The notes below the pieces were generated by a model. The model did no database searches. It saw only the letters and a program-made list of their open reading frames with translations, and was not told the DNA's origin. Shown here piece by piece: positions 1-64,000 of a stretch of DNA of 64,000 nt. The number at the start of each line of letters is the position of its first letter. Positions within the stretch are counted from its first letter, which is position 1. This DNA is from Eledone cirrhosa (Eukaryota), in NCBI GenBank assembly GCA_964016885.1, contig OZ024742.1, positions 312,294,001 through 312,358,000 on the forward strand, in the 5' to 3' direction. The translations under genes were made by a program, and so were the position numbers.

Positions 1-452
1 AAGGGCAAAGGAGCTCTTAAGAGTCAATGGCCATCCAAAATCACCGGGAGAGATGACCGCTTAGCCTTTGTCAAGGCAGAATTCTAGGAGAAGGAAAACT
101 GATATAACACCTGCAACCCTGATGGTATCCAATGATGTTGACTTGTTCTTCTTTTTGGTAAATATCACCTTGGTTAAGAGAGTGGGACTGGCTTTGTGCA
201 GTGCCTTTGCTCACTATAAAAGCTTCACGGCACAGGCATTGCTTTATATCTGGAGATCTCTCTGCACTTGTCGTCACATGGTACCATGGGCCCAGCACTA
301 TGTGTAAAAAATTGTCACAAGTGTAGTGTTTGTACCAGAGTTTTCAAGTCGCTGGCTGGACTAAAAAGTCACACTCGTTCAGCGCATTGGTAGGGGTTCT
401 CCTACAGGGATATAAAGTAGTGGCCGTACTCGAAAACGAGTTGGCAGCCACC
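1..452 (+). repeat. Dispersed repeat (left-truncated by window), homologous to 15000-15330
   Basis: Shares blocks CCTGCAAC..ATCCAATGATGT..GTTCTTCTTTTTGG..GTTAAGAGAGTGGGA and the end ACTCGAAAwCGAGT-TG(G)CAGCCACC(AT)n with the 15-kb copy. Resemblance to an RTE 5'UTR is from memory only. Confidence 0.6.
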
Positions 453-458
453 ATATAT

Positions 459-3400
459 ATCATCATCATCATCATCATCATTTTACGTCCGCTTTTCCCT
501 GCTTGCAAGGGTGGGACGGGTCTTATTCAGCACAGCATCTCTCCACTCGTCACGGTCCCTCGTCATCTCCACCGTGAGCTTCAATGATCTGAGGTCTGTT
601 CTCACCACCTCCGCCCATGTTTTTCGTGGTCTACCTCTACCACGTCTTCCTTCAACTGGCATTTCCTGGCACTTCTTCACCCATCGGTCATCCTCCATGC
701 GCATCACATGTCCATACCACCTCAGTCTCCTCTCCCGTACACTACATTCTATCCCTCTCAGACACAGTTTCTCTCTCAACACATTTATGCTGGGTCGTTC
801 ACGCACATTTACACTGCACATCCAACGGAGCATGCTTGCCTCATTTCTCTCCAGCCGTCGCATTTCTTCTGCGGTTGCTGCCCATGTCTCACTACCATGC
901 AGCATCGCGCTTCTCACACAGGCATCATACAACCGGCCTTTCGTACGCAGGGAGAAACCCTTCTTCGTCAACAGAGGAAGCAGCTCCCTAAACTTCTTCC
1001 AACCCGTCCTTATTCTAGATACTATGGCCTCGGAACACCCTCCTCCCTAGGTACCGGAAGCTATCCACCACTTCTATAGCGCCCTCTCGCATTTGAAAAA
1101 TGTGTCTATCAGTGCGACTTCTACTGTCTAATTTCCCTGTACATCTACTGCATACATATTTCTCCCTACCTGTTAGTTTGCCTGCTATCCCGCTACATCT
1201 CTTGTGTACCCAGGACCTACATTGTGTGCATTTTATAGAATTTATGCCAGTTCCTTTTCTGCATATCGAACATGGCCATTTCCCTGACGGAATCAGGGTT
1301 TTGTCCTCTTTTCTACTCATCAACACTTTTTGTCTTAGCTAGATTTACTCTCAGTCCTCTTGCTTCCAACTGCTGTTTCCATAGCCGGAATTTATTCTCT
1401 AGCTCCTCTACTGATTCTGCCATAAGAGCCAGATCGTCAGCATAGAGAAGTTCCCATGGACAGCCAGTCTTAAACTCCTCTGTTATGGCTTGGAGGACTA
1501 TAATGAACAAGAGCGGGCTGAGGACCGAACCCTGATGTACTCCTACTTGTATCTGGAATTCCTCACTAAACTCCATTCCTACCCTGACTTTACTGAGAGT
1601 ACCTCTGTACAAAGTTTGCACTGTCCTTACAAGCCATTCCTCAACACCCAGCTTCCTTAGGGACCACCAGATGACAGATCGGGGTACCCTATCAAAGGCC
1701 TTCTCTAGATCAACAAAGGCTAAGTATAGTGGCTTATTCTTCTCTAAGAACCTCTCTTGCATTTGTCTCACCAAGAAGAGGGCATCTGTTGTACTCTTCC
1801 CAGGCACAAAACCAAACTGCATCTCATCTAGTTTGACCCTTTCTCTAATTAGTTGTGCTAAAATCCTTTCTGCCACTTTCATAACCTGATCTATCAGTTT
1901 TATACCCCTATAATTGCTCCTCTCCAAAGCATCCCCTTTACCTTTGTAGCAATTTATGAGAATACTGCTGCACCAGTCTTTGGGTATGACACCACCATAT
2001 ATAGCCTGATTGATTATGCGTGCAACCAGTTTAGTGCCTACGTCCCCTGATGCCTTCAGCATCTCAGCAACTATTCCCGATGGTCCGGCCGCCTTACCAT
2101 TTTTCATTTCCCTAATCGCCTCTTGGACCCTATATTCGTCAATCTCAATAGCTGGTCCCTCTGTCAGATCTACCAAGGGTAATTTCTCTCTCTCCCATTC
2201 GTTCTCCACATTCATCAGTCTCCCATAATGACATTTCCAGGCCTCCTTTTTCTGGTCATTCGTGACACTAAGTACACCGGCATCATCCCGGACACATTTA
2301 TCACCAACAACATCCTGATTTGCATTGACACACTGCCTTGTAATGTGGAACACCGCACGCCTCTGATCTTCCCGTCGCAGAACATTGGCAAACCTCCTAC
2401 TCTCTGCCTCCCTGCGTGCTAAGTACACCTGACGTCTAGCTTCTCTCTTAGTGGCTGTATATTCTTCCCTACTCCCACCCTTTTTCCAAGCCTTCCATGC
2501 TAGTCTTTTGTCTCTAATAGCCTTATCTACACTGCTGTTCCAACACCAGGTCACTCTCTGTCTGGTTGGAGCTCTGCTCCAGCCACAGGTTTCATCAGTA
2601 GCCTTCAGCAAGTTGTCACGTAAGAACTTCCAGTTATTATCTATGTCATACGTCTCTAAATCGTCTTCTTTTTCGTCATATACATCTTGAAGGGCTTTCC
2701 TAAATTTGAATTTTAGTGAAAGGTCTTTTAGCTTCCAGACCTTTCTTCTCCACACCTTCCTATATGTCTCATTCCATCTCTTGCTTACTGATATATCACT
2801 AACAACTAACCTATGCTGTGGGGTACATTCTTCCCCAGGGTATGCCTTGGTATTAGACACTATCTGCCTGTCCCGCTGCCTAACTAGCAGGAAGTCAATC
2901 TGGCTTATGTGCTCACCAGATTTGTAGATTATTAGGTGATTGGCAGGTTTCTGGAAGTTTGTGTTGCAAATAGTCAATGTACTTGCATCACAAAATTCAA
3001 GAAGTCTCACTCCTTCTTCATTTCTTGAACCGTAACCGTGCCCACCATGTACCCCAGTGTAACCATCCTGGAGCTGTCCAACATGACCATTGAAGTCTCC
3101 TGCTAGCATAACGATGTCTCCGTCCTCTGTCATTGTGGTTGTTTGCAAGAGTTGCTCATAAAAGCAGTCTTTCTCATCTTTGCCTAGGCCTGCTTGGGGA
3201 GCATAGACCGAGATGATTGTCAGTAGTCTCCTACCTACAACTAATCTAAGCTTAATTATTCGATTACTAACTCGAACTACCTCTATTGTCTTATTGATCC
3301 ATTTCTCAGCCAGGAAAATGCCTACTCCCCCTAACCCATCATCCTTACCTACCCAGAATAGCTTATAGCTAAGACGCTTGCCTACGACTAGTCTCGCAGA

Positions 3401-3612
3401 GGCACCTCTCCATCTCACCTCTTGCACGCAGCACACATCCACCTGCCTTCTCTCCAGCATCTCCGCTATTTCAGCAGATCTACCTCTGAGAGTGCCAACA
3501 TTAAGTGTTGCAACTCTGAGATGCGACGTCTTCATATTTTTCTATGCTGTTTTGTTGCTGTGCTGATAAGCTTTTTGGCATTGATACACTGGTTGGATGC
3601 CCTTCCTAACAC
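459..3612 (-). mobile_element. RTE-clade non-LTR retrotransposon (subfamily 1), near full length, two frameshifts
   Basis: Single APE-endonuclease+RT frame split over ORFs 1313-3535, 1015-1326 and 483-971. (ATG)n 3' tail at ~459-482. Flanked by (TA)n with candidate TSD CATATATAT (452-460 / 3612-3620). Confidence 0.93.
483..3535 (-). pseudogene. RTE ORF: APE endonuclease, reverse transcriptase, PHD-like finger and C-terminal domain (frameshifted)
   Basis: APE motifs TLNVGTL, VQEVRW, YAP, GDFNGH, QIDF. RT motifs NYRGIKL, FVDLEKAFDRV, GVHQGSVLSP, LLYADD. Extra A in an A-run near 1327-1331, and a short deletion near 1047 (FRYLG[DKISS]GGG relative to subfamily 2). Confidence 0.92.
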
Positions 3613-4084
3613 ATATATATATATACATATATATATACATATATATTTATACATATACATACATACACACACATTTATTCTTCAACTGGCCATGCCAGAG
3701 CACAACCATGAAAAGTTTTTAGTCAATCATATCAACCCCAGTACTTAATTTTTAGCATAGTACCAATTTTAATGATGAGCATTCAGTTGTTCAGTCAACT
3801 GAGTGTCCGACATATGAATTAATATGAGTGGTTGAGTATTCCACTGGCATAGGCACCTTAACGCAATTCTCAAGCCAAATGAATATGACACTATATGTAA
3901 CATGGCTGGAACTTTGAATTACAAGTACAACCCATGAGGTAGGCTTCCACATACTTCCTGCCTACCTTGTTTCACTCATTAGGCCTGAGTCAATCTGACA
4001 CTAAGGTAAAAGCTACTTGCCCAAAATGTCATGCAGTGGAATTGAACTTGTGATTGTGAAGTTAACTTGTTAATTGCTGAATCA

Positions 4085-4520
4085 TACATACAGCACCACA
4101 ACACCACCAATACCACTGACCAGCATGTACACCACATACACTACAATCATACATACAATACCACATCACCGCCAACACCACCAACATCACAAACATCACA
4201 AACACCACCAACACCACATCATCACCAACACCACCAACACCACATCACCACAAACACCACAAACACCACCAACACCACACCACAAACAACACCAACAGCA
4301 CCAACACCACATCATCATCAACACCACAAACAGCACCAATACCACAAACACCATATCACTGCCAATACCACAAACACCACATCACTGCCAACACCACCAA
4401 CATCACATCACCACCAACACTACTGACCTCAACGTACACAACACAACACACCACATATACACCACAAACAACCTAACATATACCCACCACAACCCACAAC
4501 CACTACCATTAACTCACACC
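4085..4520. repeat. (CAC/CAA)-rich low-complexity tract; second tract at ~5015-5330
   Basis: Degenerate trinucleotide repeats giving His/Thr/Pro-rich spurious ORFs. Confidence 0.85.
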
Positions 4521-5799
4521 ACTAGGTATCATGTACTTTTAGACAAAGCTTGAAAAGGCAATCACTAATGATTACACAATGCATCACAGCTTACAGGTTT
4601 AAAAACACCTGAAATATACATTCCTGACCATCAGTCATTAAGGTACAAATAATAGCATAAAATATAACCAACTTCAGTCACCCCTCCTCCCCCCACTGTA
4701 TATCACTCATAAACACCACTATTACCATCATCAATGCAACACTACCAACACCACCAACATTACCACTTTACTTTGACTATAACTAGTAGTTAAGCTAAAA
4801 TCAAAAGCATGACTCTATGCAATTAGATGAACTACAAAATACCCATTATCAAACATACCAATAAAAAAAACAAAGAGACTATAGTACCAAATTTAGTAAG
4901 AAAGAAAGAGTATGATTTCTTTGATAGGTATTATATAAGTCAATATTATTATATTTGTAGTGAAGCATTAGAGTTGATCAAATTTACTTCTAGTCTATCA
5001 TCACTATAGCTTATCTTACCACCACCACCATGACCAACAATAACAACAGGAAGACCACCACCACCACCTACAACAATAATGCCAACTACACCACCACCAC
5101 CACAATGACCAGGAACAACACCATCACTCACAACAATAATGCCAACTACACCACCACAACGTACAACAACATGACCACCACCCACAAACCATTCACCAAC
5201 ACCCTCAACAACATAACATCAACACCCACAACACCACCACTAACAACAACAATGCCAATTACACCTGCCCCAACAACACCACCACCACCACCACCACCAT
5301 AAACAGTACCTACTACACCATCACCACAATCAAGTGGTACTCTCGATTATGATACTAGTACAATACAAAAAAAAAAATCCATAACTGATACTTGTGTTGT
5401 ACTGTCAAAACTTTGAATAGTCTATTCCCAGAGATTTTACACAGCAACATTGTATATTTTAAATATTTGTTATTAACAGTGGCTGTTTACTGATAAGCCA
5501 GCAACATCTGTGAAACTTCAAAGTCAACTCTCACCATTAATAACAAATATTATATTGACTATCTATATACATTATATAAATCCTTAAATCAGGTCTTATA
5601 TAATGTATATCAAACAAACTCATAAAATAAACATATATGTTATCAATATTTAAATGTATTTCAGTATAAAGATGTTTTATTTTCATGTTTGGTTGGTTCT
5701 TTTAGAAGTAGGAGTTAATTTTATCCAACATTATATTTGAATTATCCTTGTGTGTCATAAGAGGCAGTTAAAAGAATCGGCATCGAGAAGGGTATTATA

Positions 5800-6210
5800 A
5801 TCATCATCATTGTTTAACATCTATTTTTCACACTTGCATAGGTTAGACGGGTTGCCACATTATGAGACAAGTCAGGTCTGGAGATCACATCTTGCACATA
5901 TGGCTCTGTATTTTGGCTTGGTTTCTACAGCTGGATGCCTTTCCTAAAGCCAACTTCATTACAGTGTGGACTGGATGCTTTTTATCGTGGCATCAAAACG
6001 AGCATCTAACATGGTGGACTGAACACTTTTTGTTATGTCACCAGCACAACCACCATACAGGGTGGACTGGACGCTTTTTGTCGTGACACCAGCAACAATA
6101 TCCTATGGGGTGGATTGGGTGCTTTTTTTTGGTCACCAACATGACCCCCTTACAGAATGGACTGAGTGCTTTTGTTGTTATGGCATTGGGTCAGTATACA
6201 GAGTGGACAA
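5800..6210 (-). mobile_element. Old RTE-tail SINE/non-autonomous fragment with ~6 tandem ~40-bp modules
   Basis: CATCATCATTGTTTAAC..GCATAGGTTAGACGGG..CTGGATGCCTTTCCTAA, then repeated TACAGnGTGGACTGGnTGCTTTTT. Confidence 0.75.
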
Positions 6211-6524
6211 AATACTGCCTCAAAAAGTCTGTCCAGTTTATGTCAGTATTGAAATGATATGATGATTAATATAAATGTTGTGTAAGCCACAAGCATAAAC
6301 ACTTTGTATTTTATCTTAACTAGTTGTCCACACAAATGTACTCTAAGACCTCAGTGTATAACAGTAATATTGTGTAATTAATTAATCTACTAGAAATAAC
6401 AACCAATTCTCCCTCCATCTGTACTCTATCAACAGTTTCCATTTACAAAAATGTTGTCACAAGTCAACCCAGGTTACTGTGCAGTGGGATCAAATCTCAA
6501 ACCATGATGTTGCAAAACAAACAA

Positions 6525-6732
6525 CCCATTAGCATTTACATCACTTTATATATACTTTCTGTATTTTGTGGTAAAGGCTTTACCTCACATAATATCAAAG
6601 CTACAAGATTTTGATGTTATCTATTTTGAGAACAATACCTTAACATCGGTATGAACAGCTGATTACAGCTGGTTTGAACAGAAAGAGGTGAGAGAATTTT
6701 GGTTGGATATGGCTGGTTTAAATGTTAAAGGG
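6525..6732. mobile_element. piggyBac-like TTAA MITE, family A (~210 bp)
   Basis: TIR CCCwTTAGCATTTA...TAAATGyTAAAGGG followed by TTAA; homologous to the other family A copies. Confidence 0.8.
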
Positions 6733-6767
6733 TTAATGATGATACAGTTATATCAGCAGAATTTTAA

Positions 6768-7230
6768 CTCTTTTGTTACAATATTTCTAATGTCTATGAT
6801 TTGCAAATATTTTTTTAAATAATCAAGAATTTGGAGGGATTAAATAATATAACTAACTTTCTCATTAAGCTGTTGTATCGAATATAGCATAAAAGTGTTT
6901 ACTGAAAATTTTGATGGAAGATTTTTAGATGAATATGGTTCCTGATTTAGGCACAAGGCCAACAATGATTTGGTGAGGGGAAAGTTGATTAAATTGATCT
7001 CACTACATTACTGGTGCTTTATTTTATTGGCCCTATAAGGAGAAAACGCAAAGCTAATCTCGGCAGTATTTGAACTCAGAACGTAAAGGGCCGAAACCAT
7101 GCCGAAAGTATGTTGTCCTTTTCTCTACCGATACTGCTAGTCCACTTGCCCCACTTTTTTTTAGATAAACATTTAAAATAAATGGCTTTGTATCATACGA
7201 CCAGTTTCAGGTGGTTTAATATCGAAAGGG
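6768..7230. mobile_element. TTAA MITE family B with nested minus-strand tRNA-SINE (~6938-7150)
   Basis: TTAA-CTCTTTTGTTAC ... ATATCGAAAGGG-TTAA. The internal segment is the reverse complement of the 42181-42375 SINE family. Confidence 0.65.
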
Positions 7231-8595
7231 TTAATATTCTATTATTAAATTTCTCTTGTATATGAAATAAATAAATAGCTCAATAATATAATTAATTAGT
7301 GACCCACATTGTTTTGTTGATTGATTGTACAAAAGGATGTGAGCAAATCAATATATTTCTAGGAGCATCGCAACAATTAATTATAATCATGAATTGGCAA
7401 AATTGTTAGACCAACAGATTAATAAGGCATCCATAGTGCCCCCAGCTTTCTGTACTCTGAGTTCAAATTCTGCTGAGACCAACTTTGCTTTTCATTCTTT
7501 CAAGGTCTATAAATAAAGTACCAGTGCAGTACTAGGGTCAATGTTTTCCTCTATCTCTCTCTGGAAGAAATCAGGTGACAGGGATGGGCACCACTGGTTT
7601 AAAATGCCTAAGACACAGAGCTCCTACAATTCCAACAGTTAAGAGCCCTTTACATTTATCTGTATAATACTAATGTGTGTTTTTTCCAATTATCAAACTA
7701 CTATAACAAAGGTTGTCCTTCTTTGCCTACATATCCCTGGGAGGGTCATAAAGGAAGAGTCCCCACACACGCTTTCCAGATCACATAACAAAGGTTCTTA
7801 CATGAAATTATACTTTTAGATAATAAAATGTGCTTTAACTCTTTTGATACCAGAGCCACTTGAAACTGCCCTTGGTTTTATGATACAAATTAGAAACTTC
7901 CACAACCTTCAATAATGAAAAAGTTAGTTACATACATTACACATTAAATATATATATTTATATATATATATAAAGGTTAAATTTATTGGAAAAAACACAA
8001 CAGCATACATAATATACAGGTAAATATATACATATACACACACACATACACACATCACACAAACACATATATACATATTTACCTGTATTATATCTATGGT
8101 GATGTGTTTTTTTTTTACAATAAATGTAACCTTTTCCTTACCATTTTTCTAAGGAAATACACTACCTATCATTTTCAAATCATTTTGAAAATAATCAAGA
8201 ATTTTTAGATGGACTTTCAAAATAAATTGAAGCATCAAACCATAGAACCAGGTATGTTTTCAGGTAGTGTGGTATATTTTCTCAGCTTGGTGAATTTTAA
8301 AACAAATATAGCATTCCAGAGGCTATGCACATTGTAGTGCAAAGGTGATATGTTAATCTGAACACTAAAAAGTGAGCTTTGGGGAATTATTCTAATACAA
8401 TCAATCATGTTATACTATTTCTACAATCTAATCTGTCAGAAAGGGGTTTGGCAGTTTTCACTCAGATCAGTAATACAAGCACAAATATAGCAAATAGTTT
8501 CACTTCTTAAATACACACAACACTTCAGACTATCATTATTTACATCTTAGTAACCACTACAGCTAAGTAGCTAATGATGTAAGGAATATATATAT

Positions 8596-8937
8596 GGAGG
8601 CACATGGCTTAGTGGTTAGAGCATTGGCCTTGTAATCGAAAGGTTGTGAGTTCAATTCTCAGACCGGGTGATGTGTTGTTTCCTTGAGCAAGACACTTTA
8701 TTTCACATTGCTCCAGTTTACTCAGCTGTAGAAATGAGATGATAGGGACTGCGGTCCCTATCATTCCACTGCAAAGTGGTCGTGGAGGTGCCATGGCAAA
8801 AAAGCACCCAGCACTCACTGTAAATGAGGTTGGTGTTAGGAAGGGCATCCAGCTGTAGAAATCAAGCCAGAATCAGTTCCCGTCCCACCCTTGCAAGCAG
8901 GGAAAAAGCGGACGTAAAATGAAATGATGATGATGAT
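8596..8937 (+). mobile_element. Young tRNA-derived CORE-type SINE with RTE tail (copy A)
   Basis: A box TGGCTTAGTGG and B box GAGTTCAATTC. CORE-like CCTTGAGCAAGACACTT..CAGTTTACTCAGCTGTAGAAATG. The last ~40 nt match the 3' end of the RTE at 481-520. (ATG)n tail, inserted in (TA)n. Confidence 0.9.
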
Positions 8938-8954
8938 ATATATATATTATACAC

Positions 8955-9009
<55 letters not shown>

Positions 9010-10160
9010 CATATACATACACTTGCATATATCATCATCATTACTGTTTAATGTCCATTTTCCCATGCTTGCATGGATCAGATGTTACGCCTGCGTCAAG
9101 AGACAAGTCTGACCAGGATTGGCCACGCCATACCTTGCTCTGATGGGACTGTAAATTTGGCCAGGGTTTTTACAGCAGGATGTCCTTCCTAAGACCAACT
9201 ATATATGTATACACATCATCATTTTTACATCCGTTTTTCCATGCTTGCATAGGTTGGGCAATATGAAAAGCAATCATCATTATCACTACCACCACCATCA
9301 TCATTTTAATATCTGCTTTTCCTGTTAGCAGATCCATATTGACCAAGTCAGTACTGAAGCAGAACCACTGATCTCCTACACAAGCCAGAGACCTGTGTCT
9401 CACTTATGTATGGTGTCACATTCCATTGAGAGGTTGTCATGCCTTTGAAACAACTGAGAGTCCTCCCAACACTTTGCTTGGCAAGGCCACCAATTTTTGG
9501 AGTGGGAGAGTCAATTAATTCGACACCAGTACACTACTGGTACTTATTTTATTGACACTGTAAGAATTAAAAGCAAAGCTAACCTCAGTGGAATTTAAAC
9601 ATGTAAAAGGACGTAACTATATACCACAAAGCATTTATCCAACAATCTACCAATACTGCCAATCCACTATCCTATCAAATGATTTCTTGTTTGGCAGAAA
9701 GTCATTTTTTCCTGGTGAGTGGATTGGAGCAACAGCAAATAATAGTAATACTAATAATTTCTTTATTAACCACAAAGGGTTTACAAGAAGAAAACATTGA
9801 AAACAGCACAGGACTGGACAAGATGGTGTACAATGTGAGTTTTTACATGTAAAAAGAGTGATAACAGAAAACCAAACCAAACTACTAAAACAGATTAATA
9901 CAAAAGAAAATTCCCCGAGGGTCACTCGTGGAGAACAGCCACAAAAGAAGCCATATCACCCTGAAGATGTGCTATAGCTTCATTATTATCATTACCATCC
10001 TCATTAATAACATCTTCACCACTTCACAATAATCACCACTGCTGCCACCACCCCCCACCAACAATGATAATGACAACAACAACAATACCACCACTACCAC
10101 CAACACCAACAATTTTTTTATGTTTCTAAGACTACATATGTAACTGGTGTCTATAGTTAC

Positions 10161-10240
10161 CTGCATTAACAGTTAGAAGCAGCTGTTTGAAATCATATGA
10201 GAAACATTGCTTTGCCACATTCATGTGCCCACTGTTCAAA
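10161..10240 (-). other. Candidate 80-nt exon of an unidentified host transcript
   Basis: Minus strand: poly-T tract + ttttcag acceptor and CAG|GTAACT donor. One open frame, LNSGHMNVAKQCFSYDFKQLLLTVNA, not recognised. Confidence 0.3.
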
Positions 10241-10489
10241 CTGAAAATACAAAAAAAAACAAAAAACAATAAATAAATAAATAGATAAATAATAATAATA
10301 ATAATATTATAATAACATATTAAAGAGAACAGATAAATTTAATCAATGAAGAAAAAAAAAAGGAAAGAAATAGACAAATAATTACTTGCAGAAGGGACAA
10401 CACCAATAATCCGCCTGTGACATATCACTGAATGGAAACTGCATAACTATTTTTTTTATTTTTGTTCATGTTATTTTATTCATGTAATA

Positions 10490-10548
10490 GCTGTCTGATG
10501 AGGTAGTAACTGTTACATACAAGTTACCATAGAAATACATATAACAGC
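10490..10548 (+). ncRNA. Minimal type I hammerhead-like motif (decayed)
   Basis: GCTGT-CTGATGA-G-GTAGTAACT...AGTTACCAT-A-GAAA-T-ACAT-A-TA-ACAGC; stem I GCTGT/ACAGC. Confidence 0.6.
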
Positions 10549-10712
10549 AAATGTGTAACAAAAAAATGAGGTAAATTCTAACCTACTGATATAATTGACT
10601 TTCCCTTCCCTTAAATTGTGGACGGTATGCCAATGTTTGAGAAACTCATGTGAATAACAGCTATTCAACAGGGGTATATCAAAAATAAAAACAATGTTTA
10701 CGTTTTTCACAC

Positions 10713-10776
10713 CTGTCTGATGATGTATTAAACATTATGTAATCAAGGTTTCATGCATTTGAAATGTACCTAATAG
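10713..10776 (+). ncRNA. Second, more decayed hammerhead-like motif
   Basis: CTGT-CTGATGA-TGTATTAAAC...GTTTCATGCA-TTT-GAAA-TGTACC-TA-ATAG. Confidence 0.4.
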
Positions 10777-11664
10777 ACAAATTGAAGCAAAAAATGTAAA
10801 ACTCTCTTTTTCCTAAATAACATAACTCCATTAGATACCATATACGGAACACCTATTCTTACTTAAGATATGGAGTGCTTAAGTTTGATTACACCATAAT
10901 TAGTTGATTGCAAAGATCAAACATGTTCAATTGAACAGGTATATATATATACATACACACACACACACTACTTTATATGTATTGAATACTCAGTTATCTT
11001 TTACTGTTTTTATGCCTGGTTACATATTAATATATATATATACACACATACATATATGGGGGGGGGGGGGATATATAGAGCGATAGAGATACAGTGTTGA
11101 CTGCTTTTTGGATCATTTCTTCTTGAAAATGTTGGCATGTTTTTGATTGATATAATCTGAACTAGGCCATGCATAGAATCTAGATGGTTTTTTTTCTAGG
11201 TTTGAACAGAAAAAGGTGAGAGAATTCTGGTCGGATATGGGTAGTTTAAATGCTAAAGGGTTAGGATGTTAAGAGTTAAAAGAGAATCGAAAGGTTATAT
11301 AGGTACAGACCTTACCTAAACAAATACTATATAAATTCATTAGATTATAAATGAGTTAAACAAATAAAGCTACCATCATGTCTGTATTCATATAGAAATA
11401 AACTGAAGTACTTTTGTTAACACAGTGGTGAAGCTTAATAAAAACCTAAAAGCTATCAAAAACTCTTGTCAAATATAATATTAAAGACCATGCTGCTATA
11501 CTGTAATAAACATGTCTACATCACAAATCATTTCACTTTGGTCATCTGTTGCAAAGTGAATGGTCATTAACATTTGTCTTTACCAGATATAATACTTCAT
11601 CTGATATTTCCTTAACTTCAAGAAATTATTATTACACTTAAAAAAAAACATGCTTACTGCTTAA

Positions 11665-11885
11665 CTCTTTAATAATCATATTTCTAGTATAATACATTAT
11701 TTGAATTCATCTATGAAGAAGAATTTGGAAGGATTTACTACAATTATTTCAGTTATTAAGATGGTATTTGTAACATAATTAGGTTTTTACATAAAATTAT
11801 TTTGGAAGATTCCAATTTAAACAGGAACCTTCTAAATGGGTGGTTTTGTTCCATAAAACTAGAGGCAATTTTGGTATTAGAAGGG
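11665..11885. mobile_element. TTAA MITE family B
   Basis: TTAA-CTCTTTAATAA...GGTATTAGAAGGG-TTAA; body similar to 38543-38791. Confidence 0.65.
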
Positions 11886-12766
11886 TTAAAAGCCTTCAAA
11901 TAAACATATAACATTTCTAAACAAATCCTGTGCCTGCAAGAGATGACCTGGCTAGGTATAAGCTTGACCCTTGTAAATTAAAAGCAAATAAATAGAGTCT
12001 TTCAGACTATGGGACTAGCACTTGCTTTAAAGAATACACACATATAGACATTAATCTTCTTTCAACAACATAAGTGGAAACAAGTTCAACTCAGTTGGAC
12101 ACTTTCCTTTAGGGGTCATAACTCTTTCATGGAAAGTCCAACTTGTTGAAGCCTTTATTAAATTACTAGTTACTCATGTTTCAACATATATAATAAACTG
12201 TGATTCTTCTTTCAGCTGTGCACAAGAAATTTACAAGATTTTTAGTATTTCAAAAACAAATGGAAGTGAGTCTGTACTTTCTCTCCAACAGACATACAGT
12301 CATTTATTTCCTTTTAAAATAGAGGTCAAACTTCATAAATAACAAAGATCCAGCTCTTTTCTCTCTTTTAAAGGGTAAAAATAGAAAAAAAATCTTTAAG
12401 GAGACTAACACAACAGCTGAATATTAATTGCTTTGTTGCTGGTCAAATCCATCAATCTGTCCACTACAACACAGCTTTACTGTCCACTACACTAATTCAT
12501 TAAAGTTATTTATCTCTTGGTTTCTTTTGACTTTAAAATAGAAAGACTTTAAGATTTATAGGCAAGGTGGGTCAGAATAAGAAGTGTGACACATATGACT
12601 TCCTCAATACACAATGTGCAATGCACATAAAGTGAAATCACTTCAAGTAGGAATCTAAACTAGGTTGTGACCTCAGTTTGGCAAGATCTTATTTCTGTAT
12701 GGGTGCGCTCACCTAATCTGTTTTTCAATGACAGCAAAATCTGGCACCTCACCACCACCACCAGCA

Positions 12767-12860
12767 AAAGAAAAAAAGAAAAAAAGAAAAAAAGAAAAAA
12801 AGAAAAAAAAGAAAAAAAAAGAAAAAAAAGAAAAAAAAGAAAAAAAGAAAGAAAAAAAAA
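12767..12860. repeat. (A)nG purine-rich microsatellite
   Basis: Repeats of AAAAAAAG. Confidence 0.9.
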
Positions 12861-13701
12861 GCAACTAAAATGTACTTTTAAATTAGTGATTCACGAATAA
12901 TTATTTTGTAGATGCTGTAGTTGTTGTCAATGCTACATTAGAGGAAAATATGTATTCAAAGATATTACAACAGGTTAGATTCAGACATGTAGAAGGGTGA
13001 GGTCCTGGTTAATAAGCATTAATAGAAAACTAGAATACAGCTAGTTAGTTGATTAGAAGTGACAAAGAGCCTTTTGGTAGACTTATACAACAGTAAGTCA
13101 TTTGTCAATTGTATGAGAGAGAGAGAGGGATACAGAGGGAGGGATTGTGTGAGTGTGTGTGTGTAAAGAGAAAGTAGAAACAAAAAAAGAAAAAACAAAA
13201 ACCTGAGTAAATGAAAAGAAAAAGAATAAGAGATGGAAATCAGGAGAAAAAAAAAAGAGTGAGAAAAAGTGTGTGGAGGAGAATAAAGGAATGTTTTCTT
13301 TCCCATCAGCATTAGTAACAGAAAATGTACAGAGAAGTAGTATTGAGTGAGAGTGTGTGTACAAATAGATAGTTCCCCTTTAAGCCTGCTGGTTTACAAA
13401 GGACAAAAACATGAGACAAAGGCTTCTGTCAGCCACAGCTTGATATATAGGATGTCCTAAGGTGACAAACAGGAAACTATTAAGAAGATATAGCACATCT
13501 TCATTTAAATGTATTCAAATGAAGTTTAAACTTATTGTTAGAGAGTGCTAGAGAGAATCTATCAAGTTTTAGTAATCATTACATGAGAAATAAAGATTAT
13601 TCTAAACTAACTTAACAAGGATGGCTGTGTAGTTAATGATTTGGATAGCAAACCAACTGAAACTGCCTCTGTTTATATTATACTAAGCTGTTTTGTAAAG
13701 T

Positions 13702-13730
<29 letters not shown>

Positions 13731-13735
<5 letters not shown>

Positions 13736-14060
13736 TAAAGAAAACGAAAAATCAGTGATGCATCTGGACTCAATTTATTGCGTGTTACAATTGTTTCTCC
13801 GGCACGGGTAGTTCGTTTGCTCAGAACGAACTACCCGTGTCTGAAGGAACCTGCAGCCGTAGAATCAGCCAGATCCATACAGGGACCATGTCTCGAGCTA
13901 CCTGCCGGCGAAACAATTGTAACACGCAATAAATTGAGTCCAGATGCATCACTGACTATTCGTTTTCTTTATACTATCTACACTCTACTCTGCTGAATAT
14001 TGAGTGCTAATTTTGGCATACCGCCTATGGAAGCACCATAGCTACCATTATACACAAGTA
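13731..14060. mobile_element. Fold-back element in (TA)n with hammerhead-like core (Penelope pLTR-like)
   Basis: 74-bp inverted arms 13731-13804 / 13903-13976. Contains CGTGT-CTGAAGG...GAAACAATTGTA-ACACG-CAATAAA. Confidence 0.65.
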
Positions 14061-14190
14061 TATATATATATATTAGTAGTACAGATTAAAGTTTAAGCAA
14101 AGAATTGCTGCTTTCACCCCTTTACGTCATCTGAATCTATAATCCTTATTGAGCCCTCTTCGGATTTTGGTTTTCATAATTATTATTACT

Positions 14191-14236
<46 letters not shown>

Positions 14237-14382
14237 TGGTTTCTTTTGACTTTAAAATAGAAAGATTAAGATTTATAGGCAAGGTGTGTCAGAATGAGAA
14301 GTGTGACACATATGACTTCCTCAATACACAATGTGCAATACATATTATACATATTATACATATATATATATATATATATATA

Positions 14383-14503
14383 CGAGTCCCGAGTTCACTC
14401 GGGGGTAACCACAGTAAGTAAGGTACTCAACACATTAGTAGAGCATACACAAAATTTAATACAGAAATGGTTTCTACACGACTAGAACTGTTTCATTCAA
14501 AAC
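14383..14503 (-). repeat. Short CpG-rich dispersed element in (TA)n; second copy 49758-49877 in opposite orientation
   Basis: Reverse complement aligns with TTTTGAATGAAACAGTTCTAGTC..TGAGTAC..CTTACTGT..GCTCGT at 49758-49877. Confidence 0.7.
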
Positions 14504-14999
14504 AGTATATATATATATAGAAAAGCTTCCATCATAGTGCAGGTTAGAGTGCAGAGAAGAGAAAAAATATTTAATCTCTTGTTTACAACAAGAGATTAAA
14601 TATGGCCAACAATACCCACTGCATCAGCCACCCTATCTTTGGAGATATAAACCCAAATAGTAAAAGGAATGAATTCAGCAATTTATGAATTGATTTTATA
14701 TGAATGAATAAATGAGTGTACAATTGAAACTCTGGAAATAAGAATACAAATTAAATGAATAGATGAAACAGATTATTATCATTAAAAGAGAGGGAGGAGA
14801 GATGAGAAGGTAACAAGTAGAAGTAATAGGCCTTACAATATTTAGTTTATTTCCCCTGTGTGTTTTGAATTAAATAAAATGTAGCTACAGTAAACTTTGC
14901 ATTTCACCTCTCCTGAGTGAATAAAATAATCACCAGTTATACACTGGAATAAATCTAATTGTCCATAAGCCTTCTCTCTCTCTCATATATATATTGTGG

Positions 15000-15328
15000 A
15001 GCGAGAGATTCCTAGTCTTCATTAAGACATCTCTCTAGGATAAGGTCACTCTCATAAAACCTGCAACTTCGTTTGCATCCAATGATGTAGACCAGTTCTT
15101 CTTTTTGGGTAAATGCATTTGATGTTAAGAGAGTGGGATTGGCCCCGTGCAAAGCCTTTCCTCACTTAAAAAAATTTCAAGCACAAGCATCGCTTGATAT
15201 ATGACATTTTTTGTGATGCATGGTATTGCTGGTCATAGGCAAGTCCCTAGAAAGATTAAAAAGCCACATCTGTGATGCTCATGATTAAGTATTAAGCAAC
15301 AGCATTACTCGAAATCGAGTTGCAGCCA

Positions 15329-15330
<2 letters not shown>
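15000..15330 (+). repeat. Dispersed repeat homologous to 1-452
   Basis: Same internal blocks and the same terminal ACTCG-loop-CGAGT..GCAGCCACC(AT)n. Confidence 0.6.
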
Positions 15331-15362
<32 letters not shown>

Positions 15363-16332
15363 ACCTACATACATGTTTTTGAGTCAATATAAGAAATCCA
15401 TCTTATTAAAGATAGTTCCAGTTATGAATGCCAGCAGATAAATGATTGCCTACTCAACCACATGTTACATGTAACACCACACATTACAGAACAGACTGAG
15501 CAGGGCTGGTATATTATGCACCAACTCCACCTATCACTTAACATATTCTTTGGTCATAAAAGTCAATCAGGGATACACTTTCAAATGCCCTACCCCATTT
15601 GCAGGAACAATTCAAATCGTTTTGCGGCCTTGTCTGCAGGGCGCAGCCCCTTTATCTCTACGCTCTAGGCCCAGAACCCAATCTTCTGTGACACTAGACT
15701 CTTTGGCATTCCCTCCCCCTTTTCCGTTTTTTTTTTTTTACTTTATATTTTCCTATTTTACATTCCACTCTTTCTTAATCTAAATTATCATTTTTTTTGT
15801 CTTATTTGCTTAAACTGTATTTACATTCTAAACTTTTGATCACATGAAGTCCCACTGTGAAATACCTGGGAAATATTTAAATTCCTTCCAACTAATCTTT
15901 TGTGTGCATAAAAAAGGTGCGTCATTTATTTTCAAGAAGCAGAGGTTAAGTTATTTTTCTCCTTTCCCTTTTACCCTTCTTTGACGAAATCCTTTAGTAA
16001 AGAGGTGCAGTGATATTTTTTTGTTTTTATGTTCTTTTACATCCCAGTTAACCTTTTTTTTTTTACCCTGAAGCTAGTCTATGTCTAACCTCTCTCGAGC
16101 TCATAACACTGGCCAAAGATGTATTGCCACAGCTGCTCTCATATTGCCTCATCTATGTATGAATATGCCTAAGACTTATCAAAGGTATCTATTTATGGAA
16201 TTGTCATTGTTCTCTTGTAAATTTTTATGTCAATATCTGTATTTGTGACTGTGATTGCTTGTTTAATTGTCATCATTAAAAAAGAAATTATGTTATTGCT
16301 TTTTAGAATCTTTATTAAGATTCTTGGGGGCA

Positions 16333-16600
16333 TCATCACTGTTTTACGTCCGTTCTTCCATGCTAGCATGAGTTAGATGGGTTGTCCTGTTGTGGGCAGT
16401 GTTTGGTCGGCTGACCATGCCTTGCTCATACAGGAACTGATTTTGGCTCGATTTCTACAACTGGATGCCCTTCCTAACACCAACCTCATTTACAGTGAGT
16501 GCTGGGTGCTTTTTCCGTGGCACCTACACGTCCACTTTACAGTGTGGGCTGGGTGCTTTTTTGCCGTGGCACCTCCACAACCACCTTGCAGTGGGAGGGT
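16333..16600 (-). mobile_element. SINE 3' part, long-tail variant
   Basis: Shares CTGGATGCCCTTCCTAACACCAACCTCATTTACAGTGAGTGCTGGGTGCTTTT and GCCGTGGCACCTCCAC with the young SINE but has a longer, different tail. Confidence 0.8.
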
Positions 16601-16955
16601 GTGAGGGCATAACAATTGCTACTCTGCTCGAATACTTAGGAAACAAATGTTTGAAGACTTGATATGTCCAGGAATAAACTTTATTTGATTTTTGGGGTTT
16701 CTTTTTTTTTTTGCCTTGGGGGTGGAGGTGCGTCTAAAGATAAATGGGATAAACATACTGTGTTCTAAAGACTTTTATTAACAAAATAATAATTAAAATA
16801 TAATATAATTAAATACAATGTGGTAAATCCAAATCTTCCATAGAGTTGTGTTTGACATATGTCAGTTCACCTCAAAACACATTAATATCAAATTCATTGA
16901 TTTTATATTCATTTTTTTTCCCCCATGCTAGCATGGGTTGGAGTGAATGTTTTAA

Positions 16956-17168
16956 CCCTTTAGCATTTAAACCAGCTGTATCCAAGCAGAATTCTCTCAC
17001 CACTCTCTGTTCAAACCTGCCATAACTAGCCACTCATACTATTGTTATAGTATTGTTCTCAAAATAAATAATATCAAAATCTCATAGATTTGATACTATA
17101 TTATGTAAAATAAAGCATTTACCATGAAAATACAATTGTATATATAGAGTAATGTAAATACTAAAGGG
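16956..17168. mobile_element. piggyBac-like TTAA MITE family A
   Basis: TTAA-CCCTTTAGCATTTA...TAAATACTAAAGGG-TTAA. Confidence 0.85.
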
Positions 17169-17364
17169 TTAAGGCAGTATATTATAGACAAATGCTTTTC
17201 CTGATGCCGAGCATTATTTATTTATTAAGTAACAAACTGATCTTCAAATGTTGAACCACTGAGCGGCATGACTTTTGTTTATGCAGAATACAAATATCAC
17301 CACCGGCACTGGCAGTATCAAATGGGAAGCATAGACATGGACACAGACACACATATATACACAC

Positions 17365-17706
17365 ACAATGGGCATCTGTGCAGTTTCCACCTACCAAATT
17401 CATTTTTCATAAGACATTGGTCAGTTTGAGTTTGTAATAAAATACATTTGCCTCAGGAGGCCCAAGATGGGGTTGAACCCAAAACCATATGGTTGCAAAG
17501 TGAACTTCTTAACACATACAATGCCTGCATTTATTTAACACAATGGGCTTCTGTGCAGTGTCCATCTACCAAATTCACTCACAAGACATTGGTCAGTTTG
17601 AGGTTGTAGTAAAATACATTTGCACATGGTGTCTCCCTCCAAAATGGGATTGAACCTGAAATCACATGGTTGCAAAGTGAACTTCTTAAACACATAGCAA
17701 TGCAGG
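17365..17706 (-). mobile_element. Two tandem copies of an older tRNA/CORE-type SINE
   Basis: ~175-bp direct duplication (ACACAATGGGCwTCTGTGCAGT..TACCAAATTCA..GGTTGCAAAGTGAACTTCTTAA). Related fragments at ~3940-4075, 6430-6520, 19232-19370, 37648-37782. Confidence 0.7.
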
Positions 17707-17950
17707 CATTAATTTAGCACTTAACATTCTGTACCACTTGAAACCACATTAACAAGACATTCTCGAAAAGTTCAAAACTACACTACGATTGCATCACGTT
17801 AAAGATGGAACTCTTGTCGTAGTCTACCAGGAAGGGCATCTAGTTGTAAAACATTCTGTCCAGTTCATGCTGGTAAGATTGATGATGATGATAATGATCT
17901 GTCTACAGGCAAAAATATTATAAACATTTGAATTAACAAACTAACATATA

Positions 17951-18051
17951 CAGTGTGTCTCCAAAAAATGTACACACACTTTGATTACCTGTACAGGCAA
18001 TATTTATTAGAATGCTGTTGATGTGTGTATACATTTTTGGGGCATACCTTG
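17951..18051. mobile_element. Tc1/mariner-type MITE (~100 bp), TA TSD
   Basis: TA-CAGTGTGTCTCCAAAAAATGTACACACAC ... GTGTGTATACATTTTTGGGGCATACCTTG-TA. Confidence 0.7.
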
Positions 18052-20192
18052 TAGATATTTTCTAGTAAATTAATATAGGATGTTAAGAGTTAAAAAGGTT
18101 TAGATCTCTGGTCATATGGAGTGGGTTTCCTAGCTGATAATGATTCGCTCATGTTATCCTTCAATGAATTAACACAACAACCACAATTCTTTCTACTTTT
18201 GGCACAGGGTCATAGGTTATTTTTTTGGGGGGAGGGGGGGGGGGGGGTCGAAGGAACAGTAGATTACATTTTCCCCAGTAGTTGACTGGTATGTTATTTT
18301 ATTGAATTCAAAAGGATGAAAGTCAAAGTTGGGCTAGCAGGATGAGGTGTACCAATGATTGTATAATTGTAATGAAGATGATGGTGAAAACTATGACAGA
18401 TATCAACCATCACTATGACAACGGGGGAGAGGGGAGGAAGAGAGGGAAGAATGGGAGGAAGAGAGGGAAGAGTAGGAAGAAGAGGGGAAGGACACAAGAA
18501 GAATAGAAGAGGAGTATCAGGAAAAAGAGAGGAAGGAGGAGACAGGAAGAGTAGGAGAGGGAGGCGTAGAAGGGAGAAGAGAAAGAAGAGTAGGGGATAT
18601 TTTCTATGAATAATACTTTTTTTTGGGGGGTAGAGAATAGACAGTAGAAGAATCTCCACAAGTTCATTGTGTGCATGTGCATGCACACTTGTATGTGTGA
18701 GTGAGTGTGTTACATGACAAGAATTTGAACCAGTGACTTCTCAATATAGAATCTAAAAGGTCAAATAGAAGAAAGAAACTAAGAAGTCTTTCTTGTTCAG
18801 CAAGTCATCATCTTTGTTTGCTGTGTATTATATATATAGGCACTGACTCTTTCTAGTTCAAATACACTCACACACACGCGTATACACAGTCAGACACACA
18901 CACATATGTATATATACTTGTGTCCATATATGAATAGTGTGGATTCTTTAATGGTAGGTGTATGTATGCAATTTCTTAATTGTATGCTAATCTCTATGCA
19001 AACACACACACTCACACACATTATGTGTGTATGTGTGTATATGCATATGATTATTCATGGCTAATCAGACACATACACATGCACACACTTATAAGGACAT
19101 AGAAATAAAACAGGAAAAAGTTAAATTAAAATATGATGCAATAATAAATGTATAAGAACATGATGGCATGCATATATACATATTAATGATGTACATACAT
19201 CTTTAAAAATTATATATTGCACATTGTATGATTAAGGAGTTTGCTTCCCAACCATGTGGTCTCCGGTTCAGTTACACAGTTTGGTACCTTGGACAACTTT
19301 CTTCTGCTATCTCCTCAGGCTGACCAATGTCTTGACAGTGAAATTTCATAGGCAGAACTATGTGGAAGCCTGTTACGTATATAAATATGTCAGGCTCCCA
19401 CATAGTTTTGTGTATGTGTATTTTATGAAAATATGAATTTTCACATTACCCAGACAAGGGCATCCAGTCATAGGAAATGTGCTATTATAAAATGCACCCA
19501 GTACACTCTGTAGAGATAAGCAAGATGCATTCCCCAGCCTATCTAAGAGGTCAGTAGCACTAATTAAGTACTGACTAATATAATCACTGACTATAAACAA
19601 CTTTTATTGATTTATTAAGGTGTTTGATATGAAATCGTGTGTCAGCTAAATTATTTATAGAAATATAAAAATATACTGAAGCAAAAACCAAACCAAACAG
19701 TGTGTGTTTTGCTATTATTTTCTGGCAATATTAGAACATGACCCTCCCCAAATATAACAATATTCCACATGCCACCACCATAAATGAAACTTAAGGGTCA
19801 GTCTGCTTTGTAGTCTCAGTGGACAGGATGGAGAAGACAAAATTAGTAAGAATCCCTTAATGTAGAACCTGACCAACAATGAACCCCAGACCAGGGTCAC
19901 AACCATCTCTAATACCTACCACTAGGCCATGGTGACTCATCCAACTCTAGCTAACAGGGATAAAAAAAATGGATGTTAAATGATAATTGTCATAATTTTC
20001 ACCAACATCAATTCTTCTTTCAATAGCTACAGATTTGTTACTTCAGCAATACATATTACAATATAGTGTCTAATAAATTCACAAGAGACTCATTCAGCGT
20101 CCTATTACTTAATAGTTCTTTTATATATTTTTTAAAGATTTTAAAATCCTTATCCAATAATCATTTTAAAGCTATCTGATAGTTCATATTAA

Positions 20193-20392
20193 TCCTTTAG
20201 CATTGATGATTTCTCTATACTTACTATTATATTTTCTTGGTAAAGGCTTTACCTCACATAATATCGAATCTGAGATTTTGATATTATTTAATTTGAGAAC
20301 AATGCCTTAACTTCAATATGAGTGGCCGGTTACATCTGGTTTGAACAGAAATTGGAGAGAGAATTCTGACTGGATACGGCCTGTTTAAAGGT
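20193..20392. mobile_element. TTAA MITE family A (degenerate right end)
   Basis: TTAA-TCCTTTAGCATT..GGTAAAGGCTTTACCTCACATAAT..GGTTTGAACAGAAA. Confidence 0.75.
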
Positions 20393-20689
20393 TTATTTAG
20401 TTTACACAGGTGCGTGGCTTAGTGGTTAGAGAATTGGATTCATAACCGTGAAGTTCTCAGATCGATTCCTGGACTGAGCGTTGTGTTATGTCCTTCAGCA
20501 AAACACTTTATTTCATTTTGCTCTTTCTGCCAGAAGTTGCAACCAGTAGATAGTAACAGCAATGGAAAAACCAATGGAAGCATTTTTTCCTTGATTCAAT
20601 TTGGATCCATGGGCCAAGGCACATTGTTTTCCCCACTTCTAACAGGAAGAAATGCCAAAGATACCATAATCAGCAACATTTTGTACAAC

Positions 20690-21075
20690 GCTTCAATTAT
20701 GATTTCTAAGCCCACATACTGAGGCAAATCCAGTCACACTCATTGCACATAAAGTCATTTCGAGCATCTGAAAATCCAGGTAAAGTAGTATCATGTTGGC
20801 CCTTACACCAATCCCTCTTTAATTTTTCATGCTCCACACAAAATTTTTCAAATTCCTGTTTTCCATTAAACAGTTTTCCTCCAAAATGATCGATCTAAGG
20901 CAATGTCTTCCCAGTTATCTTCTCTGATTTTTGACTTTATCAAAGCTCTTTTGATGCAGTCTTTATACCTGAGATTTGGTTTATGCCTTGGCCGTTTGCC
21001 TTTGACTACCTCCTTGTACAGTAACTGCTTAGGAATACAATGATCTGGCATTCTTACAACATGGCCGTTTTAGCA
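20690..21075 (-). pseudogene. 3' fragment of a BovB/RTE-type LINE ORF
   Basis: MPDHCIPKQLLY..GKRPRHKPNLRYKDCIK..WEDIALDRSFWR is a typical RTE C-terminal signature; a CNEC zinc-finger remnant follows. Confidence 0.7.
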
Positions 21076-21534
21076 CAATCTATATTGGATTATGAGATTC
21101 AATGCTTTCAAAATGACTGTTTGTTCCAGCACTTCAGCATCACTCATATGTATGTAAATATACACACACACAGATATACATATGCACACATATACACACA
21201 CACACATTTTATATTTATACATACATACATACATACATCATCATCATCCTCATCATCTTTGTTTAACGTCCATTTTCCACGCTAGCATGGGTTATATATA
21301 TATTCAAAAGGCAAACAGAAATAACAAAGCAAACGACACAGTACAATGAAGAAATATACTATTAGTTTTATGCTTGATATAGTAGGAAAAGAGTCTTAAC
21401 GGATGCTTTTATAAGAAAACAGAATGAGAAATTAAAGAAGAAATAGAAAAATTGAGATGGGCAGTGGCAGAAACAAAAGCAAATTCTTTTAGAGGTAAAA
21501 AAATAACAGTCTCATTCATGCTGTCCTCTCTCTC

Positions 21535-21580
<46 letters not shown>

Positions 21581-21786
21581 GATGAGTTTATGATACAATT
21601 ATACAAGGCAGAGAAATATATTCAAAGCTGAAATGTGATTTTATTATCCAAGTAGTTTTCCAATATCACAGAGCATATATAAAAAAAGAATACATAAATA
21701 ACCAATGTTTAACACATTGTTTAATTGATTTACATACATAAATCAATTAAATACTGTATTAAACCTTTGTTATTTATTCTCATACA

Positions 21787-22717
21787 TAGATAGATAGATA
21801 TATTTCTTTATTAGCCACAAGGGCACACAAGAAAAGGGGACAAAACAAAGACATGCCGGAGATTTTACATACAATCATGTAAAAAAATATAAAACAAACA
21901 ATTATAACAATCGAAATCCCCAATAGGGTGGAGGCGCCACAAATGGTTTGTTTAATACCCCGTCGATAGAACAACCCTCAACTTCAGGAGCGTGTTGTGC
22001 AAGTGCTCCTTTCTCCCTTTTGCTCTCTTCTTCAACCATCAGGTTTATATACAGAGAAGGCCCAATCACTCGGGCCATTTTTGCCACATTCACCCACCTT
22101 TCAGGAAATTTACTGGGGTGCAGTGCCTCTCTCTCCACTCTGATTCTCCTTCTAAAGTGGTATCTAAAGAAGGGAATGAGTTGTTGTCCAGAGAGAAAGG
22201 CATCTGTCCTCAGTCCTCTCAATCTCGTCCACCATAGCTACTATACAGAGGAAAAACTGCCTCTCTTTTGTTTTTGAAAGAAGTTGACAGTTTGATCCTT
22301 ACTATGGACTTGGCAGTCAACTGGATTTATCCCATACGTTGTTCCGAGTAGTTCCACAGGTCGGTTACGCCTGGGCAGTGTACAATTGCGTGCAGGACAG
22401 TTTCAATGTCCTGTGCGCATCTTGGACACGTCCTCTTGGAAGGATCCCTGCCGGGACGTCCGTGCCTGTAGATCTTGTCACAAACTGGTAGAGCTCCTCA
22501 GTAGCACTGCCAGGCCAGGGACCTCTGGATTTTGTCCATGGGTCCCGGGCAGAAAGTCCTACAAATCGTCTTTGACGGCTAGAGTCTCATCAAGCACGGC
22601 GTTGCCCTTGTGACGTACTAACCCTCTATAGAATGTCGAAGTGGAGTCTCCACTGATTGCCATGCCCGCTTGACAGAGGACTGTGAGCGCCTGAGCGCAT
22701 TCAATGTGCCAGGCGCC
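21787..22717 (-). mobile_element. 3' fragment of an L1/Tx1-like LINE in a (GATA)n tract
   Basis: GC-richer coding-like segment ending ..KFPERWVNVAKMARV... On the minus strand AATAAA is followed by (TATC)n. GATAGATAGATA on both flanks. Confidence 0.55.
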
Positions 22718-24976
22718 GATAGATAGATATTGGTCAACTTTGAAACAAACATTCCTGCTTTTTCATCCCACCCTCCTTTCTCTATTCCTATCGCACCAAA
22801 CCAGAAATATAGTATAGTTTACTTAAGAATGTAATTCTGCAGCATGAATGAATAAACACACACACACACACGCATGCACGCACTTTGAAGAGGAAAACTA
22901 ATATTAAAATAGCACTATGTTTGTTAGAAATGGCAAGCTTTTAATTTTGACAATTCCTAAGTGTTTGAAAACCATTTATATAAGGCACACACATAAATCA
23001 TAATAATAACAATAATTGAACACATCTATATATGTTCTCTAAGATGTACTGCATACTGGTTTCAAGAAAGAAACATCTTGATGTATTTTTTAAACCATGA
23101 ATAAGAATAAAGAATAACAACAACTATAACAACAAAAACAACAACAATAGTAAAAAAGTACCCCATTCTGAATAAGTTCTTCACAAAAGTCTCTTAATCA
23201 AACAAACTCCATCAATAGACAATTTCTCTTTTCTTATTTCTTTTCCCTTTTAGAGGTTTATTTTTTAATTTATTTGCTGGTTCAAATTTCTAAATCAGAT
23301 GCTATTTCCAGTAGAATCTAACTGAATAAATAAAATATTACACAACAGTCAACAACAACAACAACAACAACAACAACACACACCTTTTGTCCATTCAATG
23401 GATACTTGGACAGTTACAGAACTTGCTCTACTTCTGATATCAGAAGAGAACAGCTCTCAAAATACAGAAGATGGTGGCACCCGATACCAATTATGTTAAA
23501 TCCCCCCCCCCCCCCCCCGATAGGAAACCATTGGTTCTACAATAATTTGCTGTTTATTTTAGAGTTTTTATGTTTAACTAAAAGTTTTACATCACAATTT
23601 TACATAAGAACCTTTAACACTAAACACCTTATTCCACATGAAACCATATTTGCAAGACCTTCTTGAATACTACAAACTTTAAAATCATAGACAGCATCTC
23701 TCTGGAAAATGGTAATGAAAGGATTAAGTTCAAACTCAACTTCTGTGAGACGTTTTTACTTTGGTCCATTATTAATTATAGTGCAGAACAAGAACTAAGT
23801 TTACAAGACAGTTCAATTTCTAAGTTAAACCATTTGTTAACATATTTCTAATGAAAGACAACCTGTGGTTATCAATTAATTTTGAAATTAATCAAACAAT
23901 TGGAGCAATTTAGTAGTATAACTTTCTCATTATCAAGCTGGTGTTTGGCACTCTTTCTTACTTGAAATTATGGGAGGTTTCTAGATAAATATATGCACTT
24001 TAAAACAAACAGCTTTGCATCAGAGAAACAAGGGCAGTTCCAGGTGGATTGGTAAAAGTAGTAAACACAAAACCTTCCTAGTGATGTTGTCACATTAAAA
24101 ATGTACTCAGTAGCATGTGGGAGCATATGTAAGCAAAATGCAGGTTTTGGGCCTGAGAAGTCAGTAGCTTTGCAGACTTGGTCTGTGATGATGATGGTGA
24201 TACACTCGTCAGGATGTCCTAGCATACCTTTGATTCTGCTTCCAGTAGCTAGATTCTAACCTACCCCTACTTATCTTGATCTCCTAGTCCAATTGAAAAC
24301 ACCCAGATCTAGTGATATGCTGAAATACAAATCTAAGAAAGTAACTTCTAAAGAATAATGTAGTGATAATGACATGTTCTGTGTAAGTATTCTCTTCTGT
24401 CTGTTCTTTTAAGTATTCTTCTTTCCTTCTTACCCCAGTGAATTGGATTGAAAATATATACAATTATCTCATTTCTTGCTTCAATGATTAGAATAAAAAA
24501 AGACATTCAATTGAAAAACTATTCACACAAATATATACACCTACACATTCAGGCAATCTAAACACATACAGTCTCTTTTTATGGTTTCTGTTTATGAATA
24601 GCAAACAATGCTCCTAGTGTTTAAGAAGTTTTCTATAAATGTTTCTTAAATAGGTATAAAATGGTTTTCTTTTTAAACCCTCTTGATACCAAACTGCTTG
24701 AAACTACTCCTGGTTTTATGATACAAGGCTATTTGTTTTAAATTGTTTGTATTTATCTAAAAGACTTCCATCAGAATTTTGTGAGAACCTTTGTTAAGTT
24801 ATGTTCCAAACACCAACTTAATGGTTTCTGATTTAGGCATATGGCCAACAATTTTAAGGAGGGAAAAGTCAATTAAATCCACTCCAGTGCCTTACAGATG
24901 AAAGGCAAAGCTAATCTCTGTGGGATTTGAACAAAGCATGTTCAACACTTCACATACTGCCAATCCAACGCCTTAA

Positions 24977-25183
24977 CCCTTTAATGTTCAAACCAGCCAA
25001 AACCGGTCAGTATTCTCTAACTCTTTCTGTTCAAACTGGCTGTAACCGGGCGCTCAAACTGATGCTAAGGTATTGTTCTCAACATAAATACTTTCAAAAT
25101 CTCATAGATTCAATATTATGTGAGGTAAAGCCTTTATCATGAAAATATAATAGTATATATAGAGTAATGTAAATGCTAAAGTG
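24977..25183. mobile_element. TTAA MITE family A
   Basis: TTAA-CCCTTTAATGTTCAAACC..TGTAAATGCTAAAGTG; lies in a cluster of family B and SINE fragments (~24670-25650). Confidence 0.75.
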
Positions 25184-25393
25184 TAAAATACCAACTTAAT
25201 AATGAAAAAAGCTATAGGATTTTGTGAATTGGGGGGAGAGGTTCCAAATAATTTTGAAAATAATGAACGATTTGGAAGGATCTTGAAAAAAAAAACTAAC
25301 TTAACCATTGTTAGATGATATTTAGAACATAACTGAACACAGGTTCTTACATAAAATTGATGAAAGAATTTTCGATAAATTCAAACTCTTTAA

Positions 25394-25610
25394 CCCTTTA
25401 GCATTTACACACTATAATATACTATTGTATTTTTGTGGTAAAGGCTTTATCTCACACGATTATCTGACTTAATATTGAATCTTATGAGATTTTGATATTT
25501 ATTTTGAGAACAATACCTTAACGTCAGTATGAGTAGCTAGTTATGGCTGGTTTGAACAGAAAGAGGTGAGAGAATTCTGGCCGGATATGACAGGTTTAAA
25601 TGCTAAAGGA
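25394..25610. mobile_element. TTAA MITE family A
   Basis: TTAA-CCCTTTAGCATTTA...TAAATGCTAAAGGA-TTAA. Confidence 0.85.
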
Positions 25611-26281
25611 TTAATAGTTTTGAATTATTGAACCAGGGCCAGTTTTAGCTGGTTCAGTGGAATGGTTCAAGAAAATATAGTGGCTATATTGATTTCATGC
25701 TTAGACATGAGGCCACGGATTTAAAGATGGAATGAGATTGTGTGATGTCATATATACCAAAAGGAAATAAATTTGTATAAAAAATGAACAGCAGACTTCC
25801 TCCACTGGAAGCTAACTTCTTTCTCTCTTCAAATATAACCAGAGACAAGACCAGTTTTATAATCGAGGATAATAATTAATTAAATTTACATCAGTGTATC
25901 ACTGGTATATATTATCATCACAGTTTAACATCTATTTTTTCATTTGCTTTGGTTAGACTGGTTGTCATGCTAAGACAATTCAAGTCAGGTGACCATATCT
26001 TGCTCTTAAGGATCTATATTTTGGCTTAGTTTCTAAAACAGGATGGGTGTTTTGTTGTTGTAGCACCAGATCACCATATGAGGTAGCCTTTGTATTTTTA
26101 TATATTTCTTTGGGTGGCCTTTGTGTGTTTCTATTTATTTATTTTTACACACACACATATATATACACACACATATATATATACATACATATATATAAGG
26201 AATGTAATGTCCAGTTTACTGTAGGTTCACCAAAGGTAGCACATGATGCATAGTTTCCAGTAAGTATAAAGGCATACATAT

Positions 26282-26530
26282 ATCATCATCATCATCGATT
26301 ATCGTCCATCTTCCACGCTAGCATGGGTTTGGACGGGAATTTTCCCACTTGAGGCAAGATTGGTTGTCTTGCTTGTATAGGACTGTCTGGCGGGTTTTCT
26401 ACGGCTGGATGCCCTTCATAACACCAACCACGTTTACAGTGTGGACTGGGAGGTTTTTACCGTGTAACCTACACGGCCACATTACAGCGTGTACTATGTT
26501 TTTTTGTCGTAACACCTTCACAACCTCATT
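26282..26530 (-). mobile_element. Short 3'-end copy matching the RTE subfamily 2 3'UTR
   Basis: Reverse complement aligns with 48630-48880 (CTCAAGTGGGAAAA..CCCGTCCAAACCCATGC..GGACG..GATGATG). Confidence 0.8.
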
Positions 26531-26634
26531 TATATATATATATAATAGACATACATCTCTCTCTCTCTATATATATATATATAATAGACATACATATCTA
26601 TATATATATATATATATATATATACAATAGACAT

Positions 26635-26932
26635 ATCATCATTTCATTCATCATTTCATTTTACGTCCGCTTTTTCCCTGCTTGCAAGGGTGGGACGGGA
26701 ACTGATTCTGGCTTGATTTCTACAGCTGGATGCCCTTCCTAACACCAACCTCATTTACAGTGAGTGCTTTGCAGTGGAATAATATGGACCCCATTTCTAC
26801 AGCTGAGTAAACTGGAACAATGTGAAATAAAGTGTCTTGCCCAAGGAAACAACATATCACCCAGTCTGAGAATTGAACTCACAACCTTTCGATTGCAAGA
26901 CCAATGCTCTAACCACTAAGCCATGTGCCTTC
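26635..26932 (-). mobile_element. Young CORE-type SINE (copy B, two internal deletions)
   Basis: Reverse complement of copy A; lacks part of the middle and half of the internal hairpin. Confidence 0.9.
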
Positions 26933-26985
26933 ATATATATAATAGACATATATATATATATATATATAATAGACATATATATATA

Positions 26986-27268
26986 TATGCAAATTAGGCT
27001 GCTCAGCCGTTAATTTTCATAAGGAAAGTATATACTTTCGAACGTTCAACTATCTGGCAGATGGGTAAACGGTGCTGATGATAACTAACAAGCTTGAAAC
27101 TAGTACATCGTTCCTGTGTCAGTGTTGAACAAAAAGGTGACGTGGTTGCCTTAACACCGTATGGCATAAATTCAGGCTGTTCAGTTTGTTTACAAACGAA
27201 CAAAGCGGCGTTATATAATAAGCGTCCGCTAAACTGATATGTGCATATATGTATGTGTACCTGTATGC

Positions 27269-27325
<57 letters not shown>

Positions 27326-27440
27326 TGCTACTGTACGTCTGTATACATATATGTATGTACGTGTACATGCATACTTACATTTAAGTAAGTGCCGTACTAA
27401 GAGTGAGAAATGAAATTTCGTTTTCATTTTATTTCAATTT
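26986..27440 (+). mobile_element. Hammerhead-containing non-coding element (~450 bp), permuted relative to 50175-50737
   Basis: Homologous to the 50-kb element with a different start point; inserted in (TA)n. Confidence 0.75.
27068..27112 (+). ncRNA. Minimal type I hammerhead ribozyme motif
   Basis: AACGGTG-CTGATGA-TAACTAACAAGCTT-GAAA-C-TA-G-TA-CATCGTT. 7-bp stem I, palindromic ACTAGT stem III, GUA site, weak stem II. Confidence 0.7.
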
Positions 27441-27450
27441 ATATATAATA

Positions 27451-27898
<448 letters not shown>

Positions 27899-27999
27899 AT
27901 ATATATATATATAATAGACATATATATATATATATATATATAATAGACATATATATATATATATATATATAATAGACATATATATATATATATATAATA

Positions 28000-28038
<39 letters not shown>

Positions 28039-28039
28039 G

Positions 28040-28071
<32 letters not shown>

Positions 28072-28072
28072 G

Positions 28073-28149
<77 letters not shown>

Positions 28150-28197
28150 GACATATATATATATATATATAATAGACATATATATATATATATATAT
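27899..28197. repeat. Compound repeat [(TA)n-ATAGACA]n
   Basis: TAATAGACA spacer recurs between TA runs; also at 26535-26634, 26933-26988, 27441-27555. Confidence 0.9.
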
Positions 28198-28331
28198 TAG
28201 AAAGCGAGGTATTTTTACAAAATGAAAAAAAAAACCGAGGTGTCCTACACGAGTGAAAGTATAATGAAAAAAAAAATGAAATCGAAAATGCAAGTGGAGT
28301 CTTATTTAAAAAAATATATATTTATTTGGTT

Positions 28332-28369
28332 CCTTTACCGGTTTCGAAGTTCTTGCGCTTTTCAAAAGT
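28332..28369 (-). ncRNA. Degenerate hammerhead-like motif in a short element (~28198-28405)
   Basis: Minus strand: ACTT-TTGAAAA-GCGCAAGAACTTC-GAAACCGGTA-AAGG..AATAAA. Palindromic ACCGGT, but the CUGANGA box is not canonical. Confidence 0.3.
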
Positions 28370-30954
28370 AGAATTGAGATGGAGGGTTTGTGGTTTTTCT
28401 CACATCTGTATATATATATATATATATATGAAAAACATGGGGAGAAGACTACTGCATGGTTGCACATGGAATACATATTATAAAATTAGTCCCTCATCAG
28501 TGATTTGCCAACGATCATTGGTATTTCATCGCATTAAAAATCATATACCTCAGGCTGGTGCGAGCAATAACTAAAATAAGCTATTGGGACAAGTAAACAA
28601 CATAGGAGGAAAAGCTAACCGAAGATGGGAATATATATATATATATATATACATATACATTCCCATGCTCTACAGCATGCATTTTATCAGTAACAGCACT
28701 AAGGAGGTTGTCATGTCTTTGACTCAGTTAAAATCTTCCTGACCATTTGGTTCATAGGTTTTCTCCAGCTGGATATGTGTGTGTGTGTGTGTGTGTGTGC
28801 ATGCGCGCGTGTGCGCGCATCTGTGTGTGTGTGTGTATATGTATATATATATATACTGGTTATACTAATTTAAAAAACACCAAAGTTCCAAGGCATTTGG
28901 TGTTTTTAAAATTAGTATATAACAGCTGTGTGAACCCCATTGCATTGAGCTTTTAACCAACCAATAAAGCAGTTTTAATACTCCATTTATTAATATTATT
29001 ACCACTATTCTGATTATATGTATATATATAAAATCAGAATATATACTAGCCATAAAACAAAAAAACAAGACTAAGACTAGAGAAATATTGCTGTGTTGTC
29101 ATCCTACTAAAGCACTTAGGAGAAGGATTAGGTGAGGGAAGGGAAGAGAGAGGAAAGAGAAAGAAGACAAAGAGACAGACTAAAATAATGAGTTTGGCAC
29201 AAGTAATTCTCTCAGAAATGATTTCTAACATTGGTGCAGAGCCAAAAAGGTTTTGGTGGGAGAAATAAGTCAATAGGATTGATACCTGTGCATGACTAAC
29301 TTCTGAACACAAGAGGGATGAAAGGTAAAGTCAACTCCAATGAGAAATAAGAATATAGAACAATGAAGGTAAATGATGTCAGATGCTTAGTTTTGATGCC
29401 AACCTGACCAAAACTGACTCGGGTTCTATAAAACAAACAAAACTACCCATTTTAAAGGGTTGCAATTGTTTCAGTTTGCTCCCTTTCGAACCCTCTCTAG
29501 GGTCTCTGGATATGTAACTTTTGTGCATCCATCTCACGCTTCTCATGACAAGTTGCAGGCCCATTGTCAGTTTGGTTCCTATTTAAATTAAAATCTTCCA
29601 TCATAATTTCATAGGAGAACCATTTTTTTAAAGTTATTATTTTAGTAATGAAATAAGAATTTTTATAAATCCCTCAAAATTAATTAACTAAAATAGAGTG
29701 TATTTGCTTAGAATTTTAATTACAACAGGATTAAAGGGTTCCTATTTAAATAAAAATCTTCCATACAATTTTAGTAATGAAATAAATAATATTTTTTATA
29801 AATCCCTCAAAACTCTTCATTAACTGAAATAAAGTGTATGTCACTAGAATTGTGGCCAGAAAAAGGTTAAAGGTTAAAGGGTTCCTATCTAATTTTATAT
29901 CTTCCAACATAACTTTATGAGAAGTACATGTTAAGTTACATTTTAGTAATGAAATAATAATTTTTATAAATCCCTCAAAATTCTTCATTAATTAACAAAA
30001 ACAGAGTGTATTTCATTATAATTATGGTTACAAAGGAGTAAACACTTTACTGACCAATGTCTTTCTTTTACTTTAATAAATTATTAACATGAGAACAAAG
30101 CCTCACAGGGGAGGAGATACGAGATCTCATGGCTTTCAAGCCTTTCCTTTATAAAAGTATAATTACAATAACCACATATCGAAGCTGGATTGAAGATGTC
30201 AGTCGTTTCATAGCTTACTTCTATTCTACACTCTGGAATAGTTCAATTCTTTACATCGCACGTGCGTGTGTGTGTGCGTGTGTATTTTTTAAGATAGTGT
30301 TAAGGTTGCAATAAAAACGATTCAAGAAAAACCACACAGGTATGGATTATGATTTCAACTATGCAGGGCCTCATTAATTTCCAGTGCACTCAGAATAATG
30401 CAATAGCTATCAGATTAGTTACAGTAAACATAGAGAATAAAGTGCCAGGAGGATGTAAATTTAACAGTGAATATTCAAGATAATTATGTAAACTATCAGA
30501 GAAAATCATATCATATATATAAAATATACTTGGATCAAGACAATGGTGTATATTTTTAGAAGAGAGTGTTATAGTTTGCTTGAAGCATTGTGTAATGTGC
30601 AGAAAATAGAGTTTTGTTTGAAAGCTACTACAATGTGAATTGGATGGTAAATGTTTGAAATCTCATGATAATGTTAGGAAGTTACCTTGCAGTTCTTGAT
30701 AGGGCCTTATATATTCAAGGTGAAAAAAAAAAAATGTTCAAAACATGGCAGCTTTAGAGCAACTCTAAAATTGTCACATATTGAACTTGTATTGAATTGT
30801 ATCGAACAAGTGCTATGTAATTGTTTAATTAGTTAACGACCGCCAATCGTATCACAATCACGTGTTTCAAGTGTGCTTGCGTTTTTTACCTATATATTAT
30901 GCTTCAGCTAAACGGGGGGACAGGGTACACAATTTTAATCTACTCAATCCATCC

Positions 30955-31510
30955 TGTAAGGTGGTGGTGTTGGTGACACAATGAAAAAGCAGCCAGTACA
31001 CCCTATTAGATAGTCATTTTGCTTTCACAATAAAAAGCACCCAGTCCACACTGTAAGGTGATCATACTGGTGAAACAACAAAAAGCACCCAGTCCACCCT
31101 GTTAGACAGTCGTTTTGGTACCACAATAACAATCACCCAGTCCACACTGTAATGTGGTTGGTGTTAGGAAGGACAATCCAGCCATAAAAACCAAGTCAAA
31201 ATGCAAATCCACATGAGCGAGATGTGGTCACCTGACCTGACTTGTTTCATAACATGACAACTCATCTGGAAAAATGGACATTAACCCTTTAGCATTCACA
31301 TTACTCTATATTTACTATTGTATTTTCACGGGAAAGGCTTTACCTCACATAATACAAAATCTATGAGAATTTTATATTATTTATATTGAGAACAATACCT
31401 CAACATTAATATGAGTAGCCGATTACTGCCTGTTTGAACAGAAAGAGGTGAGAGAATTCTGGCCAGATATGGCCGGTTTAAATGCTAAAGGGTTAAACAA
31501 TGATGATGAT

Positions 31511-31512
<2 letters not shown>
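30955..31512 (+). mobile_element. RTE-tail SINE fragment with ~48-bp tandem modules, interrupted by a MITE
   Basis: AAAAAGCACCCAGTCCAC modules, GGTTGGTGTTAGGAAGG, tail GGACATTAA|ACAATGATGATG. Confidence 0.75.
31285..31492. mobile_element. piggyBac-like MITE family A with demonstrable TTAA TSD
   Basis: Removing the element plus one TTAA restores GGAAAAATGGACATTAAACAATGATG, as seen uninterrupted at 31641-31670. Confidence 0.9.
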
Positions 31513-31548
<36 letters not shown>

Positions 31549-32284
31549 CGAGGGAGAGCAAATTGTTAGATTTTTGTTGTTTTTTAAAATTACACTCCCG
31601 CCTCCACCTCCCATATCCTTACCCTAACCCATGAAAGCATGGAAAAATGGACATTAAACAATGATGATGATGATAATATATAATATATAATATACATCAG
31701 TTCCTGTATGAGCAAGGCATGGTCAGCCGACTAGATACTGCCCACAACAGAGCAACCCGTCTAACCCATGCTAGCATGGAAGAACGGACGTAAAACGGTG
31801 ATGATGATGATGATGATGATGATACATATATATTTGGAAGGAGAGATAGATTGTTTGGATTTTCTTTTTCTTTTCAAAACTATGCTCCCCTTCTCCACTT
31901 CTACACCACACACCCCTTCTTTCCTTTCATTCTTCTCAAACATTATTTCAACAACAACTTAAATTTTTCATTCCAGCTGTTATGTTTCTTTATCATTGTT
32001 TCAGTGATGGATTCTTTTCTTTATTCTCCAATTTATTTTGCATTCTTTTTTATTTTAGTTTTTTTTTTTTCCTTGAATTTAATTTTGAGTGTTTTTTTTA
32101 TTTGTTTATTTATTTACTTATTTGCTCGTTTGTTTATTCGTGTTTGTTTTTGTTTTTTTGTTGTTGTTTCTTTCTACTCCTTGATACATTTTAAGATGGT
32201 TCCATACTGAATGTTTCCCATACGCCATTAAAAGATCAGAGAAAACTAAATTAGAGACTTACAGCTTTATAGAAAGCAATGACT

Positions 32285-32377
32285 AAATGGACTACTACTA
32301 CTACTGCTATTACTATCATCATCACCACTACCACCACCACCACCACACCACCACCACCACCACCACCACTTATTATT

Positions 32378-32421
<44 letters not shown>

Positions 32422-32485
32422 TATTATTGTTGGTGGTGGTGGTGCTGCTACTACTACTACTAATAATAATAATAATAATAATAAA
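32285..32485. repeat. Compound trinucleotide microsatellite (CTA/CAC/CAT/TGG/TAA)
   Basis: Direct inspection. Confidence 0.9.
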
Positions 32486-33421
32486 CATAATTTGAAAAGA
32501 AAACAAACCCAGACACATTCTACCAAAAGAGAGAGGGGGAGGGTATTTAAGAAACCTAGGGCTGTGTTTACAAGATGTTCCTTGGGTTTAAATTAATATT
32601 CAGCTTAATCTATGAAAATCAATTGTAAAATATATTTTAATGATACAGCAGTGCCCCCCCCCCTCCCCCACACACACACTATTTTTCTAGTGCTTTATAA
32701 ACCAGAATATAGATATAGATATGGAGAAAGAGAAAGAAGAGAAAATAGGAAACGATGGTGGCTGGGGAGGGGGAGAAATACATAGATGATTGGAAGAACA
32801 AAACAAAAAAAGAAAAGAAAGTGTGATAAATATAGTAAGCAAGATCGAGCACTCAAAATATGTATAACAGGATTATGTAATAAATACAATAGAATGTGAT
32901 GTAACTATAACATACTTGTCTTCTAATTCTTTATTTATATATATCTTTGGGACACCGGTGTACTCATGTGTGGAGATGCTATAAAATAGGGTGACCCATA
33001 AAGATGATTATATATATATATATTTATATAAAGTACATACATAGCCGATCTCTCGGACCTTTACAAAGTGCTGAGGGAATAAAGTTAATATAAAGAGTGA
33101 TGTGTTCATGTTTATGAGTACACCTCTCTTTACATCTTTATATCAACTTTATACTCTCAGTGTTTCATAGAAGATCGGCTACATATACACAATATATGTA
33201 TGCATGAGTAATAATAAATACAAAGACCAAAACGCAAAAGATCCAGTATATAGATGAAAGCAGAAATTGTTTCTTTAAATTTTTAACCTGTGCTAATAAT
33301 AAATACACACCAACACACACAATATATCCATGCTACTACAGAAAAAAAATGGAAGTAAATATGATGGTGATTATGATATGAACGTGTGTGTAAGTATGTA
33401 AATCATATGTGTGTGTCCCGG

Positions 33422-33785
33422 TTTTCAAACACACCAACTTTACCATACTACACAGGCCTTCAAACACAGTAAATGTTCCATGCTACACAGGCCTACAAAC
33501 AACATTTCCATACTACACAGTTCTTCAAACACAGCACGTTTTCCATGCTACATAGGCCTACAAACACACCAATGCTTCCATGCTACATAGGTCTTCAAAC
33601 ACACCATCTTTACTATGCTACAGAGATCTACAAAACAGCAACTTTACCATGCTACAGAGGTCTTCAAACACGGCACATTTTCCATGCTACACAGGTCTAC
33701 AAACACAGCAACACTTCCTTGCTATAGAAGTCTTCAAACACACCAACTTTACCATGCTACACAGGCCTACAAATACAGCTATTTT
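33422..33785. repeat. ~35-bp minisatellite, ~10 units
   Basis: Consensus CCATGCTACACAGGTCTwCAAACACAsCAACTTTw. Confidence 0.9.
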
Positions 33786-34866
33786 TCTGCATGTTAAATT
33801 ATATCACTCCATAAATGTAATGTTCTTTCTTTTGTTTTTTCTTTTATAAATTGGTAAAAATAAAATAATTTCAAACATCATTTTCAACAGATTAGTAGTA
33901 ATTACAAAGAAAAATAGTTGCTTGTATAGATAACATATATTTTATGAATAAACATGGTGAAAACTTCTTCAAAGAACATTATTAAAATATCTCGAAAATA
34001 AAGAACACCAAACTCAAATAATAATAGCTATTCTTGGTATTCAAATTAGTGTAATTTGCTAGTATTTTTAAATAAGATACAATGCAAATGTTAAGTTAAA
34101 TTCCAAATTCTTTTTTTTTTTAAGCCATAAATTTCTACAAATTTATCATAGATATTGAAAACCAGTTATTACAGATAATGCTCCAGTCAATTTTTAGACC
34201 ATGGAATACAAATTAACTTCTGACAGCGTCACTATCTCTCATAGTGTATGAGTACGTTTATGTATATGTGTGCATGTCATTCTCTCTCTCAAACACACAC
34301 ACTCCCTATGTTTTAATCTTTCATTGTGTACATGTGCATATGTGTGTGTATGTATATGCTTGTGCGTCATTCTCCAAGTCTTTCACACTCTCTCTCAGAC
34401 ACACACACACACTCTCTCTCTCTTTCTCTCTCTCTCACAGACACACATAAGCACACACATTTACTATGTTTTAACCTCTCGTGTGTATGTATGTATGTGC
34501 TTGTGTGTCATTCTCCAAGTCTTTCACTCTCTCACACACACCCTACGTTTTAATCTTTCACTTATCCATAACTCAAATCTTAGTCAATATCATAAAATAA
34601 TCTATATTACATTACACAAATAGCAAGATAGTCTTGTTTCAGCACAGCCACTAGTAACCAACACTCACACACTGCCTCTCCCACTCTCCCCGTAGTTCCT
34701 AATTAACCATGTCTCTAAATACACACACAATTATATACACACATACCCTCCTTACAAAATACACCCAAAAGTAGAATGCTGTAATAAAGTGGAGTTGAAA
34801 ATCAAACTTAAATATGAGGAAATATTAAAGAAAGATGTTAATGCCTACTACAACCACTGGCTAATG

Positions 34867-35042
34867 CAGTGGTTCCCAAAATGGGTTCCATGGAACCCAA
34901 GGGAGTGTCTGGTGTTCCGTGAAAAAAGTAGAGGAGTATATTTATATTATGACCATATAACAGTATTATTAGACTTTGGGGTTCTCCCAAAAGTTCCTGA
35001 ACCAAAACTGGTTCTGCATTTGAAAAGGTTTGGGAAAACCTG
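34867..35042. mobile_element. hAT-type MITE with 8-bp TSD
   Basis: TIR CAGTGGTTCCCAAA / TTTGGGAAAACCTG; exact TSD GGCTAATG at 34859-34866 and 35043-35050. Confidence 0.88.
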
Positions 35043-35053
35043 GGCTAATGTAT

Positions 35054-35255
35054 ACAAGGGTCGGCTGAAAAGTTCATAGGGTGTATATGATAAATTGATG
35101 CTAGAGCTGTGAAATCTTACATACATCAATTTCAACTTCTCTTATTAATAACTGCATTTTCCAACATTTCCAGGGCTATGTTGGAAAATAAACCTCATTT
35201 GGTCATTCCACGAGAGTATCTTGGTCAGCCTACAAACTTTTCTTCAGTGTTACTC
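35054..35255. mobile_element. Degenerate mariner-type MITE
   Basis: TA-CAAGGGTCGGCTGAAAAGTTCATAGG ... CCTACAAACTTTTC imperfect inverted ends. Confidence 0.45.
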
Positions 35256-36409
35256 ATCATATGACAAGTAATTTTGGGAGTTACTGTGAGTAACTGTAGG
35301 TAAATAAATTAAAAATGCATAAGTAGATAAAAATAATTTTTACAATATATGTAAAATTAATATGAATTCACTAATGCCAGCATTTGGCTAAAGCAATTCA
35401 TAATATTTCTTACATTCAACCAATATAGATAAAGAAAGCAGTGATTTGAACAAATGGAAAATAAAATAAATTCAGATAAAGGAATATACATTTTCATGTA
35501 TGTGTAATCTATTAGTCAAAAAGAATAAGGTAAGAGATAAAAGAAAATGTAACTTCAGCAGACGATAAACGTATTTGTGTATACATGCATACATAACTAT
35601 AGCATTTCTTTACCTCTTTCTCTCTCAGTCTCTGCCTGTAAGTTAGCTCAGTATGTATACTCATTCTTCAACCCATACATTAATTCTCTTTCTCTCTCTC
35701 CCCACTTCTCTATTATGTCAAACATGACATCGGACCAACAAACCATCATACATGAGGCATTATATATTAGAGTTACTACACTGTCCAACCCTTGCTAGCA
35801 GGGAAAAAGCAATTATGCTGATGATGATGATATACCTTAAATGTTAAAGCTCTATCATTACTTCTTTTAAGCATTAAACTGATATGTTATTTTTTCTTTT
35901 TTTTTATGCACCATCACACACTCACATTCACATATATATTATACATCATCATCATCGTTTAATGTCCATTTTCCATGCTAGCATGGGTTAGAAGGGTTGT
36001 CCTATTAGAGGCAAGTTGAGATCAGATGACCATGTCTTGCTCCTACAGAACTGCTTTTGGCATGGCTTCAACGGCTGGATGTCCTTCCTAACATCAACTA
36101 CATTTACTGTGAGTACTGGGTGCTTTTTGTCGTAACACCTATATATATATATATATATATAAGTTGCCCATGTATGCAAGTTAACAGTGGTGGCATCTCG
36201 TCTGATATTAACAATTCTGCTAATCCACAGCCCTGGACTGGTAATTTATTTATCAATCACAAAAAGATAAAAGGCAAAGTTGCCCTCAACTAGATTTGAT
36301 ACAGAGTTGGAAAAAAATATAGCATGGCATTCTAACACTTTAACTACAACTTTACCAATTCCCCATAAAAATATAAAGTTTGCAAAATGAAATAAATTCT
36401 TTTTCTGTG

Positions 36410-36532
36410 AAGAAAGAAAATGTAATGTTTTGGGTATGACCCTTTATAGAAAAGAAATGTAATGTTTTGGGGTAAGACCTTTTATAGAAGAGAAATGTAA
36501 TGTTTTGGGTAAAACCCTTTGTAGAAGAGAGA
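36410..36532. repeat. ~36-bp tandem repeat x3
   Basis: AGAAATGTAATGTTTTGGGTAwGACCCTTTATAGAAr. Confidence 0.85.
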
Positions 36533-38542
36533 TGGTGTTTACTGCTAATGCTGAATAAACTCTCCCTCTGACAAATGGTCTTGCCTGGGAAATTAGGGCC
36601 CTGTGATTTTTTTTTTTTGGGGGGGGGGGGGTTCTTGCAGCTAAATAATCTGTCTTACAAGGAAGTTATTCCTGTATAGAAGCTGCATAAGAATTTTACT
36701 GTGAACTGTCTATGGGTGTTAAATATTAATAAAACGAGTAAAAACATGAAAGAGCTGATAGAAAGTAGGATGTAGTCAATGGGCTTTATGCTTTTGTGAT
36801 TCTACAGCATTAACAGCAACCTATAAAAAAAAAAAGGTCTATAAAATTGTATTGTTATATGGTTATTTGCATGACAATCACCATCAATTCATGTGCATGT
36901 AGATTTATAAACGGACACACATATGCATGAAGAAATACACACACAAATGTGCATACTTTGTATATAAACATGTACATTATTTCTAATGAGAAGACAAGCT
37001 GGGTTAGAATTCTGAATTATTCCACACACACAAACACATACACATACACACAAACACATTGCATACACATAACATATCACATAAAATGACATCATATGTC
37101 TCGTATTAATCTAAAGTAGACATTCTGACAACTTGATGTCTTTTCTTGTTGAACCAACTGTGGAATTAATACTTTGTGAGCTTGCTGTTATAGTTATATA
37201 TCATTCTTTCTTTGTTTGTTTTAATTCAACTCAAAAGAAATTGTTCGGTTGCCATATCTCATCATGTGACTCATCACAACTGCAATTGTAAACCAGCACA
37301 AGTTGGTAATGCTATCAACAGAAAGATGTATCGTGTAGAACACTAGTTGATTGCACCTTAGTCCTATTACTTAGTTTAGAATCCTGAATCCTGCCATCTC
37401 TCTAATGCAGGGGTCCCCAAAGTGGTTAATATCGACCAGATTGAAAATTGAACTGGTAGGAGGAGAAAAAACAGTACAAGTGACAAAAACTAACATCAAC
37501 AACACCCTAACTACAGTAAATACAACTTTTACTTGAGAAAGCTATCACAAGTCACACTGCTCTAGGGTTGGGCTATTCAGTTACAGCAGACAGTGCAGCT
37601 CAAATTCTGACTTCAATGTCTCTCCAGACAGACAGATGCCAGCAGTATCTAACAAATTCTACTCACAAGACACTAGTTAACAGGAGGCTATGGTATAATG
37701 CATTTGTCTGAGGTGATACACAATGAAATTAAAACCCAAAACTATGTGGTTTGTAATGCAAACTTCTTAACCAGATAGCCATTCTGCACTAACAGATGTT
37801 TTGTTTGAGACTCAATCCACATCACACATCAGCATTTCTCAATGGCCAATGTGGTAGTAAGATCAAAACGTTTACTTATTAATTCATATAGTATATTACA
37901 TATGTTTACATCTATATTTGTGAACATTTATTTTCACAGCACACCCATGCTAGCAAGGAAGATAGATGTTAAACGATGATGTTGATGATGATGTAAACTG
38001 TTATGTGCCAGAATTGGTACTATAATAAAAAGCACCCAGTCTGGCCAGCAACGTGGTAGTGCTAGTACCATGAAGCATCCAGTCCACTCTGTAAGGTGTT
38101 AGTAGGTGGTGTTAATAAAATGCACTTAGTACATGTCATGAAGTGGTTGGTGTGAGGAAGGATACCCAGCTGTAGAAACTGCCAGAATGGAATATATGAG
38201 TGGGACACAGTCATCTGATTTACCAGGCTTCAGAATGTGACAATATGTTTAACCCATGCGAACATAGATGTAAAACAGTGATGATGATGATGATGATGGT
38301 GGGGGTGGTGTAAACCCACTGACTTACAAACTTTGTGGTTGAACATTCCCAGGTGATCAGGTACCTATTCCTAGTAGCTGGTGCCCCACACAGAAATGCA
38401 ATGAATACTTACATTGGTTTTAAACTCATTACATCTTAAAAACAGTAAAATACCATATCCACTGAGCTGTCTTGCATTTACAAAATTAACCCATGCTAGC
38501 GTGGAAGATGGACGTTAAAACGATGATGATGATGATGATGAA

Positions 38543-38791
38543 CTCTTTCATTACCATATTTCTAATAAAAGACACTACCTATAAATCTTAAATAATTTTG
38601 AAAATCAGTAAGAATTTGGTGGGGTTTAGTAATATGACAGTCATTTTTAACTGGTGTTTGAAACACAGCTTAACAAAGAGTCTTACATAAAATTGTGATG
38701 AAAGGGTTTTATATAAACATAAACATTTTAAAACAAACAGTGATGTATTGTAGAATTAGAGGCAACTTTAGGTAGTTCGGTATCAAAAGGG
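38543..38791. mobile_element. TTAA MITE family B
   Basis: AA-CTCTTTCATTACCATATTTC...GGTATCAAAAGGG-TTAA; similar copy at 52266-52495. Confidence 0.65.
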
Positions 38792-39821
38792 TTAAAAGCA
38801 GACTATATAAAAATAAGCGTGCATGACATGGTCCCATAAATCCTGAGGAAGATGTGGGAGTGCGTATTGACATACAATGTTTCTAGAGCATTTCTTAAAC
38901 CTGGCAGAGCCTATCTCCTCTCCATGTCTGAATATAACAGATTTCTTTCAAAGAAGGATACAGAGTGAGAAGATGCAAGTGAGGAAGAATCAACTCCAGT
39001 ACTGGACAGGGACTTTTTTCATCGACCTCGGCGGGATTTGAACTCACAGAGTAGAGAACCGAAACGAATATCGCAAAGCATTCTATCTGACTTTCTAATA
39101 ATTCTGCCAATTTGCTGTCATAAAAATAAGCTTGTTCAGCTCAGCTATAGACAACACCACATCTATTTCACTATTGTGGTCTTGTAGAAACTAAGAAACA
39201 AGACTACTACACATTTGAAAATAGCATAGTAGACCTGGAGAAATGGTTAAATCATTTGTCTTTACTTCAAACACTAGTTTCCAACTCCCACACCACACCA
39301 CTCATCGGCCCAACCTATTCACCTTAATTCCATAGAATCACTAATCACATTGCTAATGAGCTTCCTTCAGCAACTGCTGTAACATATCACATTTGGTTTT
39401 TCAATTGCAAAACAAATTATTCAAATGGTAACGACATAAGGATGAATATATGTCTGTATGTGTATATATGGTTGTACATATGTATGTATACATGTATGAG
39501 CCTGGTCATATATAACACATGTAGTGTGAAGAAACATGCATATTCACACATACATACATGCACATATACGTTCACACACACAGCATGTTAATAATGACAT
39601 CAATTTGAATTAACAAAGGTTGGTGTAACAAAAATGAGCAGTGTCACTTAAGAAACAATGTTGTTTAACTTACAGCGCTACAATCAGAAAATTGTCAAAG
39701 CTGGTTGCAGTATTGATAATTTCTGAGATATCAAAAAAACAATATATATATATATGGTTGTGCTCCAGCATGGCCTCACCCTGTCGGCTGGAACGAGTAA
39801 TATATATATATATATATATAT

Positions 39822-39992
39822 TCACTGTAAATGAGGTTGGTGTTGGGAATGCCATCCAGCTGTAGAAATCAAGCCAGAATCAGTTCCCGTATGAGCAAGG
39901 AATGGTCAGACGACCGGACACTGCCCACAACAGGACAACCCTTCTAACCCATGCTAGCATGGAAGAACGGACATAAAACAGTGATAGTGATG

Positions 39993-39993
<1 letters not shown>
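39822..39993 (+). mobile_element. 5'-truncated long-tail SINE; similar copies 31698-31822, 49917-50073, 53676-53836
   Basis: Matches the young SINE up to AATCAGTTCCCGT, then continues ATGAGCAAGG..GGACAACCC..ACCCATGCTAGCATGGAAG..GATG. In (TA)n. Confidence 0.85.
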
Positions 39994-40023
<30 letters not shown>

Positions 40024-40108
40024 TACATACATATTATTTAATTCAAGTATGTATTGGTCAATCACCGACACTTTAGTATGCAGAGTAGACAGCTCGACGA
40101 AGTGTGCA

Positions 40109-40508
40109 GGTGGGTCTGTTTACTGAGTTCAAATCCCACCGAGGTTAACTTTGCCTTTCATCCTTACGGGGTCGATAAAATAAAGTACCAGTAATGCACT
40201 GGGTATTTGATGGCCTTGTGCCAAAAGTAGAAACAATTATATTTATAGACATGAAGTATAAGTCAACGGGTTAAAATTAACTCTGTTTATTCATATGATG
40301 CCCGAGCCTTGAGAAAGCAACACCAAATTTGTCTGATGAGGTCATAACTGTTGCATAACGGTTATCACAAAATATATTGACTTAGATTTCATGGTTTGTT
40401 TACACATCTCTCTCTCTCTCGGGCATCATATGAATAAACAGAGTTAATTTTAACCCGTTGACTTATACTTCATGTCTATAAATATAATCCGAAGTAAACA
40501 GACCCACC
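40109..40508. mobile_element. Fold-back element with perfect 71-bp inverted repeat, decayed hammerhead-like core and nested SINE fragment
   Basis: Arms 40236-40306 / 40418-40488 and outer arms 40109-40124 / 40493-40508. CTGATGAG-stem-AAAA at 40333-40372. SINE fragment 40125-40235. Confidence 0.7.
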
Positions 40509-40562
40509 ATATATGTTATAGAATACTATTAGCTTCTCGCTAAAACAATTTCTATACCTTTC

Positions 40563-40641
<79 letters not shown>

Positions 40642-41656
40642 CATCATCGTTTAACAATCATTTCAGCAAGGGTTGGACAGGATGGTATTCAAGAGGAATT
40701 TCCACCAGTCAGGTGGGGCCAGGAGCCCAACATGCCTACAGTAAATATAACTTTTACTTGATGACAAAGCTGTCACAAGTTGCACTGCTCTAGGGTTAGG
40801 CGATTCAGCTCAAATTCTGACTTCACTGTCTCTCCAGACAGACAGATGCCAGCATTATCTAACAAATTGCCTTTTATCATGGTACCAATACTAGAGAGGT
40901 TGACATACCAACATTTCATTTAGCAGGATTTCTGTGTCTGGATGCCCTTCCTATCCTCAACCACTCTACATATCATTTAACATCTATTTCATACTGACAC
41001 TGACACATACATAGATATATAGTGTGTGTCATCATAATAGTTTAACGTCCATTTTTCCATGCTAACATGAGTTAGAGGGGTTGTCTTGTTTGAGGCAAGT
41101 TGGGTCAGGTAAATGTGTCTTGCTCATACAGAACTGTTTCTGGCTTGATTTCTATGGCTGGATGCCATTCCTAATGCCAACCACATTTACAGTGTGTACT
41201 GGGTGTTGATTGTCATATGTGTGGATTCATAAATATATATGATGACACAACAGGGAGCATGCTGGCATAGATGACATAGATACATCAAGTTGATATTAAG
41301 TAAACTAATGGTTAACATAGAGTTACTTCATGAGTTTGTGTGTGTGTGTGTGTGGAGGGGATCAAACATTGATGGAAATGTACCTTTGTGCTGATTAATG
41401 ATTATTATGCAATTTTTTTTATCAGTTATTAATTATTTATAAACGCTTATATGCTTTATATGAATGTGAAATAATTTTATTTTGTTAGATTTAATCGCTT
41501 TATGGTTCAATGTTTTAATGGTCACAAAAAAAAACAAAAAAAAAAAAAAAACTCTGAGTTGGAGGTGTGTTGAGAGAAAGTAAAAATCAGCTACTTCGAA
41601 AAAGTAAAGATCGATTAGGGATTACTTTTTCCTGGTTTTCTCTTTCTTCCATATGC

Positions 41657-41870
41657 ATCATCATCATCGTCACAACCACCACCACAATCATCATTGTCAT
41701 CAACACCCCCACCATCATAGCAACAACCACCATCATCATCATCATCATCACCACAACCACCATCATCATCATCATCACCACTACCATCATCATCATCACA
41801 ACAACCACCACCACCATCATTACAGCAACAACCACCACCATCATCATCACAACCACCACCACCAGCATTA
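41657..41870. repeat. (CAT/CAC)n low-complexity tract
   Basis: Direct inspection. Confidence 0.9.
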
Positions 41871-42180
41871 ATGTCAACATTATACTGCTATTTGTTTGAA
41901 CATGTCATATTTCATAATTTCAATAAAGTCAATAAAAACGTCCTTCATAACCTAATGTAGATGATATATTATTAATGTTTATTTGTAAAGAGATCAATAT
42001 TTCATTGTTGAAATGGTTTATAAGTTGTTGTTACTTCCTCCACCACCCCACCCACCCCTACCACACCACCCACCTTGTTCACCTTGGATACATCTATTTA
42101 CTTTCCCTCTGTTAAATTGACTGAAAATATTATTTTCAAAAATTTCACACATCATTTTAAAACATTTCATATATTATCAA

Positions 42181-42375
42181 GGGCAGTGAACTGGCAGTAT
42201 CGGTAGAGCATCAGACAAAATGATTTGCTGTATCTAGTTACAACTGTTTATGTTCTGAGTTCAAATCCCACCATTCTCAACCTTGCCTCTCATTCATCGG
42301 GGTTGATAAAATGAAGTATAATTGATTTTCCCCTTCCCTCAAATTACTGGCCTTGTGCCTAAATCAGAAACCATT
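42181..42375 (+). mobile_element. Older tRNA-derived SINE family; other copies ~7390-7545, 9476-9670, 18185-18340, 24822-24970, 36225-36360, 38990-39117
   Basis: A-box-like TGGCAGTATCGG, B-box GAGTTCAAATCC, central ACyTTGCCTyTCATyC..GGGGTyGATAAAAT, tail GGCCTTGTGCCTAAATCAGAAACCA. Confidence 0.75.
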
Positions 42376-43509
42376 ATTATAATATATATATATATATATA
42401 TAAAATATACACATACACATCCACCCACCCATGCGCATGTGTGTACATGCTTGAAAAGAAAACAGGTTTTCTTATCACCATAATCATTCAACATTTAATT
42501 TCCATGCTTATATAGGTTAGATGGGTTGTCAAATTCATAAGCTAATCAAGTCAGATGACCACATCTTACTCATATGATGCAATTCTGGCTTCGTTTCTAT
42601 GGCTGGATGTCCTATCAAATGCCAACCAAAAAAGGTTTGCCTGTGAAGAAATCAGAAGGTCATAAAGAAGAGACTATAACAGAGGAATTCACCTCCAAAT
42701 TAAACACTTCCATTGTGACAAAGCAACTGGCTGTGAAATCACTGAGAACATAAGAGGTAGAGCTTAATCTGCTTTTGCCTCCTGGCACCAATACAAACTT
42801 GAGAAGCAATTGAGTGCCATCTCCAGGCACTGAATTAAACAAAATACATATGCATAGTGTGTGTGTGTGTGTGTGCATAAAAGTACTACTTAGCATTATT
42901 GGAGCTCAAAATATCATAAAACGCAGAGAGAGAGAGAGGGGGGGGGGGGAAGCAGGCAATATTGTATAAGCATATATATGTGTATGTGTGTGTGCGCATG
43001 CATACAAACACACATGTATACACACATATGTGTGTGGAGAGGGAGAGAGAGAGAGAGAGGTGTCCACACACGCCCTACAGTGCAAATATACATTTTTAAA
43101 CACGCACACAAAGCCCTCATGAATAGGTCCATTTAAAAGTAAACAGATGTTACATTCACTTTGGCAAAGATTAAACTACCATTTCCTTAAAGTATAATTA
43201 TTTCTCACTCACATATCTTTATTATAAGTTATGATAAATATTTCACACACACACACACACACGTACGTATGCCTGCAAGCAAGCAAGCATATACTGACCA
43301 GTACACAACAAAAATAAAGACATCCTTCAAATATGAGAACACACAAAATCAGATTCACTATATGGACTTTAGAAATCAGTTTGTAAAACAAATTGAATAT
43401 TTTCGGAATTTCTCCAAAAAAGATAAAAACAAAAAAAAAAGATGAAAAGAATGAAGGAACTTGGGTGGAGTAGTGAGGTGGGTAACAAAAGATAATGTAG
43501 GTATGTGTG

Positions 43510-43699
43510 TATGCAATATATTGACATGGTCCGAGAGGCTGTTGAACAGAGTCCAAAACGTAGGAGAAGCCAATCCATGGGTTTCTCCACAGAAACTTGC
43601 AGAATGGTTGTCAAAGAGGCCTTAAGAAGTATCCCTAGAGAATACAGACTAAACAAAAGCTTACTGAAGCTAAGACCAAGAGAAAGGCTATGGCTTAAC

Positions 43700-43786
<87 letters not shown>

Positions 43787-44374
43787 TGATTGGCCCATTC
43801 TTCTGAGAAGAAAATGGTGTCACTGCTACAGTTGCAAAGGAATGTTGTATGGAAGTCTCGGAAGACTTCAAAAAGGAGCTACAGACCATGTACCTATCTC
43901 TAATGAATAAGTTCTGGTTCCAGCAAGACAGAGCAAGCCCTCATAACTCCAATGAGTCGCGAGAATGGTACAAAAATAACTTTGCAAATTGTGTTATCAG
44001 TTTGATTTTGAGTGGCCCACACACAGCGCTGATTTAAGTCCCAAAATTTCTTTCTATGGGGCTATTTGAAGGATATGGTATATGTCAACAAACTCAGGAC
44101 CATCACTGAACCAAATGAAAACATCAGGGAGGAAATCAGAGCCATCCCTTTATGCTAAACTTCCCCATGCACCTCAAAAATGCTTGGATTCAAATGGGAA
44201 TCACTTGGAACATATGCTGTAACTCTGGACAGAAGTATTAGAAGATAGCGAAGATTTTATGAGTTCTTTTTAATGCTTTAAACTATATATATTCAGAATT
44301 TCATCAGTTTTTGTCATAAAATGAACATTGTAGACAAAAATAAAAATGAGGCCAGTTGCTTTTTAGCCACCCTG
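43510..44374 (+). pseudogene. Tc1/mariner-superfamily transposase relic with right TIR, interrupted by (GA)n
   Basis: VREAVEQSPKRRRSQ, FWFQQDRASPH and WPPHSADLSP..FLWGYLKDMVY motifs across broken frames; ends TTTTAGCCACCCTG-TA. Confidence 0.8.
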
Positions 44375-44644
44375 TATAGGCTCTCACTATCATATTCTTT
44401 CTCTCACACACAACCCATTCCCCATCTCTTTTCTTCTTACATTTTCCCATTCTCAAATACATATTTTTTTTCCCTATCTTCTCTTGCTTTTTAACAACAA
44501 ACACAATCCTCTATTATGTATTTCTATCACAGTTAATTTCTGCAAAAATATTTTTATACCTCTCCACAAAATTTATCTCTTCCCTACAATCCTCACATCA
44601 TCACTCTTAACCCAAACCGCCATGACCACCACCCCTACCATATC

Positions 44645-44731
<87 letters not shown>

Positions 44732-44989
44732 GCACAAAATTTCATATACATATACACCACTACAAAACTCTAATTTCTTACAACCCACCCCTCAAGCCCA
44801 CATCACCACCCCAACTACTACACAAGTCTATCTATTTGTTCAACACCCCCTCCCCACTAACTACCACTTCTATCCCTTTACTGATCACCCCTCACACATT
44901 TTCATCAACCCATACCACAGCCACAACTACTACACAGACACACTGTTCTATCCACTTAACCCATACTCTCTCTCCTCTCCACACAATTA

Positions 44990-45041
<52 letters not shown>

Positions 45042-45386
45042 CACCACCTACCAACTTTTCTACCTACTTTACCACACCACCAGCACTGTCTACACACACA
45101 CACACACACCTATAGCTACTTACCTCCCACACACTTTTAGCTACTTACACAGTAATCTCTGTGTACATACACACATTTACATACACAAATCCATCTATCT
45201 ATAGCACCACACACTCACACACACCTTTAGCCACTTACCTCCCCATACACACACACACACACTTTCAGCCATTTAGTCTCACAGTATGTTCCACACATAC
45301 ACACATATATACACACACACCTTTAGCCACTTACCCCCCCCCCCCCACACACACACTTTCAGCCATTTAATCTCACAGTATGTTCT

Positions 45387-45417
<31 letters not shown>

Positions 45418-46712
45418 GCTATCCACTTACCGCCCCCCCCCCCCCATGTCTATCTCACCCCCACCTCCACACAGCCTCATCTATCTTTAACTCCTCCACC
45501 CACCCATCTCCTTCTCTGCTTAATTATTTCATGAAGAATTCCTTGAATGTCTCCTTCTTTTCAAGAGGCTAGAAATGAAATGCCCCACCACCATCACATC
45601 AACCATCACCATCACCATCACCATCACACCAACCACCACCATTAAAACGACCATCATCACCATCACCACCACCAGTAAAACAACCATCCACCACCATCAC
45701 CACCATTTAAACAACCATCATCATCATCATCACCACTATAAGACAACATTCCTTTCTCATAAAGTATAACAGTTAAAAGGCAATATAACTTCTGATTTAT
45801 TACAAAGAGGAAAATAAACAAGAGTTAGTGGCATTCATACTTTTCCTCAATGACATGACTGATGTGAGCCAATGAGAATGTTATTTGTAGAGGAACATAC
45901 CAGGGTCCCACTGTCCCCTGGTACCTTAACAGCCCTAAGAAAGCATAAGGCATACTATAAAGACAACATAAGAAGAGGTCCTCTTTGTATATGTTTGATC
46001 TGCTAGAAAGAGCAGTCAAATATCTTTCATCATCATCATCTTTTAATGTTCGCTTTTCCTGGTAGCAAGTTTTGGACGTGTCTTCACAGGTCAAGTCTAT
46101 ACTGAAGCGGGTCTACAGACCTCATGAACAGACAGGGGTTTCATATCTCGCATATGATCCCATGCTCTACTCAGTGCATTTTATCATGGCAACAGCATCA
46201 GGGAGATTGCAAGTGTGTATTTGGTACTTTTATTGTGTATATCACCAACACTAGGGAGATTGTCATGTTTTTGACATAAATGAAGGGTCCTCCCAACTCT
46301 TTGTTTGGCAAGCTTTCTATGGTTGAATCCCTTTCCTATCACCAACCCCTTAACAGCATGTACTGGGTACGTTTATTGTGTAAATTACAAACACTGGAGA
46401 AGTTGTGGCACCCACCACTGACGGACCTGAAGGGTCCTCTCAACTCTTCAGCCTTAAAAAAAAAAAATGAAGGTGATATATATACATCCAAAACAATGTA
46501 ATGTTCAACTCTTAACATCCTGTCAGGCAGAACACCACATTAACAAGACATGAAATATATACAAAACAGAATTATGACTGCATCACATTAAAAATTAATG
46601 TTTTTACCCTAACACTGCAAATTCTTATAATAATCTGTTCAATAGTAAATATACCATAAGCATTTGTATTAACAAACCATTTTTAGATATTTTCGCTAAA
46701 TCGTCATAGGAT

Positions 46713-48880
46713 GGATGGCGTACTTGCCATCACTGACGCTGATAAGAAGGTAGCTTGGAAGTGTCACTACGAAAGGCTACTAAATGAGGAGAATAAATGG
46801 GAGAAAGACATTCTCCCCCACATCGACCCAATAGAGGGACCAGCAGTGTTAGTCGAAGGTAGTATAATAAGTAAGGCAATCAAAGATATGAAGACGGGTA
46901 ACGCGGCTGGGCCTTCGGAAATAGTTGCTGAGATGCTGAAAGCCTCTGGTACGGTGGGACACACCATGGTCACCCGGATAGTAAACCAAGTCATACAGAA
47001 TGGGGTTGTTCCGAAGGAGTGGCGTAGCAACATCATCATTAACTGCTACAAGGGTAAAGGAGACGCCCTAGATAGGAGTAACTATAGAGGCATTAAATTA
47101 ATCGACCAGGTCATGAAGGTCACGGAAAAAGTAATAGCGCAACTAATCAGAGAGAGAATCGATCTAGATGAAATGCAGTTCAGGTTTGTGTCAGGCAAAA
47201 GTACCACAGACGCGCTTTTCATTGTACCTAGCTAAAAGTAAACCCCTATACTTAGCTTTCGTCGACTTGGCAAAGGTCTTCGACAGAGTCCCCCGTTCCA
47301 TTATCTGGTGGGCTCTTAGAAAACTAGGTGTTGATGAATGGCTTGTGAGAGCTATACAAGGCATGTATAAAGAAACAGTCAGCAAGGTTAGAATTAACAA
47401 CGAATATAGTGAAGAGTTTAGCGTAAAAGTTGGTGTTCATCAGGGCTCTGTTCTTAGCCCCCTACTATTCATTATTGCCCTTCAGGCTATAACAGTGGAG
47501 TTCAAGACCGGCTGCCGATGGGAACTCCTATACGCAGATGATCTAACGCTCATAGCTGAATCAATGGCCGAGCTAGAGAAGAAATTCCAAATATGGAAGC
47601 ACGGCCTAGAATCAAAAGGCCTTAAAATTAACCTGGCTAAGACTAAAGTTCTAGTTTGTAGGAAAGAAAATAAGGGATCGGTCCCTTCCAGGAAATGGCC
47701 ATGCTCAGTGTGTAGGAAAGGCGTAGGTAGAAACTCCATTTTATATCCCAAATGCAAAGTATGGGTGCATAAAAGATGTAGTGGGATCATAGGTAAGCTA
47801 ACTAAGAACATAGATTTTACATGTGGCCGGTGCTCTGGTGCAATAAGTAGCAGCAAGTGCCCACAAAATACTAGCTCTTTCAATTGCGCAGAGGGTTCTA
47901 TAGAAATAGTGGACAGCTTCCGTTACCTGGGTGACAAAATCAGCAGTGGGGGAGGGTGCTCTGAAAGTACAGTAGCTAGAGTCAGAACTGGAAGGAAAAA
48001 GTTCAGAGAGCTTATACCACTATTAGCCGCTAAAGGGTTCCCCCTAAAAATGAAAGGCAGGCTGTATGATGCCTGCATACAAACAGCAATGTTGCATGGC
48101 AGTGAGACCTGGGCATTGTGTGCAGAGGATATACGCAGACTAGAGAGGAACGAAGCTTGCATGCTCCGCTGGATGTGTAATAGTAATATACACGAACGGC
48201 AAAGCATAAACGAACTAAGAGAAAAATTAGAAATAAGAGGGATCAGATGTTGTTTACTCGAGAGAAGGCTACGTTGGTTTGGTCACGTGATGCGCATGAA
48301 AGACGACAGCCGTATAAAAAAGTGCAGGGCAATAAAGATAGACGGTAGCCACGGAGTAGGCAGACCCAGAAAAACCTGGGACGACCTGATAAACTCCGAC
48401 CTCACACACTTACACCTCTCCAAGACAATGTCACTGGACCGAGATCTTTGCCGGTACTCAGTAATAGAGAAGACCCGCCTTACCTAAATACAAAGTAAAA
48501 ACCCACTACAGTCAGTAGGCATCTCTAACAAAATACACCCCCGTCCCACCACCCGCACCCCATCCACACCGCCCCTTTCAATGTAAAGTTATGTTGGTGC
48601 CACAACATCCAGGCCGAAACAAATGAGATCGTGTAGGTGTCACGACAAAAAAACACACAGTCCACGCTGTAATGTGGCCGTGTTAGCAACACGGTAAAAA
48701 CCTCCCAGTCCCACACTGTAAATGTGGTTGGTGTTAGGAAGGGTATCCAGCTGTAGAAAACCCACCAGACAGCCTTATGCGAGCAAGACAACCACTCTTG
48801 CCTCAAGTGGGAAAACTCCCGTCCAAACCCATGCAACCGTGGAACATGAACGTTAAACGATGATGATGATGATGATGATG
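46713..48880 (+). mobile_element. 5'-truncated RTE LINE (subfamily 2), frameshifted
   Basis: RT ORFs 46711-47235 and 47168-48487 (YADD). 20-nt deletion between GTAC repeats at ~47225. Long 3'UTR and (GAT)n tail. Confidence 0.93.
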
Positions 48881-49383
48881 CATGGTTTCTGGTTTCAAAA
48901 TTTTTGTCACACTGTCTGCAAGATCTTACCTGACACTTGCTAAAATGACTGTTCCACAAAGTAATTGTTTCAGTTTTAACACAGTCTTAGATCAAGTCAT
49001 TTGCCAGACAAATAGAACTATGACATTACAGGATGTTAGGATTTAATAATTTCACTCTACTTTAAAACAAACAGTTTTATATCATAGAAGCAGGAACAGT
49101 TTCAGGCAGTTTGGTATCAAAAGGTTTAATCTCAACTAACAACACTTGAAACAGTCCCTTTCATCTACAGATATAATAGACACTGTTTAGCAACCTGCTA
49201 GAAATAGTAACTAAATATCCCTAAAAGCAAACCTTATTGCCTTGAAAGAGGGAAGGAAATTTGCATCTAGAACAATATGGTCCTTAATTCACTCTACCTT
49301 AAACAAGGAGGGAATAATTACAGTTTGAATGCAATGCCTTTCATATTAGGCCTATTTAATCATAGCTGACCTGAGGCTAAACA

Positions 49384-49386
<3 letters not shown>

Positions 49387-49454
<68 letters not shown>
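49387..49454. repeat. (GA)n microsatellite
   Basis: Direct inspection. Confidence 0.95.
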
Positions 49455-49457
<3 letters not shown>

Positions 49458-49875
49458 AAAACTGAAAAGAGACTAGTATCTTGAATTGAAAATAAAGATG
49501 TTCACTCATGGACACACATCTTCATTTTCTGCCTGCCTTCCATACTGTGATGGGTTGGAGAGGTTGTCATGATCTAAGAGGAAACAAGTCAGAGAGACCT
49601 CATCTTGATCATACATTCCATGACTGGACACCCTTCATAACACCAAGAACATTACAGACTGTACAGGATGCATTTTATCAGGACACCACCACTACCAATT
49701 TACACAGTGTACTGGTGCTTTTGCTTTGTAACTTGTCCTATATATATATATGATTTCTTTTGAATGAAACAGTTCTAGTCCTGTAGAAGTCATTTCTATA
49801 TTCAAGTTTGTATATACTCTACTAATGTATTGAGTACTTCACTTACTGTAGTTCGCTCGATTGAACCCGGGGCTC

Positions 49876-49916
<41 letters not shown>

Positions 49917-50174
49917 TGGTGTTAGGAAGGTCATCCAGCTGTAGAAATCAAGCCAGAATCAGTTCCCGTATGAGCAAGGCATGGTCAGCCGATCGGCTAC
50001 TGCCCACAACAGGACAACCTATCTAACCCATGCTAGCGCGGAAGTACGGATGTAAATCAGTGATGATGATGATGTGTGTGTGTGTGTGTGTATATACCTG
50101 TCTGATATTAACAGACATGACAATAGTACTCTCTTAGCCATAATAAACTATATATATATATATATATATATATA

Positions 50175-50737
50175 CAAACAAACCGAGCATTATAATAAAT
50201 GTTCGGTAAACCGATACGTGCATATATATATATGTGAGCATGTATGTATATATATACATACTACTGTACGTCTGTATACATATATGTATGTACGTATACA
50301 TACATACTTACATTTAAGTAAGTGCCGTACTAAGAGTGAGAAATGAAATTTCGTTTCATTCTATTCCATTTATCGTTTTCGGTGTGCCCGGCCGACTGAA
50401 CTCACTCGATATGCAAATTAGGCTACTCAGCCGTTAATATGCATAAGGAAAGTATATACTTTCAGACGTTCAACCATCTGGCAGGAAGGTATACGATGCT
50501 GACAATAGATAATAAGCTTGAAACTAGTACATCATTCCTGTGTCAGTGTTGTACAAAAAGGTGACGTGGTTGCCTAAACACTGTACGGCGTAATTCGGGC
50601 TGTTTGTAAACCGAGCATTATAATAAACGTTCGGTAAACCGATACGTGCATATATATATGTGTGCATGTATGTATATATATATACATACTACTGTACGTC
50701 TGTATACATATATGTATGTACGTATACATACATACTT
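50175..50737 (+). mobile_element. Hammerhead-containing element with 130-bp terminal direct repeat (unit 428 bp)
   Basis: Direct repeats 50180-50309 / 50608-50737. Decayed hammerhead ACGATG-CTGACAA..GAAACTAGTA-CATCAT at 50493-50535. In (TA)n. Confidence 0.78.
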
Positions 50738-52829
50738 TATATATATATATATATATAAATAATCATCATCGTTTAATGTTGATTTTCTATGCTAGCATGG
50801 GTTAGATGGGTTGTCTCGTTTGAAGCAAGTTGGGTCAGGTGACTGCGTCTTATATAGCTGTTTTCTGACTTTGTTGGCATGCCCACCTGTGTTATAGACA
50901 TGGCAATCAGAAAGGTACTCAGAGTTGTTGCTGGCAAGATGGTTCTACAGCTGGAAGCCCTTCCTAATGCCATCCACATTTACAGTGTGTGTTGGGTGTT
51001 TTTTCTCGAGACTCCTACACAACCTCTTTACAGTGTATGTTGGGTGCTTTTTGTCATAACTCCTACATTACCACTTTACAGTGTGGGCTGGATATATTTT
51101 GTTCAGTGTTAAGGGTGGTGTGAACAGGAGTGGGAGGGTGTTGGTATAGTTTTTTATATATATATGTGTGTGTGCAAGTCTGTTAAGCAGACACAGTAGA
51201 ATATAAAGAACTTAATACAGGTGTTATTCATTTTAAAAACTCTGACATACAGTTTGCACAAGCTACTTCACTGATACTCTTCAAAATGTCAAGTTATAAG
51301 GCAGCAAAGATGTATTCAGTTAAAATGGGAACTCAACTAAATTCAAAACAAAAGGTAAGCAACATCAACATACATACACAATGTGTGAGTGTGGAATATT
51401 GTGGCACAATGTTTCATCAACAGACATACACAAGCTAGACATACATACACAATGTACAAGTATGGAATATTGTGGCACAATGTTTCACCAAAACAACTTT
51501 TTATTTAACAGTCTTCTTATTGAAATGATCTTTCATAGAACAGTCTTATAAATATTTTATTTTGTAAAATAATTTTAGCTCTTTTGATGCAAAACTACAT
51601 GTAACTGCCAATGGTTCTACGATACAAAACTGTTTTAAAGTTTTTATATTTATCTTTAAATTTTCCATCATTATTTGTTAACTTATACTTCAAATGCCAA
51701 CTTAATGAGAAGGTTAGTTATATAACTAAATTCCTGAAAATTCTTTATTATTTTTTAAATAATTTGAAAACTGTAGCAAGTGTCTTTCATTAGAGATGTT
51801 GCAACAAAAAGTAGTGTCTTACATTACATTTTTCATATACAATAAAACATAAAATTTCCATTCAAAAATTTCATTTAAAAGTACAAAAGACACTGAGAGA
51901 ACATTAAAAATTTCTACCTGTGTCAGTTCCATAAAGTGTAACAGATCACAGATATATATTTTAGTCATTCGATTACTGCACTTTAATAACTTTTTATCCA
52001 AACTACATTTCATAGAAAAATTTAGTAAATAATTCTAAAAAATTTTGTAAAATAAATATAACTATAGAACAGTTTTTAATATACAATAAAAATACAATTT
52101 CCATCCAAAAATTTAATTTAGAAAATTTAATTTAGAAGAGAGTAGTAAAGGAACTTTAAAATGAATTTCTACCTGCACCAATTTTATAAGTTAATTTACA
52201 ACAGATCAAGTTTTAAATATCGACTAATGTTCTTTCTTCATTCACATGCATTCTTGTTTATTTAACCTTTTTGTGACAATATTTCCAATAAAATAAACTG
52301 TCAATGTTCAATTGATCTTGAAAAATCATCAAATATTTGGAGGAATTTAGTAAAATTACTTTTTCAGAAATAAAGGATGTTTGGAACAGCGAAAATTATG
52401 ATGGAAGGTTTTAATATATGTATGAGCATATTAGAATAGTCAGTTTTGTATCAAATAATCAAGTGTGGTTTTAGATAGTGTCGACAATGGAAAGATTAAT
52501 AAAAACATTGTTTCCTTTTGGCCAATCTGACAATTAGCTTCTTTGCTTTTATATATCATCACCATCATCCTCTTATGCCTGTTTTCCAGCCTGTCATACT
52601 CGCTCAACTCTGACAGGATTTAAATGCAATAAAGGTGATAAAATACCCAGGCATTTTTAATCCAATGCTCATATAAATCAGCTAATTTGCCACCTTATGA
52701 GAAGTACATTAAAAGAAAAATTTTTTTTTGCACACTGCCATAACCATTTCATAACCGTATGATTAGTTAGCACTAGAATTTTGAGAGATTTATTAAGAAT
52801 ATCAATTCATAACTAAGACAGTAACTTAG

Positions 52830-53038
52830 CCCTTTAGCATGTATATTATTCTTTATTTACCTCTGTATTTTCACAGTAAAGGCTTTATCTTACATAATTA
52901 TCTCACATAATATCAAATCTACGAGATTTTGACGTTTTTATTTTGAAAAGAATACCTTAATGTAGGTATGAGTGACCAGTTACGGTCGGTTTGAACAGAA
53001 GGAGGTGAGATAGTTTTGACCAGATAAATGCAAAGGGG
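52830..53038. mobile_element. TTAA MITE family A
   Basis: TTAG-CCCTTTAGCAT...TAAATGCAAAGGGG-TTAA. Confidence 0.8.
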
Positions 53039-53294
53039 TTAATATATGACCTATAGTTAGGGTTGTGGACTCAGAATCATAATTTGATTCGTGGATTCAA
53101 TTTCTGACAGGGTTGTGGGATGTGTTCTTCAGCAAGATGCTTCACTTTACTTTTTCATGTTAGGACTCTGAAGACATTTATTATAACATCCATATTTCAT
53201 AGAACTGGAGCGGGTTGGTTACAAAGGGGTTATAATACTTCATGTGTTTTATACAATAAACACGCGTGTGTACATACCTATACGCATGTGTGTA

Positions 53295-53324
<30 letters not shown>

Positions 53325-53328
<4 letters not shown>

Positions 53329-53665
53329 TTTCATCATTTCATTTTATGTCCGCTTTTTCCCTACTTGCAAGGGTGGGACGGGAACTGATGCTGGCTTGAT
53401 TTCTACAGCTGAATGCCCTTCCTAACACCGACCTCATTTACAGTGAGTGCTGGGTGCTTTTTTGCCGTGGCACCTCCACGACCACTTTGCAGTGGAATGA
53501 TAGGGACCCCAGTCCCTATCATCTCATTTCTACAGCTGAGTAAACAGGAGCAATGTGAAATAAAGTGTCTTGCTCAAGGAAACAACACACCACCCGGTCT
53601 GAGAATTAAACTCACAACCTTTCGATTGCAAGGCCAATGCTCTAACCACTTAGCCATGTGCCTCC
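53325..53665 (-). mobile_element. Young CORE-type SINE (copy D)
   Basis: Reverse complement of copies A/C. Confidence 0.92.
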
Positions 53666-53843
53666 ATAAATATATACTCACTGTAAATGAGGTTGGTGTT
53701 AGGAAGGGCATCCAGCTGTAGAAATCAAGCCCAAATCAGTTCCGTATGAGCAAGACATGGTTACCTGACCTGGCATTGCCCACACAGGACAACCCGTCTA
53801 ACCTATGCTAGTGTGGAAGAATGGACATGTGATGATAATTATG

Positions 53844-53955
<112 letters not shown>

Positions 53956-54282
53956 ACCAACAGATGTAAAACAGTAACTGATAAAAGAAACAAATACCTC
54001 ATTTTAGACGTATAAAAAATTGTTAGAACTAATTTCCATTATTTTTAGATAAAAAAAGGACTTTTGCACATGTTACAAAAGACATATATTACAGGAGAAA
54101 TGTATAAGTGTATTTACCAAAAGAAGTTAAATAGCCATAAATCAATACAGTATGAGCAGTCACATGCAGAAGGTGTTTCTGTGTGTGAGTGCGTGCGTGC
54201 GCATGCATTAGTATATATATATATATATACACACATACAGAGAGAGATACATACAAACATGTATTCATATATTCACACACAC

Positions 54283-54326
<44 letters not shown>

Positions 54327-54801
54327 CATTCATACATACATACATATATATATGTGTGTTTGTGTTCAAGAAAGTTTCTAATTCTAACATAGCCTCCATT
54401 TATCATGAAGATTTCTCATATGTAAAATTCTATTCCACTCTATCTAAATATATAAACATACACAAACATACATTATACACACACACACACACACACACAC
54501 ACATCTAGTTGTCGAAACGGCCAGAGCGCAGCCGCCAGGGTCCTGAATCTTTTGATATATATATACATATCAAAAGATTCACCCTTTGTGTGTGTGTATC
54601 TCTATATTTCTCTTCCTCTCTTAGTGTGTAATGAGTCCTATAGAAAAGAGAGCCAGTGAGTGTGTGAGAAAGTAGTGTCTGTGTGTGAGAGGGGGGGGGG
54701 GTAGAGGGAGAGAGAGGAAAGAGAGAGAGAGAGATTCATATGTGTAAGAGAGATTTTATGTGTGTGTGTGTGTGTGTGTATGTATATATATATATATATA
54801 T

Positions 54802-57573
54802 AGGGGAACACACAAGCCAGGTAGATTATATCCTTACCAGAAGACGTGACAGAGTGTCTGTTGTAAACACTAAATCCCTCCCCCATGAAGAATGCACCTC
54901 CCAACATAGACTGATAATTAGCGACCTTATAGTCAGGACGAGACGTACTCGACAGCAGAAGAAGACTATCCTCAGGAGGAAAATATGGAAACTAAAGGAC
55001 CCCACAGCCAGAAATAAATTTCAAAGCATATTACTTGATGCTTTCGACAGTAAGGAAGAGCATCTAGAATCGGACAATATAGAGGGACAGTGGGAATTTC
55101 TGAAAGCAAACCTGCTGTTGGCGACAGACGAAGTCTGTGGCTGGAGCAGGCCTGTAGGCAGGAGGAGAGTAACATGGTGGTGGAACAGTAGGGTGGAGGG
55201 GTCAATTAAGGCCAAAAAGCAGGCTTGGAAAGTATGGCGGGATGGGGGAAGTAGAGTAGACTATCAAGTGGCCAGGAGGGAAGCTAGGAGAGAAGTGTAC
55301 TTAGCAAGAAGGGAAGCTGAGGAAAGAAAGTTCAAGCATGTTCTACAACGCGATGACCAAAAACGTGAGGTGTTCAGGATTGCCAGGCAATGCGTCAAGG
55401 AAAACCGTGATATTGTCGGGGAGAAGTGTGTACTTAACGATGATGGCATACTTGCCATCACCGACACTGATAAGACGGTAGCTTGTCACTATGAAAGGCT
55501 ACTAAATGAGGAGAATAAATGGGAGAAAGACAGTCTCCCCCATATCGACCCGATAGAGGGACCAGCAGTGTTAGTCGAGGGGAGTATAATAAGTAAGGCA
55601 ATCAAGGATATGAAGACGGGTAAGGCGGCTGGGCCTTCGGAAATAGTTGCTGAGATGCTGAAGGCATCTGGCACGGTGGGACACACCATGGTCACCCGCA
55701 TAGTTAACCAAGTCGTACAGAATGGGGTTGTTCCGGAGGACTGGCATAGCAGCATCATCGTTAACTGTTATAAGGGTAAAGGAGACGCCCTAGATAGGAG
55801 TAACTATAGAGGCATTAAATTAATCGACCAGGTCATGAAGGTCACGGAAAAAGTAATAGCGCAACTAATCAGAGAGAGAATTGACCTAGATGAAATGCAG
55901 TTCGGGTTTGTGTCAGGCAAAAGCACCACAGACGCCCTTTTCATAGTACGACAACTACAGGAGAAGTACCTAGCTAAAGGTAGGCCCCTCTACTTAGCTT
56001 TTGTCGACCTGGAGAAAGCCTTCGACAGAGTCCCCCGCTCCATTATCTGGTGGGCTCTTAGAAAACTAGGCGTTGACGAATGGCTTGTGAGGGCTATACA
56101 AGCCATGTATAAAGAAACAGTCAGCAAGGTTAGAATTAACAACGAATATAGTGAAGAGTTTAGCGTAAAAGTTGGTGTCCATCAGGGCTCTGTTCTTAGC
56201 CCCCTACTATTTATTGCCCTTCAGGCTATAACAGAGGAGTTCAAGACAGGCTGCCCATGGGAACTCCTATACGCAGACGACCTGACACTCATAGCGGAAT
56301 CAATGGCCGAGCTAGAGAAGAAATTCCAAACATGGAAGCACGGCCTAGAGTCAAAAGGACTTAAAATTAACCTGGCTAAGACCAAAGTTCTAGTTTGTAG
56401 GAAAGAAAACAAGGCGGCGGTCCCTTCTGGGAAATGGTCGTGCTTGGTGTGTAGGAAAGGCGTAGGTAGAAACTCCATTTTATGTCCTAAATGCAAAGTA
56501 TGGGTGCATAAAAGATGTAGTGGGATCACAGATAAGCTAACTAAGAACATAGATTTTACATGTGGCCGGTGTTCTGGTGCAATAAGTAGCAGCAAGTGCC
56601 CACAAAATACTAGCTCTTTCAATTGCGCAGAGGGTTCTATAGAAATAGTGGACAGCTTCCGTTACCTGGGCGATAAAATCAGCAGTGGGGGAGGGTGCTC
56701 TGAAAGTACTGTAGCTAGAGTCAGAACTGGTTGGAAAAGTTCAGAGAGCTTATACCACTATTAGCTGCTAAAGGGTTCTCCCTAAAAATGAAAGGCAGGT
56801 TGTACGATGCCTGCATACGAACAGCAATGTTGCATGGTAGTGAGACCTGGGCATTGTGTGCAGAGGATATACGCAGACTAGAGAGGAACGAAGCTTGCAT
56901 GCTGCGCTGGATGTGTAACAGTAATATACGTGAACGGCAAAGCATAAACGAACTAAGGAAAAAATTAGAGATAAGAGGGATCAGATGTTGTTTACTCGAG
57001 AGAAGGCTGCGTTGGTATGGACACGTGATGCGCATGAAAGTCGATAGCTGTATAACAAAGTGCAGGGCAATAAAGATAGACGGTAGCCACGGAATAGGCA
57101 GACCTAGAAAAACATGGGATGAGCTGATAAACTCCGACCTCACACACTTACACCTCTCCAAGACAATGTCACTGGACCGAGACCTTTGGCGGTACTCAGT
57201 AACAGAGAAGACCCGCCTTGCCAGTAGGCATCTCTAACAAAATACACCCCGTCCCGCCACCACCCCCACCCCATCCACACCACCCCGTTCTATGTAAAGT
57301 TATGTTGGTGCCGCGCCATCCAGGCCGAAACAAATGAGATCGTGTAGGTGTCACGACAAAAAAACACACAGTCCACGCTGTAATGTGGCCGTGTAGGCAA
57401 CACGGTAAAAACCTCCCAGACCCACAGTGTAAATGTGGTTGGTGTTAGGAAGGGCATCCAACTGTAGAAAACCTGCCAGACAGTCCTATGCGAGCTTGCC
57501 TCAAGTGGGACTATCCCCGTCCAAACCCATGCAAGCGTGGAACACGGACGTTAAACGTTGATGATGATGATGA

Positions 57574-57577
<4 letters not shown>
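54802..57577 (+). mobile_element. 5'-truncated RTE LINE (subfamily 2)
   Basis: End of APE (SQVDY, QHRL), full RT (YADD), PHD-like finger. 1-nt frameshift at ~56737. 3'UTR and (GAT)n tail; both flanks (TA)n. Confidence 0.94.
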
Positions 57578-57635
<58 letters not shown>

Positions 57636-58099
57636 ATTTGAAAGAGAAAAAGTGTAAATGAGATAGCATGTCTCTGAAAATGAGAGAATATGGCTGTGTA
57701 GAGAGAGAGGGGAGTACTATTGTGTGTGTGTATGAAAGCGGACAATAAATGATGGAACATAGATATAATACACACACACACACACACACGCATAGACATA
57801 TATATACATACACAAACACACACACACATACACATACATATATACACATGAGTATTTATGATTATATATATATACAGACACATGCACATAAATATACGCA
57901 CACACACATATATATACACACACATTTACACACACAAATATATATAGTTTTGTAATACACTTATATAACTTGGAGGCTTTCATTAAAATTTAGATTCCTC
58001 ATCTCTGTCTCATTCCCTCTCTCTCTCTCTCTCTCATGCACTCACACTAGCATAATGTTCTCCAACATCTAAAGAATCAACCTATATATATATACATAC

Positions 58100-58175
<76 letters not shown>

Positions 58176-58397
58176 TTCGTTTCTGAATTTGTTTAGCAAG
58201 ATTCTTTATCTGAAATCGTGTGTTGAAACCGATATTGTTATACTTTGGGAGGATCATGTTGCCAATAAGAAACACACGCACCAGTTGCTTTCACTTCAAT
58301 TTATTATATATTTATAAATTTATAAATTTACAAATCTACAAACTTATAAATTTCTGGTTGGTTGGTTGGTTCCACAACCAGATAGTTGTTTATATAT

Positions 58398-58442
58398 AGT
58401 CATAGTCCTTTCGTCACACACTCTGTGACCTCTTCAGTGACT
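58398..58442 (-). ncRNA. Minimal type I hammerhead ribozyme motif, core intact
   Basis: Minus strand: AGTCA-CTGAAGA-G-GTCACA-GAGTG-TGTGAC-GAAA-G-GA-C-TA-TGACT. Stems I and II are perfect; CUA cleavage site. Confidence 0.8.
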
Positions 58443-58590
58443 GGGGATTCCTCTCTTTGTTTCTGTGCCTTTGACAGGTTTTGTTTTTAGTCCTGCAGGA
58501 TGTCCAAAGTCACCCTCCTCAACAAGAAACCTTGGTGGGGTTGCCAGTTTAGTCGCCAACGACCCAACCATGAGTCAGGTTGTACTGGGA

Positions 58591-59096
58591 TACATATATA
58601 TATATATATACATACATACATACATACATATATATACATACATACATATATATATACATACATACATACATATATATATACATACATATATATATATACA
58701 TACATATATATATATATACATACATATATATATACATACATATATATATATATACATACATATATATATACATACATACATATATATATATATATACATA
58801 CATATATACATACATACATATATATATACATACATACATACATATATATATACATACATACATATATATATACATACATACATACATATATATATACATA
58901 CATACATACATATATATATACATACATACATACATATATATATACATACATACATACATATATATATACATACATACATATATATATACATACATACATA
59001 CATATATATATACATACATACATACATATATATATATATACATACATACATATATATATATATACATACATACATATATATATATATACATACATA

Positions 59097-59130
<34 letters not shown>

Positions 59131-59138
59131 CATACATA

Positions 59139-59172
<34 letters not shown>

Positions 59173-59863
59173 CATACATATATATATATATACATACATA
59201 TATATATACATACATACATACATACATATATATATATACATACATACATATATATATATACATACATATATATATACATACATATATATATACATACATA
59301 CATACATACATATATATATATACATACATACATATATATATATACATACATATATATATACATACATACATACATATATACATACATACATATATATATA
59401 TATACATACATATATATATATATACATACATATATATATATATATACATACATACATATATATATATACATACATACATATATATACATACATACATATA
59501 TATACATACATACATATATATATATATACATACAAACATATATATATATACATACATACATACATATATATACATACATACATACATACACATACATATA
59601 TATATATACATACATACATACACACATATATATACATACATATACATACATACATATATATATATACATACATATATATATATACATACATACATACATA
59701 TATATATACATACATATATATATACATACATACATATATATATATACATACATACATACATATACATACATACATACATATATATATATACATACATACA
59801 TACATACATACATACATACATACATACATACAAATATATATATACATACATACAAATATATAT

Positions 59864-59906
<43 letters not shown>

Positions 59907-59921
59907 CATACATACATATAT
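58591..59921. repeat. 1.3-kb (TA/TACA)n microsatellite
   Basis: Direct inspection; source of the long YI/HT/VC ORFs. Confidence 0.97.
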
Positions 59922-60599
59922 GATTCCAGTTCCTCAGTGAAATAACAACCCAACCAGGAACTGGGCATATCAGAGTATTGACAAAGTTAAACATCTCAAC
60001 AACATGTGTACTCGTTTCTACCACACTAATTCTTAGTTTCTTGTCCTATTCTTTTAAAGGTTTATATTCCAACAATATTACTTTTTTTTGCTGTACGCAT
60101 TTTTCTATCTGGTCTACTATTTTTTAAGGCAATGCAAGCAACAACTATCTAATAATTAAAAGATCATAGTGAATTACTGACAAGTGATTGACATTTTAAA
60201 GTTCTTTTGAGTATAATTGCAATCTAGTTGAGGCAACTGGCTTAATGACAAAGCTAGTAAATCATGAATGCATTTGAGATGATTAGTGCATAATAGTGAA
60301 TTGGTGAAACTTGTGCATTTCAATGGTGTTACGGATAAAAACTGATACTGCTGTCTACGACCTTTATATAGGATTGTCATGTTTCTCTGTATCTGCAATG
60401 AGGGTATACAAAATAAGAGTTATGATATTAACTTTTATTTAAAATCCCCAAAAATGCTGTGCATGAAAACTTCAAAAAGTAATTCTATTTCTATTGATGA
60501 CCTCTTAGTTGCTCATACTAATTTTGTAATAGATTTCAAGCAAATAATCAGAATGATCTGGTATAATTTTTATGCAGATAAATGACTAATTATAATAAA

Positions 60600-61042
60600 G
60601 GGCCATCCAGATATCATGTGGACACCGCGAAGAAAAAATGGTCACATGATATCTGCACATGGCGGGGACATGGGTCATCATCGTGAAGCACTCACCTATT
60701 TTTAAAATATTAGACTATGATAAATGAATTTAGTTAAAAATACAATTTAAAATATATTAGATTACCTCCCCTTGTAATTACCTCGTAATTACCTCCCCTA
60801 GCGTCACACTTACTACTCACTCACTTGAACACAGGATTTATCAGCAAACTTTGATTATAAACTTTTTCCCGCTGGGCCAAATTTCTAGATTTTTAAGCCA
60901 AAAGATGCGTAATGATCTACTGTTCATGCTCATATAAGTTTTATCTCAGTTACATAAAGTAGGGCCGCGCTGTACTGTCCAGACGATTGCCAACGAAAAC
61001 ACGACCACAACAATATTACTAAACGGACTACCGTCCGTTTAG
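60600..61042 (+). mobile_element. CpG-rich element ending in a GC-containing hairpin, possibly Helitron/Helentron-like
   Basis: ACAATATTA-CTAAACGGAC-TACC-GTCCGTTTAG at 61010-61042; internal inverted repeat CAGATATCATGTG/CACATGATATCTG. Left boundary uncertain. Confidence 0.4.
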
Positions 61043-61081
61043 GATATATATATATGTATATACATACATATATATATATAT

Positions 61082-61425
61082 GCACATGGCTTAGTGGTTA
61101 GAGCATTGGCCTTGCAATCGAAAGGTTGTGAGTTCAATTCTCAGACCGGGTGATGTGTTGTTTCCTTGAGCAAGACACTTTATTTCACATTGCTCCAGTT
61201 TACTCAGCTGTAGAAATGAGATGATAGGGACTGGCGTCCCTATCATTCCACTGCAAAGTGGTCGTGCAGGTGCCACGGCAAAAAAGAACCCAGCACTCAC
61301 TGTAAATGAGGTTGGTGTTAGGAAGGGCATCCAGCTGTAAAAATCAAGCCAGAATCAGTTCCTGTCCCACCCTTGCAAGCAAGGAAAAAGCGGACGTAAA
61401 ATGAAATGAAATGAAATGAAATGAA
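61082..61425 (+). mobile_element. Young CORE-type SINE (copy E)
   Basis: Near-identical to copies A/C; (ATGAA)n tail. Confidence 0.92.
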
Positions 61426-62990
<1,565 letters not shown>

Positions 62991-62992
62991 AT

Positions 62993-63092
62993 ATACTAGC
63001 TCTTTCAATTGCGCAGAGGGTTCTATAGAAATAGTGAACAGCTTCCGTTACCTGGGTGACAAAATCAGCAGTGGGGGAGGGTGCTCTGAAAG
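62993..63092 (+). mobile_element. ~100-bp internal fragment of RTE subfamily 2
   Basis: Encodes TSSFNCAEGSIEIVNSFRYLGDKISSGGGCSE. Confidence 0.9.
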
Positions 63093-64000
63093 ATCTCGGT
63101 CCAGTGACATTGTCTTGGAAAGGTGTAAGTGTGTGAGGTCGGAATTATATCAAGTCGTCCCAGGATTTTCTGGGTCTGCCTACTCCGTGGCTACCCTCTA
63201 TTTTTATTGCCCTGCACTTTTTTATACAGCTGTCGCCTTTCATGCGCATCACGTGACCATACCAACGTAGTCTTCTCTCGAGTAAACAACATCTGATCCC
63301 TCTTATTCCAAATTTCTCCCTTAGTTCGTTTATGCTTTGCCGTTCACGTATATTACTATTACACATCCAGCGGAGCATGCAAGCTTCGTTTCTCTCCAGT
63401 CTGCGTATATCCTCTGCACACAATGCCCAGGTCTCACTGCCATGTAACATTGCTGATTGTATGCAGGCATCATACAGCCTGCCTTTCATTTTTAGAGAGA
63501 ACCCTTTAGCGGCCAATAGTGGTATAAGCTCTCTCAACTTTTTCCATCCCGTTCTGACTCTAGCAACTGTACTTTCAGAGCACCTTCCCCCACTGCTGAT
63601 TTTGTCACCCAGGTAACGGAAGCTGTCCACTATTTCTATAGAACCCTCTACGCAATTGAAAGAGCTAGTATTTTGTGGGCACTTGCTGCTACTTATTGCA
63701 CCAGAGCACCAGCCACACATAAAATCTATATTCTTAGTTAGCTTACCTGTGATCCCACTACATCTTTTATGTACCCATACTTTGCATTTGGGACATAAAA
63801 TGGAGTTTCTACCTACTCCTTTCCTACACACTGAGCATGGCCATTTCCCAGATGGGACCGGTGCCCTATTTTCCTTCCTACAAACTAGAACTTTAGTCTT
63901 AGACAAGTTAACTTTAAGGCCTTTTGATTCTAGGCCATGCTTCCATGTTTGGAATTTCTTCTCTATTTCAGCCATTGATTTAGCTATGAGCGTTAGATCA
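63089..64000 (-). mobile_element. RTE LINE subfamily 2, 3' end lost, continues beyond the window
   Basis: ORF 63145-63975 is near-identical to the C-terminal halves of the 47-kb and 56-kb copies, including the PHD-like finger. Confidence 0.93.

Follow-up and report, generated by a model that had tools for sequence, protein, structure and literature searches.

Metazoan non-LTR retrozymes, known from Acropora, Mytilus and axolotl/newt satellite 2, are short tandem repeats that carry a type I hammerhead ribozyme, have no open reading frame and a GC content below 50%, and are predicted to form highly self-paired circles (Cervera and de la Pena, 2020, PMC7229834). The repeat unit of Eledone cirrhosa described here resembles them in all these respects (GC content of 0.35-0.38), and its hammerhead shares a palindromic loop III with HHR_Amex1 and, with HHR_Amex2, a U.U pair on which helix II stands, both of the same account. 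There are also differences. At 420-516 nt the units lie at or above the retrozyme range of 150-450 nt; strict (TA)n targets, insertions of two inverted arms and a tail are features of the Eledone unit that the available text of that paper does not describe for its retrozymes; and circles and cleavage, demonstrated for the latter, are predictions for the Eledone unit.

Penelope-like elements (PLEs) are the other close relatives. Elements of the Neptune, Poseidon and Hydra types form partial tandems with 5' truncation and an inverted 5' arm (Craig et al., 2021, PMC8557442; Frangieh et al., 2024, PMC11167929), and PLEs bear a tail at one end, occupy (TA)n or AT-rich targets and have a hammerhead upstream of the 3' end (PMC8557442; PMC11167929; Cervera and de la Pena, 2014, PMC4209133). 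The tail is the stretch between two internal reverse-transcription start sites and has been called unique to PLEs, which cut both strands in AT-rich DNA (PMC11167929). These traits recur in the Eledone unit, which differs in having no RT or GIY-YIG open reading frame, in a longer tail (about 60 nt, where published elements have 30-40 nt), and in a short helix II with a palindromic loop III, where the minimal hammerheads of schistosome PLEs have a 7-8-bp helix II (PMC4209133). Chlamys MRC1 is a non-autonomous PLE with pLTRs and multicopy head-to-tail insertions; elements such as MRC1 share their 3' ends with known autonomous families, and the group, unlike the Eledone unit, lacks canonical hammerheads (PMC8557442). 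A 2026 preprint (Li, Clavereau and Pollet, bioRxiv 10.64898/2026.07.22.740005) presents vertebrate retrozymes as non-autonomous PLE derivatives that hijack PLE machinery and occur as monomers, dimers and multimers, much as is proposed below. Its basis, in the text available, is co-occurrence and pLTR homology in Xenopus, with no mollusc, whereas the basis in Eledone is insertion anatomy; no homologous autonomous pLTR turned up among the Eledone loci sampled.

The window is the whole stretch of 64,000 nt that was analysed, and the flagged insertion within it (Table 1) is a decayed copy. Its terminal repeats agree in 126 of 132 columns at an offset of 428, which bears out the direct repeats noted in the sequence-only reading. 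The 428-bp monomer of that reading holds as a repeat spacing, but the monomer of the subfamily measures 442-445 nt: at the unit junction the 29 best genomic matches have about 16 nt more than the flagged copy, lost at 50607/50608, and this private deletion accounts for a spacing of 428 where the family has about 444. A motif descriptor located the hammerheads of both window copies. The flagged core reads CTGACAA (G8>A), and helix II is mismatched and broken, so that the ribozyme, with a predicted cut after GUA at 50529, is predicted to be dead. Mutation of G8 (to C, in the experiment) did away with cleavage when made in a PLE hammerhead (PMC11167929). G8>A is the change to be expected from deamination of the core CpG. 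In all 29 of the best genomic matches other than the flagged copy the core CTGACGA is intact, as it is in array units. An Rfam scan at E<=1 reported no hammerhead; the matches that it gave were to miRNAs and stemmed from the microsatellite.

The second copy matches the flagged one in blocks of 79% and 90% identity (E 2e-80 and 2e-54) and begins near ATGCAAAT (26987), equivalent to 50411 in the flagged copy. The homologous copy that had been placed at 26986-27440, with a start in mid-element, was thus recovered, but it falls in a separate subfamily, of about 472 nt rather than about 444 nt. Nor do the two copies carry the same hammerhead motif, as had been thought, since the G8>A core and broken helix II of one stand against the intact CTGATGA of the other. 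Do they represent two circular permutations of one unit? The different starts are real, but they go with variable 5' truncation and with a short end in the flagged copy and a tail end in the other; two fixed 3' ends and differing 5' truncation explain the apparent permutation without a circle. An octamer has been linked to the promoter of newt satellite 2, a possible parallel to the octamer-like motif near the start of the second copy. TA tracts flank each copy, in agreement with the placement of both within (TA)n, and the stated absence of an open reading frame also stands: none of the frames is credible, the longest Met-ORFs having 41-54 aa, and a frame of 121 aa, which the 27-kb copy has on its minus strand, extends through the TA tract.

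Table 1. Features of the window, by position in the 64,000-nt stretch
Feature	Position	Strand	Remarks
LINE-type RT frame	1313-3541	-	with AP-type endonuclease
SINE-like copies	8586-8930, 26648-26941, 27545-27866, 53331-53675, 61068-61409, 62656-62995		
Second copy, 472-nt subfamily	26985..27442	+	5'-truncated, about one unit, tail end, in (TA)n
Second-copy hammerhead	27071..27109	+	core CTGATGA intact; helix II with one mismatch
LINE-type RT frames	47168-48487, 54689-56764	+	PHD finger after RT in both
Left flank (TA)13	50149..50174	.	piece of target tract
Flagged insertion	50175..50737	+	one 5'-truncated arm of about 1.3 units, short 3' end
5' terminal repeat, pseudo-LTR equivalent	50180..50309	+	hairpin and TATG/CATA microsatellite; 95% identity to 50608-50737
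Tail, about 60 nt between both fixed 3' end sites	50310..50373	+	internal in flagged copy; terminal in about half of genomic arms
ATGCAAAT octamer-like motif	50411..50418	+	retained in most aligned copies
Extended helix I hairpin, hammerhead at tip	50468..50554	+	from alignment and fold
Type I hammerhead	50495..50533	+	4-bp helix II on U.U pair; palindromic CUAG loop III
Unit junction hairpin	50598..50613	+	private deletion of about 16 nt
3' terminal repeat	50608..50737	+	short end, then (TA)n

The genome of 3.0 Gb holds 25,089 exact matches to a 32-letter hammerhead pattern, and none to a control pattern. Family units fall into about ten sequence clusters with periods of 420-516 nt (overall about 420-520) and code for no protein. 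Arms mostly contain one or two units and a few reach about seven; arrays of ORF-less units occur in both orientations, 5'-truncated partial tandems forming pseudo-LTRs are present, and many insertions consist of two arms placed head to head. Two sets of loci were mapped: the first 100 listed matches, from the start of contig C1, which merge into 53 position-ordered loci, and a second set of 30 loci. No published description of the family was found in a search that covered papers on hammerheads, Penelope and non-autonomous elements in octopus or cephalopods. The suggestion of an undescribed family can be kept in this form: the family is real and large and probably undescribed, but its class has been described already, which makes it a useful family and not a new kind of system.

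How do the insertions end? The 53 loci contain 81 arm ends, 42 of them short and 39 with the tail, in two classes about 60 nt apart, and (TA)n follows directly after 73 of the 81; 61 internal passes run seamlessly into the next unit. In 22 of 23 two-arm insertions one arm has the short end and the other the tail end (binomial p 3e-6), a count in which two pairs are one local segmental duplicate and two further end assignments are misclassed damaged ends; the sole exception has its tail cut off, as judged by eye. In the second set the proportion is 10 of 11. By analogy with published PLEs, the pairing is taken to reflect two internal reverse-transcription starts, which is the PLE signature. Target-site duplications are unreadable inside (TA)n targets. 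Fixed termini in all genomic copies had been named beforehand as an observation that would speak against the sequence-only reading, and the termini prove to be fixed by half, the 3' ends lying at two fixed sites and the 5' ends of arms being scattered. Genome-wide patterns gave 514 arm starts per 12-nt window upstream of the core, 623 at the cleavage site and 539 at a control position; these are raw counts without denominators, so the comparison is rough, and among 100 listed starts at the cleavage site about a quarter are small indels (by eye) and five belong to an unrelated repeat. On these counts there is no 5' pile-up at the cleavage site, which argues against linear self-cleaved monomers as the main template. 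A transcription start just upstream of the hammerhead, where five arms cluster, was considered and rejected, the genome-wide count there being no higher than the control.

Very probably the unit belongs among the non-autonomous PLEs, is of the non-LTR retrozyme type, and relies for its copying on an RT/GIY-YIG protein borrowed from a PLE. Tandem loci would be transcribed into RNA longer than one unit; the PLE protein, probably as a dimer, would bind near the tail and nick both strands of a (TA)n tract; reverse transcription would begin at two internal positions, one on either side of the tail, each cDNA would break off more or less at random, and short microhomology would serve to join the pair head to head. 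Seamless arms of several units might derive from an uncut tandem transcript, for which the chances appear about even, or, with a probability slightly below that, from a hammerhead-cut and religated circle copied round more than once, after which duplication at the DNA level may lengthen some arrays. The hammerhead is likely to be of importance in source copies and is probably not required for every insertion. A non-autonomous, (TA)n-targeting, hammerhead-bearing element of Penelope/retrozyme-like character, as first suggested, is thus supported by the lack of open reading frames and by insertion anatomy. Of the tandem or circular RNA template suggested with it, a template longer than one unit survives, but differing starts are no evidence for a circle. 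The enzyme that moves animal retrozymes has so far been proposed from co-occurrence and pLTR homology, and the PLE tail signature in nearly every two-arm insertion is more direct evidence that PLEs mobilise a unit of the retrozyme type.

Does the ribozyme itself leave a trace of selection? An intact copy has a hammerhead-like predicted fold, and helix I is extended and bulged. Given the palindromic loop III, cleavage would be expected chiefly in the dimer. Six natural units folded as circles are 67-70% paired, with z from -7.9 to -10.5 in all six (25 shuffles each), values that are inflated because the microsatellite is self-complementary. Across 41 aligned copies and 48 named pairs, 96.4% of cells are paired, against 30-42% in slid controls. 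Two-sided changes occur in 8 of the 48 pairs (2 of 500 shuffles), one in helix I and six in a downstream hairpin, and covariation is seen in another hairpin if that is read independently of the alignment; the independent events behind these changes are few, because the roughly ten subfamilies are related. Two variants of the core CpG can also be compared. Genome-wide, the tolerated C7>T has 499 matches, a figure that one sub-lineage could inflate, and the lethal G8>A has 199. Among the matches listed, neighbouring units have the variant in common in 17 of 100 cases for C7>T and in 4 of 100 for G8>A (by eye; Fisher p 0.005). Twelve other CpGs in 97 units have no such overall bias (TG 21, CA 30), with single control CpGs as uneven as 5:0 and 1:5. 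These sequence counts provide moderate evidence that source copies need the hammerhead core. Neighbours have G8>A in common in one inverted pair and one tandem pair, and in these two clusters RNA with a dead core may have been copied, so that the need for the core is perhaps not absolute. Low variation of the core columns was set aside as evidence of selection, the loci having been picked by the same motif. Hammerheads with the same loop and other stems gave six matches; the four that were compared grouped with, or were picked up as, copies of the unit, and the idea of separate same-loop families drawn from these matches was rejected.

Is a circle the obligatory template? In a strict retrozyme model, which is a variant of the explanation preferred here and differs from it in the template only, every copy would be made from a monomeric circular RNA produced by hammerhead cleavage and ligation; this is a serious possibility, if one that falls a little short of an even chance. 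Arms cross the cleavage site seamlessly for up to 7 units, but an uncut tandem transcript yields equally seamless arms. Young arms are near-uniform (one internal difference in four units at L147, one private change in six at L178, and likewise at L145), and at L139 each arm is near-uniform while the two differ from each other at about 8 sites; as read from the sequences, such arms fit one template molecule per arm. A circle is further favoured by the apparent selection of the core, by the absent cleavage-site pile-up, which excludes linear cut monomers as the main template, and by the circles that coral, mussel and axolotl retrozymes make (PMC7229834). Other loci point the opposite way. The ABAB array at L166 has a perfect match of about 899 nt with four differences outside it, and is a two-unit duplication at the DNA level, the match being as expected for 842 nt plus a chance extension; a rolling copy of a dimer circle was rejected because the perfect match is confined to that stretch. 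A second alternating array (G000:C1:143288841-143291376) has a core variant every 830-842 nt, that is, in every second unit, like L166. At L141 single units in opposite arms have variants in common, a pattern that one monomer circle per arm leaves unexplained, and the PLE hammerhead is not needed for insertion in vitro (PMC11167929). The Eledone family bears on whether that hammerhead is needed in vivo and on a circular-RNA origin of tandem PLE insertions. Its young copies, more than 25,000 in number, its core variants of the tolerated and the lethal kind and its arrays of nearly identical units make it a good test bed for both.

Could the unit be only the pseudo-LTR, or a truncated 3' end, of an autonomous PLE outside the sample? 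The other hammerhead of the window (58441, minus strand) is a case in point, being the 3' end of a PLE that has an open reading frame, and the genome has 10,596 GIY-YIG candidates, of which 150 were scored. However, what lies past the tail is the next unit and not an open reading frame in the 61 internal passes of the 53 loci, no other upstream sequence recurs among 300 listed 5' junctions, local duplicates aside, and arrays of ORF-less units reach 7 copies and occur in both orientations. The unit was the 3' end of an autonomous PLE in 0 of 80 PLE-ORF loci, and no pseudo-LTR relation to a PLE open reading frame was seen, where inspected, in 136 unit-bearing loci and 40 selected 5'-junction loci, which sample some PLE families only, include no family with an N-terminal endonuclease (Naiad) and in several cases show part of the 3' UTR. 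A pseudo-LTR of this kind is quite unlikely; an autonomous ancestor probably existed, but the copies have spread independently, as units in their own right. It is extremely improbable that the family is a satellite-like repeat spread at the DNA level, by unequal exchange or rolling-circle DNA, with the hammerhead as a passenger. The duplication at L166 and the local duplicates present at L170 are of that nature, but the dispersed insertions, fixed 3' ends, random 5' truncation, (TA)n targets, inverted arms with complementary ends and RNA-type covariation are not, and the end pattern largely refutes a spread of this sort.

If a non-autonomous unit borrows a PLE protein, which PLE provides it? 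Intact RT plus GIY-YIG open reading frames are present in the genome, and a Hydra-like protein with a CxCx5C linker has 68,831 first-look candidates; the clade labels Neptune-type and Hydra-like come from a comparison of linker motifs with PMC8557442, not from a tree. Cephalopod Naiad and Hydra PLEs with (TA)n targets are tabulated in the same paper. In several PLE families of Eledone the ends lie in (TA)n, where a tail may or may not be present, and the hammerheads are built like that of the unit, helix II standing on a U.U pair and loop III being palindromic. The linkage to Penelope RT/GIY-YIG open reading frames that had been looked for did not materialise, none serving as a parent among the sampled PLE-ORF and unit loci: nearby PLE open reading frames are, where inspected, separate insertions or targets, and none runs into the repeat or starts after the tail. 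Two chimeras stand out. At L227/L257 a unit arm with a tail end is joined, head to head, to a 26-nt short end of Neptune type, and at L233 a Hydra-like arm meets a unit arm, short with short. A Neptune-type PLE is the best guess for the driver, from one chimera. A supposed unit/Hydra chimera at L163 was rejected because the open reading frame continues on both sides, and the PLEs at L082, L142, L167, L026 and L072 were rejected as parents, being separate insertions.

Other hammerheads are found around these elements. The one at 58441, unrelated to the unit, lies in the 3' end plus tail of its PLE (58473-58176, minus strand); PLEs of this type have an RT and a GIY-YIG-like C-terminus at L142 and L167, with short and tail ends alike. 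Hydra-like PLEs (L082 2031-3032, L181-L210) have a long AT-rich 3' UTR and their own hammerhead with a palindromic loop. Neptune-type PLE hammerheads at L055, L061 and related loci carry a U3-A8 core variant, one described in schistosome PLEs (PMC4209133). Another tandem family (L177 about 5880-8300, L171 1-1950) has a hammerhead, no open reading frame and a period of 310 nt, and also two arms with short and tail ends in (TA)n; its units look identical within a locus and differ between loci, and its hammerhead has the U.U pair, a 4-bp helix II, an AAYA loop and a palindromic CGCG, with stems different from those of the 420-516-nt unit. A further related hammerhead family is present at L032 (about 2400-2900) and L162 (about 3060-3400), and at the latter its tail end abuts a unit 5' end in the same orientation.

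One might tentatively suppose that several hammerhead families, unrelated to one another (units of 420-516 nt, of 310 nt and others), have radiated in this genome, cut by their ribozymes to give circular RNAs and inserted by PLE proteins through rolling reverse transcription from two internal starts, although this broad reading is more doubtful than probable. If true, it would connect retrozyme circles directly with PLE enzymes, a connection so far lacking, and would mean that selection for transposition in vivo acts on the PLE hammerhead.

The long open reading frames of the window are LINE-type RTs (Table 1), unrelated to the hammerhead unit. A SINE-like, tRNA-headed repeat is young (94-97% identity) and lies next to TA tracts; two inverted copies of it flank the 27-kb unit, and another inverted pair encloses a 1.25-kb palindromic TA/TATG array at 61406-62659.
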